From a virus (Duplodnaviria > Heunggongvirae > Uroviricota > Caudoviricetes), in the IMG/VR virus record IMGVR_UViG_3300044765_000092, positions 158,679 through 222,678 of that record: 64,000 bases of DNA; one strand, given 5' to 3'. The notes under the pieces were generated by a model. That model saw nothing but the letters and a program-made list of their open reading frames with translations, was not told where the DNA came from and searched no databases. Position 1 is the stretch's first letter. Every line of letters starts with the position of its first letter. Below are positions 1 through 64,000 of this stretch, piece by piece. Both the position numbers and the translations under genes were made by a program.

Positions 1-155
1 GAGCCGCCCGACCGTGAGACGGTGATTATGGCGAGCGTGGAGCCAAAATCAAACTTCGGGGGCTTGATGCCGTTCGCGACCAGGAAGGCGGTGGCCAGGG
101 TATGACCGTGCTCGACCAGTTGGTCGCGGTCCATAGAGTAGGCGTCGATGGTCAT
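1..155 (-). CDS. hypothetical protein; only the N-terminal ~51 codons are in the window and the gene continues beyond the window start
   Basis: ATG at 153-155 on the minus strand. The frame is open to position 1 (MTIDAYSMDRDQLVEHGHTLATAF...). Confidence 0.3.
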   Translation of the reverse strand, partial: MTIDAYSMDRDQLVEHGHTLATAFLVANGIKPPKFDFGSTLAIITVSRSGG

Positions 156-180
156 GGCTAATGTGCGTGTGGCTGAGTTG

Positions 181-215
181 GGTCGTGAAACGACCGAAGG
201 GGGCACGAGGCCCCC
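181..215 (-). terminator. two tandem GC hairpins downstream of CDS 248..934; weak intrinsic terminator candidate
   Basis: GGTCGTgaaACGACC at 181-195 and GGGGGCacgagGCCCCC at 199-215. In minus sense the hairpins are followed by TTCGGTCGTTTC. Confidence 0.3.
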
Positions 216-247
216 GGATCTGATGGTGATGATACCGGTCGCGGGTC

Positions 248-934
248 TTACTTCCCGCGCTTCCGGACGATGTAGTTGTTCTCGCTCAGGATGCGCGCCA
301 TGTCCTGGAGCTCGGCAGTTGTGTAGGTCTGGTTTTCGACTTCAGCCTCGGACACGATGTCGGTGAACATCTCGTCCTGCACGAACTCGATGCACTGCCG
401 TTCCAAGAACTCGAACAGCTTGTGGTAGCCGTCCTGCGACGAGACGAACTCGACGTCCATGGGACACTCGCCCTGGATATGGCCGAACGCCATTTCGAGC
501 GTTTGCTCGACATCGATGGTCTTGCCGTCGGCCTCGTACTCGAGGGTGGTCTTGAGCGGCAGAAAGCCGGTGTCCACCCAGAAGGCACGATGGTCGTCGT
601 CGGACCAGAACTCGAACATCAGCGCGTAGAGCGCACCGGGCACGTTGAGGACGCGCCACAGATTCGGGCAGCTCTTCTCGACGGTGGTGAGCGTCTCGAG
701 CACGCGCGCTTCGCCTGAGGTCTGGGCACGGCGTCGCGCCGGCTTTGCCTTGCCTTCGCCGTCCGGGGTCCTGTGCTTCGTGTAGAAGGCGAGGGTCGAG
801 CCGGTCAGGTCGTCGCAGAAATCTTCGCTCAGCGAGCGAAGGTTGGCGACCGACGTCATCGCCGTCATCGCCGGGATATTGATCAGGGGGATGTTGAGTT
901 CGTCGCGTTGGGTCTTGGCCATGAGGCACTCCAA
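248..934 (-). CDS. hypothetical protein
   Basis: 228-aa ORF with protein-like composition. The competing -2 frame ORF 342..971 is Arg-rich GC-frame noise. The start is probably the internal MAKTQ. Confidence 0.55.
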   Translation of the reverse strand: MECLMAKTQRDELNIPLINIPAMTAMTSVANLRSLSEDFCDDLTGSTLAFYTKHRTPDGEGKAKPARRRAQTSGEARVLETLTTVEKSCPNLWRVLNVPGALYALMFEFWSDDDHRAFWVDTGFLPLKTTLEYEADGKTIDVEQTLEMAFGHIQGECPMDVEFVSSQDGYHKLFEFLERQCIEFVQDEMFTDIVSEAEVENQTYTTAELQDMARILSENNYIVRKRGK

Positions 935-980
935 TGGTTGAGTTGGGACACAGGCGCATGAGTACAGCCACGGTCAGCCA

Positions 981-1000
981 AATGTAACAGAATGTAACAG
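981..1000 (-). promoter_or_regulatory. tandem direct repeat AATGTAACAG x2 (TGTAACA boxes 10 bp apart) upstream of CDS 248..934
   Basis: Exact 10-mer repeated twice. The same TGTAACA-N3-TGTAACA arrangement recurs at 31470-31486. Confidence 0.35.
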
Positions 1001-1061
1001 ATGGCGGGGCTGGCGCCTACCCCATTGTACCACACCCGGCCAGCCCTAGCACCCCCTAGTC

Positions 1062-1757
1062 TTAGGGGTGCGGCCACAGGGCAGGGGCTTGGTCCTCTGG
1101 ATGGATGCGTGGATCGTATCCATGACTGAGTAGCTTTGCCGCATGGAGGAACGAGCGGCATCTGATCACACCGGAAGCTAGCTCGGCGTCCGCGTTCCAA
1201 GGCGAAGAAATCAGGTAGCCTGCGTATCCAGCACGAGCCGCAGCATTGACCTGCTTCACGTTATCGTCCACGATGCCAAAGGTACCGGGTGAAAACACCG
1301 TATGCTTGTCGTAGCCCTGGTCTACTACCTTGAGGCTGTCGATCGATAGACCCCAACGTGAGAACCAGGCCCATGAGGTATCCCACGGACTGTGGTCGAC
1401 AACGCAGCCTAGTCGAGCAGTCACCACCTGAATCCGGTCGAACTTGTCGGCCACACTGGCGAGCGCTGCTCTGGTGGCCGGTACGCTGTGAAGCGGCAGT
1501 AGCCCCATGTAGAAGTCTCGGCAAAAGATTTGCCGGCGTATCAAGACCAGATCCTGTTCCGAGTAGACGCATGGCTCGTTGAGCCATCGCATATTCACCT
1601 CAGCGTCCGTGAGGCGATACCCGGTTATGCGATGAGCTACGTCTCGTGCTGCGTTCATGAAGTCGCACAGCGTATCGTCCAGGTCGAGGACAATAGTGCG
1701 GCTTGGGCTTGGCTGTGCGACAGGTGGTGGGGCGGCTGTGTTGTTAGTCGAGTCCAT
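1062..1757 (-). CDS. HAD-superfamily hydrolase / phosphatase
   Basis: N-terminal IVLDLDDTLCDF is the DxDxT motif I of HAD phosphatases. Confidence 0.6.
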   Translation of the reverse strand: MDSTNNTAAPPPVAQPSPSRTIVLDLDDTLCDFMNAARDVAHRITGYRLTDAEVNMRWLNEPCVYSEQDLVLIRRQIFCRDFYMGLLPLHSVPATRAALASVADKFDRIQVVTARLGCVVDHSPWDTSWAWFSRWGLSIDSLKVVDQGYDKHTVFSPGTFGIVDDNVKQVNAAARAGYAGYLISSPWNADAELASGVIRCRSFLHAAKLLSHGYDPRIHPEDQAPALWPHP

Positions 1758-1781
1758 GGAGAATGTACACGCGCGTTGTGT

Positions 1782-2192
1782 CTAGTGGTCTAGTGGAGTA
1801 AGCGTCCAGTCGGTCCATTGACCCTGTTCGTCGTGGATGCGGATCGAGTGGTAGCCGAATAACGTGTGGAATACCCGCTTGGTCACCGGAACTGGAAACG
1901 AATTGTCGAGCACGTACTGGTTGCAGATTACAAGGACGCCGTGTTTGTGCCTACTATCGACCACGACGCTGGCTAACGTGAGTGATGAGGGTGGAAAGCC
2001 GCGGTCGACCAGAGCAGCATACTTGCGAACCGCACAATTGCTGGTCTGTTCGGTGGCCAGCAACTGGAACCACGGCTGGTCCTCATAGTGAAGTGCAGTG
2101 GATGGCAGGTGCTCCGAATTCACCTGTTCGTGGATCTGGTACATGAGGTCCTTCCATGCAACAGGAAGGTCTGTCTGAACTGGCTGCAACAT
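1782..2192 (-). CDS. hypothetical protein
   Basis: ORF 1782..2216. The internal ATG at 2190-2192 (MLQPVQ) is preceded by AGGAGG. Confidence 0.5.
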   Translation of the reverse strand: MLQPVQTDLPVAWKDLMYQIHEQVNSEHLPSTALHYEDQPWFQLLATEQTSNCAVRKYAALVDRGFPPSSLTLASVVVDSRHKHGVLVICNQYVLDNSFPVPVTKRVFHTLFGYHSIRIHDEQGQWTDWTLTPLDH

Positions 2193-2255
2193 ACCGATAC
2201 CTCCTTGGTCCGTCAAGCCTGCTGATACACGATGTACGTGTGACGTGGTCTAAAA

Positions 2256-2561
2256 TTAGCGCCCTCGTGCTATCAGCCGCTGTAACCTGTAGTGAGACTT
2301 CAGTAGGCGCGACCTGAGCTTGGTCAGCTCCTCTCGATTCTGTGTAGTTCTTGGTAGTATGGCCCACACGTCACGAGCCAGTACCTGTTGCTTCAATGTA
2401 GACATGTCCTTGACCGAACCAAGATCAAATGCCTTGGCTGGCTTGATCACGATCTCTCGGTCGTTGACTCTGATCAGGCGCCCGCTAATCACCTGAAAGA
2501 CGACCCCGAACGCGTAACGCTTGCACAACAGATAGACTGGGTCACCTTTCTTGAGCTTCAT
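2256..2561 (-). CDS. hypothetical protein
   Basis: ORF 2256..2588 whose first codon is TTG. The first ATG (MKLKKGDPVY) is at 2559-2561. Confidence 0.45.
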   Translation of the reverse strand: MKLKKGDPVYLLCKRYAFGVVFQVISGRLIRVNDREIVIKPAKAFDLGSVKDMSTLKQQVLARDVWAILPRTTQNREELTKLRSRLLKSHYRLQRLIARGR

Positions 2562-2596
2562 GGTAGTCGCAGGCAAAACAGTTTCCAATAGTGGAA

Positions 2597-2836
2597 TCAG
2601 GAATTCAGATTAGACCAATCTCGTACTTCGCCTGTGACTGGGTTGAACCAACGTCCATCACCTCGAAGGAAGAAAAGCCCACCGTACTCTTTATCGGGTT
2701 CCGATGACGGCACCACTGCCAGTTTTTGGTCTGGCACCCAGACCTGTTTAACCGGCATCAAGATGCCGGAACGCGCGACGGCCGGTGCTGTGGCCGCCGC
2801 GAGGATCGCGCCTAGAAATCCACGTCTGCTCACCAT
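2597..2836 (-). CDS. small exported protein with a twin-arginine (Tat) signal peptide
   Basis: N-terminus MVSRRGFLGAILAAATAPAVA matches the S-R-R-x-F-L Tat consensus plus an AxA cleavage site. Confidence 0.5.
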   Translation of the reverse strand: MVSRRGFLGAILAAATAPAVARSGILMPVKQVWVPDQKLAVVPSSEPDKEYGGLFFLRGDGRWFNPVTGEVRDWSNLNS

Positions 2837-3099
2837 GATTCGTTCAGCTTCCCGATTTCTTTCAAGTAGCCACGTACCAGGGCTCCGAGTTCCGCGAGCC
2901 CGTCTTGATTGTCACGAAACCCCTGCACGACCATTCGTCGACGAACAAGAGCGTTTAGCGCGGTTGCTTCGTCTTGAGTCAGTGGGTCAGACTGCCATTG
3001 CTCAACGTCCACGTGAGCATAGCTAGCCCGCTTAGGTTCTGTGAGAATGCCGTAGTCCAGATCCACGTAGTATGTGCGATTACTGGATTTGATGCTCAT
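2830..3099 (-). CDS. hypothetical protein
   Basis: ORF 2830..3195. The internal ATG at 3097-3099 (MSIKSS) is preceded by GAGGA. Confidence 0.45.
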   Translation of the reverse strand: MSIKSSNRTYYVDLDYGILTEPKRASYAHVDVEQWQSDPLTQDEATALNALVRRRMVVQGFRDNQDGLAELGALVRGYLKEIGKLNESW

Positions 3100-3106
3100 A
3101 CGGTCC

Positions 3107-3304
3107 TCAGTAGAGAGTGCAACGATGCCTGGATTTCGGGAACAGCACGAGCTGCGTGACTGGAAAGTCCACCTCGGCTGCGTGGTTCTGCACAATCTGC
3201 CCGTTGATCAGAACGGCACCCTGCTTGAACCACTGCCGCAGTTCACCGTTCGAGCTTTCGTTGCATTTACCGGTCTTGGCGTCCTTAGGATTGCTCTTGC
3301 TCAT
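3107..3304 (-). CDS. hypothetical small protein
   Basis: ORF 3107..3331 with the MSKSNPKD start at 3302-3304. It fills the gap between the neighbouring genes. Confidence 0.35.
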   Translation of the reverse strand: MSKSNPKDAKTGKCNESSNGELRQWFKQGAVLINGQIVQNHAAEVDFPVTQLVLFPKSRHRCTLY

Positions 3305-3998
3305 AGGCAGAGCCGGACGTAGGCTGATCAAAAACTCCAGTGCTGTGATTCCCGTTTTCAGTTGTTTCTCCGGGTAGTTGAGGTAGTTGAGGTAGTTGAG
3401 GTAGTTGTGGCAGTTGGGGCAATTCAGGGTTGCTGTTCATTGCTCTTGTTTCTCCTGGTAGTTGTGTCAGGTTCTGTGTCTGGGCCGCGATGGCTGAGTT
3501 CAGTAGGTCGCACAGCCATTGAGAGTAGGCCAGTCTCTGTCCTTCACCAAAGTCACCAGAAACCCGTAGTCCAGCATCGTAGATGAAATCGTCGTCATCA
3601 ATGATTCCACCATCGGCAGACGGTTCAAACCTCAGAGGTCTGCTCCGCTGGTTGCTGGTATGAATGAGCGTGGCCTGCGCAATACTATCGGGCTGCGGAT
3701 ACGCATCCATACGAATGCGGTCGATGTGAGGACCCAAGATAGCAGCGATCTGCTTTTCGGTAGCTTGTGAGTGGATCCGGCCGCTCCTATCAACGCAGAC
3801 GACTAGCACGTCTGACTTCAGTCTGGGCACAGTCCGTAGCTTCTGCACGATGCGACGCGCTGTCCACCCTTCCCAATGTTCTTCTTTGTTGGGTGGTGGT
3901 TCGTCGTTGCACAGGATCTCGTACACCGCCTGAACTTGAGGATCTCGCCACGGAGGTAGAGGAAGCGACTGGTCGTTGTTGCTGTTGCTACTGCTCAT
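3285..3998 (-). CDS. hypothetical protein with an internal (PQL)n repeat
   Basis: 237-aa ORF. Its start overlaps the upstream stop (ATGA). It contains PQLPQLPQLPQLPQLP encoded by a 9-bp tandem repeat. Confidence 0.55.
   Translation of the reverse strand: MSSSNSNNDQSLPLPPWRDPQVQAVYEILCNDEPPPNKEEHWEGWTARRIVQKLRTVPRLKSDVLVVCVDRSGRIHSQATEKQIAAILGPHIDRIRMDAYPQPDSIAQATLIHTSNQRSRPLRFEPSADGGIIDDDDFIYDAGLRVSGDFGEGQRLAYSQWLCDLLNSAIAAQTQNLTQLPGETRAMNSNPELPQLPQLPQLPQLPQLPGETTENGNHSTGVFDQPTSGSAYEQEQS
3374..3418 (-). repeat. about five tandem copies of a 9-bp unit (GTAGTTGAG on plus), in-frame within CDS 3285..3998
   Basis: ggtagttgag gtagttgag gtagttgag gtagttgtg gcagttggg. Confidence 0.6.
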
Positions 3999-4462
3999 TG
4001 CTCTTGTTCCACCTTGATGTTGATCTCGGCCGTGACTTGCACTGGATTGATGGCCAGCACTTTGTATGGGTTGCGGCCACTTGTTGGTCCAACGATCATC
4101 CTGCGCACGCCTTCCTTGAGGCTATCTTCGGTGCGATATACACGCATGACCGCGTGCGAGCAGTAATCACCTTCAGCGTTTCGAAAATCGGCAAAGGTGA
4201 CGATCACAAAGCACTTTTCGTTTGGGATATCCTCCAAACGATCGATAGCATAGCCGTCTGAGGGAAGCAGGTTGGGCATTGTCGGTTCCTCAGCCTTTGG
4301 CTGAGTCTCAGTCTTGGTCTTGGTCGTGACCTTGGGCGTTGGCTTTGTGTTCGCACACGTTCTGCACAATTGGGGCAATGGGTACAGAGCTTCGTGGGCA
4401 AACGAAGAGTGCATGTATCGACCACATACGCCACAGTGGTAGTCGGGATTTCGATTGGTCAT
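3995..4462 (-). CDS. hypothetical protein with a Cys4 zinc-ribbon-like motif
   Basis: ORF 3995..4570. The probable start MTNRNPDYHCGVCG...CRTC is at 4460-4462. Confidence 0.45.
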   Translation of the reverse strand: MTNRNPDYHCGVCGRYMHSSFAHEALYPLPQLCRTCANTKPTPKVTTKTKTETQPKAEEPTMPNLLPSDGYAIDRLEDIPNEKCFVIVTFADFRNAEGDYCSHAVMRVYRTEDSLKEGVRRMIVGPTSGRNPYKVLAINPVQVTAEINIKVEQEQ

Positions 4463-4464
4463 TT

Positions 4465-4935
4465 CTACACTACTGATGACAATGTGAACGGAACAGGCTT
4501 GATCGGAACTATGGCGTCCACACGCCCGTTGTTCCCAAACACAATAGCCCACTTGCTGTTGGCCGGGCATGGGTGCTGTGGATCAGGCATAAATATCGCT
4601 GTGTAGTCACGGCACAGGTCGCGGAACTTATGAGCTCGAACCATATTGAGCTCGAACTTACGGGTCACGAGTTCCAGACCGCCTGACCGTAGTTCAACAA
4701 GAGTTAGGCGTGCGACCCCGGAACTATCGATCACCACATATCCACCTTTATAGGTGTTGTTTTCCTTGTTCAGCTCGCGGGTCTGCACGTTACTTTCGAC
4801 ATACTGCAAAACAGTCCCGCTCGCGTTAGGTTTGAGTTTGTAGTCGACGTTGTAGACCAGACGTCGGCCCGGTAGGAAGACTACTCGGGGTTCGATCTCG
4901 GTTGTACTGCTGCAGATGCTGGCTTCGGAAGTCAT
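4465..4935 (-). CDS. hypothetical protein
   Basis: ORF 4465..5205. The N-terminal 90 aa of that ORF are S/T/R-rich junk that overlaps CDS 4946..5233. The start MTSEASI is at 4933-4935. Confidence 0.45.
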   Translation of the reverse strand: MTSEASICSSTTEIEPRVVFLPGRRLVYNVDYKLKPNASGTVLQYVESNVQTRELNKENNTYKGGYVVIDSSGVARLTLVELRSGGLELVTRKFELNMVRAHKFRDLCRDYTAIFMPDPQHPCPANSKWAIVFGNNGRVDAIVPIKPVPFTLSSVV

Positions 4936-4945
4936 GTTGAGATTC

Positions 4946-5233
4946 TCAAGTCGAGGCACAGTTGCCGTGATCGATGTTCTGGGCGCAGAGCATACATGGG
5001 CTCTGCGCGTGTTCGTCCACGTACCCGTTCTCCACGTACTCGGCGTAGATGCGTTGCCGCGCCAGATGCACGTTGGTCTGGTAGAAAAGGTCGGGGTCGA
5101 TGATGGTTGGGAAGTGAGTGTTGAGAAAAGCTTGACCAAGACGCTGGTTCGGCCATTTACGAGCGTCGTAATACTGACGCTCAAATTCGACGTAGGTCTC
5201 GGCACTGATACGTGGATGGATCGTGCTTGCCAT
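4946..5233 (-). CDS. hypothetical protein
   Basis: 95-aa ORF that fits between its neighbours. Confidence 0.4.
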   Translation of the reverse strand: MASTIHPRISAETYVEFERQYYDARKWPNQRLGQAFLNTHFPTIIDPDLFYQTNVHLARQRIYAEYVENGYVDEHAQSPCMLCAQNIDHGNCAST

Positions 5234-5238
5234 GATTG

Positions 5239-5508
5239 CTATTCGCTTAGTTCACCTGGAGGCCGTGGCCTCAAGTAGCCACGTCGGCGCTCCTCGTCTT
5301 TGTCACGAACAGGCATTGCGCACCATGCGATAATGCCCTTGTCTTTCTCCGGTCGGCCAGACAGCATGCCGAAGACGGCCACCCCACCCTCCTGTAAGAG
5401 GATCATCTTCTGGCCGATGGGTGCGTCTGCCAGATTATAGTTGAAGGGAATGCGGCGATCAGTAACTACGTCTTTACTGTTTGGCCGTGGCAGATTGGGG
5501 TGTTCCAT
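5239..5508 (-). CDS. hypothetical protein
   Basis: 89-aa ORF. Confidence 0.45.
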   Translation of the reverse strand: MEHPNLPRPNSKDVVTDRRIPFNYNLADAPIGQKMILLQEGGVAVFGMLSGRPEKDKGIIAWCAMPVRDKDEERRRGYLRPRPPGELSE

Positions 5509-5515
5509 TCAATTG

Positions 5516-5743
5516 TCAGTCGTGATGGTCGTGGTGGTTGGACAGCGCACCGATGATGTCGGTGATATCAGCGCCATCCAGGATTTCACCGGAGTAAGCC
5601 AGGATGTTGATGATAAGAACACACCCTAGCCCTATCCATAGGCCGGGTGTCGCACTGCTGTCGACGGTGTACTGAATAGCGGCTCCACCAAAGCCGCCAA
5701 CCGCATAGAGAAGCGCCCAGACAAAAAGCATGCTCGTCTTCAT
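5516..5743 (-). CDS. small membrane protein
   Basis: 75 aa with two hydrophobic helices and a C-terminal HHDHHD tail. Confidence 0.5.
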   Translation of the reverse strand: MKTSMLFVWALLYAVGGFGGAAIQYTVDSSATPGLWIGLGCVLIINILAYSGEILDGADITDIIGALSNHHDHHD

Positions 5744-5770
5744 GTTCGTTCCTTTTGGTCGCCAATGGAC

Positions 5771-5791
5771 AACAAGGGGCGCGAGGCCCCT
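5771..5791 (-). other. perfect 8-bp GC hairpin (CAAGGGGC gcgag GCCCCTTG) immediately 3' of motif copy 1
   Basis: Seen directly in the sequence. There is no U-tract after it. Confidence 0.5.
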
Positions 5792-5798
5792 TGTGCTA

Positions 5799-5808
5799 CT
5801 TCATTTAC
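5799..5808 (-). promoter_or_regulatory. conserved intergenic motif TCATTTACAG (gene-sense CTGTAAATGA), copy 1
   Basis: Overlaps the TGA stop of the AAA+ ATPase gene. It lies 55 nt upstream of the next start. Confidence 0.45.
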
Positions 5809-7093
5809 AGTTGTCGTCTACCGCAACACGAAAGCCGCGTCCGATCCGGACGCTGGACACCCCTGCAACCTTGGGCTTTGGCTTGTCGCTGGACGCTGTG
5901 TCGTCCCCAACACTGACCAAGGGCTTGGTATCGTACTCGATACTGTCGCCGCTTCGGAGCCCGTCATCCAGAATTCGCATACGAGCAACCGCATCTTCGA
6001 GTGATTCTTCGTCTTCTTCAGCCGATTGCGTATGGTCTGCTCCAGATTCTGGCTTGATCTGGATCATCTCGTCGTTCGAGCTTGACCGCGTTTGCAAAAA
6101 GCCTGGGCCACCGGCGTCGAAGTCGGCTGAAGATTTCTCTCGGGCGATCCAGTTGATGCGCTGGATTGCGGTGTCCAAGTCTTGCCCGAAGCATGACAGG
6201 AGCACAACCAATTCGCGCAAGTGAGCGATGGAGTACCCTTTGGTCTTGGCGATAGCAGTATCAAGATCGGCCCCTTGAAGTGAGGGAAGCTTCCACCGGA
6301 GATACTGTCGACGAGCGCCATCGCTGGGCATGCCGACACGTTGAATTGTGTCGAAGCGAGAAGGACGATTGGTAAATCGCTTGTCCAGCTTCTCGATGTA
6401 ATTGGTTGTGGCCAGAAACACGACCTTGTCAACTTGCGTCTCGCCGTCGAGTAGCGCAAGATACGCTGATTCGTCGTACCGATTGACCAGTGCATCGAAG
6501 TCTTCCATCAGCACCAGAATCAGTCGATGCGGCTCGATACGTCGGATCATGCGCAAGCACTCGGCACCCAGATTCGGATGCTCCAAGAACAATACGATGC
6601 CACCTCGGGCAATCACGTCTTGGACCAGAAGGTTGAGAGTACTGGTCTTGCCTGACCCCGGAGGCCCGTACAGAAGGATTCCACGTTTGTGCAAGAACCC
6701 ATGCTCTCGGAACTTGTTCTCCAGAGCCAGAAAGCGATCGACTTCGTTGAGCACCCAGCTCGACACGCAGTCTTCTAGCAGAAGAAGCGAATCGCTCTTG
6801 ATATCTACCTTTACCAAGTAGGTACCTAGAGCATCACTGTGACCGCACTTGTACAGAGCTGGTGGCAGTTCCTTGTAGGTCTCTTTGCTCGGCCAGTACA
6901 AACCGTTTGTCGAGCTCCACATCGAAGTGTGGTCCAGCGATCGCCCCCTGTTTGACGCCAGCTCGCTTAACTCAGCATGCGACGACGGAATAAGGGTGCT
7001 ATCTGATTCATGTCTTGCCATTTGTTTAACCCGTTCAGCTATGTCTGGAGGTGGAGGATCGCCGTTGATCAGGCTACCGATGTATCCTGGCAT
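5801..7093 (-). CDS. AAA+ ATPase (classical AAA clade)
   Basis: Walker A GPPGSGKTS, Walker B LVLMEDFD and second region of homology ...NRPSRFD. Confidence 0.8.
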   Translation of the reverse strand: MPGYIGSLINGDPPPPDIAERVKQMARHESDSTLIPSSHAELSELASNRGRSLDHTSMWSSTNGLYWPSKETYKELPPALYKCGHSDALGTYLVKVDIKSDSLLLLEDCVSSWVLNEVDRFLALENKFREHGFLHKRGILLYGPPGSGKTSTLNLLVQDVIARGGIVLFLEHPNLGAECLRMIRRIEPHRLILVLMEDFDALVNRYDESAYLALLDGETQVDKVVFLATTNYIEKLDKRFTNRPSRFDTIQRVGMPSDGARRQYLRWKLPSLQGADLDTAIAKTKGYSIAHLRELVVLLSCFGQDLDTAIQRINWIAREKSSADFDAGGPGFLQTRSSSNDEMIQIKPESGADHTQSAEEDEESLEDAVARMRILDDGLRSGDSIEYDTKPLVSVGDDTASSDKPKPKVAGVSSVRIGRGFRVAVDDNCK

Positions 7094-7366
7094 TCAAAAT
7101 CCGACTATAAGAGCACCGAACATCACGCCAACAAAATACCCGATGAAGTCCGTGAGGTTGTCGATGAACTTCTGCTTCGGTACTTCGTAAGTGGCATCAA
7201 ACCAGAACTCCTTGACCGCAAAGGTAACCAGCAACAGGCAGATGATCAGGAAATTGGAGTGGAACAGCATACCCATGCTGAACGCAAACCAGAAGTGCGC
7301 CATCGCCGCAACGAACGTCAAGTTCGTGCCGGCCTTGGCTACCAGATTGATCAAGGATTGCATCAT
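7094..7366 (-). CDS. small membrane protein
   Basis: 90 aa and hydrophobic. Its stop abuts the downstream start. Confidence 0.5.
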   Translation of the reverse strand: MMQSLINLVAKAGTNLTFVAAMAHFWFAFSMGMLFHSNFLIICLLLVTFAVKEFWFDATYEVPKQKFIDNLTDFIGYFVGVMFGALIVGF

Positions 7367-7390
7367 GACCCGATGGTTCTAACTGTGATG

Positions 7391-7466
7391 TGGTGGAAAG
7401 TAGTGGGATCGAACCACTGACCACCTCCTTATGAAGGAGGCGCTCTACCGACTGAGCTAACTTTCC
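7391..7466 (-). tRNA. tRNA with CAT anticodon (Met or lysidine-Ile)
   Basis: Hand-folded cloverleaf: GGAAAGT/ACTTTCC acceptor, D-arm GCTC-AGTCGGTA-GAGC, loop TTCATAA, T-arm TTCGATC, CCA encoded. Confidence 0.85.
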
Positions 7467-7470
7467 ACTG

Positions 7471-7546
7471 TGGTGGATCGTGACGGGCTCGAACCGCCGA
7501 CCTACGCCTTGTAAGGGCGCCGCTCTACCAACTGAGCTAACAATCC
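7471..7546 (-). tRNA. tRNA-Val (TAC)
   Basis: Acceptor GGATTGT/ACGATCC, anticodon loop CTTACAA, T-loop TTCGAGC, CCA encoded. Confidence 0.85.
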
Positions 7547-7549
7547 AAA

Positions 7550-7627
7550 TGGTCCGGGTGACAGGGATCGAACCTGCGACCTCATGCTCCCAAAGCACGC
7601 GCGCTACCAGACTGCGCTACACCCGGA
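7550..7627 (-). tRNA. tRNA-Pro (TGG)
   Basis: Acceptor CCGGGTG/CACCCGG, anticodon loop TTTGGGA, T-loop TTCGATC, CCA encoded. Confidence 0.8.
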
Positions 7628-7638
7628 TATGTCGAAGA

Positions 7639-8109
7639 TTAGGCGTCGCCTTGAACACGCCACTGGCTGAGGCCAGCGACCCACTTGCGACGAACACCGG
7701 TCACTGGTTCACGACCAGTCCGGGTATACGCGCCAAACTGGTCTTGCAACGGGTGCTTATGCTGCTTATGCTTGCGAAACGGGCCGAGCTTGACACCGTG
7801 ATGGCCGAAAGTCGAATGGACCGGCATGTGCTTACCCAACCCGTTGATTCGTTCACCCATCACGTACTTTTTGAACTGTCGATGCGAAACAATCGCGCCG
7901 TGTTCGCGAAGCTGTCGGATGAACAGCTTGATCTTGTTCTTTTTCTCGCTAGTCTTGTGCAAAACAAATCGAGCCGGCGCCTTTGGCCCCTCGGGGTCCG
8001 ACAGCAGCTTTGCGTAAGCATTGCTACGAGCGCGGCGCGCCTTGTAGTCTTCTTGTGATTCGCCGTCCAGTCGGGCAGGCCAGTGGAGAGTTTCGATCGA
8101 AGTGGTCAT
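7639..8109 (-). CDS. hypothetical basic protein
   Basis: 156-aa ORF. Confidence 0.5.
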   Translation of the reverse strand: MTTSIETLHWPARLDGESQEDYKARRARSNAYAKLLSDPEGPKAPARFVLHKTSEKKNKIKLFIRQLREHGAIVSHRQFKKYVMGERINGLGKHMPVHSTFGHHGVKLGPFRKHKQHKHPLQDQFGAYTRTGREPVTGVRRKWVAGLSQWRVQGDA

Positions 8110-8486
8110 GGTTCGGTTTTTTCCTCGTATTCGGAGTACCAGTCGATTTCACGGTCTTTCCCGTGCTCGTCGAGTTCAAAGATGGCAATAGTGTTCGACA
8201 GTGCCTTGGCCTTGCCATCGAAGCTCAGGTCGGTACGTTCCCAACCGTAATGCGCTAGATACACGCAATTGATATCTTTGAACGCCTGGAGGATCAGATC
8301 TTCTGTCTTCTCTTGCAGTTGCCGTATTGCAGCTTCATCCAGGCCAGTAATCTCCACTTCTATGTCTTGTAGTTCGGGTTCGATGACCCTAGGTTTTCCG
8401 GTTTTGCTGTCACGCCCGAGCTTCCATTCAGGATTCTCGTGCTCCTTCAGCAGCCAGTAGTTACCGGCCTGGACAAAGGTCTTCAT
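8106..8486 (-). CDS. hypothetical protein
   Basis: ORF 8106..8600. The ATG at 8484-8486 (MKTFVQAG) is preceded by AAGAGG. Confidence 0.5.
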   Translation of the reverse strand: MKTFVQAGNYWLLKEHENPEWKLGRDSKTGKPRVIEPELQDIEVEITGLDEAAIRQLQEKTEDLILQAFKDINCVYLAHYGWERTDLSFDGKAKALSNTIAIFELDEHGKDREIDWYSEYEEKTEP

Positions 8487-8499
8487 GGTGATAGCCTCT

Positions 8500-9345
8500 T
8501 TAGGCAGGGTCGGCTTTTGCCGCCGAGACGGAGATGCCGCTAACTGAAGGGGCGTCCGCTGCTTTCGGGAAATGTTCAGCCAGTTTCTGGACCGGAACAC
8601 CGAGGTAGCTGGCGATCATCTGCTGCATTTGCTGTATCAACTGACCGACCGTGCCTGAACAGACGGTCCCTGAGCCGGTACCGTATACCGTTCGTGTTGC
8701 GGATGCATCGTCCATCGTGTTTGCAACTAGCAGCGATGACGAACCGAAGCCGAGGCTACTACGGCCGATGTGGGTCTCCTCGGGTGTAGGCACTGAATCG
8801 CGACCTTTGATGACTACAACATCGACCGATTTTGGCTTACCAGCACCAGCTGTATAGTAGAATGACCGTATCCCGCTGTTGAACTTTTCGGTTTGTGGAT
8901 CTTGGTCCGTAGCAAGAGGCGCCCGAACCTGAACCTGGGTCTGGGTCGGTGTCTGGGTCTCAGCACTTGCTGCTCGAGACTTCTCGGCCATGTCCGACAG
9001 TTCGCTCAAAGAGTAGCGGAAGCTCAGCTTGCCGGTCGCACGATCTTTCGTGAGGCCACTACTGTTCGTGGAGTAGGCGGCCTTGTTGATGGAGCGGTCT
9101 CTCGTGTTGAAGAGGCCAACTTCGTCTTGGTGTTTGGATTCGCTGAACGCTTTAGTCAAGCGTTCAATTTGTTTTCTGACAGAGGTCTCCGGCTTAAACA
9201 CCGGCAGCGGATCGAATGCGTTGAGTGCGTCGTTCTTGTGATACACGTGGATTCTCCATGATGCTTTGGTGACTACTGTTCTACACGTTAGCCGCGAATT
9301 GCAAAGCCCAAGACCAACCTCGGGTACTAGGCTCGAAACGGGCAA
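8500..9345 (-). CDS. hypothetical protein (Ser/Thr/Gly-rich)
   Basis: 281-aa ORF. Confidence 0.5.
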   Translation of the reverse strand: MPVSSLVPEVGLGLCNSRLTCRTVVTKASWRIHVYHKNDALNAFDPLPVFKPETSVRKQIERLTKAFSESKHQDEVGLFNTRDRSINKAAYSTNSSGLTKDRATGKLSFRYSLSELSDMAEKSRAASAETQTPTQTQVQVRAPLATDQDPQTEKFNSGIRSFYYTAGAGKPKSVDVVVIKGRDSVPTPEETHIGRSSLGFGSSSLLVANTMDDASATRTVYGTGSGTVCSGTVGQLIQQMQQMIASYLGVPVQKLAEHFPKAADAPSVSGISVSAAKADPA

Positions 9346-9447
9346 TTGGCGACATGCCAGCCTGTGAGAAATGTGGATCCAGCGTCGTGGTGTTCATGAT
9401 GTCGATGGCAGAAACATCCTTGAACACTAGGATATTTTCTTACCTTC

Positions 9448-9481
9448 GTTGTTCGTGCATCCTGGATAATGCACGAACAAC
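9448..9481. promoter_or_regulatory. perfect 13-bp inverted repeat GTTGTTCGTGCAT-N8-ATGCACGAACAAC inside a 395-bp ORF-free intergenic region
   Basis: Seen directly in the sequence. Candidate operator or RNA hairpin. Confidence 0.4.
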
Positions 9482-9736
9482 ACCATGTTCTTACCTACTT
9501 GCTCCGCTTTCTCGACACGGAACACGCTCGGATTCGGATTAGAGTTCGACGACGCGTATGGGCTCGAACTGCAACTACTCCGATAACTTCCTCGTCCAAC
9601 GCCAACACCCAATTACGACCTCCGTTTGGTTAGAACAGACAGACGAGTAACGAACTCGTGCTCGGGCAGTCCCAACCCACTCACTGTGGTGAATAAATTG
9701 TCCCGAGTTTTGCAACTAAACTACTGTCTGTGTTGC

Positions 9737-9746
9737 TCATTTACAG
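9737..9746 (-). promoter_or_regulatory. TCATTTACAG motif, copy 2
   Basis: Overlaps the TAA stop of CDS 9741..10043. Confidence 0.45.
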
Positions 9747-10043
9747 TTCGTCGTCTTCGATCGGTGGACCAAGAACTTCGGCCAGACCGTCTTTGAGGTC
9801 CTGGATCTGCCGGAGCTCAGGCAGTGTTAGACCTTGTCCAGGATTGGCCCAAAGGTTACGTCGAACATTGCCGCAGCCTTCGCAGCTGCACGCCTTACGG
9901 TTGTTGACCAACGCTCGATTCATGACCTCGGCGTGAGCCGGATCGTCGCGTTGAACCCAACGGGTTGTTAGGTATTCACTGCGCATCCACTTGAGCAGTC
10001 GTGCTCGATGGTGACGACGAAGTGCTCGCTTGGTGTCTTTCAT
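9741..10043 (-). CDS. hypothetical basic protein
   Basis: 100-aa ORF. Confidence 0.5.
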   Translation of the reverse strand: MKDTKRALRRHHRARLLKWMRSEYLTTRWVQRDDPAHAEVMNRALVNNRKACSCEGCGNVRRNLWANPGQGLTLPELRQIQDLKDGLAEVLGPPIEDDEL

Positions 10044-10162
10044 GCTGATCCGGTGGCGGCCCAGATGCCGTCGTCACCGGGATCAGCGAACTGCCAAAGA
10101 TAGCAGCGAATTGGTCGTTCAAACGTTTTGTCACGTTAGTGGACGGGAGGTCGGTCCGGTGG

Positions 10163-10531
10163 TCACCCGTTTTGGTCACTGCGGCGGGTACTGCGTGATC
10201 GTGAGGGTTTAGCCGAATCGGCTCCACCATTTGGAAGTTCATGGGGTTGCTCCTCAACTATGGTCCACACTAGGACCGAAGACTTCAGAACTGCGCTTGG
10301 CAGCACGAATGATCGACCTGTCAACCTGTTTCCGTCGGTTAGTTCCCACACAAGCAGGAACGATGTATGACCGCCAGCAATACCCTGCTGGTTCTGGTCG
10401 ATCACCGTCGATGCCTGTTTTAGTGTCATCGCCATTTGGGCGTTGACATTGGCAGTGCCTACCGTGCCGCGGAACACTCCTACTGGCGTGTGGCACTCTA
10501 CTAGAGGACGAAAGGTTGAATTGTCGGTCAT
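10163..10531 (-). CDS. hypothetical protein
   Basis: 122-aa ORF. The gene structure between 9976 and 10790 is uncertain. Confidence 0.3.
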   Translation of the reverse strand: MTDNSTFRPLVECHTPVGVFRGTVGTANVNAQMAMTLKQASTVIDQNQQGIAGGHTSFLLVWELTDGNRLTGRSFVLPSAVLKSSVLVWTIVEEQPHELPNGGADSAKPSRSRSTRRSDQNG

Positions 10532-10778
10532 ACTACGTTATAAGGGGGCGCACGCTATCACACTACGCTTAGGTCGACTCGGGCAGAACGCGCAAATGGT
10601 CACCTTCCGAATAGAGTCGTTCCCACCTGTCCGTGTACCAGCGAACAGATGCCCACCTTACGATGGGGCACTGAGTCTCGTTCTCAGCCTGTAGGTGCTA
10701 ATGTCGTTTTCCTCGGTACTCCGGAACTCCCGAGGGTTTAACATGCCGACCGGATCGGCTTTTCGGTTCAACACTATC

Positions 10779-10786
10779 CCTTTACA
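10779..10786 (-). promoter_or_regulatory. variant motif CTTTACAG (gene-sense CTGTAAAG) in a 260-bp hairpin-rich leader
   Basis: Matches the motif core. Followed by several short hairpins, for example GCCGA-tccgg-TCGGC and CCTCGG-N13-CCGAGG. Confidence 0.3.
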
Positions 10787-10794
10787 GTAAGGAA

Positions 10795-11649
10795 TTAACC
10801 ACCGTGCAGACCGTGCTTACGCAGGATCTTGCGGCTGGCAGTCAGCTTCTCGCTGTAATAGCGACCGGGCGGACAGGTCTTGCGGTCAAGAAGCCGCCAG
10901 GGCCAGGTGTCAGCCGGGTTGTCGAGCGGTGTGTATCCACGGACCCAGACCGGGTGACCACGCCGCTCGCGCTCCGTCCGGCTGAGAGTCGACCACTCGA
11001 TAGGAGAAATACCGATAGGGCGATGATATTCACGACGAGGTGCCGGAATATCAGCCAGCTTGTAGACGAACCACACGCCGTCAATCAGGTACAGGTGCGT
11101 GTCACGGTCATGGACACGAAATCGGGCATGGCGCTCGGCGTCGCGTTCCTCAGCCTTACGCTTTGCCGAACCAGTGGCGTTGGGCTCGAAGTTCGAACAC
11201 AGAACGCCGGTCACGGGATGCGCGTAGTAGGTAGCCCACTTCTGATTGTCAGTCGGCTTGATAGGCTCCCAGCCATCCCAACGGCTGAACGCGTGGATCT
11301 TCCCATCGATCAGACAGACGTTATTTTCTATGCAGTCGCGTTCGACGTGCTGCATGATATGCTTGTTCGTGAACTTGCGCTGATCGAACGTCTGGCAGAT
11401 TTCAGAGTAAACGTCGTTCCAAGGGCGGCCAACATTCTTGGCCATGAACCGACGCAGAGGGCTGAGGTGATCGCCAAAGCTCTTGCGCTCACCGCGGGCG
11501 ACGCGGCGGCGCTTCATCATCGATTCCTTACCGCCGGAGAATTCGTCGTCGAAGACGGCGTTTTCCTTGGCGTTACGGATCGGGTGGAACGTGGAACGGC
11601 TGAGGCGGCGTGGGTCCTCGGTCAGGACCTTGTGGAAATCCTTTCGCAT
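10795..11649 (-). CDS. hypothetical protein
   Basis: 284-aa ORF. The opposite-strand 612-aa ORF is antisense noise. Confidence 0.6.
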   Translation of the reverse strand: MRKDFHKVLTEDPRRLSRSTFHPIRNAKENAVFDDEFSGGKESMMKRRRVARGERKSFGDHLSPLRRFMAKNVGRPWNDVYSEICQTFDQRKFTNKHIMQHVERDCIENNVCLIDGKIHAFSRWDGWEPIKPTDNQKWATYYAHPVTGVLCSNFEPNATGSAKRKAEERDAERHARFRVHDRDTHLYLIDGVWFVYKLADIPAPRREYHRPIGISPIEWSTLSRTERERRGHPVWVRGYTPLDNPADTWPWRLLDRKTCPPGRYYSEKLTASRKILRKHGLHGG

Positions 11650-11757
11650 GATGCTCCTTTCAGTGAGAGTCTACATCGCGTTCGATATAGATTACTTACT
11701 GATTGGAAGCCCGAGCGACGGACGGCGGTGAAGACAAACATGATGATTCCTTGTGCG

Positions 11758-11982
11758 TCAGGTGTGAGTGAAGAAAACGCCCATCAAGACAGCGATACCA
11801 GCAATCGAGAGGCCACCGGTGACGATATTTTTGGCCTTACGCCTATTGACGGCCGAAGCATCGGCTGGCGTTATGATTCGCAGGAGGATGGAGAGCAACA
11901 ACACCAAGATGGCTACGAAGTAGCACATCCAGCCGAACAGATGGAGCAGCGAGTGGCCGAGCAGAACTGCGGCATGGAGCAT
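11758..11982 (-). CDS. small membrane protein
   Basis: 74 aa with two transmembrane segments. Immediately downstream of rtcB. Confidence 0.5.
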   Translation of the reverse strand: MLHAAVLLGHSLLHLFGWMCYFVAILVLLLSILLRIITPADASAVNRRKAKNIVTGGLSIAGIAVLMGVFFTHT

Positions 11983-13269
11983 TTAGTTTCCCTTGACGCA
12001 GAGCACGGCCTTGAGCGTGTGGACCACTTCGACCAGATCTGCCTGATTGGCCATCACCTGATCGATGTCCTTGTACGCCGATGGGATTTCGTCGAGCACC
12101 GATTCATCCTTGCGGCATTCGACACCTTGGGTCTGGGCCACGAGGTCGTCGACAGTGAACAGGCGCTTGGCCTCTTTCCGTCCGTGACGTCGGCCAGCTC
12201 CATGCGAACAACTGCAATACGACTCCGTATTGCCTTTGCCACGCACGATGTAAGACCGCTGGCCCATGGAACCCGGAATGATCCCCAGGTCGCCGGTGCG
12301 AGCACGGATCGCACCCTTGCGCGTCACCCACACGTTCTGGCCGAAGTGGCTCTCCTGCTCCACGTAGTTGTGGTGGCAGTTGATGGCTTCTTCGGTAGTC
12401 TGGAGATCTGGAAATGTACGCTTGAGCGCCGACAGCACGCGACGCATCATAAGATGCCGGTTGATCCAAGCGTAGTTTTGTGCCCAGGTCACGGCCGTCG
12501 TGTATTCCTTGAATTCCGGCGTGCCTTCCGGAAAGTACGCGAGGTCCTTGTCCGGCAGGTTGATGAACCATTTGGCAGCCAACGTCCGTGCCCGATCGAT
12601 GAACGACGTGCCGATCTTGTTGCCGATGCCACGCGAACCTGAGTGGAGCATCACCCATACGTTATGATTTTCGTCCAGGCACAGCTCGATGAAATGGTTG
12701 CCAGAACCCAGAGTCCCGAGTTGAGCCCAGGCATTGTCCACAGTCGTGTCTCCGACCACTGTCCCGATAAAGCCAAGATCGTCGGTCAGAATACGATTAA
12801 ACTCTCGCCGGGCGTCGACGACAGCTTCCTTGTTCTCGACGATCTCCTGTTCGCGCCGATGTGCACCACCAGGACCCAACGGTATGTCACGCTCGATCTG
12901 GTGGCGAATCGCGGTCAAGCTGTCCGGCAGCTGATCGGCCCGTAGATTGGTGCGAACCGCGTTCATCCCGCAGCCGATATCGACACCGACGGCCGCCGGT
13001 ATGATGGCCTTGACCGTGGGCACAACCGATCCGACGGTTGCACCGATCCCCAGGTGGACGTCAGGCATGAGCGCTACACCATTCGGATGAATGAACGGAA
13101 GCCGGGCGATGTTCTTGGCCTGTTGAAGAGCAGCGTCTTCGATGTCGAGGCCTTTGACCACGCGCTCGATCTCCGCGTCGAGTTCGTGGTTGATGTCCGT
13201 GACCACTTTGGTCGTTTCATTGACCCACGCCTTGATCGGCCGCGCGCCATGTTCGTGAATCACCTTCAT
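11983..13269 (-). CDS. rtcB: RtcB RNA 3'-phosphate/2',3'-cyclic-phosphate ligase
   Basis: MPDVHLGIGATVGSVVPT...AIIPAAVGVDIGCGMNAVRT...GTGNHFIE...HSGSRGIGN...INCHHNY...SCSHGAGR are near-identical to the E. coli RtcB motifs. Confidence 0.9.
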   Translation of the reverse strand: MKVIHEHGARPIKAWVNETTKVVTDINHELDAEIERVVKGLDIEDAALQQAKNIARLPFIHPNGVALMPDVHLGIGATVGSVVPTVKAIIPAAVGVDIGCGMNAVRTNLRADQLPDSLTAIRHQIERDIPLGPGGAHRREQEIVENKEAVVDARREFNRILTDDLGFIGTVVGDTTVDNAWAQLGTLGSGNHFIELCLDENHNVWVMLHSGSRGIGNKIGTSFIDRARTLAAKWFINLPDKDLAYFPEGTPEFKEYTTAVTWAQNYAWINRHLMMRRVLSALKRTFPDLQTTEEAINCHHNYVEQESHFGQNVWVTRKGAIRARTGDLGIIPGSMGQRSYIVRGKGNTESYCSCSHGAGRRHGRKEAKRLFTVDDLVAQTQGVECRKDESVLDEIPSAYKDIDQVMANQADLVEVVHTLKAVLCVKGN

Positions 13270-13400
13270 TTCTGTTCTCCAATTCGTGTTCTTCGAACTT
13301 CAGCATCAATTGCGTTCCCTGCAACCATACTGAATAACGGTAGGACGACAGGAATGGTTGACAATTCATCACCATTCCATGCGCCCGAAAGAAAGCCGAG

Positions 13401-13811
13401 TCAGGTGCCTTGATCCTGATCCTTTGCCACTGCGAAAAGCTCGGACTCGCTGTTGGGAGGTTGTTTGTCGGCCGGTTGGTGCTCATTTGCAGATGGCTCC
13501 AAATCAACGTCGATGTTCGCCTGCCAGAAATCGAGGAGGTCCTTGCCATTCAAAATACAGCATGCAGTGGCGTCGTCCCAACCCTCGAATGCACTCTTGA
13601 ACTTCGGGATTGAGATATCAGAGGTCTTGAGCCCATACGCCTGCATGAACCAGCCTTCGCTGGCATAAGCGCGGGCTGCCGCTGACGACGAAAAGCCGTG
13701 GTTCACGTACGAACTGCCGGAATCGGACAGCAAGTACCACTTGTCGATGTCCATGCGAAGGCCGGAGCCTTGTTCGACGAACGAACGGATAGTCTTGGGG
13801 TCAAGTGTCAT
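13401..13811 (-). CDS. hypothetical protein
   Basis: 136-aa ORF. Confidence 0.5.
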   Translation of the reverse strand: MTLDPKTIRSFVEQGSGLRMDIDKWYLLSDSGSSYVNHGFSSSAAARAYASEGWFMQAYGLKTSDISIPKFKSAFEGWDDATACCILNGKDLLDFWQANIDVDLEPSANEHQPADKQPPNSESELFAVAKDQDQGT

Positions 13812-13812
13812 G

Positions 13813-14637
13813 TCAGCGGTCTCTCGATTTGAGGGTCACGGGACGGCGAAGCTTCATCAGCTTGGTGCCACCGATCAGAGTACACAGACCGGCGAGAAGC
13901 AGTAGAGGTGACGGCAGCTCAGGCACTGGTGACGGTGGCGGAACCACGATCGGCGGCGGCTCTGGCTGCTTGTCACAGCAAGGACACGGCTCAGGAATGT
14001 AGATCGGTGGCAGATAACTCATCAGCGGAGGCCAATTGATGGGTGGCACGCCATACACCGGCCGATCAGGTGGTACTGAGGACAACGTGTCGGGTGGCAG
14101 CGGACCAGCGTCAAACACTACGGCTGTCGGTGTCACTGGCTGAGGAGTAAAGTCAATGGTACCACCGCCGCCGCCACCATCAGTGGCAGGCGGCACTTGT
14201 CTCACATGTTCGTACACACGGGTAACGCGGGCCACGTTATCGCACACCGTAGGAACGATCACGCAGTTTTCAGCGCCAGAAGCACCAACGGCCGAGCAGA
14301 ACACCAGTCCACGCTCAGCCATTGAATCTGTCCACTTTGCTCTGGACACAGAGTGACACACAGGACCATGCCCGCTGTGCATGTCCCGAAAGTCGGTGTA
14401 TTCGTATCGACCTGAGATGCGCGTGGCCGTGATGTCTGCCACGTCGTCATAGGCGTGAACCCGAATCTTTGTTTTGAGATCAGCCCGTTGTTCGGGCGGG
14501 ATATCCTTGTAGTCGTCGACGGCAGCCGCGATGTCAGAGTGGTTGTCGCGGTACGGATTGGCCCCCGGATGGTCCCAGGAACACGATGCAGACGCCATGT
14601 TGGAGCTGAGCACCAGAGCCGAAAGTAGCATTGTCAT
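13813..14637 (-). CDS. secreted protein: signal peptide, unknown globular domain, Pro-rich linker and a PEP-CTERM-like C-terminal anchor
   Basis: N-terminal MTMLLSALVLSSNMASASC. C-terminal ...VPELPSPLLLLAGLCTLIGGTKLMKLRRP resembles the VPEP + TM + basic-tail sorting signal. Confidence 0.5.
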   Translation of the reverse strand: MTMLLSALVLSSNMASASCSWDHPGANPYRDNHSDIAAAVDDYKDIPPEQRADLKTKIRVHAYDDVADITATRISGRYEYTDFRDMHSGHGPVCHSVSRAKWTDSMAERGLVFCSAVGASGAENCVIVPTVCDNVARVTRVYEHVRQVPPATDGGGGGGTIDFTPQPVTPTAVVFDAGPLPPDTLSSVPPDRPVYGVPPINWPPLMSYLPPIYIPEPCPCCDKQPEPPPIVVPPPSPVPELPSPLLLLAGLCTLIGGTKLMKLRRPVTLKSRDR

Positions 14638-14662
14638 GGCTATTCCTCCTGTTGTTGAACGC

Positions 14663-14671
14663 CATTTACAG
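14663..14671 (-). promoter_or_regulatory. CATTTACAG motif, copy 3 (gene-sense CTGTAAATGG)
   Basis: Overlaps the TAA stop of CDS 14666..15112. It lies 25 nt upstream of the next ATG, with AGGAGG between. Confidence 0.45.
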
Positions 14672-15112
14672 TTGCGAGGTCGCGGGGACTACTGAGTGAG
14701 CGTGAACCCGCCTAGCTTCTAACCAAGCGTATTCGAGAGAATCGTCCAGTTGGTCCAACATATGCTCAGTACGAGCCAGTTCCAACTTGTCGAGCCTGCG
14801 TTGTTCGCGCCATTCCTCGAGAAGCGTGCGCGCTCTGTGTTGCGATTCCTCGTCTCGAGGCATTTCACGAAATTCGTCGCAAGCACTACGAACGAGGTTC
14901 GCCCTGTAGCGTCGATTGTCGATCGACTCTGGATCAATGATGTAGCTGAACTCAGGCACGTATTCTTCGACGACTTCTGGCTCCTCGTCCTCGACATCAT
15001 CGTCATTATTGACATTATCGATGTGGTCAGAAATCAACGCGTACCCAAACACGACTAATACGACTAACCACCACGGTACGTTGGTCAGGAGACTGCCTAT
15101 TGAGTCAATCAT
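14666..15112 (-). CDS. membrane-anchored acidic protein
   Basis: N-terminal transmembrane helix followed by a D/E-rich region. Confidence 0.5.
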   Translation of the reverse strand: MIDSIGSLLTNVPWWLVVLVVFGYALISDHIDNVNNDDDVEDEEPEVVEEYVPEFSYIIDPESIDNRRYRANLVRSACDEFREMPRDEESQHRARTLLEEWREQRRLDKLELARTEHMLDQLDDSLEYAWLEARRVHAHSVVPATSQL

Positions 15113-15296
15113 GATGATCCTCCATTAGTTCGGGGTTAAGGACACAGTTATCGAGGTAAGCATCGAGACGATCGTCCCGGAGAATGACAACTAGACCCGG
15201 CCAGCGGGTTTCGTAGTCGGCAGGCATACAGCCTGATTGCCTGAGTTTGAGATATCGCTGAGCGTAAAGCTCAAGTTGTGCTTGTGTGAGCTTCAT
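15105..15296 (-). CDS. hypothetical small protein
   Basis: 63-aa ORF. Confidence 0.4.
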   Translation of the reverse strand: MKLTQAQLELYAQRYLKLRQSGCMPADYETRWPGLVVILRDDRLDAYLDNCVLNPELMEDHHD

Positions 15297-15300
15297 GATA

Positions 15301-15390
15301 TTTGGCGGAGAGACTGGGAGTCGAACCCAGTGACCACGTTACCGCAGTCTACGGATTAGCAATCCGCTGCCTTACCATCCAGCCCTCTCT
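15301..15390 (-). tRNA. tRNA-Ser (GCT), long variable arm
   Basis: Acceptor GGAGAGA/TCTCTCC, anticodon loop TTGCTAA, 19-nt variable arm, T-loop TTCGACT, CCA encoded. Confidence 0.8.
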
Positions 15391-15396
15391 CCGTTG

Positions 15397-15472
15397 AGTG
15401 GTGCCGCCACGAGGAATCGAACCCCGGACCTACTGCTTACAAGGCAGTTGCTCTACCGACTGAGCTATGACG
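15397..15472 (-). tRNA. tRNA-Thr (TGT)
   Basis: Acceptor GCCGTCA/TGGCGGC, D-arm GCTC-AGTCGGTA-GAGC, anticodon loop CTTGTAA, CCA encoded. Confidence 0.85.
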
Positions 15473-15482
15473 GCGAATTGGT

Positions 15483-15584
15483 TGTTGACAGTGCCTTCAC
15501 GTTCAAAGCGTACGAAGACCCCGTGTGTTGTGAGGACAAAGCCTGCGCGCGCACAATCTCAGAACAAGCCTGACACTGTCAACA
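15483..15584. repeat. 11-bp perfect inverted repeat TGTTGACAGTG / CACTGTCAACA flanking an 80-nt spacer
   Basis: 15483-15493 and 15574-15584. Located between the tRNA pair and CDS 15619..16206. Confidence 0.4.
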
Positions 15585-15618
15585 TGGAAGCACAGGCTCG
15601 CTGCGCTTCGATGTTGAG

Positions 15619-16206
15619 TCACTCACCGTGACTTTGAAGTGGCGGTGGATCATAATCCGAATCAGCCCATCCGTCTTCGACGTCCTTGACTTCATCGTCT
15701 GATGGCATCGGCTTTGGACACGGCTGCGAGGCCGCACGTAGAGCCTTGACTTCCTGAGCCAGGATATACATGGCGATGGTACCAAGCGAGAAGCAGTCAC
15801 GCACACCTTGGGTGTTGCTCGTCCACTCAGCTATCCTCTCCAGCGCCCAATCCACTGTGTATTCGTTTTCCGGTGCAGATGGGTGTTTCTTCTGTTGCAG
15901 TTGCGCCAGCGAAATGACACTCAGCTGATCGAAGAGCCGTGTGTTCTTACGCGAAAGCTCTTCTAGCTGACCCTGAAGGGTTCTGATCGTACATGCTGCG
16001 CATGGTTGCCCTTGCATCACAGCCTTGTGGTCCTTGCACAAGTTGTTTGCCAGGGAATTGGCCATCAATTGGCTTAGATACTGCAAATGAATCCGGTCAT
16101 CGGCATGAGTGTTCATCAGGTCGTTGATGAACTTATCAACCGCATCCGCGTCGTATACTCTAGCCCCATCTACGAACGATTGCTGAAAACGTCTACTCAG
16201 GTCCAT
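15619..16206 (-). CDS. hypothetical protein
   Basis: 195-aa ORF. Confidence 0.55.
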   Translation of the reverse strand: MDLSRRFQQSFVDGARVYDADAVDKFINDLMNTHADDRIHLQYLSQLMANSLANNLCKDHKAVMQGQPCAACTIRTLQGQLEELSRKNTRLFDQLSVISLAQLQQKKHPSAPENEYTVDWALERIAEWTSNTQGVRDCFSLGTIAMYILAQEVKALRAASQPCPKPMPSDDEVKDVEDGWADSDYDPPPLQSHGE

Positions 16207-16829
16207 TGGTTTGCTAAATATTTGCGGAGCTGGCTCTTGGCCTTGAGATCTGCACGGAGCATGCGTCGTGCCTCGGCTACTACAGCGAGGTTGAACTTGG
16301 CGTCAGCGACGGCCGTGTGCTGTTGTCCTGGGTGTTTGACATCCACACCCAGGAACTTTCTTAGAGTAGACACATCTCGTACGATCTTGTAATTCCAAGG
16401 TGCTTCTAGTCCACAGGACTCAAACAACGAGCCAAGTCGGGCCAGATCGAAGTCAGGATGATTACACCACAGTTCTTCAGCTTTGCTGAAGGCCTGAACG
16501 AGCGAATAATGGAGTTCTTCGACAGTTGAGGTGCCAGACGCGTAACCTAAGAATCGTTTGTTCCCGTGAGTACGTATCTGGAAGTCCAGCGTATTCTTGG
16601 TGTAAGAGCGGCCGAGCGCCAACTGCTCGGCTACCGACATGTAGTGCGTTTCCTCAAAGTCGATGCCGACGCTGAAGTCATCCGGGCTGATGTACTGACC
16701 GTATACACCCACTTCGTGGATAATGCAGTCGTACCTAAGAGAAAGGGTCTCGATATCGAGACCCACGATCTTGATTTCTTCCATGTTCTTGGACGTTGAG
16801 TGGAGCGGGAGTGCCGAGTCAAACGGCAC
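16197..16829 (-). CDS. DEDDh-family 3'-5' exonuclease (RNase T / DnaQ-like)
   Basis: Exo I IVGLDIET, Exo II NHPDFDLARL, Exo III HTAVADA. The start may be the internal MEEIKIV at 16784. Confidence 0.65.
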   Translation of the reverse strand: MPFDSALPLHSTSKNMEEIKIVGLDIETLSLRYDCIIHEVGVYGQYISPDDFSVGIDFEETHYMSVAEQLALGRSYTKNTLDFQIRTHGNKRFLGYASGTSTVEELHYSLVQAFSKAEELWCNHPDFDLARLGSLFESCGLEAPWNYKIVRDVSTLRKFLGVDVKHPGQQHTAVADAKFNLAVVAEARRMLRADLKAKSQLRKYLANQWT

Positions 16830-16902
16830 GCTTAGAGTGGCCGGATGTTAACCCGGGGCCATCCGGTCTCCTATAGGGTTCACACCCTCCCGCGTGAATA
16901 GT

Positions 16903-16990
16903 GGCCACGGCCGGGACTTGAACCCGGATTTTCGTCCCAAGGCTGTGCCCGGGGTCGACGTCCTATCCCTTAGACGACCACGACCTTTGT
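16903..16990 (-). ncRNA. tRNA-like elements that do not fold into one cloverleaf: a 5'-half-like piece and a T-arm piece
   Basis: 5'-half-like piece (gene sense): GGTCGTG-GT-CGTC-TAAGGGATAG-GACG. T-arm piece: CCGGG-TTCAAGT-CCCGG-CCGTGGC. The acceptor strands do not pair with each other. Confidence 0.3.
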
Positions 16991-17121
16991 TGATGCCATC
17001 GGCTTGCTTGAACACACAGGCTATGCGCTCAAGAAAGCCCCCGAGTTGGTCGTATCCAGTCCTCGTCGGGAGCATCTGCTCTAAATCTACACTGCCGTTT
17101 TAACAACGATCACGAATAAAA

Positions 17122-17214
17122 TGGCGCGCTCTACCGCTGAGCTACCCGCCCTTAGAATGCACAACGAAATGCACTGTGGAGGGCGGGACAGGATTTGAAC
17201 CTGTGGCCTAGCCA
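17122..17214 (-). tRNA. candidate circularly permuted tRNA gene
   Basis: Gene sense 17214->17177: TGGCT-AGGCC-ACAGG-TTCAAAT-CCTGT-CCCGCCC-T-CCA. Gene sense 17151->17122: GGGCGGG-TA-GCTC-AGCGGTA-GAGC-G-CGCCA. Acceptor strands pair 7/7 and anticodon-stem strands pair 4/5. The two halves are joined 3'-to-5' by a 25-nt linker. Confidence 0.45.
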
Positions 17215-17304
17215 TTTAGAGTATGGGTCGGAACTGTCAGAATTGAGAGCAGTCTTTGACAACGTATATCGGCAAAACTACAAGGAGCAACATCAGAGCT
17301 TTCA

Positions 17305-17398
17305 TCGGAATCGCTTCCGAGGCCATATCCAATTTGGCTTCCGTCGTGTGCATAACTCGTGCAGAACTATGCACACGACGGGCAGGACTCGAACCTGC
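17305..17398 (-). ncRNA. second permuted-tRNA-like element: T-arm and 3' acceptor strand, then a 26-nt TGCA-repeat linker, then the 5' acceptor strand and a D-arm-like hairpin
   Basis: GCAGG-TTCGAGT-CCTGC then CCGTCGT-G; linker TGCAtagttcTGCAcgagttaTGCA; then C-ACGACGG-AA-GCC-AAATTGGATAT-GGC. Acceptor pairs 7/7 and extends to an 11-bp helix. The anticodon region is non-canonical. Confidence 0.3.
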
Positions 17399-17448
17399 AA
17401 GCTCATATCACTACAACGATCACGGATAGCCGATAACTTTGTCGATGA

Positions 17449-17468
17449 GGCTGAGTCCTAGCTCAGCC
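17449..17468 (-). other. 7-bp hairpin GGCTGAG-ctagga-CTCAGCC immediately 3' of motif copy 4, at the head of the tRNA-like cluster
   Basis: Seen directly in the sequence. Confidence 0.4.
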
Positions 17469-17478
17469 CCTATGGGTG

Positions 17479-17488
17479 TCATTTACAG
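17479..17488 (-). promoter_or_regulatory. TCATTTACAG motif, copy 4
   Basis: 23 nt downstream of the stop of CDS 17511..18296. Directly upstream of the tRNA-like cluster. Confidence 0.45.
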
Positions 17489-17510
17489 TACGAGGCGCTG
17501 CGCGCTAGGC

Positions 17511-18296
17511 TCAGCCTCGCACATTGGTCACGGTGCCGAACTGTTCCATGATCAGGTCGGCGATAGCGTTGCCGATCTTGGAGTCGATGGCCTCGATGTC
17601 GTTGGCGCGATTGCGTGCCTGATGGCAGGCCACGATCATCTCGTCCAGCAGCTCCAGAACCTTGGCCTTCTCGGCGGCCGAAACGGCGCCAGACCAGATC
17701 TTCGTGGTGAAGGTGCCGACCACCACATCCTTGCTGGCTTCCTTGACCTGCGCCGGATGCTTGTCGGTCGCCGGAGCCAAGACCACCGGAGTCATGACCT
17801 TCTCGGTCTTGCTCACATGGGTCTCGTCGGTGACCCACGCACCTTCGATGTTGTTGGAGTCCGGTTGCCACGACCTGGAGGCATCGAGCGTCGGCATAGT
17901 GGACAGCAACGCCCTGAGCTTGCCAAGGCGATTCTCCAGGCCCATCAGCTCGTCGACCGGGACACTGGTCGCCACAGTGTTGCCGCGTACCACCAGATCG
18001 GCCTTGGCGTTCTGGTTGCTGGCGTTCTTGCTGGCCATCACGTTCTCGGCCTTGGCCCAGAACTGCAGAAAGTAGTCGACGGTCAGCGGCACAGTGGTGC
18101 TCAGCTCTTTCTTGACCATCGCAGCCTTTTCCAGAGAATCGTTCTCCGGGCTCTCGGCCAGCATCTTGAGCGTCTTGGTCTCACCGCGGAAGTAGCTCTC
18201 CGCTTTGGAGAACTTGGTCCGGGTGTCGTCGGCCATCTGATTGGCGGTAGCAACCGCAGTCTTTTCAGCGGCCAGGAGTTCGTAGAGCTTTCCCAT
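17511..18296 (-). CDS. hypothetical protein
   Basis: ORF 17511..18443. The N-terminal 49 aa are Arg-rich junk. The probable start MGKLYELL is at 18294-18296. Confidence 0.55.
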   Translation of the reverse strand: MGKLYELLAAEKTAVATANQMADDTRTKFSKAESYFRGETKTLKMLAESPENDSLEKAAMVKKELSTTVPLTVDYFLQFWAKAENVMASKNASNQNAKADLVVRGNTVATSVPVDELMGLENRLGKLRALLSTMPTLDASRSWQPDSNNIEGAWVTDETHVSKTEKVMTPVVLAPATDKHPAQVKEASKDVVVGTFTTKIWSGAVSAAEKAKVLELLDEMIVACHQARNRANDIEAIDSKIGNAIADLIMEQFGTVTNVRG

Positions 18297-19078
18297 GGTG
18301 ATTCTTTCTTGACGTTGATGATCACAGCAATAGCGGATCCAACCTCTGCCGCGTTTGGCTGGATCCTGGTCACAAAACCCTCGCTCCGGGCTGCGATGAG
18401 CGTTACGTAGAGTAGCTCCTGGGCGGACTCGGTGCCTATCCACCTGTCAAAACCTGGGTCTCGAATCCGAGTGTAGGCCACGGATCGTCAAAGCGGGAGT
18501 GTGAGACTGGCTGAGAGGCAAATTCATCTCACTACTACAGGCGACGGACTTCAAGGCGAGCTTACCCACGCTATCGCTCGCACCGGCACCGACGATCAAC
18601 CGTAGCAGTCGTCAGTGGTTTCTTGGGTGGGGCGATGGCCGGAGTCACGATCCCTACTAACCGAATTGCCGCTATCACGCGTATCGCGTGCAATCCAGAT
18701 TCGGCACCCCACAGATGGCGAGACCGCACGGCACTCGGCAACAGGAGCGACCTATCACCAAATGACAGTCCTCTAGGCGACCGTGATTTGCACTGACATC
18801 GCTTCTCTTGCGGTCGAGGATGGAACCCGCGCTAAGTCTCATTGAAGAAAGCTCTACAGCCGTATTAAGCGAGTGCGCTGCGGTAGCAACGCACCCGAAG
18901 GGAGGAGGATGAGAGATCAACAAGCCTCTTGGCAGGGACTTGGTCAAAAGAGCAATGGCTGTAGAGCGTAAAGGTGTAAGGTGCGACCCTTCGCAGGTAG
19001 GTCGCACGCCCCTCGGTTAACTGCGTGTCACGAACCCCTCTTGCGCAGGGCCGTAGGACAGATCAGGGGAATTCAGCG

Positions 19079-19498
19079 TTAGCCGATTACTGACAGGTCC
19101 ATGCCGCAGGCGCGGACCTTACTCACGGTTTCTAGATTGATCGTGCGATAACCAGCAGCCTGAACATCGAAGATCGTCATATAAGGGCGATCGATCGCAA
19201 CTGTTTTGTTGTCGCCTCCCTTCAGATGCTTGCGCACCTGGAAGCGACCAGTCAGCTTGCGGTATGAACCGTCCTGTTTAACGAACTCCACCGTCAGAAA
19301 ACGATCCGCTTGTGCCCGCAGGAATTCCTTCAGGTTCACTCGGTGGATCTGGATCTGGGTCTCTGCTTTCGCAGCTGTGACCGCAGAAGCTGCTTTTTCG
19401 GCTGGAACAGTTTGGGCCACAGGTTGAAGCGTGAGGGAGGGCACACTCAGGTCTGAGGCAGAAGACTGCGCAGTCTCGATGGTGGTTTGTTGGCACAT
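19079..19498 (-). CDS. hypothetical protein
   Basis: ORF 19079..19549. The ATG at 19496-19498 (MCQQTTIE) is preceded by AAGGA. Confidence 0.5.
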   Translation of the reverse strand: MCQQTTIETAQSSASDLSVPSLTLQPVAQTVPAEKAASAVTAAKAETQIQIHRVNLKEFLRAQADRFLTVEFVKQDGSYRKLTGRFQVRKHLKGGDNKTVAIDRPYMTIFDVQAAGYRTINLETVSKVRACGMDLSVIG

Positions 19499-19640
19499 GA
19501 TGTCGTCCTTTCTACTAAACCGCATCCACATTGATGCGCGCTCGAACATCGCAGTGGATTATGTGCAACGTAGCAGAACGGAACAGACTCAACCTAGTAC
19601 GCTGCCGAAGCCCTAGTGCGTGCCTCGGTTTGCATACTGC

Positions 19641-19650
19641 TCATTTACAG
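19641..19650 (-). promoter_or_regulatory. TCATTTACAG motif, copy 5
   Basis: 8 nt downstream of the TAA stop of CDS 19659..21446. Confidence 0.45.
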
Positions 19651-19658
19651 TTCGACTT

Positions 19659-21446
19659 TTAGTCCCAACGGTCGATCTTGATGCGGCGCTTGACCATCGA
19701 GCCGTCGTCGATGATAACGACCATCGGATGCGGCGATGGACCGTCGGAGAACATAAAGCCGCAGGCTGTGGCTTCAGCTGCACCGGTCGGAGACTTGGAG
19801 TTCGAGTGCGCCTCGATGGTCGAGCGTACTTCGTGCAACTCGGCGTGGAGGAAGTCCGGGAACAGTCCGAGACCCGTCTGACCACGTTCGGCCTGACGAT
19901 CGTACATACCGTCGAGGAAGAACGTCACCGACTTCTGATGTTGTGGGTACTCGTTCAGGTCGTCCCACATGTGAGGCGCGTAGGCAACGCCTGTCACATC
20001 GACCCAGCCTGGGCGGAGGTTCCAGATGTCAGGGGTTGACCCCTCGACATACACGTACCAAGACACCGGATTGCGGCACTCCGGCCGATCCCATTGGATA
20101 ATCGGTGGTGCGTCAGGATACACGGCAGTCATGAACGCAGTAAACGGCTGCCGGTTGTACGTGATTTCGACAGCGATTCGCTTGGCCTGCGGCAGAACCT
20201 GCGCCTGGAACCGCGCCCAGGTCATGTTCACCGTAGGCAAAAGCTCGGCAGTCTTTGGCTCGTTCTTCTGCTTGGACTTCAGGTGGCCGAACACACCGCC
20301 TTGGTACTCCGATTCCGGTTCCGGAATCGTAGGTGACCACAACATCTGTTGGATGTCTTCCAGACGTGCGAACCGCCGTTCGAGCGACGGTGCAAGGCCG
20401 AGCTTGGCGATCAACTCCTCAGCTCGCTTGATGTTGCCGTCAGTAGGCGCAGCCTGCGGCCGCTTGTACTTATCGGGAGCCACCTTTTGTTCGAATGACG
20501 CCTTGACCTGTGCGATTGGCACCCCGCTTTCCAGATCGGCGAGCAGTGAGCCAACGAGCGACGCTCGTGGATGGCAGAAACCTTCCGGGGCCGATGCCAC
20601 GGCTCGCCACAGGATGTTCCGGCGTTCACGCTGGGACTTCACTTGGTCCAACGTATACCGCAGGTCTGCCAGGAAGTTGATCGGGCCCGTCACCTTCTCG
20701 TTGCCACGGAGCACATCGCTTTCGATGATCGTCTTAGCCTTTTGGAGAAGTCCGGCGTCGAACTCAGACAGAGCCCGGCTCATCGTCTGGTAGCGGTGCT
20801 TGATGTTGGCGGCGGCCTGGAACGGCGTCTTGGTTTTCGACGAGAACACGAACCGATAGTGTGGCTTGACCGCAAAGTGCGTCCACACACCGGTCTTCGC
20901 CGTACCCCACATCTTGTGGTCGGTCTTGAACACGTCGCTGATTTCGCACTTCGGGATCAGGCGTTCGAACGCTGCGGCCACCGGCTTGTAGTGATCAGGC
21001 GCGTCGTACTCAGACCACAGAGCCGACTTCAGCTGACCGTTTGGCAACACGATCGCCAGTGATCCATAGCTGTTGATGAACTTGCGGCACTCGCTGCACG
21101 TATGGTACTGACGCCACTCGATCGGAAACGTCGACAGGTAGTAGTCGTAGAGAGTAGGCGCACCCTGCACACCGTCGGCGGTCAATCCGCGGGGGTCGGT
21201 CATACCTCCGGGCCGAACACCCATCTGATGGAGGATGGGGCCGACGTTGGCGACAAACAGATTGTCCTGCGTTGCGGTCGTCGTGTCGAATCGGCGTTGG
21301 AGCCGGAGCATGTACTCGTTGAATTCGGCTTGACGCTCGGCATTTGGTGCCGAGGTATGGACGTGAGCAGCCGTAACTGATGCTGCTGCTGCGGCGGCAG
21401 AGATGGTCGAAGCCTTGGTGTTTGTACTGCTAGCAGTTCTGGACAT
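19659..21446 (-). CDS. hypothetical protein (595 aa)
   Basis: Long ORF. The internal 255-aa and 163-aa plus-strand ORFs are antisense artefacts. Confidence 0.6.
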   Translation of the reverse strand: MSRTASSTNTKASTISAAAAAASVTAAHVHTSAPNAERQAEFNEYMLRLQRRFDTTTATQDNLFVANVGPILHQMGVRPGGMTDPRGLTADGVQGAPTLYDYYLSTFPIEWRQYHTCSECRKFINSYGSLAIVLPNGQLKSALWSEYDAPDHYKPVAAAFERLIPKCEISDVFKTDHKMWGTAKTGVWTHFAVKPHYRFVFSSKTKTPFQAAANIKHRYQTMSRALSEFDAGLLQKAKTIIESDVLRGNEKVTGPINFLADLRYTLDQVKSQRERRNILWRAVASAPEGFCHPRASLVGSLLADLESGVPIAQVKASFEQKVAPDKYKRPQAAPTDGNIKRAEELIAKLGLAPSLERRFARLEDIQQMLWSPTIPEPESEYQGGVFGHLKSKQKNEPKTAELLPTVNMTWARFQAQVLPQAKRIAVEITYNRQPFTAFMTAVYPDAPPIIQWDRPECRNPVSWYVYVEGSTPDIWNLRPGWVDVTGVAYAPHMWDDLNEYPQHQKSVTFFLDGMYDRQAERGQTGLGLFPDFLHAELHEVRSTIEAHSNSKSPTGAAEATACGFMFSDGPSPHPMVVIIDDGSMVKRRIKIDRWD

Positions 21447-21525
21447 GGTTGTTGTTCCTTCGCGTAAGGGGTAGCGCGCGCACGCACGGGCTGTGGTTTT
21501 GGTTTACCTTTCGCGCCGCTACCCT

Positions 21526-21535
21526 TCATTTACAG
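21526..21535 (-). promoter_or_regulatory. TCATTTACAG motif, copy 6
   Basis: 47 nt downstream of the stop of CDS 21582..22466. Followed in gene sense by AGGGTAGCG...CGCTACCCCT, an 8-bp inverted repeat. Confidence 0.45.
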
Positions 21536-21581
21536 TTTGGTTTAAGTGCGCGCGCGTGAGCGCGTCTTCTTCTGCCAGTAA

Positions 21582-22466
21582 TCACGTGCCCGGAAAGAAC
21601 GAGTTCACACGACTGGTGAGTCTGCGCAGTTCGGCGTCGGCATCACGTAGCGCCTCACGCATTTCACGGGCGTCGGTCACCGGGTCGGTGCCGAATTCCT
21701 TGACGTAGGCACTGACACGCGACAGGATGTCGTGGATTTGTTGAAGTTCAGTGTCGGTGAACAGGCCGTCTGTCTGTTCCACTTTGGTGGCCGTTGTTAC
21801 GAACTTCGGGGACGGCCACTTCGGCCCATCGGTCGCCTGGGTAGCTTGGCGATGCAAGTGAATCTCCCACATGGCATTGGCCAATTCATCGACCGTGAAT
21901 TCGGACTCGCGGTCCATACGGTGGAGGTAGGTCCTGAACAGTTTCCAGCTGAGCCGCTTGGGTTTTCCGGCCTCAATTCGCCGATCTGTGTAGTCGTCCA
22001 GGTAATACTCGGCTTCATAGCGAAGCTTGGACGACATGTCCTCGACGTCCCGCCACTGGTCGTCCTTGTGTGCCGTCACCTCGTTGTATTCCGGGTTGAG
22101 CGACTCGGGCTTTACCTTGGACTTGCCTTTCTTGGCCTTCTGTTTGGGCTTGCTGGCGTTGAATCGCTCCTCGATCAGCTTGGTGACTTCCTGGGACAGA
22201 TGCTTGATCTCGGTACCCGAGAACGAAGTCCGGGTACGTTGATTGGCAATCGTTTTGGTGTATCTGAGGTACTTGAACGCCGCACGTTGGGCCTCGGGAA
22301 GGGACTTCCTGACGTCGCTGTTTGAGGGGCTTCCAAACTCCTCGCCTTCAGCCCATTCGGTTTCATACAAAGCAAAGAGTGATTGGAAGAGTTGATCGGC
22401 CAGCGCGTTGACGACAGCGTCGCGCTCTTCTTGCGTCCAGCGAATGGGGGTGGGGTGGTTTGCCAT
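21582..22466 (-). CDS. hypothetical protein
   Basis: 294-aa ORF. Confidence 0.6.
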   Translation of the reverse strand: MANHPTPIRWTQEERDAVVNALADQLFQSLFALYETEWAEGEEFGSPSNSDVRKSLPEAQRAAFKYLRYTKTIANQRTRTSFSGTEIKHLSQEVTKLIEERFNASKPKQKAKKGKSKVKPESLNPEYNEVTAHKDDQWRDVEDMSSKLRYEAEYYLDDYTDRRIEAGKPKRLSWKLFRTYLHRMDRESEFTVDELANAMWEIHLHRQATQATDGPKWPSPKFVTTATKVEQTDGLFTDTELQQIHDILSRVSAYVKEFGTDPVTDAREMREALRDADAELRRLTSRVNSFFPGT

Positions 22467-22527
22467 GATGAGTTCCTTTGGTTGAGTACTGCAGATTGAG
22501 CAATGGTTGCGCGCGCGACCGGCTAGG

Positions 22528-23133
22528 TCAGTCGAGAAACGAGACTGGCTCGCGCTTTGGACTAACCTTAGCCTTTGGAGGTTGAGTTGTAGCCACGGAC
22601 GGTGGCGGTGGTTGAGTTTGGTCGGTCTGTGGCTGAATCGGGTCCTGTGCCGGTGTTGTAGGTGGCGACGACGGCAGTTGATCGGAGATACGCCGATTCT
22701 TGGTGGTCACCACATCTTGCTTGACGCGTTCCACTGGAGGGAACACCAGATCGCGATGCGAGTCAAGGAAGATGGTGTCGTAGCCATCCGCGTAACGCCG
22801 GATCTCAAGGCGCAAGAACAAACCCTGTTCAGGGTTCTCACGGTAGTAGACCCCACGACCTTGGTAGTGCGGAGGATTTTTCCGGTCGGACTTGCGACGT
22901 TCGAACGGTGCGAACCGAACGTGCGCCTCCAACCCCTTGAGCAGTTTGCTTGCCTCCTCACCCGTCAGGCGTTCGACTCGGAGTTCGACACTCTGAACGA
23001 GCTGGACGTGGCGTACTTCGTCGTTCGACACGCGGCGCAACACATGGATCGGCCGTTTGGGTGACAGCCGTTTGAGCACAGTCTCTAAGGCTTTGCTGAG
23101 CATAGCTCGGGCTCCTTCTTGTTCACCAAGCAA
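22528..23133 (-). CDS. hypothetical protein with a Pro/Thr/Gln-rich C-terminus
   Basis: 201-aa ORF. Confidence 0.5.
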   Translation of the reverse strand: MLGEQEGARAMLSKALETVLKRLSPKRPIHVLRRVSNDEVRHVQLVQSVELRVERLTGEEASKLLKGLEAHVRFAPFERRKSDRKNPPHYQGRGVYYRENPEQGLFLRLEIRRYADGYDTIFLDSHRDLVFPPVERVKQDVVTTKNRRISDQLPSSPPTTPAQDPIQPQTDQTQPPPPSVATTQPPKAKVSPKREPVSFLD

Positions 23134-23165
23134 CGAAAGGTCGTGCGAATCACGTTCGCACGACC
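23126..23165 (-). terminator. intrinsic terminator: 11-bp perfect stem GGTCGTGCGAA-tcacg-TTCGCACGACC followed by TTTCGTTGCTT in gene sense
   Basis: 33 nt downstream of the stop of CDS 23198..23566. Confidence 0.55.
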
Positions 23166-23197
23166 TTGCCCTTACGCGCGTGGGCGCGCGCGCCTTC

Positions 23198-23566
23198 TTA
23201 GTAGGTGTTGATGTGGAGCCGGCGCTGGAGCATCACCTTCTCAATGGCCTTGCGTTTCAGGTAGTCCTTGTACTCAGCCATCCGCTGGCTGCGGACCTCG
23301 TCGTCGTGGTCCTTGGTGAAGACCGGTGCCGACTTGACCGAGAAACGTTCGAGCGCTCGTTGGCGGCGTGCCTGCCGACGCTGTGTCGAGCACGGCGACT
23401 TTGCGGCCTTACCCGCCGACTGGACGAACTCCTTGTCCATGTGGCCGACCACGCTGTTGAAGTCCAGGTGGGCGCCAGGGCCAGCGATCGTCTGCGACTT
23501 CTGGTCCTTGGACTCGATGCGATTGTGGCGTTGCTTTTGCTGCTTCTTACCTTCGTTGATCGACAT
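23198..23566 (-). CDS. hypothetical basic protein
   Basis: ORF 23198..23638. The N-terminal extension of that ORF overlaps the tRNA. The ATG at 23564-23566 (MSINEGKK) is preceded by GGAG. Confidence 0.5.
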   Translation of the reverse strand: MSINEGKKQQKQRHNRIESKDQKSQTIAGPGAHLDFNSVVGHMDKEFVQSAGKAAKSPCSTQRRQARRQRALERFSVKSAPVFTKDHDDEVRSQRMAEYKDYLKRKAIEKVMLQRRLHINTY

Positions 23567-23604
23567 GGTGATCTCCAGTAGAGAATGAACGTGGAACAGG
23601 AATG

Positions 23605-23681
23605 TGGTAGGCCGGGTTGGGTTCGAACCAACGACCAAAGGATTATGAGTCCTCTGCTCTGACCAACTGAGCTACCGGCCC
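23605..23681 (-). tRNA. tRNA with CAT anticodon (second copy; Met or Ile2)
   Basis: Acceptor GGGCCGG/CCGGCCT, D-arm GCTC-AGTTGGTCA-GAGC, anticodon loop CTCATAA, T-loop TTCGAAC, CCA encoded. Confidence 0.8.
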
Positions 23682-23700
23682 GGGCTGCTGCTGCTACTGC

Positions 23701-24474
23701 TTATTCGGCAGCCGACTCCAGGCGCTTGTACAGAGCCTTGATCTCAGCTGCCGACGGGAACGGCAGAACCTTGGTGAACGCGGCAGGCATGAACTTCAGG
23801 GCCTTGCGCAGAGTCCGCCATTCGACCGTGGGCTTGCCCGTCTTCTTGTCCTTCTTGATGTCGATGGCCTTGCCATCCTTGCCGACCTTCATCCGGGCTT
23901 CGCGCAGCGCCACCATCAGGCTGTCGTCGGCCTTGCGGGCACCGACGCGCATCAGCATGTCGAACTTGGCGTTGCCGGGCAGGCGCTTGCTGTCGTTGCG
24001 AATGAACGTGGGACCGGCGAAGCGCGTGGCCATCCGGCGTTCGGTGTCCGGATCATAGACCGACAGGTCCAGCGTCTTGGCGTTCTCGTTCGTGGGGCTG
24101 CCCTTGATGCGAGTGGCCTTGACATCGGTGATGATGCCGTCCTTGGCAGTCAGCATGGTCACGCGCATGAAGAAGGGCTTGAATTCAGCCGGAGCCTTGA
24201 ACGTCGGGATGGGCTTGCGTGCCGGACGCTTCCGGGCTGCAGCACCGGTCTTCTTGGCAGGGAATCCCTTCTTGACCGGGGGCGGCACTGGCTTGGCGTC
24301 GACGGCCTTGGCATTGAGCTTGCCTTTCGCACCGGCGACGGGCTTGGTCTTGCCGGCCGGAGCAGCGGCCACCTTCTTATTGGGAGCGGCCTTCTTGCCG
24401 GCGTCCTTGACTGCGTTCGTACGATTGGCTTTCTTGGCAGTTGCCATGATGTTCTTCCTTGAAATTGAGCTCAA
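23701..24474 (-). CDS. DNA-binding-like protein with a histone-H1-like Lys/Ala/Pro-rich N-terminal tail
   Basis: Residues 10-90 are KKAxPxKK-type low-complexity sequence, followed by a globular C-terminal domain. Confidence 0.5.
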   Translation of the reverse strand: MSSISRKNIMATAKKANRTNAVKDAGKKAAPNKKVAAAPAGKTKPVAGAKGKLNAKAVDAKPVPPPVKKGFPAKKTGAAARKRPARKPIPTFKAPAEFKPFFMRVTMLTAKDGIITDVKATRIKGSPTNENAKTLDLSVYDPDTERRMATRFAGPTFIRNDSKRLPGNAKFDMLMRVGARKADDSLMVALREARMKVGKDGKAIDIKKDKKTGKPTVEWRTLRKALKFMPAAFTKVLPFPSAAEIKALYKRLESAAE

Positions 24475-24520
24475 AACGAGCAGGATTCAATTAGTGGCGG
24501 AGGTTTGGACCCCTCTACCC

Positions 24521-24530
24521 TCATTTACAG
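24521..24530 (-). promoter_or_regulatory. TCATTTACAG motif, copy 7
   Basis: 20 nt downstream of the stop of CDS 24550..24966. Followed in gene sense by GGGTAG, as in copy 6. Confidence 0.45.
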
Positions 24531-24549
24531 CACGAAATGTAGAGTTTGA

Positions 24550-24966
24550 TCAGCCTTCTCCTCTCGCTTCCATGTTGTTGAACTTCTGCTCCAATGCCTG
24601 AGACCTCTTGACGAACTCTTCGACCCGTTCACCGACCAACGATGACGTGAAGTCGCCACCATCGATCTCCTGCAGTGCCAGGACGTAACCGTCCAATCGT
24701 CCGTAGGCTTGCTTGAAGTTGCGAACGCTTGGTTCGTCCTTGTGTTTCTCCAACTCGCTGCACCAGAACTCCGCCGAGGTCACGAGATTGAAAAACCGCG
24801 AAGTGAGGCGGGCTCGCATCATTTCCAACGAAGCTTGGGCAGTGCGAGCCCGATCGCCACCGTCGTGCTCGACCACCGTCTGGATAGCGGTCTCACCGTT
24901 GGACTTCCGTTTGAAGATGTTGTTCCCGTAGAACGTCAGGGACTCCAGGATTTTGGACAGGTTCAT
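24550..24966 (-). CDS. hypothetical protein
   Basis: 138-aa ORF. Confidence 0.5.
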   Translation of the reverse strand: MNLSKILESLTFYGNNIFKRKSNGETAIQTVVEHDGGDRARTAQASLEMMRARLTSRFFNLVTSAEFWCSELEKHKDEPSVRNFKQAYGRLDGYVLALQEIDGGDFTSSLVGERVEEFVKRSQALEQKFNNMEARGEG

Positions 24967-24976
24967 GGCGTTTCTC

Positions 24977-26185
24977 CTATGCGTTGAGCGCGAAGCTGGT
25001 ATCCCCGGCAGCCCCTTCAGGTTCCTTGGGAGGTGCCAGATTCACCATCTGGCGGAACCACTCCGGCATCTGTTGGTAGCGAGACCACGCCAGCTCGTCC
25101 CACGCGTGATACTTGCCTGGACCACGGCCATCGTTCTTGGTGTCAGCCCACGACAGAAACATGAAAGTACGCTGGTCGCCATGGTTGGCAGGCCACGGGT
25201 TAAGGAACTTGCCACCTTCCTTCATACGGTGAAGGCGAGCACGGAAGCCGGAACGGGTATCGTGGTACCCGAAGAGATACAGATCGTCCGGTTCCGGTTC
25301 ATCGCGACTCCATCCACGCCCATTCGACTCGGAAAGCCAGCAGCCAGAAGACATCCAGTGACCGCGGTGCCTGAACTCCATGTTGTTCGGCCGGAAGGCA
25401 TAGTACATCTTCATCGAGTTGATACCTTCCTGGCCTGCTTCCGGCAGATTGCCGTCGTCATCACGATAGCGATAGGTGTCGAAGTGGACGACGACGCCAA
25501 GCTCTCGGTTGGCGTGCACTTCCATCAGGTCAGTAAAGTCCTGCGGCACGTCATTGGTGTCCAGGTGAGCAAACTCGTGATAGTGGACACGCTCGAAGCC
25601 TTCGAGTTCGAGGAACCGACGGATGTCGGTGACCTTCAGGCTCAGGTACTTGCGTTCCCACCGGTCGGTACAGGCGTATCCGGTGTCGGTGGGTTCGACA
25701 GGCCCCTCGTCCTCGGGTTCGTCGTAACCATCGTCATAGTCATCGAGGCCACGCATCGCGGCGCTGAACTCGGCGTCCTCGATGGCCGCTTCGACAACCC
25801 TGGGATGCAAACCTGCGTAGACTTCACGCACAAAGCGCTCGGCCTGACGACAGGTCGAAAACGATTGGGCTCGTCCGTAGCTGTGCGCCTCCGACAGATA
25901 GCCGGCAATGTGGTAGTAGTCTACTGGCGTCCGACTCGTGGTGATGTCGACCCTGCCGTCGTTCATGTACTTGCCGTCACGCTTCTTCCAGAAGAAATAT
26001 GGGTTGCGCGACAGAACCTTTGTCGGATCCATGAACGACGTGTGCTTTTGCATCACCTTCTTGCCCAGCACCTGCTGTTGGCGAATCCGGTGGGACAGCA
26101 CACCGTCGGTCGTGGCAGTGATCAGTACTCGCCAGAATGTGTGACCGGCGCGGAGCTTGTGGGAATTGCTTTGAGTGTAGCGCAT
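24977..26185 (-). CDS. hypothetical protein (about 400 aa)
   Basis: ORF 24977..26278. The ATG at 26183-26185 (MRYTQSN) is preceded by GAGGG. Confidence 0.55.
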   Translation of the reverse strand: MRYTQSNSHKLRAGHTFWRVLITATTDGVLSHRIRQQQVLGKKVMQKHTSFMDPTKVLSRNPYFFWKKRDGKYMNDGRVDITTSRTPVDYYHIAGYLSEAHSYGRAQSFSTCRQAERFVREVYAGLHPRVVEAAIEDAEFSAAMRGLDDYDDGYDEPEDEGPVEPTDTGYACTDRWERKYLSLKVTDIRRFLELEGFERVHYHEFAHLDTNDVPQDFTDLMEVHANRELGVVVHFDTYRYRDDDGNLPEAGQEGINSMKMYYAFRPNNMEFRHRGHWMSSGCWLSESNGRGWSRDEPEPDDLYLFGYHDTRSGFRARLHRMKEGGKFLNPWPANHGDQRTFMFLSWADTKNDGRGPGKYHAWDELAWSRYQQMPEWFRQMVNLAPPKEPEGAAGDTSFALNA

Positions 26186-26195
26186 GATGGGGCCC

Positions 26196-26630
26196 TCAGT
26201 TCGATTGAGTGGATTGGGGAGGTTGAATGGTTTTGACCCGGTCTTCAGCCACGAGCTTCTCCAGTGAATGAAGAGCACACGCCTCGTTGATGGCGGCTGC
26301 CGCGATCTTGGCTGCGAGGTATTCCAGGTCTTGGACCGACACGCGTGGCATCTGCAGCGTATCGTCCGAACCCCAGGTCACGTATTCGCCGTTGCGACAC
26401 TTGCATTTGATCCATTCGCGGACAACGCCGAGCCATTGACCGCCTGTTTTCTGGAGCAGCTCCGTAGAATTGACTGGTGCCGACAAGTCGTCCAGTTGGC
26501 GCTGCACATGATGGATGTCCAGCCGTGCGTTGACGTATTCGTCACCAGACCCCGGCTGGACCTTCGCCAGCTGATCGTGATAGAAGTGCAACGCACAGCG
26601 GATCAGCGATTGGTTGATAAGTCTGAGCAT
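26196..26630 (-). CDS. hypothetical protein
   Basis: ORF 26196..26768. The ATG at 26628-26630 (MLRLINQ) is preceded by GGAGG. Confidence 0.5.
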   Translation of the reverse strand: MLRLINQSLIRCALHFYHDQLAKVQPGSGDEYVNARLDIHHVQRQLDDLSAPVNSTELLQKTGGQWLGVVREWIKCKCRNGEYVTWGSDDTLQMPRVSVQDLEYLAAKIAAAAINEACALHSLEKLVAEDRVKTIQPPQSTQSN

Positions 26631-26725
26631 GCTCAACCTCCAGTGTGGAACAGATAGACGATGCCGCGGTAGAACTCGTAGTCGAGGTACACGGCAAGAG
26701 ACAACACCACCCATGAAAGGATGGG

Positions 26726-27895
26726 TCAGGGCAGGATCACCGGCGTCTTGTACTCGCCCTGCATGCACTGGAGGCAGAGCCAGAACGTCGGGTTCTTGGT
26801 CTGGTCAAAGCGTGTGAAGTACACGATCGGTCCGGAATTGGTGAACACAATCTCCGGGTCAGCACGCGCGACATCAGGTTGGTCGGGCGTGAGCTTGCGC
26901 ATGAATGGGTTGGCTGGATCGAAGCTGATGACCCAGATGGACGACGGGTAGTTCTGCCCAGGTTTGGTGTACTGCGCCAGGACGTAGCTCTTGCCCTGGT
27001 AAACAAACGGTTCGGTCGAGAACCATGTTCCACCATCAGGTGCAGTGGCCGCTTGAGCTTGCACCCAGGAGCCGTTCTGCTGTGTGTAGATGGCAACAAC
27101 ATTCGAGTTGATGACCGTGAGCATCGCCATCTGATTGCCGTAGTCCGGTGCCGTCCACACCCACGGCTGATTCTTGCTACCAGCATCGTAGGTCAATTGA
27201 GTCAGCGCGTGAGCATCGAGATCGTAAGTGAACACCTGTGGAATGCCGGTCGCGGGGTCAACAGCCGGATACACGACAATGTTCTGCGTGTCGGAGAACC
27301 GAACGCCGGGCGTCAGGCCAGTGCCCGTCAGCATCGGGAGCGCCGTTTCGGTCGCCGGATTGGCGACGTCACGCACGTAGTGATTGCCGTAGGCATCGTT
27401 GTACGACATTTTCGGCACACTGTTGTGTGACCGACTCCCATACGGAGCGTTTCGTTGCAACGGTGTCGTCACGTGAGTGGTCCACGTGCCATCGGCGTTG
27501 GGCGTTGCCGCCGCGATTTCACCGGTGGTCGTCGACGGCTGAACGCCTTGCGGGTATCGCGTGTAGACAATGTAGTCCTGTGTCGACGACGTGCCCATCG
27601 CCCACTCGGGTCCGTTGAGCGTGACCCAGAAACTGGAGAACGGCTCGGCCTTGGCTTCGATCAGAAAGCCCTGACCGTTGGCCGGGATCAGATTGCCGGT
27701 CACAGGGTCGAGGCCACAGACCCAGATGTTGCCGTTGCTCATGTCGATCCACGTCACCTGATTGGTGCGGAAATTGAACTCCGGGTCCAGGAGCCAACGG
27801 TATGGAGTGGCCGGCGCCTCGGCCGGGACATAGGTCTGGGCCGAGCACAGGCTGGACAGAACGAGAGCACAGAGGCCCATGATGATGCGTTTCAT
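26726..27895 (-). CDS. secreted protein, possibly beta-propeller-like
   Basis: Signal peptide MKRIIMGLCALVLSSLCSA, with GAGGAG upstream. Confidence 0.55.
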   Translation of the reverse strand: MKRIIMGLCALVLSSLCSAQTYVPAEAPATPYRWLLDPEFNFRTNQVTWIDMSNGNIWVCGLDPVTGNLIPANGQGFLIEAKAEPFSSFWVTLNGPEWAMGTSSTQDYIVYTRYPQGVQPSTTTGEIAAATPNADGTWTTHVTTPLQRNAPYGSRSHNSVPKMSYNDAYGNHYVRDVANPATETALPMLTGTGLTPGVRFSDTQNIVVYPAVDPATGIPQVFTYDLDAHALTQLTYDAGSKNQPWVWTAPDYGNQMAMLTVINSNVVAIYTQQNGSWVQAQAATAPDGGTWFSTEPFVYQGKSYVLAQYTKPGQNYPSSIWVISFDPANPFMRKLTPDQPDVARADPEIVFTNSGPIVYFTRFDQTKNPTFWLCLQCMQGEYKTPVILP

Positions 27896-27934
27896 GAGAA
27901 AACTCCTCAGAGGTTGGTGGTTGTACTGCGGATA

Positions 27935-28090
27935 GTCAGAAGATGTAGGTGAGACCACGGCTGATCAGGGCACCGAGCTGGTAACCCAAGAAGCCGATGG
28001 CAACGATTAGCACCACGAAGAAAAACAGCAGACCGCGCGGGGACCAGCGAAGGCCAAGCTCGATGGCCTTGGTGATGAGTGTGTCGAACA
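27935..28090 (-). CDS. small membrane protein (51 aa), below the ORF-track size cutoff
   Basis: MFDTLITKAIELGLRWSPRGLLFFFVVLIVAIGFLGYQLGALISRGLTYIF, with GAGGG upstream. Fills a 200-nt gap. Confidence 0.35.
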
Positions 28091-28102
28091 TACGTGGGAC
28101 CC

Positions 28103-28429
28103 TCACTTGAGTTGAGGTGTCGCGCCACTGGCCGCCATTTCGATAGCGTCAGCAGACACGAACGGTTGATGGGTTGACTCGGCGGTCAGAGCCACCGATG
28201 CCTTTACGCGATCGAGCTCGATAAGCGTCTCGATCAAAATACCTGTGGCGATGAGCGCCAGCATGACGAGCAGGGCGAGTACGTAGACTTCGCAGTGCCT
28301 CCAAGCCAGTGGCCTACGTTGGCGTTCGCTCTGCCGTTGGCGTTTTTGTGCCGTCGCCAGTGCGTTCTTGCCGATGGCCGTGAGCGTTGAATCGCTGAAC
28401 GGCCAGTGATCAGTTGCCTTGGGGTTCAC
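28103..28429 (-). CDS. membrane protein
   Basis: 108 aa with a transmembrane helix. Confidence 0.45.
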   Translation of the reverse strand: MNPKATDHWPFSDSTLTAIGKNALATAQKRQRQSERQRRPLAWRHCEVYVLALLVMLALIATGILIETLIELDRVKASVALTAESTHQPFVSADAIEMAASGATPQLK

Positions 28430-28460
28430 GATTCCTCCTCCAGTAGTCGAGGTATTTGGG

Positions 28461-28733
28461 TCACGCGGCCCTGACGTCGGTCAAGCAGGAATTGGCGATG
28501 GTCCAGAACTCGACCTCGCGGATGCCCAGCTTATCAGCTGCGTCCCGAACTTCGGCCTGGATCAGCCCCATGATCTCCTGTCGACGGCCAGTCAAGCCAC
28601 CAGCATAGGGCCAACTCTTGGCGATGGACGCCGTGGCGTCCGCCAGATAGAGAGCATCACGCAGGGTCGCGTATGCTTGGCGCGGTGGGACTGCTTGGTC
28701 TTGGGGTTGGCGGTCAGTTGTATTGGCGTTCAT
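28461..28733 (-). CDS. hypothetical protein
   Basis: 90-aa ORF. Confidence 0.45.
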   Translation of the reverse strand: MNANTTDRQPQDQAVPPRQAYATLRDALYLADATASIAKSWPYAGGLTGRRQEIMGLIQAEVRDAADKLGIREVEFWTIANSCLTDVRAA

Positions 28734-28779
28734 GGTTGTCTCATGTGGTTGAGTGTTCTGGGCTGGGACGGCGCGCGCT

Positions 28780-29028
28780 TCAGCGGGAGGTAACCCGGAT
28801 CAGGCCGTTTTCGCCGTGGGCGGCGATCTCGCCGATCAGGAACATGATGTCCTGCGCGGGGCCAGTCGCCCGGGTCAGTGGCACGAGTGAAGAGGTCTCG
28901 CTTTCGTCCGTGATGGTGACGATGGTAGTGTCACCGGTGCGCTTGTCCATCTCGGACAGGGCGTGCTGCACGACCTTGATGTCGGTGTTAAAAACGGCAG
29001 AGAGGCTACGGGTGGTGTGATCGACCAT
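28780..29028 (-). CDS. hypothetical protein
   Basis: 82-aa ORF. Confidence 0.45.
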   Translation of the reverse strand: MVDHTTRSLSAVFNTDIKVVQHALSEMDKRTGDTTIVTITDESETSSLVPLTRATGPAQDIMFLIGEIAAHGENGLIRVTSR

Positions 29029-29089
29029 GATGCGGTCTCCGTGTTGAGTTGAGGCTTGGTTGAGAACTCGTGGCGTATGTGCGCATTGG

Positions 29090-29281
29090 TCAGCGCTTCA
29101 CCACGTAGTAGGGTTGAGCAGCGATGTCGGCCCGAAGTTGTTCGAGCAGCGCACAAATCGCCGGATCGGTCACTCGCCAGCCAGAAGGCGTGAACGTGGC
29201 AAAGCACTGTTCAAGGTCATCGACCTGTTCGGCCTTCATCTGGCCGAGCACTCCCGTGGTTGTTAGTGTCTTGAGGGTCAT
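29090..29281 (-). CDS. hypothetical small protein
   Basis: 63-aa ORF. Confidence 0.35.
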   Translation of the reverse strand: MTLKTLTTTGVLGQMKAEQVDDLEQCFATFTPSGWRVTDPAICALLEQLRADIAAQPYYVVKR

Positions 29282-29296
29282 GATCAGACGCGCCTT

Positions 29297-29587
29297 CTAC
29301 ACCATCAGGTGTTGTTTGTGTGGTTTGACACTGGCTGGAACCACTGACGACTCTGGGGTAGGTGCCGGAGCTGGAGCCGGCGCACGTTGTACCGAAGGTG
29401 GAGTGACACTCGGCACGCAGTTGTGTTGAAACGCGCGAGCATCGAGATACGACGTGATGGCCGAAGCCACGATCCCAGACAGCAGGGCCATCACGAAGTG
29501 AGAAACGTTGGTCATGTTGAACGCCTCCATGAGGGCTGAATTAGAGTTTCCAGTCGCCAACGCCGCGCCAGTAAGCATCACCCTCAC
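29297..29587 (-). CDS. hypothetical membrane protein
   Basis: 96-aa ORF. The start may be the internal MEAFNM. Confidence 0.4.
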   Translation of the reverse strand: MRVMLTGAALATGNSNSALMEAFNMTNVSHFVMALLSGIVASAITSYLDARAFQHNCVPSVTPPSVQRAPAPAPAPTPESSVVPASVKPHKQHLMV

Positions 29588-29897
29588 CGCGAGCTTCTGT
29601 GTCGAAGCACATGTCGGGCAGTGCCTCGACCACCAGACGGACGAGTAGCCAGACTGAAGCGATGGCTTGGCCGCGCTTCACGTGCTGACGCCACGCGCCG
29701 ACGACCGTGCGGTCGGTGCTGGTCATACGAAGGCGCCATCTCTGATAGCTGATAGCGCGAGCAAGCAACACAATCAGCTCAGCAAAGAACCCGGCTAGGC
29801 GCCACAGCGGAATCGCAATCGCGAGGCCAACTGCGAGCCCAAGCCAGAAGCCAACTTGGACGTTGGTGACACAGGTGTCCATCGAAACCATAATCAT
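29541..29897 (-). CDS. membrane protein
   Basis: ORF 29541..30083. The probable start MIMVSMD is at 29895-29897. Confidence 0.4.
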   Translation of the reverse strand: MIMVSMDTCVTNVQVGFWLGLAVGLAIAIPLWRLAGFFAELIVLLARAISYQRWRLRMTSTDRTVVGAWRQHVKRGQAIASVWLLVRLVVEALPDMCFDTEARGEGDAYWRGVGDWKL

Positions 29898-29901
29898 CTC
29901 C

Positions 29902-30246
29902 TCAGTACAGAGTGTGGTGGAAACTCCAGCCACAGCGAAGGCAGTGACCGGCCACGCAACCGCTCTCGGGACCGCCGTAGCTGTCGTCCACCATCTTTGG
30001 ATGTTTGCACTTCTTAGCCCGACGCTTCGACAGAATCGCGTAGGGTTTGGAACGCTTCGGCACTGGACCGTTCGAATCGCCATACCAGTGAGTCGCGACG
30101 TAACGAGCGTGGTCTCTCATCTGCCTGTGAGACCAGTCGAAGCGGCTCGTCATCTTGGTGCCGGGCACCTTGTAGTTGTTCGAGCTGGTGTGATTCTGCA
30201 GCAGCATCATGATCGCCTCCTCAGTAGACCGAGTACCGAACACCAA
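29902..30246 (-). CDS. hypothetical basic protein
   Basis: 114-aa ORF. Confidence 0.4.
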   Translation of the reverse strand: MVFGTRSTEEAIMMLLQNHTSSNNYKVPGTKMTSRFDWSHRQMRDHARYVATHWYGDSNGPVPKRSKPYAILSKRRAKKCKHPKMVDDSYGGPESGCVAGHCLRCGWSFHHTLY

Positions 30247-30520
30247 GGGAGGCCAGGAACTCGCACCGGTCCATGAACGCCGAACCCCACACGTTGTGAT
30301 CGCAGGACAACTCGATCACACCGTCGTGGGCCCAAACCTCGAACGACATCGAGCGGGTGCGGTCCAGCCGAACGATCTGGACATCGGCCAGTGCCAGATA
30401 TTTGTCCGGCTCGTTCGGGTTTTCATCGTCGAGACGATCCAGCTTTTCGCTGTAGAACTTGACCTGGACGTTCGGGTTACCGATCAGGTCGGCGGCGTTG
30501 AAGGAAAGACGTTGGCCCAT
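30221..30520 (-). CDS. hypothetical protein
   Basis: 99-aa ORF. Confidence 0.45.
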   Translation of the reverse strand: MGQRLSFNAADLIGNPNVQVKFYSEKLDRLDDENPNEPDKYLALADVQIVRLDRTRSMSFEVWAHDGVIELSCDHNVWGSAFMDRCEFLASLGVRYSVY

Positions 30521-30561
30521 GATTGGCTCCTGTTGGGTTGTGTGAACGATGGTTGAGTTGG

Positions 30562-30768
30562 TCAGACGACCGCGGCTTCGATATCGAGATCGAGAAGCCG
30601 AGTCGGCAAGAAGACGACGTGGTTGGCGTTCGGCCGTTCGAGAGCCGTTCGCCCGACGATCGAAGCCACTTCGTGCTTCAACGTGTAGACCAGGACGTCG
30701 CGCAGCTTCACTGCGTCGTCAGCAGTCATCGCCGGGTGATCGATGTTGAGTACGAGGTTGATTGCCAT
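30562..30768 (-). CDS. hypothetical small protein
   Basis: 68-aa ORF. Confidence 0.4.
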   Translation of the reverse strand: MAINLVLNIDHPAMTADDAVKLRDVLVYTLKHEVASIVGRTALERPNANHVVFLPTRLLDLDIEAAVV

Positions 30769-30851
30769 TACGGTCTTCTTGGTGGTGGATGTTGAGTACG
30801 AGTCTAGGCCACAAAGGGCCTAAACAATTGGGACTGCATGGATCCGACCGG

Positions 30852-31334
30852 TCAGTGCGTCGTGGCAGGGCGCAAGCTCTTGCGGTCGTAGAGAAAGAGG
30901 CTGCGCTTGCCGACCTTGGCGTGATAACCGAACTTGCCGCTCTGTTCGTCACGAACGAGATCGCTGGTGATCTTGGCTTCGTCGCGCTCGCCGTCAGGCC
31001 CGACGAAGCTCACGCGGTCACCACGCGTGAAGCGCCCCTGGCGGGTCGCCGCCGCTTCGGTGCCGAGCCAGAACTGCTTGACCGCACGAACGAACGCGCG
31101 GTCGGCGGTCGGCGCCTTGACATCGCCGATCACGTGGCGACGCTCGCTGGCTTCGGCGACGAACTTGCCGATTTCGTCGTCCATCTCGATATGCAGCGTC
31201 GGCAGTCCCGCGCTCTTGACGCGATACGCGTCGACGCCGATCTTGCGGAAGCCGACCTTCACGTCGTCGCCGATGCGGACCATCAGGCGGACGGGCTTGT
31301 TCTTCGCGGTGTTGCGGGTGCGGGTTGCATTCAT
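30852..31334 (-). CDS. hypothetical protein
   Basis: ORF 30852..31439. The ATG at 31332-31334 (MNATRTRN) is preceded by AAGGAG. Confidence 0.5.
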   Translation of the reverse strand: MNATRTRNTAKNKPVRLMVRIGDDVKVGFRKIGVDAYRVKSAGLPTLHIEMDDEIGKFVAEASERRHVIGDVKAPTADRAFVRAVKQFWLGTEAAATRQGRFTRGDRVSFVGPDGERDEAKITSDLVRDEQSGKFGYHAKVGKRSLFLYDRKSLRPATTH

Positions 31335-31419
31335 GGTGTAGCTCCTTGGCTGGGTTTGGGGTAAGGGGGCTGGGTTAGGGTTTGCGCCGCCCGTGGTTCG
31401 GACAGTCCTCCCCACAGCC

Positions 31420-31487
31420 ACATGATACCATAAATCCACGACTTTTTACCGCAAAATCGCGAAGAAAAGTGTAACAATTTGTAACAG
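31420..31487 (-). promoter_or_regulatory. candidate host-type promoter: TGTAACA-N3-TGTAACA direct repeat, then TTTTGCGG, then a 17-nt spacer and TATGGT
   Basis: Gene sense: CTGTTACAAATTGTTACAC...GATTTTGCGGtaaaaagtcgtggatttATGGTATCAT. Located between a terminator and the first gene of the next block. Confidence 0.3.
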
Positions 31488-31491
31488 AAAA

Positions 31492-31521
31492 ACGGCCCTG
31501 CGAAGAGGGCCGTTTGGGTCA
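31492..31521 (-). terminator. intrinsic terminator (GGCCCT-gcgaag-AGGGCC followed by GTTTTTCTGTT in gene sense)
   Basis: 18 nt downstream of the stop of the SPFH gene. Confidence 0.6.
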
Positions 31522-31538
31522 CACGTGGTCAACGGTGG

Positions 31539-32456
31539 TTACTGTCGCGGAGTCGGACTGCCGTATTGCTTGCCCACGTCGAGAAACGGGACTGGAGCAC
31601 CTGCGTAGATGGCAGTCGGAAGCTGACCGTTCCAGTTCTTGGCTTTCTGCATCTCGACCTCGATGCGGCGCAGTTCCAGCACATCGCGATTCTGCGCCAG
31701 TGCCGCGTTCTGGATCTTGAGTGCTTCTGCCTCGGCTTCTGCCTTCTTGGTGATGGCGTATGCAGCACCGTCGGCTTGAGCTTTGGTGGCGTTGGCTTCG
31801 GCCTCTGCGGTCACGACCTTGGCACGCTGCTGAGCCTCAACGGTCTTGACCTGGTTTTCGGCCGCGAGTCGCAACTGCTCTTGCGTGACCTTCTGGTTGA
31901 TGGCCTGCATGTAGCTGTCGCTGAAGCTAAAGTTGCGCATGTCGATGTTGATGACATGCGCGCCGTAGATGCCGAGCTTGGTCTGCAGTGCTGAATTGAT
32001 GTCGCTCGACACCCGCGCTCGTTGGGCAATCAGGTCAGGTGCTGTGTACTTGGCGGTCACTGCCTTGAACACTTCCTGAGTAGCGGTCTGCACGTAGCTC
32101 GAGAGGTCACCGTTGTGCGTGTACTTTTCGTAGACCTCGGCCACGCGGTCAGGCGAGATGTTGTAGCGGACGGTCATGCTCACCTTCACGGGTTGCTGGT
32201 CTGAGGTCGAGCCCTCCGCGTCGTTGATATCGGCCTGTTCGGACCGAATGCTAAACAGCGTCAGGTTCTTCCACGGAGGCAGAACCACAAGGCCCTCGGG
32301 TTCGATCCCTTTGATGGCCCCGAATTGGGTGATCACGCCACGCGCGCCAGTGGGCACCGATCGGAACGGCCACAGAGACACGATGGTCACCAGCAAGATG
32401 ATGCCGGCGATCACCGCGCCGACAGCCATCCCAAACATCTTTTCTTTACGATCCAT
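31539..32456 (-). CDS. SPFH/band-7 (prohibitin/HflC-like) membrane protein
   Basis: N-terminal transmembrane helix, band-7 core (...VITQFGAI...), then a long Ala/Glu/Gln coiled coil. Confidence 0.7.
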   Translation of the reverse strand: MDRKEKMFGMAVGAVIAGIILLVTIVSLWPFRSVPTGARGVITQFGAIKGIEPEGLVVLPPWKNLTLFSIRSEQADINDAEGSTSDQQPVKVSMTVRYNISPDRVAEVYEKYTHNGDLSSYVQTATQEVFKAVTAKYTAPDLIAQRARVSSDINSALQTKLGIYGAHVINIDMRNFSFSDSYMQAINQKVTQEQLRLAAENQVKTVEAQQRAKVVTAEAEANATKAQADGAAYAITKKAEAEAEALKIQNAALAQNRDVLELRRIEVEMQKAKNWNGQLPTAIYAGAPVPFLDVGKQYGSPTPRQ

Positions 32457-32489
32457 AGTTCATTCTCTCAGTTGGTTGGAGATCGACGA

Positions 32490-32840
32490 TCACTCGTCGT
32501 CCCATGCTTTAGCACCTTTGGGTGCGGGTTTGGCTCGGATTGTGTTCTTGGATTTCTTCTTGGCAGACTCCTCATCTTTAGACTTGGACTTGCCCTTGTT
32601 GTCACGCGGTTCGAGCGTGCGTGCCTCTTCGTCGACGTTGGCAAGCGCCAGCCTCAGAGCTTTGATCAGTCTCGGTGCGTTGTCCACGTGAACCGACATG
32701 CCCTGTCGGGTGGGGATCCAATCAGCGTTCTCGTCCTTCTTCCAGAACTTGCGAACGTTCAGAAACTTCTCGCCTTCGTCGTTGCGGAACGAATCCACAA
32801 CGATCTTGTTGCTGTCGTCGATCTTGATGGCACGACCCAT
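32490..32840 (-). CDS. hypothetical protein with a Lys-rich tail
   Basis: 116-aa ORF. Confidence 0.45.
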   Translation of the reverse strand: MGRAIKIDDSNKIVVDSFRNDEGEKFLNVRKFWKKDENADWIPTRQGMSVHVDNAPRLIKALRLALANVDEEARTLEPRDNKGKSKSKDEESAKKKSKNTIRAKPAPKGAKAWDDE

Positions 32841-32857
32841 GTCAGGCTCTCCGGTAG

Positions 32858-33490
32858 TCAGAAGCTGTTGTAGCTGCCGTATTTGTACGGCGGCGCGAAC
32901 TTGAAGCTGTAGAACGGAAGCTGTGGAATGCAGAACTTCGAGCTATGAGGAGAAGAAGGACAGCCGTTTTGGTTGAAGTCTTGAACGTTGACCGTTGTAT
33001 TGTTCAGATAGCCGATGGTTCCAGACATGGCGACACCCACCACGTTTTGGAACATCGCAGTCACGAAGTTTTCGGTGTTTTCACGGATGGTCTTGGCGAT
33101 CACGTTGTCGATCGACTGAACGTGTGGCATGATCTGCTCTGTGTAGTTGAGATGCTGAATGTAGTCTGCAGCTACCTTCTTAAACTGCGTGACCACTTCG
33201 GTTTTGATCATGCCGGGCAACGTGTTGGGGTCGTCCTCTGGGCGATACGTGCATTCCGGAATTGGTACCTCGACCTCTACGTACTTGCCGCCGACATACT
33301 CCTGACCCTTCTTGAACCGTTTGTGTCGCGGCCCATTCAGGAATTCTTCCAGTTGCTTGTTGACCATCGCGTCGAACACGTCCTTGGGAATCAAGTCCAT
33401 GAACTGCTTCTTCAGCGTGTCCATCACGCGATCGCGAAAGATCTGGGCGAGATCGACGGTGCCACCACCAGTGGAGAGATCGGATGACAT
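32858..33490 (-). CDS. hypothetical protein
   Basis: 210-aa ORF. Confidence 0.5.
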   Translation of the reverse strand: MSSDLSTGGGTVDLAQIFRDRVMDTLKKQFMDLIPKDVFDAMVNKQLEEFLNGPRHKRFKKGQEYVGGKYVEVEVPIPECTYRPEDDPNTLPGMIKTEVVTQFKKVAADYIQHLNYTEQIMPHVQSIDNVIAKTIRENTENFVTAMFQNVVGVAMSGTIGYLNNTTVNVQDFNQNGCPSSPHSSKFCIPQLPFYSFKFAPPYKYGSYNSF

Positions 33491-33505
33491 ATTATCGTTT
33501 GCTTT

Positions 33506-33913
33506 TCAAGGAAGTTGGAGGAGTTTGTGACCAGTTGGGTCAACAGCTAGGCCACACCACACGATCGGTGGTGCGATGTGGGATTCACAGGAAGCGTGCT
33601 CTGCGGCTTCAGCGGTCACGAACGACTGTGACCAGTAACCTGTCTCGGCGTCGTATTTACGATAGTATCGTAGCTCCGAATACGTGGCTTGTGCATCAGC
33701 CAAGTCAGACAGCAGATGGACCGAATAGACGCCAGTCATTGTCGGAACCTGAACTTCGAGCAGGAACCACTTGGTGAGACGGAGGCGAAGCGCAGCGACA
33801 GGTCGCGACGATTGTGACGGTCTGGCTGTAGTACCGCCACTGCCGCCGCCCCCGGCCTTACTAGATCGAGTAGTCGCCATGATAGGCTCCCGTTTGATTG
33901 TATAGGTAGTCAC
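33506..33913 (-). CDS. hypothetical protein
   Basis: 135-aa ORF. Confidence 0.45.
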   Translation of the reverse strand: MTTYTIKREPIMATTRSSKAGGGGSGGTTARPSQSSRPVAALRLRLTKWFLLEVQVPTMTGVYSVHLLSDLADAQATYSELRYYRKYDAETGYWSQSFVTAEAAEHASCESHIAPPIVWCGLAVDPTGHKLLQLP

Positions 33914-34206
33914 AGCAGGCCCGGTCCATGTCCAGTAAACAACAGGGTGCCGCAGTCAGGATATCGCGTACATTCTGCGAGCAGAATCACGCTCTTGAGC
34001 GCACGCTCAGCCGGATAGCCAAGATCTGCCTTGTCACAGAACTCGCGCACCATGTTATAGGCCGTTGTCGGATCTGGTGCTACTACGTAGGACGTACCGT
34101 AACGGGGTCCTGTGACCGATATTTGCATGCCCTGCAACTCGACTCGATAGAGGTTGAGTTGTTGGACGCCCCACGCGCTCTGTTGTTGGTGATGATCGAC
34201 ACTCAT
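33910..34206 (-). CDS. hypothetical protein
   Basis: 98-aa ORF with 4-nt overlaps to both neighbours. Confidence 0.45.
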   Translation of the reverse strand: MSVDHHQQQSAWGVQQLNLYRVELQGMQISVTGPRYGTSYVVAPDPTTAYNMVREFCDKADLGYPAERALKSVILLAECTRYPDCGTLLFTGHGPGLL

Positions 34207-35285
34207 TTGCGTTTCCTTAGTTTCTGCACCACGATCGATGCGTGCTCAGACAGTGCGTCGTTCGACAACCGTGACAGCGCCGAGCAGTAGGTATTACGCA
34301 CAACATTTACAGCCTTCTTTAGCTGCCCAACTCCAGCCCCTAGTTGCTGGACTTTTAGTTCACGCCACAGGACTTCGATGCCTACCTGGAGCAACTCGTT
34401 GGTAGAGAACTTGAGTGGGTGTTTAGAGTGTTCCCGGATCACGTGGCCGTTCTTGGTGTAGACCACGACCTCGTCAGGTTTGCGAGTCTCCAACTGGTGG
34501 ACTACAGCATACGCCACAAACGACATGGTCTCCAGATTAAATGGCTTGACCGTGCCGCTCAGGACTGGGAGGTTCTCAATGTCCACCTCCTCATGCGAGC
34601 GCACCCACTGGTAGAGGCCACCGACTCCGGTCTCACACACAAAGTTCTGGCGCTGATCGGCTTGCACCAGCGACTTGAACATATAGAGCGGACCATACTG
34701 CGCGACGCCTGCCTGGACATTGCGCCCGTTGACCTGAACGTTCTTCACGTGATACACGACTTCAGCTACATCGTCCTCGTAGTCAAGGACCCGCCGTTCG
34801 TACGATCTGAACCATCGACTAGTCAGCTGACCTGAGTGGGTACTGCGCATCAACGCGATTGCAGTGTTGAGCCGATCGATGTATGTAGTGGCTGCCACCA
34901 ATGGCAGCGCCTGTGGCACTGACGTAGTAGTGTCGATCACACCTGCGTGGACATGAGGACCCGATGCAGCGTGTTCCATCACGGCGACTACTCGCCAGTT
35001 CGGGTTCATGCGTTTCGCCACCAGCGGTAACAACCGCATCTCGGCTTCAGTCACACGTTTGGCACCCAAAACGGTCATGGTCTTGCTGCGCTGAAACTGT
35101 GAGAAGTACCGGACGATCCGGTTCACAAACCCGGCGTACTGTCCATTGCCTGATCCACGCCGTGCCCGAGTTTTGGTTCCTTTGGTTCTCGGCTTTGTCT
35201 TAGCCGTGGTGACCGACCGTTGGCCCATACTTCGAGTTGTTCGGGCCGATATTTGTAGAGAGTTACTCTGCTGTGCCATACTCAC
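34203..35285 (-). CDS. hypothetical protein (360 aa) with a basic N-terminus
   Basis: Long ORF. The GPHVHAGVI sequence gives it an HxH motif, but that is not enough to call a function. Confidence 0.55.
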   Translation of the reverse strand: MSMAQQSNSLQISARTTRSMGQRSVTTAKTKPRTKGTKTRARRGSGNGQYAGFVNRIVRYFSQFQRSKTMTVLGAKRVTEAEMRLLPLVAKRMNPNWRVVAVMEHAASGPHVHAGVIDTTTSVPQALPLVAATTYIDRLNTAIALMRSTHSGQLTSRWFRSYERRVLDYEDDVAEVVYHVKNVQVNGRNVQAGVAQYGPLYMFKSLVQADQRQNFVCETGVGGLYQWVRSHEEVDIENLPVLSGTVKPFNLETMSFVAYAVVHQLETRKPDEVVVYTKNGHVIREHSKHPLKFSTNELLQVGIEVLWRELKVQQLGAGVGQLKKAVNVVRNTYCSALSRLSNDALSEHASIVVQKLRKRK

Positions 35286-35309
35286 ACGACTCTTCTTGTA
35301 GTTAAGTGA

Positions 35310-35432
35310 TCACGCGTAGTGTAGGGCCAGATGAACGAGCGGTACTACGACGAGCATGAACACAAGAATGGCCCCAACGGCCAGGACTGCTAGTGCGACT
35401 GGTGGGCTCAGATACTGCACGAGCAAAGTCAT
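35310..35432 (-). CDS. possible 40-aa hydrophobic peptide
   Basis: MTLLVQYLSPPVALAVLAVGAILVFMLVVVPLVHLALHYA. No clear SD. Below the ORF-track size cutoff. Confidence 0.25.
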   Translation of the reverse strand: MTLLVQYLSPPVALAVLAVGAILVFMLVVVPLVHLALHYA

Positions 35433-35449
35433 CAACCAGTCCAGCAGTT

Positions 35450-35872
35450 TCACGGTAGAAGTCCTTTCATTCGTACGAGGGCCTCCATCCAGTCCTTGAG
35501 GCCTGCCTTGGTGATCCAGACAAGCGCTGAAACCGGGGACATCTGCTGGTGCTCGGTCACGTAGTTCATCAGCTCGATGCGATGCTTGTCATAGATCGGG
35601 CCACCTTGCCCCCAATCAGTTGAGGGTGACCATGGAATGCTCCTGCTGCCTTGGTCGAGCCACAGTCGGCCCATCAAGTCAACAACTACAACCGGCTGTA
35701 GTTTGTTGCCGCAAGTCAGCTCTGTCGTTGCACCGTTCCCAGGCCAATTGACTCGCATGTCAAACGTTGGGTATTCCGCAACGATAGCGACAAGGAAGTC
35801 AACACGACTTACGGTATCGGCTTCGGTCCACCACTTCTGGGTCTTGATCTGAGCAAGAACTTCTGGAGTCAT
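35450..35872 (-). CDS. hypothetical protein
   Basis: 140-aa ORF. Confidence 0.45.
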   Translation of the reverse strand: MTPEVLAQIKTQKWWTEADTVSRVDFLVAIVAEYPTFDMRVNWPGNGATTELTCGNKLQPVVVVDLMGRLWLDQGSRSIPWSPSTDWGQGGPIYDKHRIELMNYVTEHQQMSPVSALVWITKAGLKDWMEALVRMKGLLP

Positions 35873-36078
35873 CGGGGATCTCCGTATGGATTTGAGGGTG
35901 GCGTTGGCTCGTCGAGTGGGTGACTCCGATCAGGATCGAATCGCTCGCGTTGCGCGCCGTAGATCTGCCCCGCTTGGAATCCGTATTCCCATGCCTGTGC
36001 CTTCTCGCGGCGCATTTTCTCGGCCAGGACAGCTTCGATGGGGTCTGTGTTCATGGTTTGAACGCAGCTTTCTTGCAC
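35869..36078 (-). CDS. hypothetical small protein
   Basis: 69-aa ORF. Confidence 0.4.
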   Translation of the reverse strand: MQESCVQTMNTDPIEAVLAEKMRREKAQAWEYGFQAGQIYGAQRERFDPDRSHPLDEPTPPSNPYGDPR

Positions 36079-36275
36079 GTCGAGCTGAAGGTGATGTTGC
36101 CCTGTGAATCTGGGTTCGAGTTAGTCTGCCAGAGGATGGTACCCGGCACACACGATTGCCAAATCGTATAGGCAGCGGTAGACGCACGATCACGCTCATC
36201 CATGGCTGGACCGTCACAGGCAGACACTAAAAACAGCAGCACGACGGCCAGCAAACTAAGCAGGAGAAGTTTCAT
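36051..36275 (-). CDS. small lipoprotein
   Basis: MKLLLLSLLAVVLLFLVSAC with the lipobox LVSAC. Preceded by GAGGA. Confidence 0.5.
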   Translation of the reverse strand: MKLLLLSLLAVVLLFLVSACDGPAMDERDRASTAAYTIWQSCVPGTILWQTNSNPDSQGNITFSSTCKKAAFKP

Positions 36276-37179
36276 TCGAGTCCTCGTCGGTTGTATGTGG
36301 ATCGAGCATCGTGGGCGACAGCAAAGTCTCACGGCACTGGAGCTCGACGGTCAACCCGTTCCTCAGATTGGCGAACATGCACCAGACGGTCCGCATCTGT
36401 CCCTGGAACGGCGAGTCAATGGGCTTGAGGTTATGGACTGCAAGCCGCTCGGCCAGCGCCTCGAACCGAGCACCGTGGTTCTTTGGAAAAGCCACGAGCT
36501 GAACCCGTTCACTTGGCTGATTCCACATAGCGGGGCCGCGAATCGACAGGTGATAGCCAACGCGCTCAGCTTCTGGCTCGAGGACGGCCAGCGTCGACAG
36601 ACAATCATCGAGAGTGACGGGCCGGGGTCCACCGTCCTTCATTTGCGCGAGCATCACACGCTCGTGCGCCGTCATGTACGTCGATTGCAGATTGTTGATT
36701 GGCTTGGCCGGCGTCGACTCTGGGGTTGGATTCGAAGCCTGAGCGGGGTCTGGAACAGGGACGGGTTCAGGTTCGGGTTCTACGTGCTCGACAATAGCAA
36801 ACCCGGAGATCAGGTTCACCGGATCGCCAAAGTCCATGAGCTGAGCAAAGCCTCGAACGCTTTCGATCAAGGCCGCGCGCACAACCATCGGGTCCTTGAT
36901 GCTGCGTTCGCGTAGTTCCTTGGCGTTGATTAGCACAAGGCGCCGAGGTTGGATCCGGATCATGTGTAGCGGCTTGGTCAACAGATCGGACATGGTGTGC
37001 GTCTCGATCCTGTACGTTCCAGCCTGTCCACACTGTTTCGTACACCAAAGCTTCAGTACTTCGGCCGATGTTGGGTCGTCGGTGACGATCAGTACGCCGG
37101 CGAACATCATGCCCGTAGGACGGCAGCGAAGGACCGACAAAATGTGGTCCTCGTCTTCAAAATTGGGTACTAGAGTCAT
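36256..37179 (-). CDS. hypothetical protein
   Basis: 307-aa ORF. Confidence 0.55.
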   Translation of the reverse strand: MTLVPNFEDEDHILSVLRCRPTGMMFAGVLIVTDDPTSAEVLKLWCTKQCGQAGTYRIETHTMSDLLTKPLHMIRIQPRRLVLINAKELRERSIKDPMVVRAALIESVRGFAQLMDFGDPVNLISGFAIVEHVEPEPEPVPVPDPAQASNPTPESTPAKPINNLQSTYMTAHERVMLAQMKDGGPRPVTLDDCLSTLAVLEPEAERVGYHLSIRGPAMWNQPSERVQLVAFPKNHGARFEALAERLAVHNLKPIDSPFQGQMRTVWCMFANLRNGLTVELQCRETLLSPTMLDPHTTDEDSNETSPA

Positions 37180-37787
37180 ACGTATGGTCTGTCAATGATA
37201 AAATCAGCAGCGATGCTGACTGCCAGATCACGCTCACCGATTAGCGCCAGAATCTGCAGAGCTGTGAACACGCCTTCGAACTGTAGGACGTGGTGGTCGA
37301 TCTGATTGTCGATCAGCATCTCGTAGATCTCGTAGTCAAGCTCCAGGCTTTCCTTGGCCGTCTGATTACGGCCCTTGGGGTTGTACGGGCGACTGGGATC
37401 GCGTGTGAGGAACACGTTGACCGACCGATGCTTGTGATGTGCTTCCAGGATCGTGTGGCGTAGACTCTGCAATTGCTGCTCGTGTGGGTAGTGGTGCATA
37501 TACACCAGACCCAGAAGGATCGGGCCGTCGGTCACCACGTAGTCCACTTCGTCGGCCACACGATTGATGCGGAAGTTCTGCTTGCCGAAGATATAGTCCT
37601 GGGCAGCAAAGACCTTATGACCGCGCTTCTCCCAAGCGGCGTCCTTGGCGAACTCAGTCACCAGCTCAGCATTGATGTTGAGCTTGAGCATGCCGGCCAG
37701 CAGATAGGCGGTCGTGCTCTTGCCGGTCCCCGGTCCTCCAAAAAGATTGATGATCGTGCCGTGTCCGTGTCTCTTGACGGTGGTCAT
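37176..37787 (-). CDS. P-loop NTPase, kinase-like (possibly nucleoside/nucleotide kinase)
   Basis: Walker A GGPGTGKST near the N-terminus. About 200 aa. Confidence 0.55.
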   Translation of the reverse strand: MTTVKRHGHGTIINLFGGPGTGKSTTAYLLAGMLKLNINAELVTEFAKDAAWEKRGHKVFAAQDYIFGKQNFRINRVADEVDYVVTDGPILLGLVYMHHYPHEQQLQSLRHTILEAHHKHRSVNVFLTRDPSRPYNPKGRNQTAKESLELDYEIYEMLIDNQIDHHVLQFEGVFTALQILALIGERDLAVSIAADFIIDRPYV

Positions 37788-38335
37788 ACAGCAACGGCTC
37801 CCGAACTGCGCACCAGTTTCTGGAGTTCGATTCGAGTCTGTTCAGGGCTGACGTGGTGAATGGCCTGACCACCACGGGCTCGCCACTGCTCGATGTTGCG
37901 AATCCGGTCGTCGATCAGCACGTCGGTCGAGTACTCGCAGTGGAACTGCTTATCCTCAGCGTAGGGACCAAACCGAACTTGCGAGTGATGAACCCCAAAT
38001 GTCTTCTTCATCCACTCGCGCTTGTGGGCTGTCACGTTGGGCCACGACCAACGCCGTGGAACGGCAGTCAGCACGATGACCATGCCAAACAGTTGAGAAT
38101 ACTGCCACGGACTACGAATGCCCGGCACTTCTTTGCCATCGAGGTAGATGTTCGGACATTTGGCGTGCAGTTCTTGCCACGTCCAAGCCGAATCGTCTTC
38201 CATGTCGATGCCCGGCATGTGTTGTGCGAACAGCGACCCGAAGTCATAGAGTACACCGTCCATGTCCCAGAAGAAACGCAGGCACGCGCCGAACGGCAGT
38301 GAGGTGGTCACAGCAGTAGATTGAGTGGTAGTCAT
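37784..38335 (-). CDS. 5'(3')-deoxyribonucleotidase-like HAD hydrolase (NT5C family)
   Basis: N-terminal FFWDMDGVLYDF matches the DMDGVLxDF motif of NT5C-type nucleotidases. Confidence 0.65.
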   Translation of the reverse strand: MTTTQSTAVTTSLPFGACLRFFWDMDGVLYDFGSLFAQHMPGIDMEDDSAWTWQELHAKCPNIYLDGKEVPGIRSPWQYSQLFGMVIVLTAVPRRWSWPNVTAHKREWMKKTFGVHHSQVRFGPYAEDKQFHCEYSTDVLIDDRIRNIEQWRARGGQAIHHVSPEQTRIELQKLVRSSGAVAV

Positions 38336-38583
38336 TGTGTTTGGGTGTCGAACACACGGATGTTCGAACTCAGGGTTTTGAACGCGGCTTCCAGCCTCTC
38401 ACTATAAGTGAAAACGATGTCCACTCGGTTAGGGGCATCGACCTGCGGCGTCGCTGACACGAACTGCGACCCTATACCGTTCGTGGCAAACAAGGTGTTG
38501 AGATCTGCGACGATTCGATCGATCGTAGCTTGGTCGACGGGCTTGCCATCTCTACTACCGAGAGTTGCTCCGATGCACTTCAT
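38332..38583 (-). CDS. hypothetical small protein
   Basis: 83-aa ORF. Confidence 0.4.
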   Translation of the reverse strand: MKCIGATLGSRDGKPVDQATIDRIVADLNTLFATNGIGSQFVSATPQVDAPNRVDIVFTYSERLEAAFKTLSSNIRVFDTQTQ

Positions 38584-38948
38584 TGCATGTCCTTGATGAG
38601 TGGGGCTTGGCGCACGTACTCACCGTAAAAGGTAGCGTATCGAGATTGAAAGGCCGCCGCACGTGGAAGCTCACTGATCTCGCGATTGGTCAATACCTTA
38701 GTAAGCGTCTGGGGTGTCGGTCGCTGCAACGTCGACCGCAAGACGAAGGTGTCGACCATAGCGTCGCGGAACGAAAGGGCAAACTCAGAATGAGATGAAC
38801 CGCGAAGGGATGAAAGCGCCTCATGTTGAAACGTCAGGGTCGAGGCGCCGAGCTTTAGAGCGGCTCTCCACTCCTCGCAATCGGCTGGCAGGCTGGCTGC
38901 CATGTCACCAAGCAACTTGGTCAAGCGATCGATCTGTGCTCTGTCCAT
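38580..38948 (-). CDS. hypothetical protein
   Basis: 122-aa ORF. Its start is preceded by GGAGAG. Confidence 0.45.
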   Translation of the reverse strand: MDRAQIDRLTKLLGDMAASLPADCEEWRAALKLGASTLTFQHEALSSLRGSSHSEFALSFRDAMVDTFVLRSTLQRPTPQTLTKVLTNREISELPRAAAFQSRYATFYGEYVRQAPLIKDMQ

Positions 38949-38983
38949 TCGACTCTCCTTCTGGCTGACTGATAAACGTGTGT

Positions 38984-39005
38984 GCTAGCGCGCACGCGCG
39001 CTAGC
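38984..39005 (-). other. perfect 10-bp GC hairpin GCTAGCGCGC-acg-GCGCGCTAGC, 4 nt 3' of motif copy 8 and 40 nt upstream of the next start
   Basis: Seen directly in the sequence. Confidence 0.5.
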
Positions 39006-39009
39006 AACA

Positions 39010-39019
39010 TCATTTACAG
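39010..39019 (-). promoter_or_regulatory. TCATTTACAG motif, copy 8
   Basis: Directly 3' of the stop of CDS 39014..40084. Confidence 0.45.
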
Positions 39020-40084
39020 TATGAACTTGTCGGCAGGCAGCACAGGCGGGCCGCCGAGTTTGCGTGTCCACAGCTGAAGCGCGATCTCAAGCATTGTCGA
39101 TCGGCTTTGATCAATACCCTTCTCGATTTCGTCGTCCTTAAGTTCAATGGAGAAGGCCTCTTCGTAGGCCATTACCAATTCGACGGTATCAAGTGAATCT
39201 GCCCCAAGGTCGCGAACTGTCTTGTTCCAGCCTTGGGCTACAAAGTCAGCCTGTTGAAGACCGAGTTGATCGCAGGTCGTTCGAATAAACTTTTCTTTGA
39301 AGGCGCTGAGACTGATGGTCCAGACCTGGTCCCCAACCTTGTAGCTGGCAGTTTGCAACCAGAAGGCTAATCCCTCGTTGGGGACCACTTTAATCTCGGT
39401 TGTCTTTGCTGTTTTTGCCGCCTTTGGCTTATAGACCGTGTCCTCATCGTCATCATCGTCATCATCGGGATCAGCTGACTTCTTGGGCGGCGTCGACCGC
39501 GGCGCAACACCCCGAGGCGGTCTGTACTTGTTGGTTGGCGCTTCGGTTCGTTCGATAAAAGGATTGTCGTGTACCAGTGGTTCGCCGCCCCACACCCGTT
39601 CGATCTGCTTGTTGATCCAGCGAATTGCCTCTTGTGGATGCCAGTTGCCAAGAACGTGGTTGCAGATGCCGAGAACGTACCATTTGTAGTACGAGCTCGG
39701 AACAAAGCCGACTAGGCTAGGACCGGCGGTGTGCAAGATCCCGTAACCGTCGAGTGCGCAATAGGATCGGCCCTGAACACCGATCCTGAGGTCCAAACCG
39801 CCCTGACCAGCCAACGGCCCCTGAACGACTTGACCCAAGTGAGTGACGATCGGCACTTCGGTCCTCGACCTAGGCCACTGCCGGTCGGCCGGTCGCCCAT
39901 GATCGTAGGCGATGAGGGCAACCATGTCATCGTATCGAAGAGACAGGGGGTTGGCATCCGTCGGTGGTTCGAGCAGCAGGAACATTGGGTTCTTTGCCGC
40001 CTGGTCATAGACACTAGTCCCGGTCCCTACCCTCGTCCGGTCTTGGATGGGCAACAGGTATTGGAAGTTGTTCATTTCTTTCAC
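39014..40084 (-). CDS. fusion protein: unknown N-terminal domain, poly-Asp linker and a C-terminal acyl carrier protein (phosphopantetheine-binding) domain
   Basis: C-terminal [30 protein letters not shown] is nearly identical to E. coli ACP helix II ([30 protein letters not shown]), including the DSL serine. Confidence 0.7.
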   Translation of the reverse strand: [356 protein letters not shown]

Positions 40085-40115
40085 TCCGTTTGTTGGTGTG
40101 GTAAGCGAGTAACAC

Positions 40116-40319
40116 CTAGATAGATCTGTCGGTTTGTCGCTCCAGTTCGAGCACCCGTTTCAACGCCTGTACCTCTCGGCTTCGAAAGAAGTCTTGAACC
40201 AGGACGCCGGTCATAAATCCAAGGACAAGGGCCAGCCACGGTGCATCCCCGTAGGCTTGGCCCAGGGCCATGATGGCGCATGCCACTATCCACAGCAACT
40301 CTCGGTTAGTTCTGTCCAT
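40116..40319 (-). CDS. small membrane protein
   Basis: ORF 40116..40382 with the ATG (MDRTNREL) at 40317-40319. Confidence 0.4.
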   Translation of the reverse strand: MDRTNRELLWIVACAIMALGQAYGDAPWLALVLGFMTGVLVQDFFRSREVQALKRVLELERQTDRSI

Positions 40320-40632
40320 CGGTGTTCTCCTGTTCGTCGGTCTGGGTCTCGGCCCAACGTTTGTGGGCTTTGATGGTGGCAACGCCTATAAATGGAGTGA
40401 TGGCCGTCACTACAACCTGAATGGTTACCCATCCCCATTTGCCATCGACAAGCAGTACAAGCCACCATACAACCAATGCACAGGCGGCTAGCCCACCTAG
40501 CATCACTACTGTGATAAGGCCTCCGTCTGAGGCCCAGAATTTCTGTACTACGTTACACAGCTCTTCGAGCCATACTCTAGTGAATGACATCTTCTCGTTC
40601 GTTGGTTCACCTGTGGCTGGTTGTTTGTTCAT
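40306..40632 (-). CDS. membrane protein
   Basis: 108 aa with two transmembrane segments. Confidence 0.45.
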   Translation of the reverse strand: MNKQPATGEPTNEKMSFTRVWLEELCNVVQKFWASDGGLITVVMLGGLAACALVVWWLVLLVDGKWGWVTIQVVVTAITPFIGVATIKAHKRWAETQTDEQENTDGQN

Positions 40633-40653
40633 TGTCGGTCCTTTTCTTTGTCG

Positions 40654-41007
40654 TCAATCATGCTGGTCATCTTTCGCCCGTTCGTCTTTCCATTGATTGA
40701 TCGCTCTACTGGTTATTGGCCATAGAATCGGTGTCAGTACCACTATCATCATTTCTGTTACAGCCCATCCGTAGGCTTTGACCGATACCAGGAACGTGCC
40801 TAAGAATAGCAGGCCAGTGAACGCACATGCGCCTGCTATCATGCAGAGCAGTTCACCAAATTCTGACCACCATTCTCTAATGGCCTTTAGGCAGACCGAC
40901 CACCAGATTTGAACAAAGGTACGGTCGCTGTTCGGCCGCCGCTCTTTTCCTTTATGTTCTACCCTGTCTGAATCCGAATCCGGATCTGTTATCGTTTGTT
41001 CGTTCAT
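40654..41007 (-). CDS. membrane protein
   Basis: ORF 40654..41055. The ATG at 41005-41007 (MNEQTITD) is preceded by AGGAAAGG. First gene of the leftward arm. Confidence 0.5.
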   Translation of the reverse strand: MNEQTITDPDSDSDRVEHKGKERRPNSDRTFVQIWWSVCLKAIREWWSEFGELLCMIAGACAFTGLLFLGTFLVSVKAYGWAVTEMMIVVLTPILWPITSRAINQWKDERAKDDQHD

Positions 41008-41058
41008 TGTCTGGCCTTTCCTTTGTGTGTGCAGAGCACTCGTGTCTAACAACACCTG

Positions 41059-41068
41059 TCATTTACAG
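41059..41068 (-). promoter_or_regulatory. TCATTTACAG motif, copy 9
   Basis: 52 nt upstream of the first leftward gene, at the edge of the divergent switch region. Confidence 0.45.
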
Positions 41069-41530
41069 GTTAAAACCTGTCTGTGTGGTTCACCGTTTTG
41101 ACCCTCTATCCAATGACTCCCCTGGATCTAGCTGATCCACTGGATAGAGGGTTTTTGTGGTCAACCTTCTTTTGGCTCCCATTTGCCCACCCAATTCGCC
41201 ATCTCGTGTATTTGATCTATTTTCGGAGACCCCCTGTTTTTCTCTGTGTCGAATGTTGATGGTGTTTGTCGCGGTCGAGTGTAGTGCGTGTGTGGAACAC
41301 ATTTGTGCTCGTTTTGACGGGTTCATCGTATTTCGTCTGTTTTTCTAGATGGGGCTGTGGTTTTGCCCTGTTTTGATGATCAATTCTGCTTGTTTCTTTA
41401 TTTTTGAGGGTTTGACCAATTTTGATCTAGTTGGGTATCATACCCTAGCTGCCATCGTGTCGTTTTGCTACCCCTCTACTGTACATCTATTACTATTAAG
41501 TGATAACGTGATGCTGCAAAAAGAGGCAAC
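41069..41530. promoter_or_regulatory. divergent intergenic switch region between the leftward and rightward arms; AT-richer; candidate divergent promoters and/or replication origin
   Basis: No ORF. A 12-bp inverted repeat ACCCTCTATCCA...TGGATAGAGGGT at 41101-41152 is followed by TTTTTGTGG. CTGTTTTTCT occurs twice (41238 and 41339), with related CTGTTTTG copies. Confidence 0.45.
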
Positions 41531-41863
41531 TTGACGGATTACACGACATTCACCAGTCAAACTGGAAGATCGGGTTCAACCCCGCAAAACAGGGTTCAGG
41601 TTGTAAATGCGCGGGTCATTAACTTTGGCTCAGAGCATCCTATGTCCAATCTTGCTGCTGTCGCTACCGATATTGCTGGTTGTATCATGGTCGTCAGTGT
41701 GGGTATCTCCTTACTGACGTTTTTGGCTGCAATGGTGATCTGCCAACCCGAACCGTATTCCACTTACGAAAAGGTGGTGGACGTGATACTGCGTATCGTC
41801 ACCTGCACAGGTGTTCTGAGCGCAACCTTTTTCTACTTGATGCTCGGTACTTCTGGAGGCTGA
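41531..41863 (+). CDS. membrane protein
   Basis: 110-aa ORF with hydrophobic segments. The start may be the internal MSNLAAV. Confidence 0.4.
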   Translation: MTDYTTFTSQTGRSGSTPQNRVQVVNARVINFGSEHPMSNLAAVATDIAGCIMVVSVGISLLTFLAAMVICQPEPYSTYEKVVDVILRIVTCTGVLSATFFYLMLGTSGG

Positions 41864-41864
41864 A

Positions 41865-42953
41865 ATGGAACAGTACAAACGACACGATCGGTTGGATGTG
41901 GTGTGTGCTATCCAACACGGATCTCACCTGTACGGAACAGCAAACGAACATTCGGACTACGACTTCAAATGCGTGTATCTGCCGTCGTTGCGGCAAACCA
42001 CGTTCAGCGTACGATCTCCGGGAGTGCGCCGCATCCGCTACGACAAAGACGGAAACACTGTTGGCGACCGCGAGGCGTTGAACGCAGGTGGTTCGGAGAG
42101 CGAGCATTTCACTGTCACTGATTTCGTAGCCGGCTTCTGCGCCGGACAGGCATGGGCGTTCGAGTTCTTGTTTGCAGTTCTGCAGAACAGGATGATCGAT
42201 CTACGGCACGACAGTATCGGGACTAACAGTCGCCGCGAGACTTGCAGTCAACTGTTCTACGAACTGTGTCATGTCCTGGCTGACAATCCGCATCGCAATG
42301 TGCAACCGATGCTCGGGTTTGCGGTTAAGCAAACGATGGACTACGTGCATCGTGGTGAACGGCTTGCGGTCGCACGTCGAGTTGCCGATGCGGTATACGG
42401 AGCGTGGGTTATTTGTGGGCTGGAGCCGAAATTACGGCTCGACTCAATGCTACCCGACCAGCAACTGACTGTCTTGGACCACATTGCGAATACGGCTCGC
42501 GTGGAAATCGGGCGCTCAACCAATGGTGGTCGCGAATTTCGCACACTGATTGTCAATGGTCGGGAGTATTTGGAAACTATGCCGTTGCGCGAGTTCCATC
42601 GGTCGATCAGCGCGTTGATCGAATCATACGGTGCTCGATCCATACGGGCTGAACAGGACGGTGTTGACTGGAAGTCGTTGAGTCACGCTGTTCGTGTGTA
42701 TGATCAGATTGTGGAGTACCTGGACCGCGGAACAATGGTGTTCCCACGCCCGAATCCGGTTCATTTGCTTGCCATCAAGAACGGGGAGCTGCCACTGGAG
42801 TTCGTCAAGCAGCGGATCACGTCCCTGGAACTTTGTGTCAATTCAATGCTCATGGACTCCAAGTTGCCAGACCCCACACCTGAGTGGATCCAGCATGTGT
42901 TTGATCAGTGCTGGCCTCTGGTCCGCACCATGTATCAGGTGACCGACCAATGA
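41865..42953 (+). CDS. Pol-beta-superfamily nucleotidyltransferase-fold protein
   Basis: N-terminal HGSHLYGTANEHSDYDF matches the GS-x9-SDxD NTase signature. Strong GGAGG RBS. 362 aa. Confidence 0.5.
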   Translation: MEQYKRHDRLDVVCAIQHGSHLYGTANEHSDYDFKCVYLPSLRQTTFSVRSPGVRRIRYDKDGNTVGDREALNAGGSESEHFTVTDFVAGFCAGQAWAFEFLFAVLQNRMIDLRHDSIGTNSRRETCSQLFYELCHVLADNPHRNVQPMLGFAVKQTMDYVHRGERLAVARRVADAVYGAWVICGLEPKLRLDSMLPDQQLTVLDHIANTARVEIGRSTNGGREFRTLIVNGREYLETMPLREFHRSISALIESYGARSIRAEQDGVDWKSLSHAVRVYDQIVEYLDRGTMVFPRPNPVHLLAIKNGELPLEFVKQRITSLELCVNSMLMDSKLPDPTPEWIQHVFDQCWPLVRTMYQVTDQ

Positions 42954-43366
42954 TAGTCACTAACGCTAAGGGTGTTGAACTGCCCACAGGAACTCGTATT
43001 ATGTACGAGGTCTGGCTCAACGAACATGGTGGCAACTACGCGACACGACAACTGGTCGCCATGTTCCAACAACGACCTACGGCAGAGCAGCTCGCGTCCC
43101 TCGCCGAGGACCAACGTGTGCGACCTGAGTGGCTGCGCGTTGGTCGAGTCTATGTGATCGCCAACACGATCGGTAAACTGTTCCGCGTGTACGCCACACC
43201 GATCGACACTCGCGCCATTCATGCTGCGGCCGTGGCAGTAGAACAAACTAGGCCCCAGATACGCCGTACAGCAGATCGGCCGCTCACTGACCTAGGTATT
43301 GTTGCGGTGTCGCACAGTGGTCAACACACGTCATCAACTGAGGACGACTATGACGAACCCTACTGA
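42950..43366 (+). CDS. hypothetical protein
   Basis: ORF 42908..43366. The ATG at 42950 overlaps the upstream stop (ATGA). Confidence 0.4.
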   Translation: MIVTNAKGVELPTGTRIMYEVWLNEHGGNYATRQLVAMFQQRPTAEQLASLAEDQRVRPEWLRVGRVYVIANTIGKLFRVYATPIDTRAIHAAAVAVEQTRPQIRRTADRPLTDLGIVAVSHSGQHTSSTEDDYDEPY

Positions 43367-43907
43367 GCAGCGAGCAGCTCTGCTAGCCCAGATTGATAAA
43401 GCGTTAGGCGAATTAGAAGTCAGTGCCTGTATCGCGGGCATGCACAAGAACAAGACCATCGATCACGACATGCAACGCCGACAGTTCATGGAACTGATCA
43501 GCCAGTCGATCAATCCTGAAGAGAAGTCTACGGGTCAGGTATACGGAATCATCGATCCCGACTATGGTCGTGTCTACACGATGGTACGCAAGCTCGCGTG
43601 GGAAGAAGGCTATGCCGTTGGTCTGCATGGTTCGTTCACGCGTGACCTCGATCTGATGATCGTTCCGTGGGCCGACCACAAGGTATGCGAACCTGAACAC
43701 CTGATTCGGCGGATAGTCAATGCAACAGGTCTTCACCGGCGAGGCGGTCCGCCGACACAGAAGCCGCATGGTCGCCTGTCATGGACTTTGCTGTTCCCAG
43801 AGTTCGGAGATCCACGATTCGTCGACATCTCGATCTTTCCTATGCCACCAGAACAACCTATCACAGCTAGAGAGGCACCCAAAGATGGACAACAAGCAAC
43901 TACTTGA
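43350..43907 (+). CDS. second nucleotidyltransferase-like protein
   Basis: VGLHGSFTRDLDLMIVPW is a compressed GS...DLDL NTase-like motif. ORF 43299..43907. Confidence 0.4.
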   Translation: MTNPTEQRAALLAQIDKALGELEVSACIAGMHKNKTIDHDMQRRQFMELISQSINPEEKSTGQVYGIIDPDYGRVYTMVRKLAWEEGYAVGLHGSFTRDLDLMIVPWADHKVCEPEHLIRRIVNATGLHRRGGPPTQKPHGRLSWTLLFPEFGDPRFVDISIFPMPPEQPITAREAPKDGQQATT

Positions 43908-44259
43908 ACTAGCTGCACGAGCAGCTGGAATCCAAGGTGCTGTCGAGGAAGTTCAAGGTACCGTGGTTATCTATCTTCCGGACTGTCGGATGTGGAATCC
44001 CTTGAATGATAACCGAGACGCACTCGATCTGGCAATTAAGCTGAAGATCACGGTGATTCCGGGCACGACCAGAGCTGCTACTCACTACGGTCTCAATCCT
44101 CAAAACGACGGACAGAGTAATGGTTGGGGATGTTACGTAGATCACAACGGTGACCCAGCCGCTGCTGTCAGATTAGCAATCGTTCGTGCGGCGGCCGGTA
44201 CGGCAAAAGTGATGGCGGAGCACGCGAATGGCATGGCAGATACTCCAGTGGGTAAATGA
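43885..44259 (+). CDS. hypothetical protein
   Basis: ORF 43720..44259 with the ATG (MDNKQLLE) at 43885. Confidence 0.45.
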   Translation: MDNKQLLELAARAAGIQGAVEEVQGTVVIYLPDCRMWNPLNDNRDALDLAIKLKITVIPGTTRAATHYGLNPQNDGQSNGWGCYVDHNGDPAAAVRLAIVRAAAGTAKVMAEHANGMADTPVGK

Positions 44260-44266
44260 TCGCAAC

Positions 44267-44443
44267 ATGGCAACCTTGCTGGTTGACCACAAGTGTGGTC
44301 ACCGCGGTGCCTACCATATTGTCGGCGGTCATGCTGCTGCCTACGCCGACGCTCCAATGTATGCCGAGCGCCTTTGCGCCGTGTGTCGCGAAAAGATTCT
44401 GGCACGCATCGATCACATACTGAAGACAGGACCTTTGAAATGA
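44267..44443 (+). CDS. hypothetical small Cys/His-rich protein
   Basis: ORF 44228..44443 with the internal MATLLVDHKCGHRG start. Confidence 0.35.
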   Translation: MATLLVDHKCGHRGAYHIVGGHAAAYADAPMYAERLCAVCREKILARIDHILKTGPLK

Positions 44444-45111
44444 GCGAACAACGAATCAAGGTACTTCAGTGGCCGCCGCTGGCAGGCCCCGGACCCGAAC
44501 CCACTGAATGGTTCACCTCCGATCTCCACTTCGGCCACAAGTCGATTGCTACACGCAGAGGGTTTGGAACCGTCGAGGCAATGGACTACCAGTTACTGGA
44601 AAACATCAACCGAGTGGTCAAGCCCACTGACCATCTCTACATCACGGGCGATTTCAGTTTCCGCAACCGGACACCCACTCTCGAGTATTTGCAGTCGTTC
44701 AAGTGCCGTCACATAGTGATTGTGCTCGGCAATCACGACAACAAGAGCGTGTTTCAACAGGCGTTAGATGACGGTCTGATCTACGCCCTGCACATGGATC
44801 GCACACAGATCCGCATCAAGGACGACGATGGCTTGAACGGCAAGCAACGGATCGTGCTTGACCATTTCCCGTTGCTCGTCTGGGACAACATCCATCGAGG
44901 AGCATGGATGCTCCACGGTCACAGCCACGGCGGGCTCAAGTATCCGCTACGGCAACGCATCATGGACATCGGGATCGACACGCATCCTGGCCTGATGCCC
45001 TGGTCGTATGGGGAGATCAAGGATCGACTTGGCACGTTGAAGGACGAAGAGCTTGACTTCCCTGACCATCACGTACCAAAGGAGCCTGACGAATGCAGCA
45101 CACCGGAATAG
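44440..45111 (+). CDS. calcineurin-like metallophosphoesterase
   Basis: Motifs DLHFGH (I), ITGDFSF (II), VLGNHDN (III) and later GHSHGG. The start overlaps the upstream stop. Confidence 0.7.
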   Translation: MSEQRIKVLQWPPLAGPGPEPTEWFTSDLHFGHKSIATRRGFGTVEAMDYQLLENINRVVKPTDHLYITGDFSFRNRTPTLEYLQSFKCRHIVIVLGNHDNKSVFQQALDDGLIYALHMDRTQIRIKDDDGLNGKQRIVLDHFPLLVWDNIHRGAWMLHGHSHGGLKYPLRQRIMDIGIDTHPGLMPWSYGEIKDRLGTLKDEELDFPDHHVPKEPDECSTPE

Positions 45112-45123
45112 TGGAGATTCCAA

Positions 45124-45315
45124 ATGACTGACGCAGCTCGAACAGTCCTCCTCGCCTTTGCTATATCCTCGGCCGTGACTCTCGTAGCCATGTGCGCCAA
45201 TGTGTCGAGCCAGCAAAACGAGCATGCGCGCGATCAGTGCGAGCACGCTGGCGGTACGTGGACGTGGGTGCGCACGCCCGGACGCATGGTTTGCATTCCA
45301 CCTTTCCATCGGTGA
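45124..45315 (+). CDS. small membrane protein
   Basis: 63-aa ORF. Confidence 0.35.
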   Translation: MTDAARTVLLAFAISSAVTLVAMCANVSSQQNEHARDQCEHAGGTWTWVRTPGRMVCIPPFHR

Positions 45316-45319
45316 CTAT

Positions 45320-45499
45320 ATGACTCTCTCACTCACATTGACTACAGGACCATGGATGGCTATTCCAATCGCATGGACGGTCTTTTCGGTCGTGCGCCTA
45401 GTCGTTGCGCTCGTCAATGAAGGATTCGACGAACTCGGTCCAATCCTTAGCGTGTGGCTCTTCTGGACGGTCGTCATCCTTGCGACACGTGGCCTCTAA
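45320..45499 (+). CDS. small membrane protein (59 aa)
   Basis: ATG at 45320 within ORF 45200..45499. Two hydrophobic helices. Confidence 0.35.
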   Translation: MTLSLTLTTGPWMAIPIAWTVFSVVRLVVALVNEGFDELGPILSVWLFWTVVILATRGL

Positions 45500-45503
45500 C
45501 ATC

Positions 45504-45992
45504 ATGGAGACTCCTACTACGAAAGTTGATCCTGACAGTATGGGACGCCAGCAGATTCTGACACTGACTGCTGAAGCAATGGGATACACTGACATTCTCT
45601 GGATCGAAGCTCTGGGCATAGTCGGTGCCGTGACCAACAGTGAGTTCGGTACCACGGCGCGCAAGCTCTGGGATCCGTTGGATGAAAACAAAGACTCGTT
45701 CCAACTGATGATCGGGTGTAAGGTCAGTGTCGTTCAGAACGAAGCGATCGAGCCACAGGGCAGCAATCCAGACGATGGGTATGTCATGGGTGTAAGCGCC
45801 TGGATGCAGTATGTTCATCCGCCTACAATCCGGCCAGATGGCTCGCGCGTTACTGAGATCGAAACGTTGGAGTGTCAAGTCGAGTATTACACGCTTGATG
45901 AAGCAGGTCGAGGCGCAGCCACTCGACAGGCCATTGCATCAGTTGTGGCTGAACACCAAAGGCGAAAGAATGAGTGTGCTTCCACCGAGTGA
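45504..45992 (+). CDS. hypothetical protein
   Basis: ORF 45405..45992 with the ATG (METPTTKV) at 45504. Confidence 0.5.
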   Translation: METPTTKVDPDSMGRQQILTLTAEAMGYTDILWIEALGIVGAVTNSEFGTTARKLWDPLDENKDSFQLMIGCKVSVVQNEAIEPQGSNPDDGYVMGVSAWMQYVHPPTIRPDGSRVTEIETLECQVEYYTLDEAGRGAATRQAIASVVAEHQRRKNECASTE

Positions 45993-46272
45993 TCCAGTGT
46001 GGCCTTTTCCGTCACCGTCAAGTCCAGTTGACGGTAAACTGCCTCCGGCGTATGCCGACTGTACCTGTCACTGTCATCGAATACCAAACGTCTTTCACTG
46101 CGTTCCGTGTTGCTACCCGGGCAAGACCTCAATATGGAAGAAACAGTGTACTCACCCTGAGCACGAACCGCCGACACATCTGTACATTGAACCGGGTGAA
46201 AGGAAGGTTCACACGTGTCCGGGCTGCGGGAACGAAGTGTTAATGGGTGGTGGGCCACAGGTGACGCTATGA
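45970..46272 (+). CDS. Cys-rich small protein
   Basis: ORF 45811..46272 with the ATG (MSVLPPSD) at 45970. Contains CxCHCH and CPGCG motifs. Confidence 0.4.
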   Translation: MSVLPPSDPVWPFPSPSSPVDGKLPPAYADCTCHCHRIPNVFHCVPCCYPGKTSIWKKQCTHPEHEPPTHLYIEPGERKVHTCPGCGNEVLMGGGPQVTL

Positions 46273-46904
46273 CTGACGAACAGACCAAGAAGCCAGGAAC
46301 CTACTGGAAGTGCTGCGCGTGTGGCAAGCGTTCCAACGACCAGTATGGGAACGACCCGATCGACGGTGGGTGGGATGAGAGTTGTATGCTCAATGCCATC
46401 GAGCTGGATGCGATCACCAATCAGGTTGTCACTCCGTTGCCACAACGGCGACCAATGCAAACCTTTAACGACATCCTTGACAAGCCTCTCGACACGGAAT
46501 TGTTGGCCGAGGCCCGGAAGGCTCTTGAACGTTTGGAACGACCAAAGCAACTTGACCCAGAAGTCGCTGAAGTGTTGGGTAAGTCTGGCTGGAGTTTGTA
46601 CGACGAGGATCCACCACAGACGAGCACTAACCCACTGAAGATTGGTCCAGACGTTGACTCGGTGCCTACGTGGTTCACATTCGAAGAAGTCGCCCACTTC
46701 AATCGTTGTCTGTTTCCGGAGGGACTCAAGCGTGACCTGATGGAACATGGATTGTCAGAGGCAGACGCTGATGAGTGTGCGCGTATCGTCGCAAAGAAAC
46801 GCAACATCGTAGATCTATATCAGGAGTGTATTTCCTGCAAGGACATTACTCGGGCCATCAATGCGGTGATGCGCAGTCACATCGCCAAATTTCCTAATCG
46901 CTGA
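46269..46904 (+). CDS. hypothetical protein with an N-terminal Zn-ribbon
   Basis: ORF 46215..46904 with the ATG (MTDEQTKK) at 46269. Contains WKCCACGK. Confidence 0.5.
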   Translation: MTDEQTKKPGTYWKCCACGKRSNDQYGNDPIDGGWDESCMLNAIELDAITNQVVTPLPQRRPMQTFNDILDKPLDTELLAEARKALERLERPKQLDPEVAEVLGKSGWSLYDEDPPQTSTNPLKIGPDVDSVPTWFTFEEVAHFNRCLFPEGLKRDLMEHGLSEADADECARIVAKKRNIVDLYQECISCKDITRAINAVMRSHIAKFPNR

Positions 46905-46926
46905 AACAACACAAGGAACCACGACC

Positions 46927-47337
46927 ATGATGAACATTCGCCAACGCTCTGTCAACGTCAGCCGTCTTCAGCTGCTCGAGAAGCTCAAGACCAATCTCGA
47001 GATCCATCGCCGAGAATACAAAGAAGCTGTGTCCGACTTTCGTACTAGGCTGATGACCGATCTGGAGAACGCTGTCCAGAAGGTGGGGACAATGTCGATC
47101 CCGGAGCTGCGCAAACTCCGTATCGACATCCAGCCGCCAGCCAATCACGAACGCGATTACACCGAAGTGATCGAGATGTTGGAAATGTCGGTGGACGACA
47201 ACATCAACCTTGACTCGGATTCGTTCCGAGCCTACATCAAGAACGAATGGCATTGGCAGAGCCGGTTCTCGACCCTCAAGGCAATGTACAAGAGCGGCAC
47301 GTTCCTGACAGGGGCGCAGGACGACGAAGATGAGTGA
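46927..47337 (+). CDS. hypothetical protein
   Basis: 136-aa ORF. Confidence 0.5.
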   Translation: MMNIRQRSVNVSRLQLLEKLKTNLEIHRREYKEAVSDFRTRLMTDLENAVQKVGTMSIPELRKLRIDIQPPANHERDYTEVIEMLEMSVDDNINLDSDSFRAYIKNEWHWQSRFSTLKAMYKSGTFLTGAQDDEDE

Positions 47338-47656
47338 GTGCGTGGCCGTCAATCCTATTAGAAACCGCGAACTGGTCTTGTCGGCATTGTCTGCGAATTT
47401 TGCAAAGTACGTAGACATACAGATTTCAGCCAAGCTTCGGATAGACCGCATCTCGCTGGACCCGTTTGATTCGGACATCGGTTCGCTGGTGACGCAAATC
47501 TCGGCTGAGGAGGACCGACAATTTCTTGAGGATGTCAATCATTATATCTCGACGATCTACATTCCGTCAGCGACTTTAAGGCACATTGTAGTCATGCACG
47601 GCGGTGATGGCGAAAAACGTGTTTGGGATTCCCCAAGATTCTTCACCTACATCTAG
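47330..47656 (+). CDS. hypothetical protein
   Basis: 108-aa ORF. Confidence 0.45.
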   Translation: MSECVAVNPIRNRELVLSALSANFAKYVDIQISAKLRIDRISLDPFDSDIGSLVTQISAEEDRQFLEDVNHYISTIYIPSATLRHIVVMHGGDGEKRVWDSPRFFTYI

Positions 47657-47683
47657 ATCTAGCGCGTACGAGGCCAATTCGCT

Positions 47684-47977
47684 ATGACAACTTCTTTTAT
47701 CGGTATGCCGTCAAAAGATCCAGCGCCACCCGCAATTTCAGCTGGGTCGGCGCTTTCGCCGCTCAAGAACCGTGATCTAGTGCTGGCCCAATTGAACGAA
47801 CACCGAACGCAGTGGTGGGACTCGAAACTCGGATCCGTTACTGTCAACATTCCAAAAGGATTGCCGCCCGGTACTGTGCTGTCGATTGTCGCAGCGTGGG
47901 ACTGCGAGGGTAATGTCGTAAGCACGCGCGTGTACGACGAGCGTGGTAAGCTGCTCTTGAGCAATACAACAAAATGA
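47684..47977 (+). CDS. hypothetical protein
   Basis: 97-aa ORF. Confidence 0.45.
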   Translation: MTTSFIGMPSKDPAPPAISAGSALSPLKNRDLVLAQLNEHRTQWWDSKLGSVTVNIPKGLPPGTVLSIVAAWDCEGNVVSTRVYDERGKLLLSNTTK

Positions 47978-48591
47978 ACAACAGCATTCAGAACAACCGA
48001 CAGACTGTGCTGTCGGCCTTGGCTCAAGTATCAGACAACCCATTGATCGGTGGTGAGTCAGTGCGTCGTGAATGTGCTTCACTACTTCCGCACAGAAGTT
48101 CACTACCTCCGTTCTTCTACACAGAACACGAGCTCGTTCGGTGGTGCATTGGTCGTACTCCAACCGCAATTCGGGACGGTATCAAGGTGGGTATGCAACT
48201 CAACGTGATTCCGAATACGCGCACACGTTTGAACCGACTGTGGGCTAGTCAGCAACTAGCTGCCTTTAGACCAAACGACATTGTGACGATCATGACTTTG
48301 GATGGTACCTGTGTACTGGCCGCGGTGCAGAATTCGTTTGCCACGTTGGGTTGGATGCCAGTGTCGAACAATCCTGCACTCGACTACCCGGATTTGCAGT
48401 TCGCTACCATTCATCACACGAATCTGCTGCACTACGATTTAGCGCGGTCCACTGACCACGACATGTGCAGCACATTTGGTGAGGATGGATACGACTTGAA
48501 CAAGTACCTATTGTTGTATTCCAACCGCTTTGACCACACAGTCGCCAAGCTCTCGAGCTTGAGTTCTGGTTTTCCGAGGTTTGACACATGA
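47974..48591 (+). CDS. hypothetical protein
   Basis: 205-aa ORF. Confidence 0.5.
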   Translation: MNNSIQNNRQTVLSALAQVSDNPLIGGESVRRECASLLPHRSSLPPFFYTEHELVRWCIGRTPTAIRDGIKVGMQLNVIPNTRTRLNRLWASQQLAAFRPNDIVTIMTLDGTCVLAAVQNSFATLGWMPVSNNPALDYPDLQFATIHHTNLLHYDLARSTDHDMCSTFGEDGYDLNKYLLLYSNRFDHTVAKLSSLSSGFPRFDT

Positions 48592-48995
48592 TCGAAATCA
48601 AAGACGACAAGCACGTTCTTTGCATTAAGTGCAGAGCCACGTTCACCGAAGCTGGATACCAGAATGCGAGTGGGTGTCCTTCGTGTGGAGACAAAGGGGT
48701 GCCAGCCACACTGCAGCGCCAGACTACGCTAGACATCACACATCACGAGCTGCGTGTTCTGTGTATCTGGGCCAGCAACTACGCAGACGGCATCAAAGAT
48801 CCAAAGATGCGTGATCCGATGAAGGCTGCGCTTCGCGGCATCTTCTCGGGCCTGCGTTCTCAAGACCCGAACCTGCCGGCCTTGTCGCTGTTCGACGAGA
48901 TTCAAGAAGTGGCTGACACGTTCAACACAAAGGCCAAGCTGCTCTCCAGTGACGGAGAGGTAGCGACGACCTTCGAACCAAGCACGAGACACTAA
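48588..48995 (+). CDS. Zn-ribbon protein
   Basis: 135 aa. Contains CIKC...CPSCGDKG. Confidence 0.5.
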   Translation: MIEIKDDKHVLCIKCRATFTEAGYQNASGCPSCGDKGVPATLQRQTTLDITHHELRVLCIWASNYADGIKDPKMRDPMKAALRGIFSGLRSQDPNLPALSLFDEIQEVADTFNTKAKLLSSDGEVATTFEPSTRH

Positions 48996-48997
48996 TC

Positions 48998-49246
48998 ATG
49001 TTGGGTATGCTAAAAACAGTGAGTGGTCAGCCACTCAGAATCAACGATGGTGAGCGTGCCTACCCTGTAGCAACAGAATCCAGTGTTCATCAGCGAGGAA
49101 TGTCGCTACGGGATCACTTTGCTGGCCTAGCAGTCCAAGGACTGTGTTCGGCGTCAGACGGCAGGGCTACTAGAGTTCCGTCGATTATTGCTGACGAAGC
49201 ATACAGAATTGCCGATGCAATGTTAGCACGGAGAGAGCTGCCATGA
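48998..49246 (+). CDS. hypothetical small protein
   Basis: 82-aa ORF. Confidence 0.4.
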   Translation: MLGMLKTVSGQPLRINDGERAYPVATESSVHQRGMSLRDHFAGLAVQGLCSASDGRATRVPSIIADEAYRIADAMLARRELP

Positions 49247-49767
49247 CCAAACTGCTTTTCTGTGGTGAGTGTGGTGACCTAGTCAGCCCCGGATTCAAGA
49301 ACAACGATCCTCGGTGGTGTTACTGCCATCGTCACGCTGTCTGGTGGCGTGATGCGAACAAGGGCCTGATCTCCGTGCACGACTCGTGGATGCCACAACG
49401 AAACGGTGGTGATGGTGGTCAAGCCTGGATCGTCGGGCTACACAACGAGGTGCTCCGGGGTCGTGGGCTAATAGCTAATGGTCCGCGAGCACTGCACGAG
49501 AATCCCGCAGATCCAATGGCAATCACTGGATGGACCAAGGGCAATCTCGTGACCGACAAAGAGTTCGTTGAGAACGTATTGGCTGTCACTCCTGATACCT
49601 ATCTGTTCAAGCGAGCAAACAGTCTGGTGATCAGATTCGCTCCCGGATCAACGTCCGACAGCCAGTGGGACGCCACGGTCCCGGTTCCTGGACAAGCCAA
49701 CAACGAAAAGCCCAATAACACGACGGGCTCAGCTGCTGATGCCGATGGACAATCCGCCGGTGTTTAG
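49243..49767 (+). CDS. hypothetical protein with an N-terminal Cys cluster
   Basis: 174-aa ORF. Confidence 0.5.
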   Translation: MTKLLFCGECGDLVSPGFKNNDPRWCYCHRHAVWWRDANKGLISVHDSWMPQRNGGDGGQAWIVGLHNEVLRGRGLIANGPRALHENPADPMAITGWTKGNLVTDKEFVENVLAVTPDTYLFKRANSLVIRFAPGSTSDSQWDATVPVPGQANNEKPNNTTGSAADADGQSAGV

Positions 49768-49875
49768 CAATTTTGTATTGGTACTGTTGTCAATCAACGT
49801 GACGTTCGTGTTGTTTGTGCTCTACACGTTGATCAAGGCGGTTGCCAAGTTCATCTCTAATCTGATTGATCGACC

Positions 49876-50034
49876 ATGAAGCGAATCCTCTTTGTCCTGG
49901 CCCTGGCCGTTGTGTCTATCACTTCGTTTGCCACTCCGGTCCAACAATTCAACACCAAGCCCGTCGATGTCACAATCGACATTCGCTGCTGCACGGAAGA
50001 CAGCCTGAACTGTTGCGGTCCCCGCCTTCCGTAA
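49876..50034 (+). CDS. 52-aa secreted cysteine-rich peptide, below the ORF-track cutoff
   Basis: MKRILFVLALAVVSITSFA signal peptide, then ...IRCCTEDSLNCCGPRLP. The ATG overlaps the stop of a preceding roughly 30-aa hydrophobic ORF (ATGA). Confidence 0.4.
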   Translation: MKRILFVLALAVVSITSFATPVQQFNTKPVDVTIDIRCCTEDSLNCCGPRLP

Positions 50035-50041
50035 TGGAACT

Positions 50042-50284
50042 ATGACTACCACCATTAGTGCGCTGCCGTTCCACGTAACGATCAATGATCCAGTTGGCGC
50101 GTCGTACTATGATGGTACGCCACATCAACTTTCGTATCGATTGATGTTCACCACGGCTGAAGTTCACGGAATTCATATTCTGCACAGACTCGTGCCGGAT
50201 GAGAGTGCGCGCAACGCTCTGATCCACCGACTGCTCACTGAACCGAATGGTACGCACGGTCGATTGTCGTGGCAACGAGATTGA
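50042..50284 (+). CDS. hypothetical protein
   Basis: 80-aa ORF. Last gene before the terminator. Confidence 0.45.
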   Translation: MTTTISALPFHVTINDPVGASYYDGTPHQLSYRLMFTTAEVHGIHILHRLVPDESARNALIHRLLTEPNGTHGRLSWQRD

Positions 50285-50317
50285 CAGTTCTAATTTGATT
50301 CTCCCGCGCGCGCCCAA

Positions 50318-50358
50318 GGGGCCAGTTCCGGTATGGAACTGGCCCCTTTTCTTTTGTG
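50318..50358 (+). terminator. intrinsic terminator (12-bp stem GGGGCCAGTTCC-ggtat-GGAACTGGCCCC followed by TTTTCTTTTGTG)
   Basis: Textbook rho-independent terminator, read directly. Confidence 0.75.
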
Positions 50359-50368
50359 CTTTCACTTT

Positions 50369-50402
50369 TCGTTTTGCGGGTTTTTGCTGCAAGTGCTAGT
50401 TT
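50369..50402 (+). promoter_or_regulatory. candidate promoter of the structural operon: CGTTTTGCGG, a 17-nt spacer, then TAGTTT
   Basis: Shares the TTTTGCGG box with the minus-strand element at 31449-31460. Both lie just downstream of terminators. Confidence 0.3.
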
Positions 50403-50458
50403 GATCATGCCGCGAAAGCGGAATCAACTGCAACACCACTGTGAAGGAGTTTGCGCAC

Positions 50459-52141
50459 ATGAGCAAACCTAACACCGAACGCAAAGCTAAGTTCGCAGAA
50501 CTGTCGGCTGCTTCGGGTGGGGTGTTTGTCTTCGCGTCTCGCGACCCGAACCTTCCGTCCTTGAAAGATCCGCGCACTGAAATCGCGTCGTATGCGTTCG
50601 CCGCCTACAACTGCGCTTCGTGCTCTACGGTCTTTCAAGGCATCAAGGCTGACGGTCTGAAACCACACTGCGTCTCTTGCGGCTCTAGCGAGCAAGTCAA
50701 GGCCAGTGTCGAGTCCGTGAAACAGCCAAACATTCCAGCCAACGAGCAGCTCGCCTATCTCGCGTGCCGTGGTTGCGGTTCTTTCAACGTTCTGGCGTCG
50801 GAAACTGCATCTGCGGTAAAGGGCGTTCACTGCGTTGTGTGTGGAACCGAAAACCCGTTCAAAACCACTGCTTCTGGTGATCTGGTGATGACGTCCGATA
50901 TGGACTTCGACACCGACATCTCCGACCTGCCGTCCGACGATACGCAAGATCTCGACGACATGGAACTGGTTGATGTTGACTCTGAACAGAGTGATGACCT
51001 GCCAGTCGCGCCGGAGACCGACATGCCGATGGCCAATACAACTGCTTCTGATACCGAAGCGCCGGACAATCCGCCGTCCGTGGAAGATCGCCCAGCGCCG
51101 CCTCCAAACTCGACGGATACCGACGTCCACGACGCGGAACCAAAGCCAGCCACCACTCCAGGTGTTGCTGACGATTCGACGCAACTGCCAGCCGGTGAAT
51201 CTCCGTCCAACGGAGGCACGAACTTCGCTCCTGGCTCTGACGCTGAGACGATGGCTAACGCCGACGAGATGCCGAATAACGACTACGGCTATGACGCCGA
51301 TTCGGATTCGGTTGACGTCGACATGATGGACGTGACGGACGCGAGCGCTGAACAGCTTGCTTTCGTGTACAGCGGCAAGAACGTGTCGATCGCCGCCGGC
51401 AACAAGATTGTCGCGACGCTGACACCCGAAACCGCCGGTGCTAACACCGACATTCTGCAAACCGAACATTTCCGCAAGGCCGTCGGTCATTCGATTGCCA
51501 CTCTTGGTCTGAAGAAGGCACTTGCCAACTACGGATTCCAGACGGCTAAGGTTCGTGTTCCAGTTGCTCAGGTGATCAAGACTCGCGTTGAGTCGGCTGT
51601 GCAAGAACGCACTGCTGAACTGAGCGCCAAGCTCGCTGAAGTCACTGCTGACTTCCAGCAAGCGCTTGACATCGCGGCTGCTGGCTATATCGCCAATTTC
51701 TGGCGCAACCGACAAGATCCAGTGCGTGCTGCTCTGGTTCAGGAACTCGAAACTGCTGGTCTGAAGTCTGCTTCGGCTCGTAGGCTCGTTGATCGAGTGT
51801 ACGCCGCTCATGGCGTTGCTCAACAACGTGAGATCCTAGCGCTGGCACGTGAACTGGCTGGCAAATCTGTTGAGACTCGTAACGAACTGGCTGCGTCTAT
51901 CGATCTGGCCAAGTATCAACCGACGTCCGTTCAACAGATGCAACAAATCGCGAGTGACGTCGAAGACGAAGACGATGACTCGGATGACGACGGCGAACCC
52001 GAAGAGGCGAGCCGAGTTTCGATCGCGACGGCGCTGCCCTCTTTTGAGCAGACGGCGTCGGGTCCAGTGGCGTCAACTGGCTATAAAAGCCCGCTGCTGC
52101 AACGCATTCTTGGCGACAAACCGCTTTTCAACACTCCCTAA
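50459..52141 (+). CDS. large acidic protein, scaffold-like (N-terminal Cys4 pairs, Asp/Glu-rich middle, Ala-rich helical C-terminus)
   Basis: ORF 50441..52141 with the ATG (MSKPNTER) at 50459. First gene after the terminator. Confidence 0.45.
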   Translation: MSKPNTERKAKFAELSAASGGVFVFASRDPNLPSLKDPRTEIASYAFAAYNCASCSTVFQGIKADGLKPHCVSCGSSEQVKASVESVKQPNIPANEQLAYLACRGCGSFNVLASETASAVKGVHCVVCGTENPFKTTASGDLVMTSDMDFDTDISDLPSDDTQDLDDMELVDVDSEQSDDLPVAPETDMPMANTTASDTEAPDNPPSVEDRPAPPPNSTDTDVHDAEPKPATTPGVADDSTQLPAGESPSNGGTNFAPGSDAETMANADEMPNNDYGYDADSDSVDVDMMDVTDASAEQLAFVYSGKNVSIAAGNKIVATLTPETAGANTDILQTEHFRKAVGHSIATLGLKKALANYGFQTAKVRVPVAQVIKTRVESAVQERTAELSAKLAEVTADFQQALDIAAAGYIANFWRNRQDPVRAALVQELETAGLKSASARRLVDRVYAAHGVAQQREILALARELAGKSVETRNELAASIDLAKYQPTSVQQMQQIASDVEDEDDDSDDDGEPEEASRVSIATALPSFEQTASGPVASTGYKSPLLQRILGDKPLFNTP

Positions 52142-52150
52142 GGAGCACAC

Positions 52151-52831
52151 ATGCTTTACTTCCCGCTGACCCGTGCCAATGTCTCGGGTGAATTCGCTGT
52201 CGATCCTTCCAACCTGGTGACCTCGGAAGGTCAAGCGCTGGTTTCGCAACTCGTGAATGGTGTTGTCGCCGTCAAGCCTTCGACTGGCGCGGCCAACACC
52301 GAACAGTTCATGGGTATTGCTGTCAGCCAGCAAATGACCATCACGTCGATGACCAAGGTTGAAGACATCGTCCAGCCTTCGTCCAATACCGTGACCCTCG
52401 ACTTCACGCCCAGCTCGGGTACCCTGTCGGTCTACGACCAGACTGCTGGTGCTGTCATCGCCTCTGGTGCTGGTGGCTGGACCCTGAGCGGCAACGTCGT
52501 GACACTGCAAGCCGGTACCGCCGGTCACAGCCTGACCTTCTACTACCGCTATGCTCCGACCTCGCTCCAGTCGGAACAGATTCAAGGCGACATCTATCCG
52601 GGCGGCCCGGCCGGCAACGTGGTGAACCAAGTCGGTATCATGCGTAACGGCGTGGTCTACACCAGCGAGTACGACACGACTGTCAACTGGAACGTTGCGC
52701 TGCCGGTCGTGAGCCTCGGTGCCAACGGTCGTTTCACGATCGGTGGTTCGGGTGCTGTCCTTAACGGCGCTCGTGTGATCGCTGTGCCGACCTCGACCTC
52801 GGCCTTCCTGGGCCTGCTGCTCACCCTCTAA
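52151..52831 (+). CDS. virion structural protein candidate (Gly/Ser/Thr-rich beta-type sequence)
   Basis: 226-aa ORF with a strong AAGGAG RBS. Confidence 0.5.
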   Translation: MLYFPLTRANVSGEFAVDPSNLVTSEGQALVSQLVNGVVAVKPSTGAANTEQFMGIAVSQQMTITSMTKVEDIVQPSSNTVTLDFTPSSGTLSVYDQTAGAVIASGAGGWTLSGNVVTLQAGTAGHSLTFYYRYAPTSLQSEQIQGDIYPGGPAGNVVNQVGIMRNGVVYTSEYDTTVNWNVALPVVSLGANGRFTIGGSGAVLNGARVIAVPTSTSAFLGLLLTL

Positions 52832-52871
52832 TCGGTCGCAGTCGTCTGAAAACACATTTGGAGATTGATTC

Positions 52872-53930
52872 ATGAAATCCAAGACCCCTGTGCTCGCGAC
52901 CGAGTATCGCGTCCCTGGCTCGATCGAAAACCTGGTCGGCCGCAACGGCGAAGTCAACGCCAGCAACAAGAAGGATCTGCTCCAGCAGCAGCTCAAGCTT
53001 CTGTCGGCTACTTCGCGTGGCGAAGTGACCCTGGCAGCCGCCCAAGACTCGCGCACGAGTGCTCAGCGCAACCGTGAACTGGTGCAAGCCATGTTCCAGT
53101 CGAGCGAAGCTCACGCCGAGATCGGCCAAGTGATGGCCACGAACCTGTACCAGACGGCCAACCGCCGTGGTTTTGCTCGTAAGTTCCTGGGTCGCCAAGA
53201 ACTGGTGCAAGGCCAATTCCCGGTTGCAAAGCTGCGTCGCAAGGACGTGTCCGTGGTGTACTCGACTTCGCCTACCAAGGTTGAGTCGCAGATCATCCGT
53301 GACAAGACCTTCACCCCGCCGGAAATCATGCTGGAAGCTCGCCCGTTCGTCGAACAGCGCGAAATCAACACCAGCTCTGGCGACGTGCTGGAAGAGAAGT
53401 ACACGGAAGCCATGGAATCCATCATGGTCGGTGAAGACCGTCTGTGGTATCAAGCTGCCAACGCCACCATCGGTGTGGACAACGACCTGACCATCGTGTC
53501 GGGTACGCTGACCCCGCTGACTCTGGCCGAAGTTCGCACCCAAGTGGCTCGTTGGAACCTGTCGGTGACCAACATGCTGATGGCTGCTGACCTGTGGCAA
53601 GACATCATCGGTGACTCGGACTTCATCCAGGCTATCGAGCCGGTGTCGCGTCACGAGCTGATCATGACCGGTGAACTGGCTGTTCTGTACGGCATGGCTC
53701 TGACGAGCGATGCGTACCGTCACCCGGAACACAAGGTCCTGAACCAGGGTGAGTTCTTCGCCATCGCGGCGCCGGAAACCCACGGTCAGTACACCGACCG
53801 TGGCGGCATCGAGACCGAAACGCTGACCGCTGCTACCGAGAAGGTGCCGGGCCGTGGCTGGCTGATGTACGAAGCGTTCTCGCTCGTGATCGCCAACACT
53901 CGTTCCGTGGCCAAGGGCATTCGCCGTTGA
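52872..53930 (+). CDS. putative major capsid protein
   Basis: 352 aa, inside the head module. Confidence 0.4.
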   Translation: MKSKTPVLATEYRVPGSIENLVGRNGEVNASNKKDLLQQQLKLLSATSRGEVTLAAAQDSRTSAQRNRELVQAMFQSSEAHAEIGQVMATNLYQTANRRGFARKFLGRQELVQGQFPVAKLRRKDVSVVYSTSPTKVESQIIRDKTFTPPEIMLEARPFVEQREINTSSGDVLEEKYTEAMESIMVGEDRLWYQAANATIGVDNDLTIVSGTLTPLTLAEVRTQVARWNLSVTNMLMAADLWQDIIGDSDFIQAIEPVSRHELIMTGELAVLYGMALTSDAYRHPEHKVLNQGEFFAIAAPETHGQYTDRGGIETETLTAATEKVPGRGWLMYEAFSLVIANTRSVAKGIRR

Positions 53931-53993
53931 TAGTTGGCACGGGAGCAGGGGATAACTCTGCTCCCTTCCACTAACGAATCCACGGAGAACCCC

Positions 53994-54770
53994 ATGAAAT
54001 ACCTGAAATCACTCGATTACATTCTGGCGGCTCTTCAGGCTTCGCAGGATGGCAAGCATAAGACGGCAGCGTCTCTGCTTGTCAAGGCTGGCAAGGAAAC
54101 TGACTTCGAAACTGCGGTTGCCGCGCTCGAACGTCATCAGGTGAAGGCTCACGCAGAAGCTGCTTCGACAAAGCGTATGGCTCTTTCGGCCTTCTTGGCA
54201 GAAGTTGCTGCTGCCAAGAAGAAGGCCAAGAAGAAAAAGCCAGTCGTCAAGAAGAAGGTCAAGGCTGATGCCAATGACGATGACTTCCAAGACATTCTCG
54301 ACGGTATGACCGAAGGGGACGAAACGGAAGTGTCTGATCTGGAAGACATTGATCTGGATATGGACGACGACACTGAAGGTGTTGACGAACTGCCAGAAGC
54401 CAATGTTGCTGGTGACGACGTCAATGACGTTGACTCGGATGATGACGACGACGTCGAACTGGATTTCGACGACGATCAAGCCGAAGCTACAGCTGACGCT
54501 GCTGACGGTGATCCAACTCCTGGTGAAGAGGACGACGAAGACGAGTCTGGTGAAGACGAAGACGCGTCGCTCGCTGCTCCAGTGGCTGTGCCTGTCCAAG
54601 CTAAGGCAAAGGCTGCAAATCATAACAAGCCTTCCTTGGCCAAGACTGTTCCAGTCGCCAAACCTGCGACGACCGCTGCGGTCGTCCCGGCTAAGAAGCC
54701 GTCTCTCGCTATCGCTAGTGCGAACCTCAAGGCCCTTGATCAGCTTGTGAAACGCAAGCCGTCTAAGTAA
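53994..54770 (+). CDS. highly acidic protein with a Lys-rich segment
   Basis: ORF 53934..54770 with the ATG (MKYLKSLD) at 53994. Contains long D/E runs. Confidence 0.5.
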   Translation: MKYLKSLDYILAALQASQDGKHKTAASLLVKAGKETDFETAVAALERHQVKAHAEAASTKRMALSAFLAEVAAAKKKAKKKKPVVKKKVKADANDDDFQDILDGMTEGDETEVSDLEDIDLDMDDDTEGVDELPEANVAGDDVNDVDSDDDDDVELDFDDDQAEATADAADGDPTPGEEDDEDESGEDEDASLAAPVAVPVQAKAKAANHNKPSLAKTVPVAKPATTAAVVPAKKPSLAIASANLKALDQLVKRKPSK

Positions 54771-54778
54771 AGAGCCGA

Positions 54779-54811
54779 AAAGTGGGCCTTCGGGCCCACT
54801 TTGTCTTTTGG
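54779..54811 (+). terminator. intrinsic terminator (10-bp stem AAAGTGGGCC-TTCG-GGCCCACTTT followed by GTCTTTTGG)
   Basis: UUCG tetraloop hairpin plus U-tract, 9 nt after the upstream stop. Confidence 0.7.
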
Positions 54812-54833
54812 CGACCAAAATGGAGATCTGCGC

Positions 54834-55640
54834 GTGTCCACGCCACCAGCCCCTTCGCCGTCACCTGCTCCGGCTCCGGTTCCAGTTCCACAAGCATCGA
54901 CCGAAACTCGGCTTGACAACAAGGTCAAACCCATAGAGGAATTCATCCATCAGGGTTTGGTTCAACGGTTCTACCAAGTGTTTGGTTGTCCACTGCAGAT
55001 CACCAATTCACCGAACAAAAAAGAGCAGTACGTCAAGGCACAAGGTGGAAAGGTCAAGTATCCGTTTGCGTTTGCGTCCATCTCGTCGTTTGCGTTGTCC
55101 GAAACCAGCGGATACAAGGCTCTGAGCATGGTTCGTCGCGGGATCTACAGTGGATCTAGTTCCGACAACCTCAAGACCTATCAGCTGCGTCAAATTCCAG
55201 TTGCTACCACGTTTGAGATCGAGTTCTACACTGCCGACTATCGGTCGACCCTCAATTTTGCTAAGAGCTGGTTGTTCTCAGCCGTGCAGGGTACGATGAA
55301 GTTCAGTGTCACGTATGGTGTGGCGTCCGTCGACATCCACATCGACATGGACAAGAATGTGAACGTGCCACCACCTGATGGCGATGGATTCAGTGCGCCC
55401 AAGGAATACAAGACAGCTGTGAACATGATCGTTCATGGATACATGAGCGACAATGGATTGAACGATGCGCAGGCAGTCACCTCCATCGAGGTCACAGGGT
55501 TGATGGCCGGTCCTGGTGCAGATGTACAAGCTCTGCTCAATAACGGGACAGCGCCTCAAGTCTTCTACTTCAAGAGCAAGTGGCCTGACGTTAACGGTCC
55601 AGACGGTAGTGCTGGCGACACCTACTCACCAGAGGATTGA
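54834..55640 (+). CDS. hypothetical structural protein
   Basis: ORF 54801..55640. The TTG at 54801 lies inside the terminator. The GTG at 54834 is preceded by TGGAGA. Confidence 0.4.
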   Translation: MSTPPAPSPSPAPAPVPVPQASTETRLDNKVKPIEEFIHQGLVQRFYQVFGCPLQITNSPNKKEQYVKAQGGKVKYPFAFASISSFALSETSGYKALSMVRRGIYSGSSSDNLKTYQLRQIPVATTFEIEFYTADYRSTLNFAKSWLFSAVQGTMKFSVTYGVASVDIHIDMDKNVNVPPPDGDGFSAPKEYKTAVNMIVHGYMSDNGLNDAQAVTSIEVTGLMAGPGADVQALLNNGTAPQVFYFKSKWPDVNGPDGSAGDTYSPED

Positions 55641-55645
55641 TATAC

Positions 55646-56011
55646 ATGCCGAGCATCAATAATCGTGCGTTGTTGTTGGACCTGACTGCATTCATCGCAG
55701 AAAACAACATTCGCCGAGGCGTCCTGACCGTGGCAACAAACACGCTGTCCACTGGCGAGGGTATTCTTGAACGGTCCATGATCTTGGACCCGACGGCAAC
55801 TACAACGTTGCAAGGTCTTACTGGAAATCAAGCAACCGTGATCAAGACAAATGTGCCCCTCAATGTGACCTTGTGGTTGGCACAAGGCGAGGGCGAAAAC
55901 GTACAGTTTGTGATCAACACGTTGTTTGTGTGGACGGATGCAATCGACCACATCGACATGACCAATTCGTCGTTAACCGATCAAGCGTCGGTGCGCATTC
56001 TGCACCTCTGA
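55646..56011 (+). CDS. hypothetical protein
   Basis: ATG at 55646 within ORF 55637..56011. Confidence 0.45.
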   Translation: MPSINNRALLLDLTAFIAENNIRRGVLTVATNTLSTGEGILERSMILDPTATTTLQGLTGNQATVIKTNVPLNVTLWLAQGEGENVQFVINTLFVWTDAIDHIDMTNSSLTDQASVRILHL

Positions 56012-56047
56012 CTTTCATCAGACTAGATCTAGACTCAGGAGCTTTCC

Positions 56048-56323
56048 ATGTCTCTTATCGTGAGCCGCGTTAATCATCCGGTGGTGCTGCAAGTTGTTGC
56101 ACCGGACGGTACCCTCGATTCCGTGAACCTGCAACCCGGTGGTCGTATCGAACTGCCGCAGGGTTACGCACTCGATCCGCGGATGGCTACCTACTATCGG
56201 AACAACTTTCTCAAGACCGATTCAATCGGTATGATGTCGATTCCTGCTCCAGCCACTGCCTCGCCAGTCGCGTCAAGTGATAGCGCGTCCCAAAAAACCA
56301 GTTCTGCTACGAAAGGCAGCTAA
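56048..56323 (+). CDS. hypothetical protein
   Basis: 91-aa ORF preceded by CAGGAG. Confidence 0.45.
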   Translation: MSLIVSRVNHPVVLQVVAPDGTLDSVNLQPGGRIELPQGYALDPRMATYYRNNFLKTDSIGMMSIPAPATASPVASSDSASQKTSSATKGS

Positions 56324-56386
56324 TTTTACCAAGTAGCGCGCGCAGCCTCGTGGTCTGCGCATCTCGTCACTTTGTGAGGGACCGTT

Positions 56387-58321
56387 ATGGCCTTGTATCA
56401 ACAATCAGCTGACGTTCGGATCCGCGAGATTGACCTCTCGTCTTCGCTCGTTAGCGCCAGCAGCTCTGAAGCTGCGATCATCCTCATCTCGAAGAAAGGC
56501 CGCACGTCGGTTTATCAGATCACCAACGCTCAGGACTTCATTACTGAGTACGGTACCCCTGATGCCAGTGTCTCGTTCGGCCACTACGCTGCGCTGGACT
56601 TCCTGAAGGAAGGTACGAGTCTGCGCGTGCTTCGCGTTGTCAACACCGACGCTCTGTATAGTGCGGCTCTGCTCAAGGACAACGGCACGGGGACCACGAG
56701 TATCGCGGCTATCAGCGGCGGTATCTCCAATCCATCGAGCATCAATTGGGCCTCCTATGTATCGGGTGCTGAAATCCCGATGCTGATGTTTGTGCCAAAA
56801 TCTGGCCCTGGCAGTTATGGCAATAGCATTGCCATCCAGGTGACGAGCCAGAACTTGACGACGCCAGCCGCTCCGTCGCTATCGAGTACGAGCACTGGTG
56901 GTCATTTGGCAAACGGCACCTATCAGTATCGCGTGTCGGCTATCAGCGCAGTGGGCGACACGTTGGCCTCGTCGCTGACGACCATCACCATCGGTGGTGT
57001 TACCAGCGCAGGTACCGTGACCATCACGCTCACTCCAGTGACTGGAGCGCGCGGCTACAAGATCTGGGGTCGCACCAGCGGCGGTGAGGGTCTGGTGGCC
57101 ACCGTGGGGGCAACCACTACTGTGTACGTGGACGACGGTTCGATCGCCCCCGATACGACCAAGGCACCGATCACTAGTCAAGCCAATTTGCCAACACCGG
57201 ATCCGACGTTCAACGTCGCGATCTACGACATGTCGGTCAACACAAGCACGCCGCAAGAGCAGTTCACTTGCACGTTGCTCGATTCGGTTGACAGCAACGG
57301 TGTCCAGCAGGAAGCGACTCAGCGGATCAACGGCTTTAGTGCCTACGTCAACGTCTATTCGTACGCGAAGCAGATCGTTGGTACAGTGCCGACATTGCGC
57401 AATACCTCGCAAGTTAGTCTGGCAGGTGGTTCGTCGGGCACCGCTCCGCTCAACAGTCAGATTGCACTTGCCTGGACCAATACGTTTGGCGACCCCGAAC
57501 TGTATCCCAGCAATCTGCTGATCAACGGTGGTTACACCGATCCGAACGTGCAAGCCTCGATGATTTCGGTGGCTGAGACACGCGGTGATGCGGTGGCTCT
57601 CCTCGACGTTCCGTACGCGAGCCAAGCCAGTCAGGACTTCATCACCTATCGCCAGCTGACGCTCAACGCCAACAGCTCGTATGGTGCTCTGTATGGTCCG
57701 TGGGTGTTGACAGCCGACAACTACAACGGGAAGCAGTTGTATACGCCGCCCTCGGGCTGGGCTGCTGCGATCTGTGCTCGTACCGATCGTCTGGTTGGTC
57801 CTCAAGGTGCGCCGGCCGGCCTGAATCGAGGCATCATCAACGTCAGTGGCCTGTTCCAGAAGTACAACCAGCAACAACGTACTGACCTGTTTAACGCGCA
57901 GTGCAACTACATTCGCCAGTTCCTGAGTGAAGGCATCTCGGTCTTCGAACAGGTGACGTTGCAGGCCAAGCAATCCGCGCTGTCGTGGGTGAACGTCCGC
58001 CGCATGATCAATGTGATCAAGGTGGCAGTACGTCAGTTCCTGTACTACAGCCTGCAAGAACCGAACGATGATTTTCTGCGTCGGCAGATCGTCAGCAGTG
58101 TTACCGATTACCTGAATGCGTGGGTTGCTGCGCGCGGCATCTCGGCCTTCACCGTGATCTCCGACGACTCGAACAACCCGCCTGCTCAGTACAACCTTGG
58201 TATCCTGAAGGTCACGATCATCGTTACTCCGGTGATTGCTGTTCACGAAATTCAGGTTGACATGGTGATCAGCAAGGCCGGTGTGTCGTTCTCGGAAATC
58301 AATATCACCAACCTGTCGTAA
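56387..58321 (+). CDS. contractile tail sheath protein
   Basis: 644 aa. The N-terminal ...YGTPDASVSFGHYAALDFLKEGTSLRVLRVV and C-terminal ...PPSGWAAAICARTDRLVGPQGAPAGLNRGIINV match the conserved tail-sheath termini. An internal FN3/Ig-like segment is present. Confidence 0.75.
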   Translation: MALYQQSADVRIREIDLSSSLVSASSSEAAIILISKKGRTSVYQITNAQDFITEYGTPDASVSFGHYAALDFLKEGTSLRVLRVVNTDALYSAALLKDNGTGTTSIAAISGGISNPSSINWASYVSGAEIPMLMFVPKSGPGSYGNSIAIQVTSQNLTTPAAPSLSSTSTGGHLANGTYQYRVSAISAVGDTLASSLTTITIGGVTSAGTVTITLTPVTGARGYKIWGRTSGGEGLVATVGATTTVYVDDGSIAPDTTKAPITSQANLPTPDPTFNVAIYDMSVNTSTPQEQFTCTLLDSVDSNGVQQEATQRINGFSAYVNVYSYAKQIVGTVPTLRNTSQVSLAGGSSGTAPLNSQIALAWTNTFGDPELYPSNLLINGGYTDPNVQASMISVAETRGDAVALLDVPYASQASQDFITYRQLTLNANSSYGALYGPWVLTADNYNGKQLYTPPSGWAAAICARTDRLVGPQGAPAGLNRGIINVSGLFQKYNQQQRTDLFNAQCNYIRQFLSEGISVFEQVTLQAKQSALSWVNVRRMINVIKVAVRQFLYYSLQEPNDDFLRRQIVSSVTDYLNAWVAARGISAFTVISDDSNNPPAQYNLGILKVTIIVTPVIAVHEIQVDMVISKAGVSFSEINITNLS

Positions 58322-58337
58322 TCGGAGGAGACGTCGT

Positions 58338-58916
58338 ATGAAAAGCAAAGCAAGTGCACGTCTCCGGTTTCAGCTGGAGACTGCTGGTCCTGACGACATC
58401 GTTCGTACACCTGAAGACGATAAGAAACTTCTTGCGGCATGTGACGCCGTGTTCAAGCTTCTAGGTACTCGTGTCCACTACAAGTGGGTTACTGAACCAG
58501 GTCTCGCTAGTGCCAACGGAGAGATCGCATGCAAAAATGATCTTGAAGTCGCTCAGCACCGACTCAAGATGCATGATCTGCTCGTCGGTAAGGGTATGAA
58601 ATACCGATACAGTTCAGACACTATCGGTGGGTGGTCTTACATCAGCCTAAACGCCGAAATCACGTTTAGGGCAGAGACGGGTGCGCTCGTAGTGAACGTC
58701 CTGGTATGGACGCCGGAATACAACAAACGATTCGGTGTGCGTTCTGCGTTGGCAAACCACCCTATAGTCAAGCTGGTCGAGCAGGGCGGCTGGTGGGACG
58801 AGCTGACGCCAGAGCAGCGCAAGACCTATCTGGAAGCGCATCCGGACTCGCGGTTCAATCATCCCGGCAACCGTCCGGACAACGCGTTGGCCGTCAAAGC
58901 AAAGGCAAAGACGTGA
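58338..58916 (+). CDS. hypothetical tail-module protein
   Basis: ORF 58281..58916 with the ATG (MKSKASAR) at 58338 and a GGAGGAG RBS. Confidence 0.5.
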   Translation: MKSKASARLRFQLETAGPDDIVRTPEDDKKLLAACDAVFKLLGTRVHYKWVTEPGLASANGEIACKNDLEVAQHRLKMHDLLVGKGMKYRYSSDTIGGWSYISLNAEITFRAETGALVVNVLVWTPEYNKRFGVRSALANHPIVKLVEQGGWWDELTPEQRKTYLEAHPDSRFNHPGNRPDNALAVKAKAKT

Positions 58917-59467
58917 TGAAAACACAAGCCATTGCACGCCTGCTTGCTCATGAAGAAGTCAGCTCGCCCGTAATGGTACACGGTCTTGATTGGATCGAGG
59001 ACCAGGAGACGCGACAGCACTTTGAATCGCTCTGCACGATGGTGACCGACCAGAAGGAAGACCCCATCTGTGCAGACGCAGCTAAGCGACTGCTAGATGC
59101 TAAGTACAGCTCGATCGAGGACCTGACGTCAGATACCAAGACCGTTATCACCTACCTGATCGAAGAACTGGTTGCCGAGATCACACAAACAACGTCTGAA
59201 GTGGTCGACGCACTGCACGGTCTGGTTGAGGATCAACGTGATGGCCTGTCAGACGAAAGTGAGGCTCTCGAAGACCTAGACAACGCTGAGCAGACTATTG
59301 ACGACATTCCGACGGCCGAAGGTGAAGACTCGGGTGACGACAACGTTGGCGACGATGGTGACTTCGACGAGGACGATAGCGAACCTGATGAAACCACTGA
59401 CGATCTCGAAGACAAGTCGGTGGACGAGTCGGACGAGGACGGGCCTTCCACTGACCAAAGCCAGTGA
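58916..59467 (+). CDS. acidic protein (D/E-rich C-terminal half)
   Basis: ORF 58706..59467. The ATG at 58916 overlaps the upstream TGA (GTGATGA). Confidence 0.45.
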   Translation: MKTQAIARLLAHEEVSSPVMVHGLDWIEDQETRQHFESLCTMVTDQKEDPICADAAKRLLDAKYSSIEDLTSDTKTVITYLIEELVAEITQTTSEVVDALHGLVEDQRDGLSDESEALEDLDNAEQTIDDIPTAEGEDSGDDNVGDDGDFDEDDSEPDETTDDLEDKSVDESDEDGPSTDQSQ

Positions 59468-59494
59468 CCCTATAGATAGCTAAGGAGTTCCCTC

Positions 59495-59998
59495 ATGGGA
59501 CGCACTTCACTTCAAGATGTTCGATCGCTGCCTGATGCACTGCAACAGTGGAACTGGGACCTGATCATTCCAGCTATGCCCGGTACGGCCAACAGTCGGG
59601 CGTTTACGATCAAGGCCATGACTACCAGCATTCCTGGTGCTCAGCTTGAACCAACGACCATCGATCTGCACGGCGTGACGATCAAGCAAGCAGGCCGTGT
59701 CAAGTACACGAATACACTGCCTGTCACCCTGCTGGAAACGCGCGACATGTCGACGCGGCTGATGATCCGCAATTGGCAGAAGATGGCACGTGATCTGGCG
59801 ACCAACAGCGGTTCGTACAAGTCGGTGTACGCCACCACCATCGAAATGGTGCTCTACGACGATGTGCCTCAAGTGGTTCAGCGTCTCCGCCTTGTAGGCG
59901 CATGGCCTGAATCGCTAGATGACACAAGTGTCGACAGCGGTCAAGCTGGTGCCGTCCAGTTCAACGTGACCTTCAGCTACGACTACGTCGACGAATAA
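59495..59998 (+). CDS. tail tube protein candidate
   Basis: 167 aa, positioned after the sheath. Sequence pattern ...SRAFTIKAMTTSIPGAQLEPTTIDLHGV... resembles a myophage tube protein. Confidence 0.5.
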   Translation: MGRTSLQDVRSLPDALQQWNWDLIIPAMPGTANSRAFTIKAMTTSIPGAQLEPTTIDLHGVTIKQAGRVKYTNTLPVTLLETRDMSTRLMIRNWQKMARDLATNSGSYKSVYATTIEMVLYDDVPQVVQRLRLVGAWPESLDDTSVDSGQAGAVQFNVTFSYDYVDE

Positions 59999-60003
59999 GC
60001 ATC

Positions 60004-60798
60004 ATGGCCGGACCTGATCTCAGTCAGGTAGCAGACTCTGTTGCTGGACTAGCCGGCTCTCGACTCACTGGCTCTGCGGCCAATGCAGTTGAGGCCGGCT
60101 ACTCATTGTTCAAGCAGTATCAAAACACTGCTGGTAACAGTGGGTTCCAACAAGCTAATCCGAGCGGAGCGCGCGACGCTCTGATGGCCGCGCTTAGTCG
60201 ACCTGATGCACTCACTTCCATCTACTGGTACGCAGACCTGCCAGTAATCAACACTGTATCACTCGGTTGGGAATACGTTGAAGAAGCGTCACTTCCAATG
60301 ATCGAGTTTGAAGTCGTGTCGAACTTCCGTGCCGGGAAGATGTTTCATTTCCCGACCAAGTACAACTTGAGCAACATGACACTCAAGTTTTTCGAGGATG
60401 TTCGAGGCAGCACCACCGCCTATTTCCAAGAGTGGTATAAGCTGATTCGTGACCCGGACACCGGATTGTTTCAACCGTCGTCCCTGTTCAAAAAGCCAAT
60501 ACGCATTACTGTCCTGGACATCGCACAGTACACTGTCATGTTCATGGAATATACGGGATGCTGGCCCACACGAATCGATACCTACAACATGCAGAGCGCG
60601 ACGGCCGAACGCATCACCCCAAGTGTTGAATTCGCAGTCGATGATCTACTTGTCAAGGTAGGCAAGTTCCAATCGAGCCAGATACCCTCTGTAGTGGATA
60701 CGATTGGAAATAACTTTCCCCAGACAGCTTCGCGTTTGCCTAGCGTATTTCCGCAAGCATTCACGTCGTCCGATCTAGGTAGTCTGCCAATCGGCTGA
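60004..60798 (+). CDS. second tube-like / tail structural protein
   Basis: 264 aa. The FEVVSNF...HFPTKYNLSNMTLKFFED...ITVLD...GCWPTRI pattern resembles the tube family. Confidence 0.4.
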   Translation: MAGPDLSQVADSVAGLAGSRLTGSAANAVEAGYSLFKQYQNTAGNSGFQQANPSGARDALMAALSRPDALTSIYWYADLPVINTVSLGWEYVEEASLPMIEFEVVSNFRAGKMFHFPTKYNLSNMTLKFFEDVRGSTTAYFQEWYKLIRDPDTGLFQPSSLFKKPIRITVLDIAQYTVMFMEYTGCWPTRIDTYNMQSATAERITPSVEFAVDDLLVKVGKFQSSQIPSVVDTIGNNFPQTASRLPSVFPQAFTSSDLGSLPIG

Positions 60799-60834
60799 CC
60801 ACCGACCATACTAGCCCACAACGAGGCCTTCTAA

Positions 60835-61899
60835 ATGAGCGAGCACAACGCCGATTCCATGCGCCAGCACCCAGTCGATCCTCGACGTTCAGTCAGAGTA
60901 GAGGAGGTTCGACAGGAATTCCATCCGTTCCCCGGTCGGGGCACTTCTCCAGCTATGGCCCAAGCAGCGCATCAACAAGCGCAATTCCAGGGCATCCCAC
61001 CGAATCCACCATCTAGTGGCGTTGCGTCTACACAAGCCGGCCACCACTACACACACATACACGGGCCTGACATTTCCCCCAGAGCAACACAGACGACCAT
61101 GACTTCAACCGGCGGACCATGGACCCAAGTGAAGTCGTTCGCTGAACAGAATCCCGAGTTCTACTCGTTTGAGTTGCCTTCGCGGTTTGCGTTCTATCCG
61201 TTCAAGACCATTAGTGCCAAGTATCTGACTGGCCTGCATATCAGCAAGATCAATCGGGCAAATACTGAAGGACGTATCCAGCATCTGGTTGAGGCGTTGA
61301 GCTCGACACTGGAGCCCGGGATCAGCGCGTTTGATCTGACGCCTGCTGACTTTTACTACTTCATGTACTGGCACAGGGTGAACTCGTACCCAAAGAGCCC
61401 GATGAAGATCACGGCTCAGTGCCAGAATCCCAAGCACATTCAAGACGTGCTCGCGCAGAAGTTGCCGGAGAAGAGCCTGGACATCGTCGACATTCTGAAC
61501 AAGACGACGCTGGATGTCAAAGACTTCAACGGCCTGCCTGAAGGCATGCAGCAATTGGCCGAGCACCTTGATCTCGATGTCGAGCGCATGCGCGATACGA
61601 TTGAGCTATCGGATCACGTGTTAGACTCTGAGGACGGGGACCCTGAGTTTGTTTATCTGGCGCAGTACGCGGCGTTTTTGCGTCGTAAGCCAGAGTGCGA
61701 AACCCTGCTACAACGAGTGGAAGTAGTCAGGTCCATGAGCCCCGATACCATTAGCGAACTCGATGAGTACATTCATGCTGTGTCGACCGACGCTTATGGG
61801 GTTAAGGAGTATGCAAACGTTCGATGCACGGAGTGTGGCGCTTCTACGCGAGTTCAAGTCTCGCTAGAAGCGCACCATTTTCTTCCGCAGCGTAACTGA
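60835..61899 (+). CDS. hypothetical tail-module protein (position of a tail assembly chaperone)
   Basis: 354 aa with a C-terminal CxxC. Lies between the tube-like genes and the tape-measure gene. Confidence 0.45.
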   Translation: MSEHNADSMRQHPVDPRRSVRVEEVRQEFHPFPGRGTSPAMAQAAHQQAQFQGIPPNPPSSGVASTQAGHHYTHIHGPDISPRATQTTMTSTGGPWTQVKSFAEQNPEFYSFELPSRFAFYPFKTISAKYLTGLHISKINRANTEGRIQHLVEALSSTLEPGISAFDLTPADFYYFMYWHRVNSYPKSPMKITAQCQNPKHIQDVLAQKLPEKSLDIVDILNKTTLDVKDFNGLPEGMQQLAEHLDLDVERMRDTIELSDHVLDSEDGDPEFVYLAQYAAFLRRKPECETLLQRVEVVRSMSPDTISELDEYIHAVSTDAYGVKEYANVRCTECGASTRVQVSLEAHHFLPQRN

Positions 61900-62074
61900 G
61901 GATGTGTTTCTGCACAAACTCGATGTGCTTGTGCGCGAAGCAGGTGTAATTCCTCCGATGTCGCTCGACGTTCGTACCCTAGTGTATTTGGCTGAGAAAG
62001 CTGAGCTGCGCGAAAAGCAACGACGAGAAGCAATGACCGCCCAACCCCGCTCTCAATTCTGATAGGAGAGCCGC

Positions 62075-64000
62075 ATGGCTGACAAGAAACCTGTCCCAAA
62101 GCCAAAGAAGGAACCACAACCTGGGAAGTTTGTAGACCCACTGAAGGAATGGGAAGGCGAAGAAAAGGAAGACGCTGCCGAGTCTCGAAATAGGTTGCGC
62201 AAGGCCCAGGACAAGATTACGTCTTCGTCCGACGAACTTGCGCGACTGATGCGTGAAGTCAACAAGCCAGGCATTTCACACAGCGAGCGTATGCTCTATC
62301 TGAAGTGGATTGCCGAGGCTAAGTCGAAGAAACGCGATTCGGAAGCCGAGGTCAAGAAGACCGTCGCTGAGCTGGCTAGTGGTCAACACCTGCAACAACA
62401 GGCAAAACTGCGAGCCGTTGCACTCACTGAGTTCCTGAAACAACAAGACAAGAAGCTGGGGGCTGCTCAAAAGCAATCGCTGAAGGAACTGCAGAGCAAG
62501 CTCGATCAAATGATGTCGGCAAAACTGACATCTAAGAACCATCGGCAAGTATCGGATCTTGTCGATGAGATCGAGACTCTGGTACAGATCCTGCCAGACA
62601 AGCTGCAGAAGACGTTTGCCGAACGTGATCGTCGATTGGATGAACTGCTGGAACACCAGGAAGCAGCTCGCAAGCTGCTTCTTGAACAACGGCAGGCAAT
62701 GGTTGACTTCACCAAGCGAGTGGGCATTGGCCTATTCAAGAACACGATTGGTCGTGTTGGGGTCGGTGAATTCAACATCAACAATCTGGTTCGGCTCGGA
62801 GTTGGCGGCTACAGGGCGGGTAAAGCCGCGTATTCAGCTGTCAAGCAGGCCAGGGACGCGCTGATACAGCGGCGTGACGCCAAGCGCGTATTGGCCGCTG
62901 TATCTCGTGGTCAGGCTTCGGTGGGCCAAGCCTCACCGTTGATAAAACAGAACGCAGTTGTCACTGATGAGGCTGTGCCAAAGAACCTTGTTGGTTCAGC
63001 CCAGATTCTTCAGTTTCCTGGTCAACATCGTGGTGGCGCTGCCAACGACGACAAGACGCCGAGCCGCTCGATCAAGACTTACGTGGCAGAGACCCACAAT
63101 TTCCGCATCCGGTTGCTGCGCAGTATCGAAGACCAGACCAAGAAGATCAAGGAAGGTGCGGCTGATGCCGGCGCTGGTCTGTTAGCTGGACTAAGTGGAC
63201 TGCTCGAAAGTCTGAGCACCAAGGTACTTGGCGGTTTCAAGTCCGTAGTCAAGGACTTGCTGATTGGTTCGCTGCCTACTCTGTTGCGTACCGTAATCGG
63301 TGGACTGCTGTCTCCACTAGGTGTAGTGGTCGAAGGTGGGGCTGCTGCCTCGTATTTGGCAGCACAGCAGTTGAAAGACAACCCACAATTGCGTGAGCAA
63401 TACGCGAAGAACGATCCGACTGGAATGCTCAGTGCTCTGAGTGGTGATCAGGGCATTGCCTCATCAATCATTGATCAAGCGCAGGGCAATGCTAGTGTCT
63501 TCAGCCGTAAGACGTGGTCTGATTCGTGGGATAAACTCTCGAATCTGTGGAACGGCCAAGAGTCAATGTCCGACAATATGAAGCGTATCTACGCTCCAGA
63601 GTCGTACGCTAGACTGCAGGCTCAACGCAAGGCCAATGCCCCTGTGCCACTGAGTAAGAGCCAGTCGAAGATGGCTGCTCTGTCGATGGAGTACTTTGCC
63701 AAGACGGGTAAGCAACTGAACCTGGGTGATCAGCTACCGCAAGCCAAGTCTGTTTCGCTGCCCGGTGCATCTCTGGGTGACGTAGGATCGAACAACGTAT
63801 CACAGGCAGATCAAGTCACTGAGCTCAAGCGACTGGGTCTGCTCGACAAGTACGGAATGGACGCTTCGGTCAGTGGCGGTAAACTCTCGTTGCGTGATCG
63901 CTCAGACTATCCGTCGGCACAACCTGTAGCCACCTCGACCGTTCCAGTGGCGAATGCTACGACCCTACCTGTCGATACGACAGACAAGGCTCCGTCAGCT
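62075..64000 (+). CDS. tail tape-measure protein, C-terminally truncated by the window end
   Basis: ATG at 62075 after TAGGAGAG. The frame stays open to 64000. It has a long coiled-coil N-terminus, a Gly/Ala-rich hydrophobic segment (GAADAGAGLLAGLSGLLESL...) and Q/A/S-rich repeats typical of tape-measure proteins. Confidence 0.6.
   Translation, partial: MADKKPVPKPKKEPQPGKFVDPLKEWEGEEKEDAAESRNRLRKAQDKITSSSDELARLMREVNKPGISHSERMLYLKWIAEAKSKKRDSEAEVKKTVAELASGQHLQQQAKLRAVALTEFLKQQDKKLGAAQKQSLKELQSKLDQMMSAKLTSKNHRQVSDLVDEIETLVQILPDKLQKTFAERDRRLDELLEHQEAARKLLLEQRQAMVDFTKRVGIGLFKNTIGRVGVGEFNINNLVRLGVGGYRAGKAAYSAVKQARDALIQRRDAKRVLAAVSRGQASVGQASPLIKQNAVVTDEAVPKNLVGSAQILQFPGQHRGGAANDDKTPSRSIKTYVAETHNFRIRLLRSIEDQTKKIKEGAADAGAGLLAGLSGLLESLSTKVLGGFKSVVKDLLIGSLPTLLRTVIGGLLSPLGVVVEGGAAASYLAAQQLKDNPQLREQYAKNDPTGMLSALSGDQGIASSIIDQAQGNASVFSRKTWSDSWDKLSNLWNGQESMSDNMKRIYAPESYARLQAQRKANAPVPLSKSQSKMAALSMEYFAKTGKQLNLGDQLPQAKSVSLPGASLGDVGSNNVSQADQVTELKRLGLLDKYGMDASVSGGKLSLRDRSDYPSAQPVATSTVPVANATTLPVDTTDKAPSA

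Follow-up and report, generated by a model that had tools for sequence, protein, structure and literature searches.

The late promoters of phage T4 have the sequence TATAAATA and are read by gp55 and gp33 with the sliding clamp. Iterons are typically repeats of 17-22 bp, regularly spaced beside or inside an initiator gene, and at least three to four of them are usual. The junction described here, at which the genes of an uncultured phage change strand, is like the divergent control regions of large lytic phages in that a non-coding, AT-rich spacer occupies the strand switch and in that this spacer is furnished with outward promoter-like elements, a host-type -35/-10 site, curved T-tracts and a terminator-like hairpin. 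It differs from them in that the spacer is long (634 bp) and that a sigma70-like site is present on one arm only, and the comparison is drawn from sequence only. With modest confidence, we read the gap as a non-coding divergent transcription-control region and not as an origin of the iteron type. An earlier note on this DNA, made from its letters alone, had proposed either a divergent promoter hub or an origin built on iteron-like repeats. The hub fits the sequence, with outward copies of the word TGTAAATG and a sigma70-like site that faces right. The iterons are not supported, and an origin is unsupported and unlikely.

The source is an uncultured jumbo myovirus of ~238 kb, distantly akin to phiRSL1 and BcepSauron. 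The window, i.e. the whole stretch of 64,000 nucleotides that was analysed, makes up 64 of ~238 kb (27% of the genome), and a protein adjoining the gap is also recorded on a contig of 238,018 bp. Within the window lies the gene for the major head protein (52872-53930), which has 52-56% identity to the Burkholderia phages BcepSauron and BcepSaruman and the Ralstonia phage phiRSL1, together with genes for the tail sheath and RtcB and six tRNA genes. Gene calls were taken from an identical 55.6-kb assembly of the same phage that comes from another data set. Between 31.9 kb and 41007 every call is on the minus strand, between 41642 and 52.9 kb every call is on the plus strand, and the six tRNA genes are all on the minus strand, exactly the switch that had been noticed before. 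The left (minus-strand) arm carries the tRNAs, RtcB and nucleotide metabolism, and the neighbours of the gap encode small membrane proteins, an acyl-carrier-like protein, nucleotide kinases, a nucleotidase, a nucleotidyltransferase, a phosphoesterase and proteins without assignment. The junction itself is framed as follows:

40654-41007, minus strand: first left-arm gene, 117 aa, Shine-Dalgarno AAGGAAAGG, start ATG 41007.
41008-41641, no strand: full non-coding gap, 634 bp, between ATG 41007 (minus) and ATG 41642 (plus).
41642-41863, plus strand: first right-arm gene, 73 aa, start ATG 41642 according to the gene caller.

The product of the first left-arm gene is read as a small membrane protein from its hydrophobic sequence, and that of the first right-arm gene is likewise read as a small membrane protein. 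The 117-aa protein is a weak paralogue of the product of the next gene (40306-40632), and its only match among 5.8 billion proteins is to itself. Since the flanking genes are lineage-specific, paralogous and without homologues, the region appears to be evolving fast. The right-arm gene may alternatively encode 110 aa from a TTG at 41531 that follows an AAGAGG Shine-Dalgarno sequence. This choice fixes the extent of the gap, which had been described as an AT-richer stretch of 460 bp: the AT-richness is confirmed, but the length becomes 634 bp if the right gene starts at ATG 41642, and the right edge falls at 41530 only with TTG 41531 as the start codon.

The G+C content of the gap is 44-45%, compared with ~55% across the window, and its plus strand is T-rich (AT skew -0.295). 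Both the lowest-GC 60 bp of the 64 kb (41369-41428, 30%) and its lowest-GC 300 bp (41207-41506, 41.7%) fall inside the gap. The genome is otherwise tightly packed; the only other gap of this size, at 49768-50458, holds small ORFs and a terminator. Two ORFs in the gap were considered as small genes, at 41090-41326 on the minus strand and at 41349-41534 on the plus strand, and were rejected since they show neither a coding GC1/2/3 pattern nor a Shine-Dalgarno sequence; the plus-strand ORF includes the sigma70-like site. Rfam 15 gave no match at E <= 1 in 40800-41800, and the only matches in the window that reach gathering score are the six tRNAs, all of them outside the gap. A comparison of the gap with the rest of the window returned as its best match a 14-mer (E 0.12). 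The space of the gap is not claimed by a coding signal, an Rfam family or a repeat array.

Relatives of the junction are scarce. No nucleotide similarity emerged when 50,697 phage records were searched with megablast and blastn, and nothing was found when IMG/VR viral contigs were scanned with the nucleotidyltransferase protein (gene 41865-42953) or when JGI metagenome contigs were scanned with a 108-aa neighbour or with the arms of the hairpin described below. Homologues of the nucleotidyltransferase, at 45% identity or less, lie in a different, co-oriented context and have no equivalent junction, nor is there one in the genomes of phiRSL1 and BcepSauron. The sole close relative (L002, 98% identical) begins at window position 41541 and shows one substitution ahead of the gene.

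The case for transcription control begins with a motif that recurs across the window, (A)ACTGTAAATGA, whose 8-nt core is TGTAAATG. The core is present in 11 copies where 0.94 would be expected, a count reached in none of 100 shuffles, and every one of the 11 is in the sense orientation of the local genes, ten being minus-strand copies within the left arm and one a plus-strand copy where the right arm begins. The following copies and the palindrome beside them matter most for the gap:

41059-41069, minus strand: left-arm copy CCTGTAAATGA, with the core TGTAAATG at 41067-41060, ending 52 nt upstream of ATG 41007.
41065-41080, no strand: small palindrome ACAGGTT-AA-AACCTGT, which overlaps the left motif copy and is part of inverted repeat I2.
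41600-41610, plus strand: right-arm copy GTTGTAAATGC, with the core at 41602-41609, 32 nt upstream of ATG 41642.

The left copy is the ninth that the earlier note had counted, and it does flank the gap on the minus strand at 41059-41069. The right-hand copy (41602-41609) had escaped that note. With it, two outward-facing copies bracket the gap, and their flanks form a 21-nt inverted repeat of 76% (I2). The right-hand copy is intact in the close relative; it departs from the flanking consensus, with GGT/C instead of AAC/A, and it would lie within the gene if translation begins at TTG 41531. Most of those copies, among the 11, that were checked lie roughly 25-65 nt upstream of a start codon, often overlapping the stop codon of the gene before, and about seven have a hairpin of -15 to -25 kcal/mol after them, at the place where the 5' end of an RNA would be. 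The copy at 17487 precedes a non-coding, Y-RNA-like element rather than an ORF, which speaks for a signal in transcription and not in translation. No -35-like partner is conserved among the copies.

Given its over-representation and its uniform sense orientation, TGTAAATG is probably a phage-specific promoter class, and the left copy at 41059-41069 is a probable promoter element of the left arm. It could alternatively be an RNA-processing signal or a signal of another kind. Like the T4 late promoters, TGTAAATG is a short, A/T-rich 8-mer, strictly strand-specific, usually placed tens of nucleotides before starts and free of a conserved -35 partner, and six of its eight positions match TATAAATA. 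However, two positions differ, and the copies lie on the arm for tRNAs and nucleotide metabolism, with none before the head or sheath genes. The word was not found in phiRSL1, BcepSauron or the other related loci examined. A repeated word of phiRSL1, CCCATCGAAA-GGAG, was considered as its analogue and rejected, being an element of the ribosome-binding-site type. Likewise, gp101 of BcepSauron, labelled 'RNA polymerase', was considered as a clue to a phage sigma factor and set aside, as it belongs to no Pfam family and has no homologue in the window.

The right arm has a second candidate for its promoter, which lies in the most AT-rich part of the gap:

41340-41428, plus strand: phased T-tracts, starting at 41340, 41361, 41371, 41401 and 41420.
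41412-41441, plus strand: sigma70-like site TTGACC-18-TATCAT, which faces the right arm and has 10/12 consensus matches.

In an approximate position-weight scan, this site has the top score of ~128,000 positions in the window. Judged against shuffles of the gap itself, a site as good has P ~0.05, i.e. it is marginal, and a separate promoter scan of the region gave two sites against 1.8 expected, which is no enrichment. It is nonetheless a plausible promoter, and transcription from it would start near 41448, with a further AT-rich block of ~28% G+C (41479-41508) 30-60 nt downstream. The T-tracts have a periodicity of 10-11 bp (P = 0.004 against mononucleotide shuffles), so that 41340-41428 can be read as curved DNA resembling an UP element, which precedes the sigma70-like site and partly overlaps it. 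No comparable site faces left: the best, TTATCA-17-TACAGT at 41506, ranks only 69 in the window.

Between the left motif copy and these rightward elements stands the most conspicuous structure of the gap:

41100-41161, plus strand: terminator-like hairpin with a 13-bp outer stem, made up of an exact 12-bp repeat and one G-U pair.
41123-41139: nested 6-bp stem TGGATC/GATCCA inside the hairpin.
41153-41161, plus strand: T-run TTTTTGTGG, directly 3' of the hairpin.

The 12-bp inverted repeat, ACCCTCTATCCA (41101-41112) and TGGATAGAGGGT (41141-41152) followed by TTTTTGTGG, is exactly as it had first been described. The hairpin (41100-41152) has a predicted energy of -31.5 kcal/mol (z = -4.9), none of 200 shuffles folds as well, and it is among the most stable terminator-like structures of the window. 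A scan of 40950-41750 in 100-nt windows on both strands found nothing but this hairpin that beats shuffles. Perfect 12-bp arms within 40 nt are by estimate expected roughly 0.15 times per 64 kb, and it is very unlikely that a perfect repeat of this length, a nested stem and a T-run came together by chance. On the plus strand the stem runs directly into TTTTT, whereas on the minus strand it is followed by CAAAACGG, with no U-run. Since the U-run is confined to one strand, the hairpin looks like a terminator, and we infer that it would terminate plus-strand transcription.

With intrinsic terminators it shares the stable stem directly before TTTTT on one strand only, but it differs from them in an interior of 26-28 nt that contains a nested hairpin and in a stem that is only moderately GC-rich, about half G+C. 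It was missed by the standard terminator scan because that scan allows loops of 3-8 nt only. Canonical intrinsic terminators are present elsewhere in the right arm, at 50316-50348, 54782-54807 and 61833-61885, and the polymerase that reads this strand therefore probably responds to such signals, so that the hairpin, for all the size of its interior loop, can reasonably be read as a terminator. In contrast to the canonical terminators at 50316-50348 and 61833-61885, the hairpin sits where a gene arm begins and is not preceded by a gene of its own orientation. Neither such a gene nor a clear promoter was recognised upstream, and which transcript it would terminate is a matter of conjecture.

A proposed scenario combines these elements. 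Leftward transcription of the minus-strand arm would start at the TGTAAATG element at 41060-41067, and rightward transcription would start at the host-type, sigma70-like promoter at 41412-41441, set in curved and most AT-rich DNA. The second TGTAAATG element, at 41602-41609, might also launch the right arm. In such a system, TGTAAATG would act as a short promoter element without a -35 box, and the transcription apparatus that reads it would presumably be encoded or modified by the phage. The hairpin and T-run at 41100-41161 would serve as an intrinsic terminator, or insulator, for the plus strand only. It would keep antisense RNAs that run rightward out of the left arm from entering the promoters of the right arm.

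What had been taken for iterons are T-rich words. The 10-mer CTGTTTTTCT does occur twice, but at 41234-41243 and 41337-41346, both on the plus strand and 103 bp apart, rather than at 41238 and 41339 with a spacing of 101 bp. One repeated 10-mer in a gap of this kind has P = 0.18-0.28 against chance, and such a repeat is to be expected because the DNA is T-rich. Degenerate repeat families of width 10-16 reach two or three copies at most (P 0.28-0.99 against shuffles). A family of width 18, with up to five mismatches, reaches four copies (P 0.04, uncorrected). The 8-9-mers of the gap are mildly enriched overall (P 0.01-0.06), and none of its 5-8-mers is significant after correction for the number of words tested. 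One 9-mer stands out somewhat, and its copies are:

41232-41240, plus strand: CCCTGTTTT, first copy.
41366-41374, plus strand: CCCTGTTTT, second copy.
41586-41594, minus strand: CCCTGTTTT, third copy, 8 nt upstream of the right motif copy.

All three copies of CCCTGTTTT in the window lie in the gap, where 0.2 would be expected, and P is 0.018 for any 9-mer to reach three copies. We regard CCCTGTTTT as a weak candidate for a regulator-binding word, not as an iteron array. More generally, the T-rich words CTGTTTTTCT, CCCTGTTTT and TTTGATCTA would mostly reflect skewed composition and at most be regulator-binding sites. The gap has AT-rich DNA and some short repeated words in common with iteron origins such as lambda ori, P1 and those of plasmids, but the best families here are two to three copies of 10-16 nt, at chance level, and no initiator gene was found. 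No family of at least three repeats is present at iteron length, with 17-22 bp and regular, phased spacing, and the iteron claim is not supported.

It is possible to imagine an origin without iterons, of the kind in which a promoter is joined to an unwinding element, as in T4 oriF and oriG or the primary origin of T7. At the strand switch, a transcript from the sigma70-like site or from TGTAAATG would form an R-loop or primer in the AT-rich DNA, from which replication would proceed in both directions. We consider this unlikely. The gap contains the lowest-GC 60-bp and 300-bp stretches as well as the block of ~28% G+C at 41479-41508, it has a promoter-like site embedded in AT-rich DNA, and genes diverge from it. 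Thus it shares with the T4 and T7 origins a promoter-like site that adjoins the most easily melted DNA. However, AT-rich DNA that resembles an unwinding element also occurs away from origins, intergenic control regions in general combine AT-rich DNA with a promoter, and the resemblance to origins made of a promoter and a DUE is generic to promoter regions. Nor does the gap have the MotA-type middle promoter or T7-type promoter of those origins, or replication genes nearby: a scan of 30 nearby proteins, many of which have no recognisable family, brought up no initiator, helicase, primase or polymerase. DnaA boxes are likewise absent from the gap, as are iterons, and the relaxed box TTWTNCACA occurs twice in the window, both times outside it.

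Nucleotide skews were followed over the window only (64 of ~238 kb). Cumulative A-T skew has its minimum at 42922, keto skew its maximum at 42742 and purine skew its minimum at 41854, i.e. 0.2-1.3 kb to the right of the gap and 0.4-1.8 kb from its centre. Yet the sense strand is A-rich in both arms, so that the turns near the gap coincide with the transcription switch, and a switch of coding strand would by itself produce a turn in skew. The G-C skew, in contrast, stays flat between 39 and 50 kb and peaks at 49582, outside the gap, and the whole view is limited to 27% of the genome. The skews thus point neither towards an origin nor away from one.

The hairpin could also be put to another use if the gap is the source of small non-coding RNAs, one or several, which we likewise think improbable. 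Its most concrete form is a cis-antisense RNA of ~100-160 nt on the plus strand that would start at 40970-41060 and end at the hairpin near 41158. Such an RNA would cover the ribosome-binding site, the 5' UTR and the TGTAAATG element of the first left-arm gene and could thereby repress it, by analogy with sar of P22 and OOP of lambda. In its favour are the very stable, terminator-like hairpin, with a T-run on the plus strand only and no co-oriented protein-coding gene upstream, and weak plus-strand sites upstream from which it might start, TTGACC-18-AAGAAT (40778) and CTGAAT-16-TATCGT (40968). However, these candidates rank only 23 (40778) and 240 (40968) in the window, there is no Rfam match at E <= 1, and no segment of the gap other than the hairpin folds better than shuffles. 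A bolder proposal, also doubtful, is that the gap is an iteron-free, promoter-primed origin of a new jumbo-phage lineage, with the hairpin and CCCTGTTTT as its recognition elements, or that the hairpin ends a cis-antisense RNA that gates the whole left arm.

At the other extreme, the gap might be an AT-rich spacer without function, perhaps the remains of decayed small genes, in which the hairpin and the T-rich words have no role beyond that of the flanking promoters. Most repeat statistics are indeed at chance level, the sigma70-like site is marginal, and the flanking genes, for lineage-specific small membrane proteins without homologues, are paralogous, which suggests a fast-evolving region. 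We nevertheless hold it to be decidedly unlikely, since the perfect 12-bp repeat with its nested stem and T-run is very hard to obtain by chance (z -4.9) and the genome is otherwise tightly packed. That the gap is a genome end or packaging region (a terminal-repeat boundary, or a pac or cos site), so that in virion DNA the two arms would point towards or away from a terminus instead of a control region, is very improbable: strand-switch points and host-type early promoters lie beside genome ends in several large phages, and the contig of the close relative breaks inside the gap, at the equivalent of 41541, but a contig break in a low-coverage metagenome is uninformative, the 55.6-kb assembly from the other data set runs straight through the gap, and no terminase gene was recognised beside it (a 566-aa 'ATPase' at 50441 being left aside).

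If the divergent transcription-control region that we favour is real, a region of 634 bp launches and insulates the transcription of two large gene blocks, and TGTAAATG offers a handle for mapping the transcription programme of the phage. Annotation would gain operon boundaries, temporal classes and an initial idea of which factor recognises the motif. No general picture would change, as divergent AT-rich promoter regions are routine in phage genomes; the idea of an origin is the only reading that would add something, and it is without positive evidence. The small palindrome at 41065-41080 is a possible operator.

The recurrent word (A)ACTGTAAATGA probably defines a promoter class specific to this phage. 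Its 8-nt core, TGTAAATG, occurs 11 times in the window versus 0.94 expected, and all copies are in sense orientation:

5802-41067, minus strand, ten copies of the core
41602-41609, plus strand, one copy of the core

The word often overlaps the stop codon of the upstream gene and often has a stable hairpin after it. Within the window it was not found where the structural genes of the right arm lie, nor was it found in the loci examined of the distantly related phages phiRSL1 and BcepSauron. phiRSL1 has a repeated word of its own, (T)CCCATCGAAA(A/C)GGAG, present six times in 50 kb (positions 1-50000 of its sequence, L006) and each time on the coding strand. A start codon immediately follows five of the six copies, the sixth (at 43581) having no ATG nearby. 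This word looks like an extended ribosome-binding-site element and not a promoter.

One copy of TGTAAATG, at 17487, resides about 60 nt upstream of an element resembling Y RNA; the position of RtcB is listed with it:

17289-17427, minus strand, Y RNA-like element
11983-13269, RtcB

The element is a sub-threshold match to the YrlA (Y RNA-like) family of Rfam (33.6 bits, E = 8e-6, where the gathering score is 69), and it includes a tRNA-like T-arm (GCAGGTTCGAGTCCTGC) as well as a perfect 14-bp hairpin (17341-17381). No TROVE/Rsr protein was recognised in a scan of six proteins neighbouring the element, one of which is 3'-5' exoribonuclease-like. Two more hairpins of the left arm have a GTCGTG(T)GC-type core in common with this one, all three being perfect and 13-14 bp long:

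9448-9481, perfect hairpin
17341-17381, perfect hairpin within the Y RNA-like element
23137-23167, perfect hairpin with a minus-strand T-run after it

Because of its T-run, the last of these looks like a terminator.

Towards the gap between the two arms, three left-arm genes deserve mention:

39014-40084, minus strand, gene for a 356-aa protein that ends in a phosphopantetheine-attachment (acyl-carrier) domain at its C-terminus
40306-40632, minus strand, second gene from the gap
40654-41007, minus strand, first gene from the gap

The products of the two genes nearest the gap are small, weak paralogues (BLASTP E = 5e-7, 18% identity) that we read from their sequences as putative membrane proteins, and the 31 nt comprising their ribosome-binding sites and start codons (40621-40651 versus 40996-41026) are 87% identical. 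The 117-aa protein encoded at 40654-41007 has no homologue among 5.8 billion proteins. In phiRSL1, the acyl carrier protein annotated beside RtcB is only 87 aa long, whereas the 356-aa protein is far longer.

The palindrome CTAGATCTAG occurs twice, at 47652-47661 and 56022-56031, both times in a short intergenic spacer with a start codon 15-22 nt downstream. GATCTAG is found at eight loci overall, a count not above expectation, with seven of the eight between 41 and 61 kb, two of these seven (41125 and 41424) being in the gap.

The second large stretch of the window without a called gene, 49768-50458, seems to hold several small ORFs, one of which has a signal-peptide-like start. At its end stand the window's strongest canonical terminator (50316-50348, a 14-bp perfect stem plus TTTTCTTTTG) and a T-rich stretch, directly after which the head module begins with its 566-aa gene.
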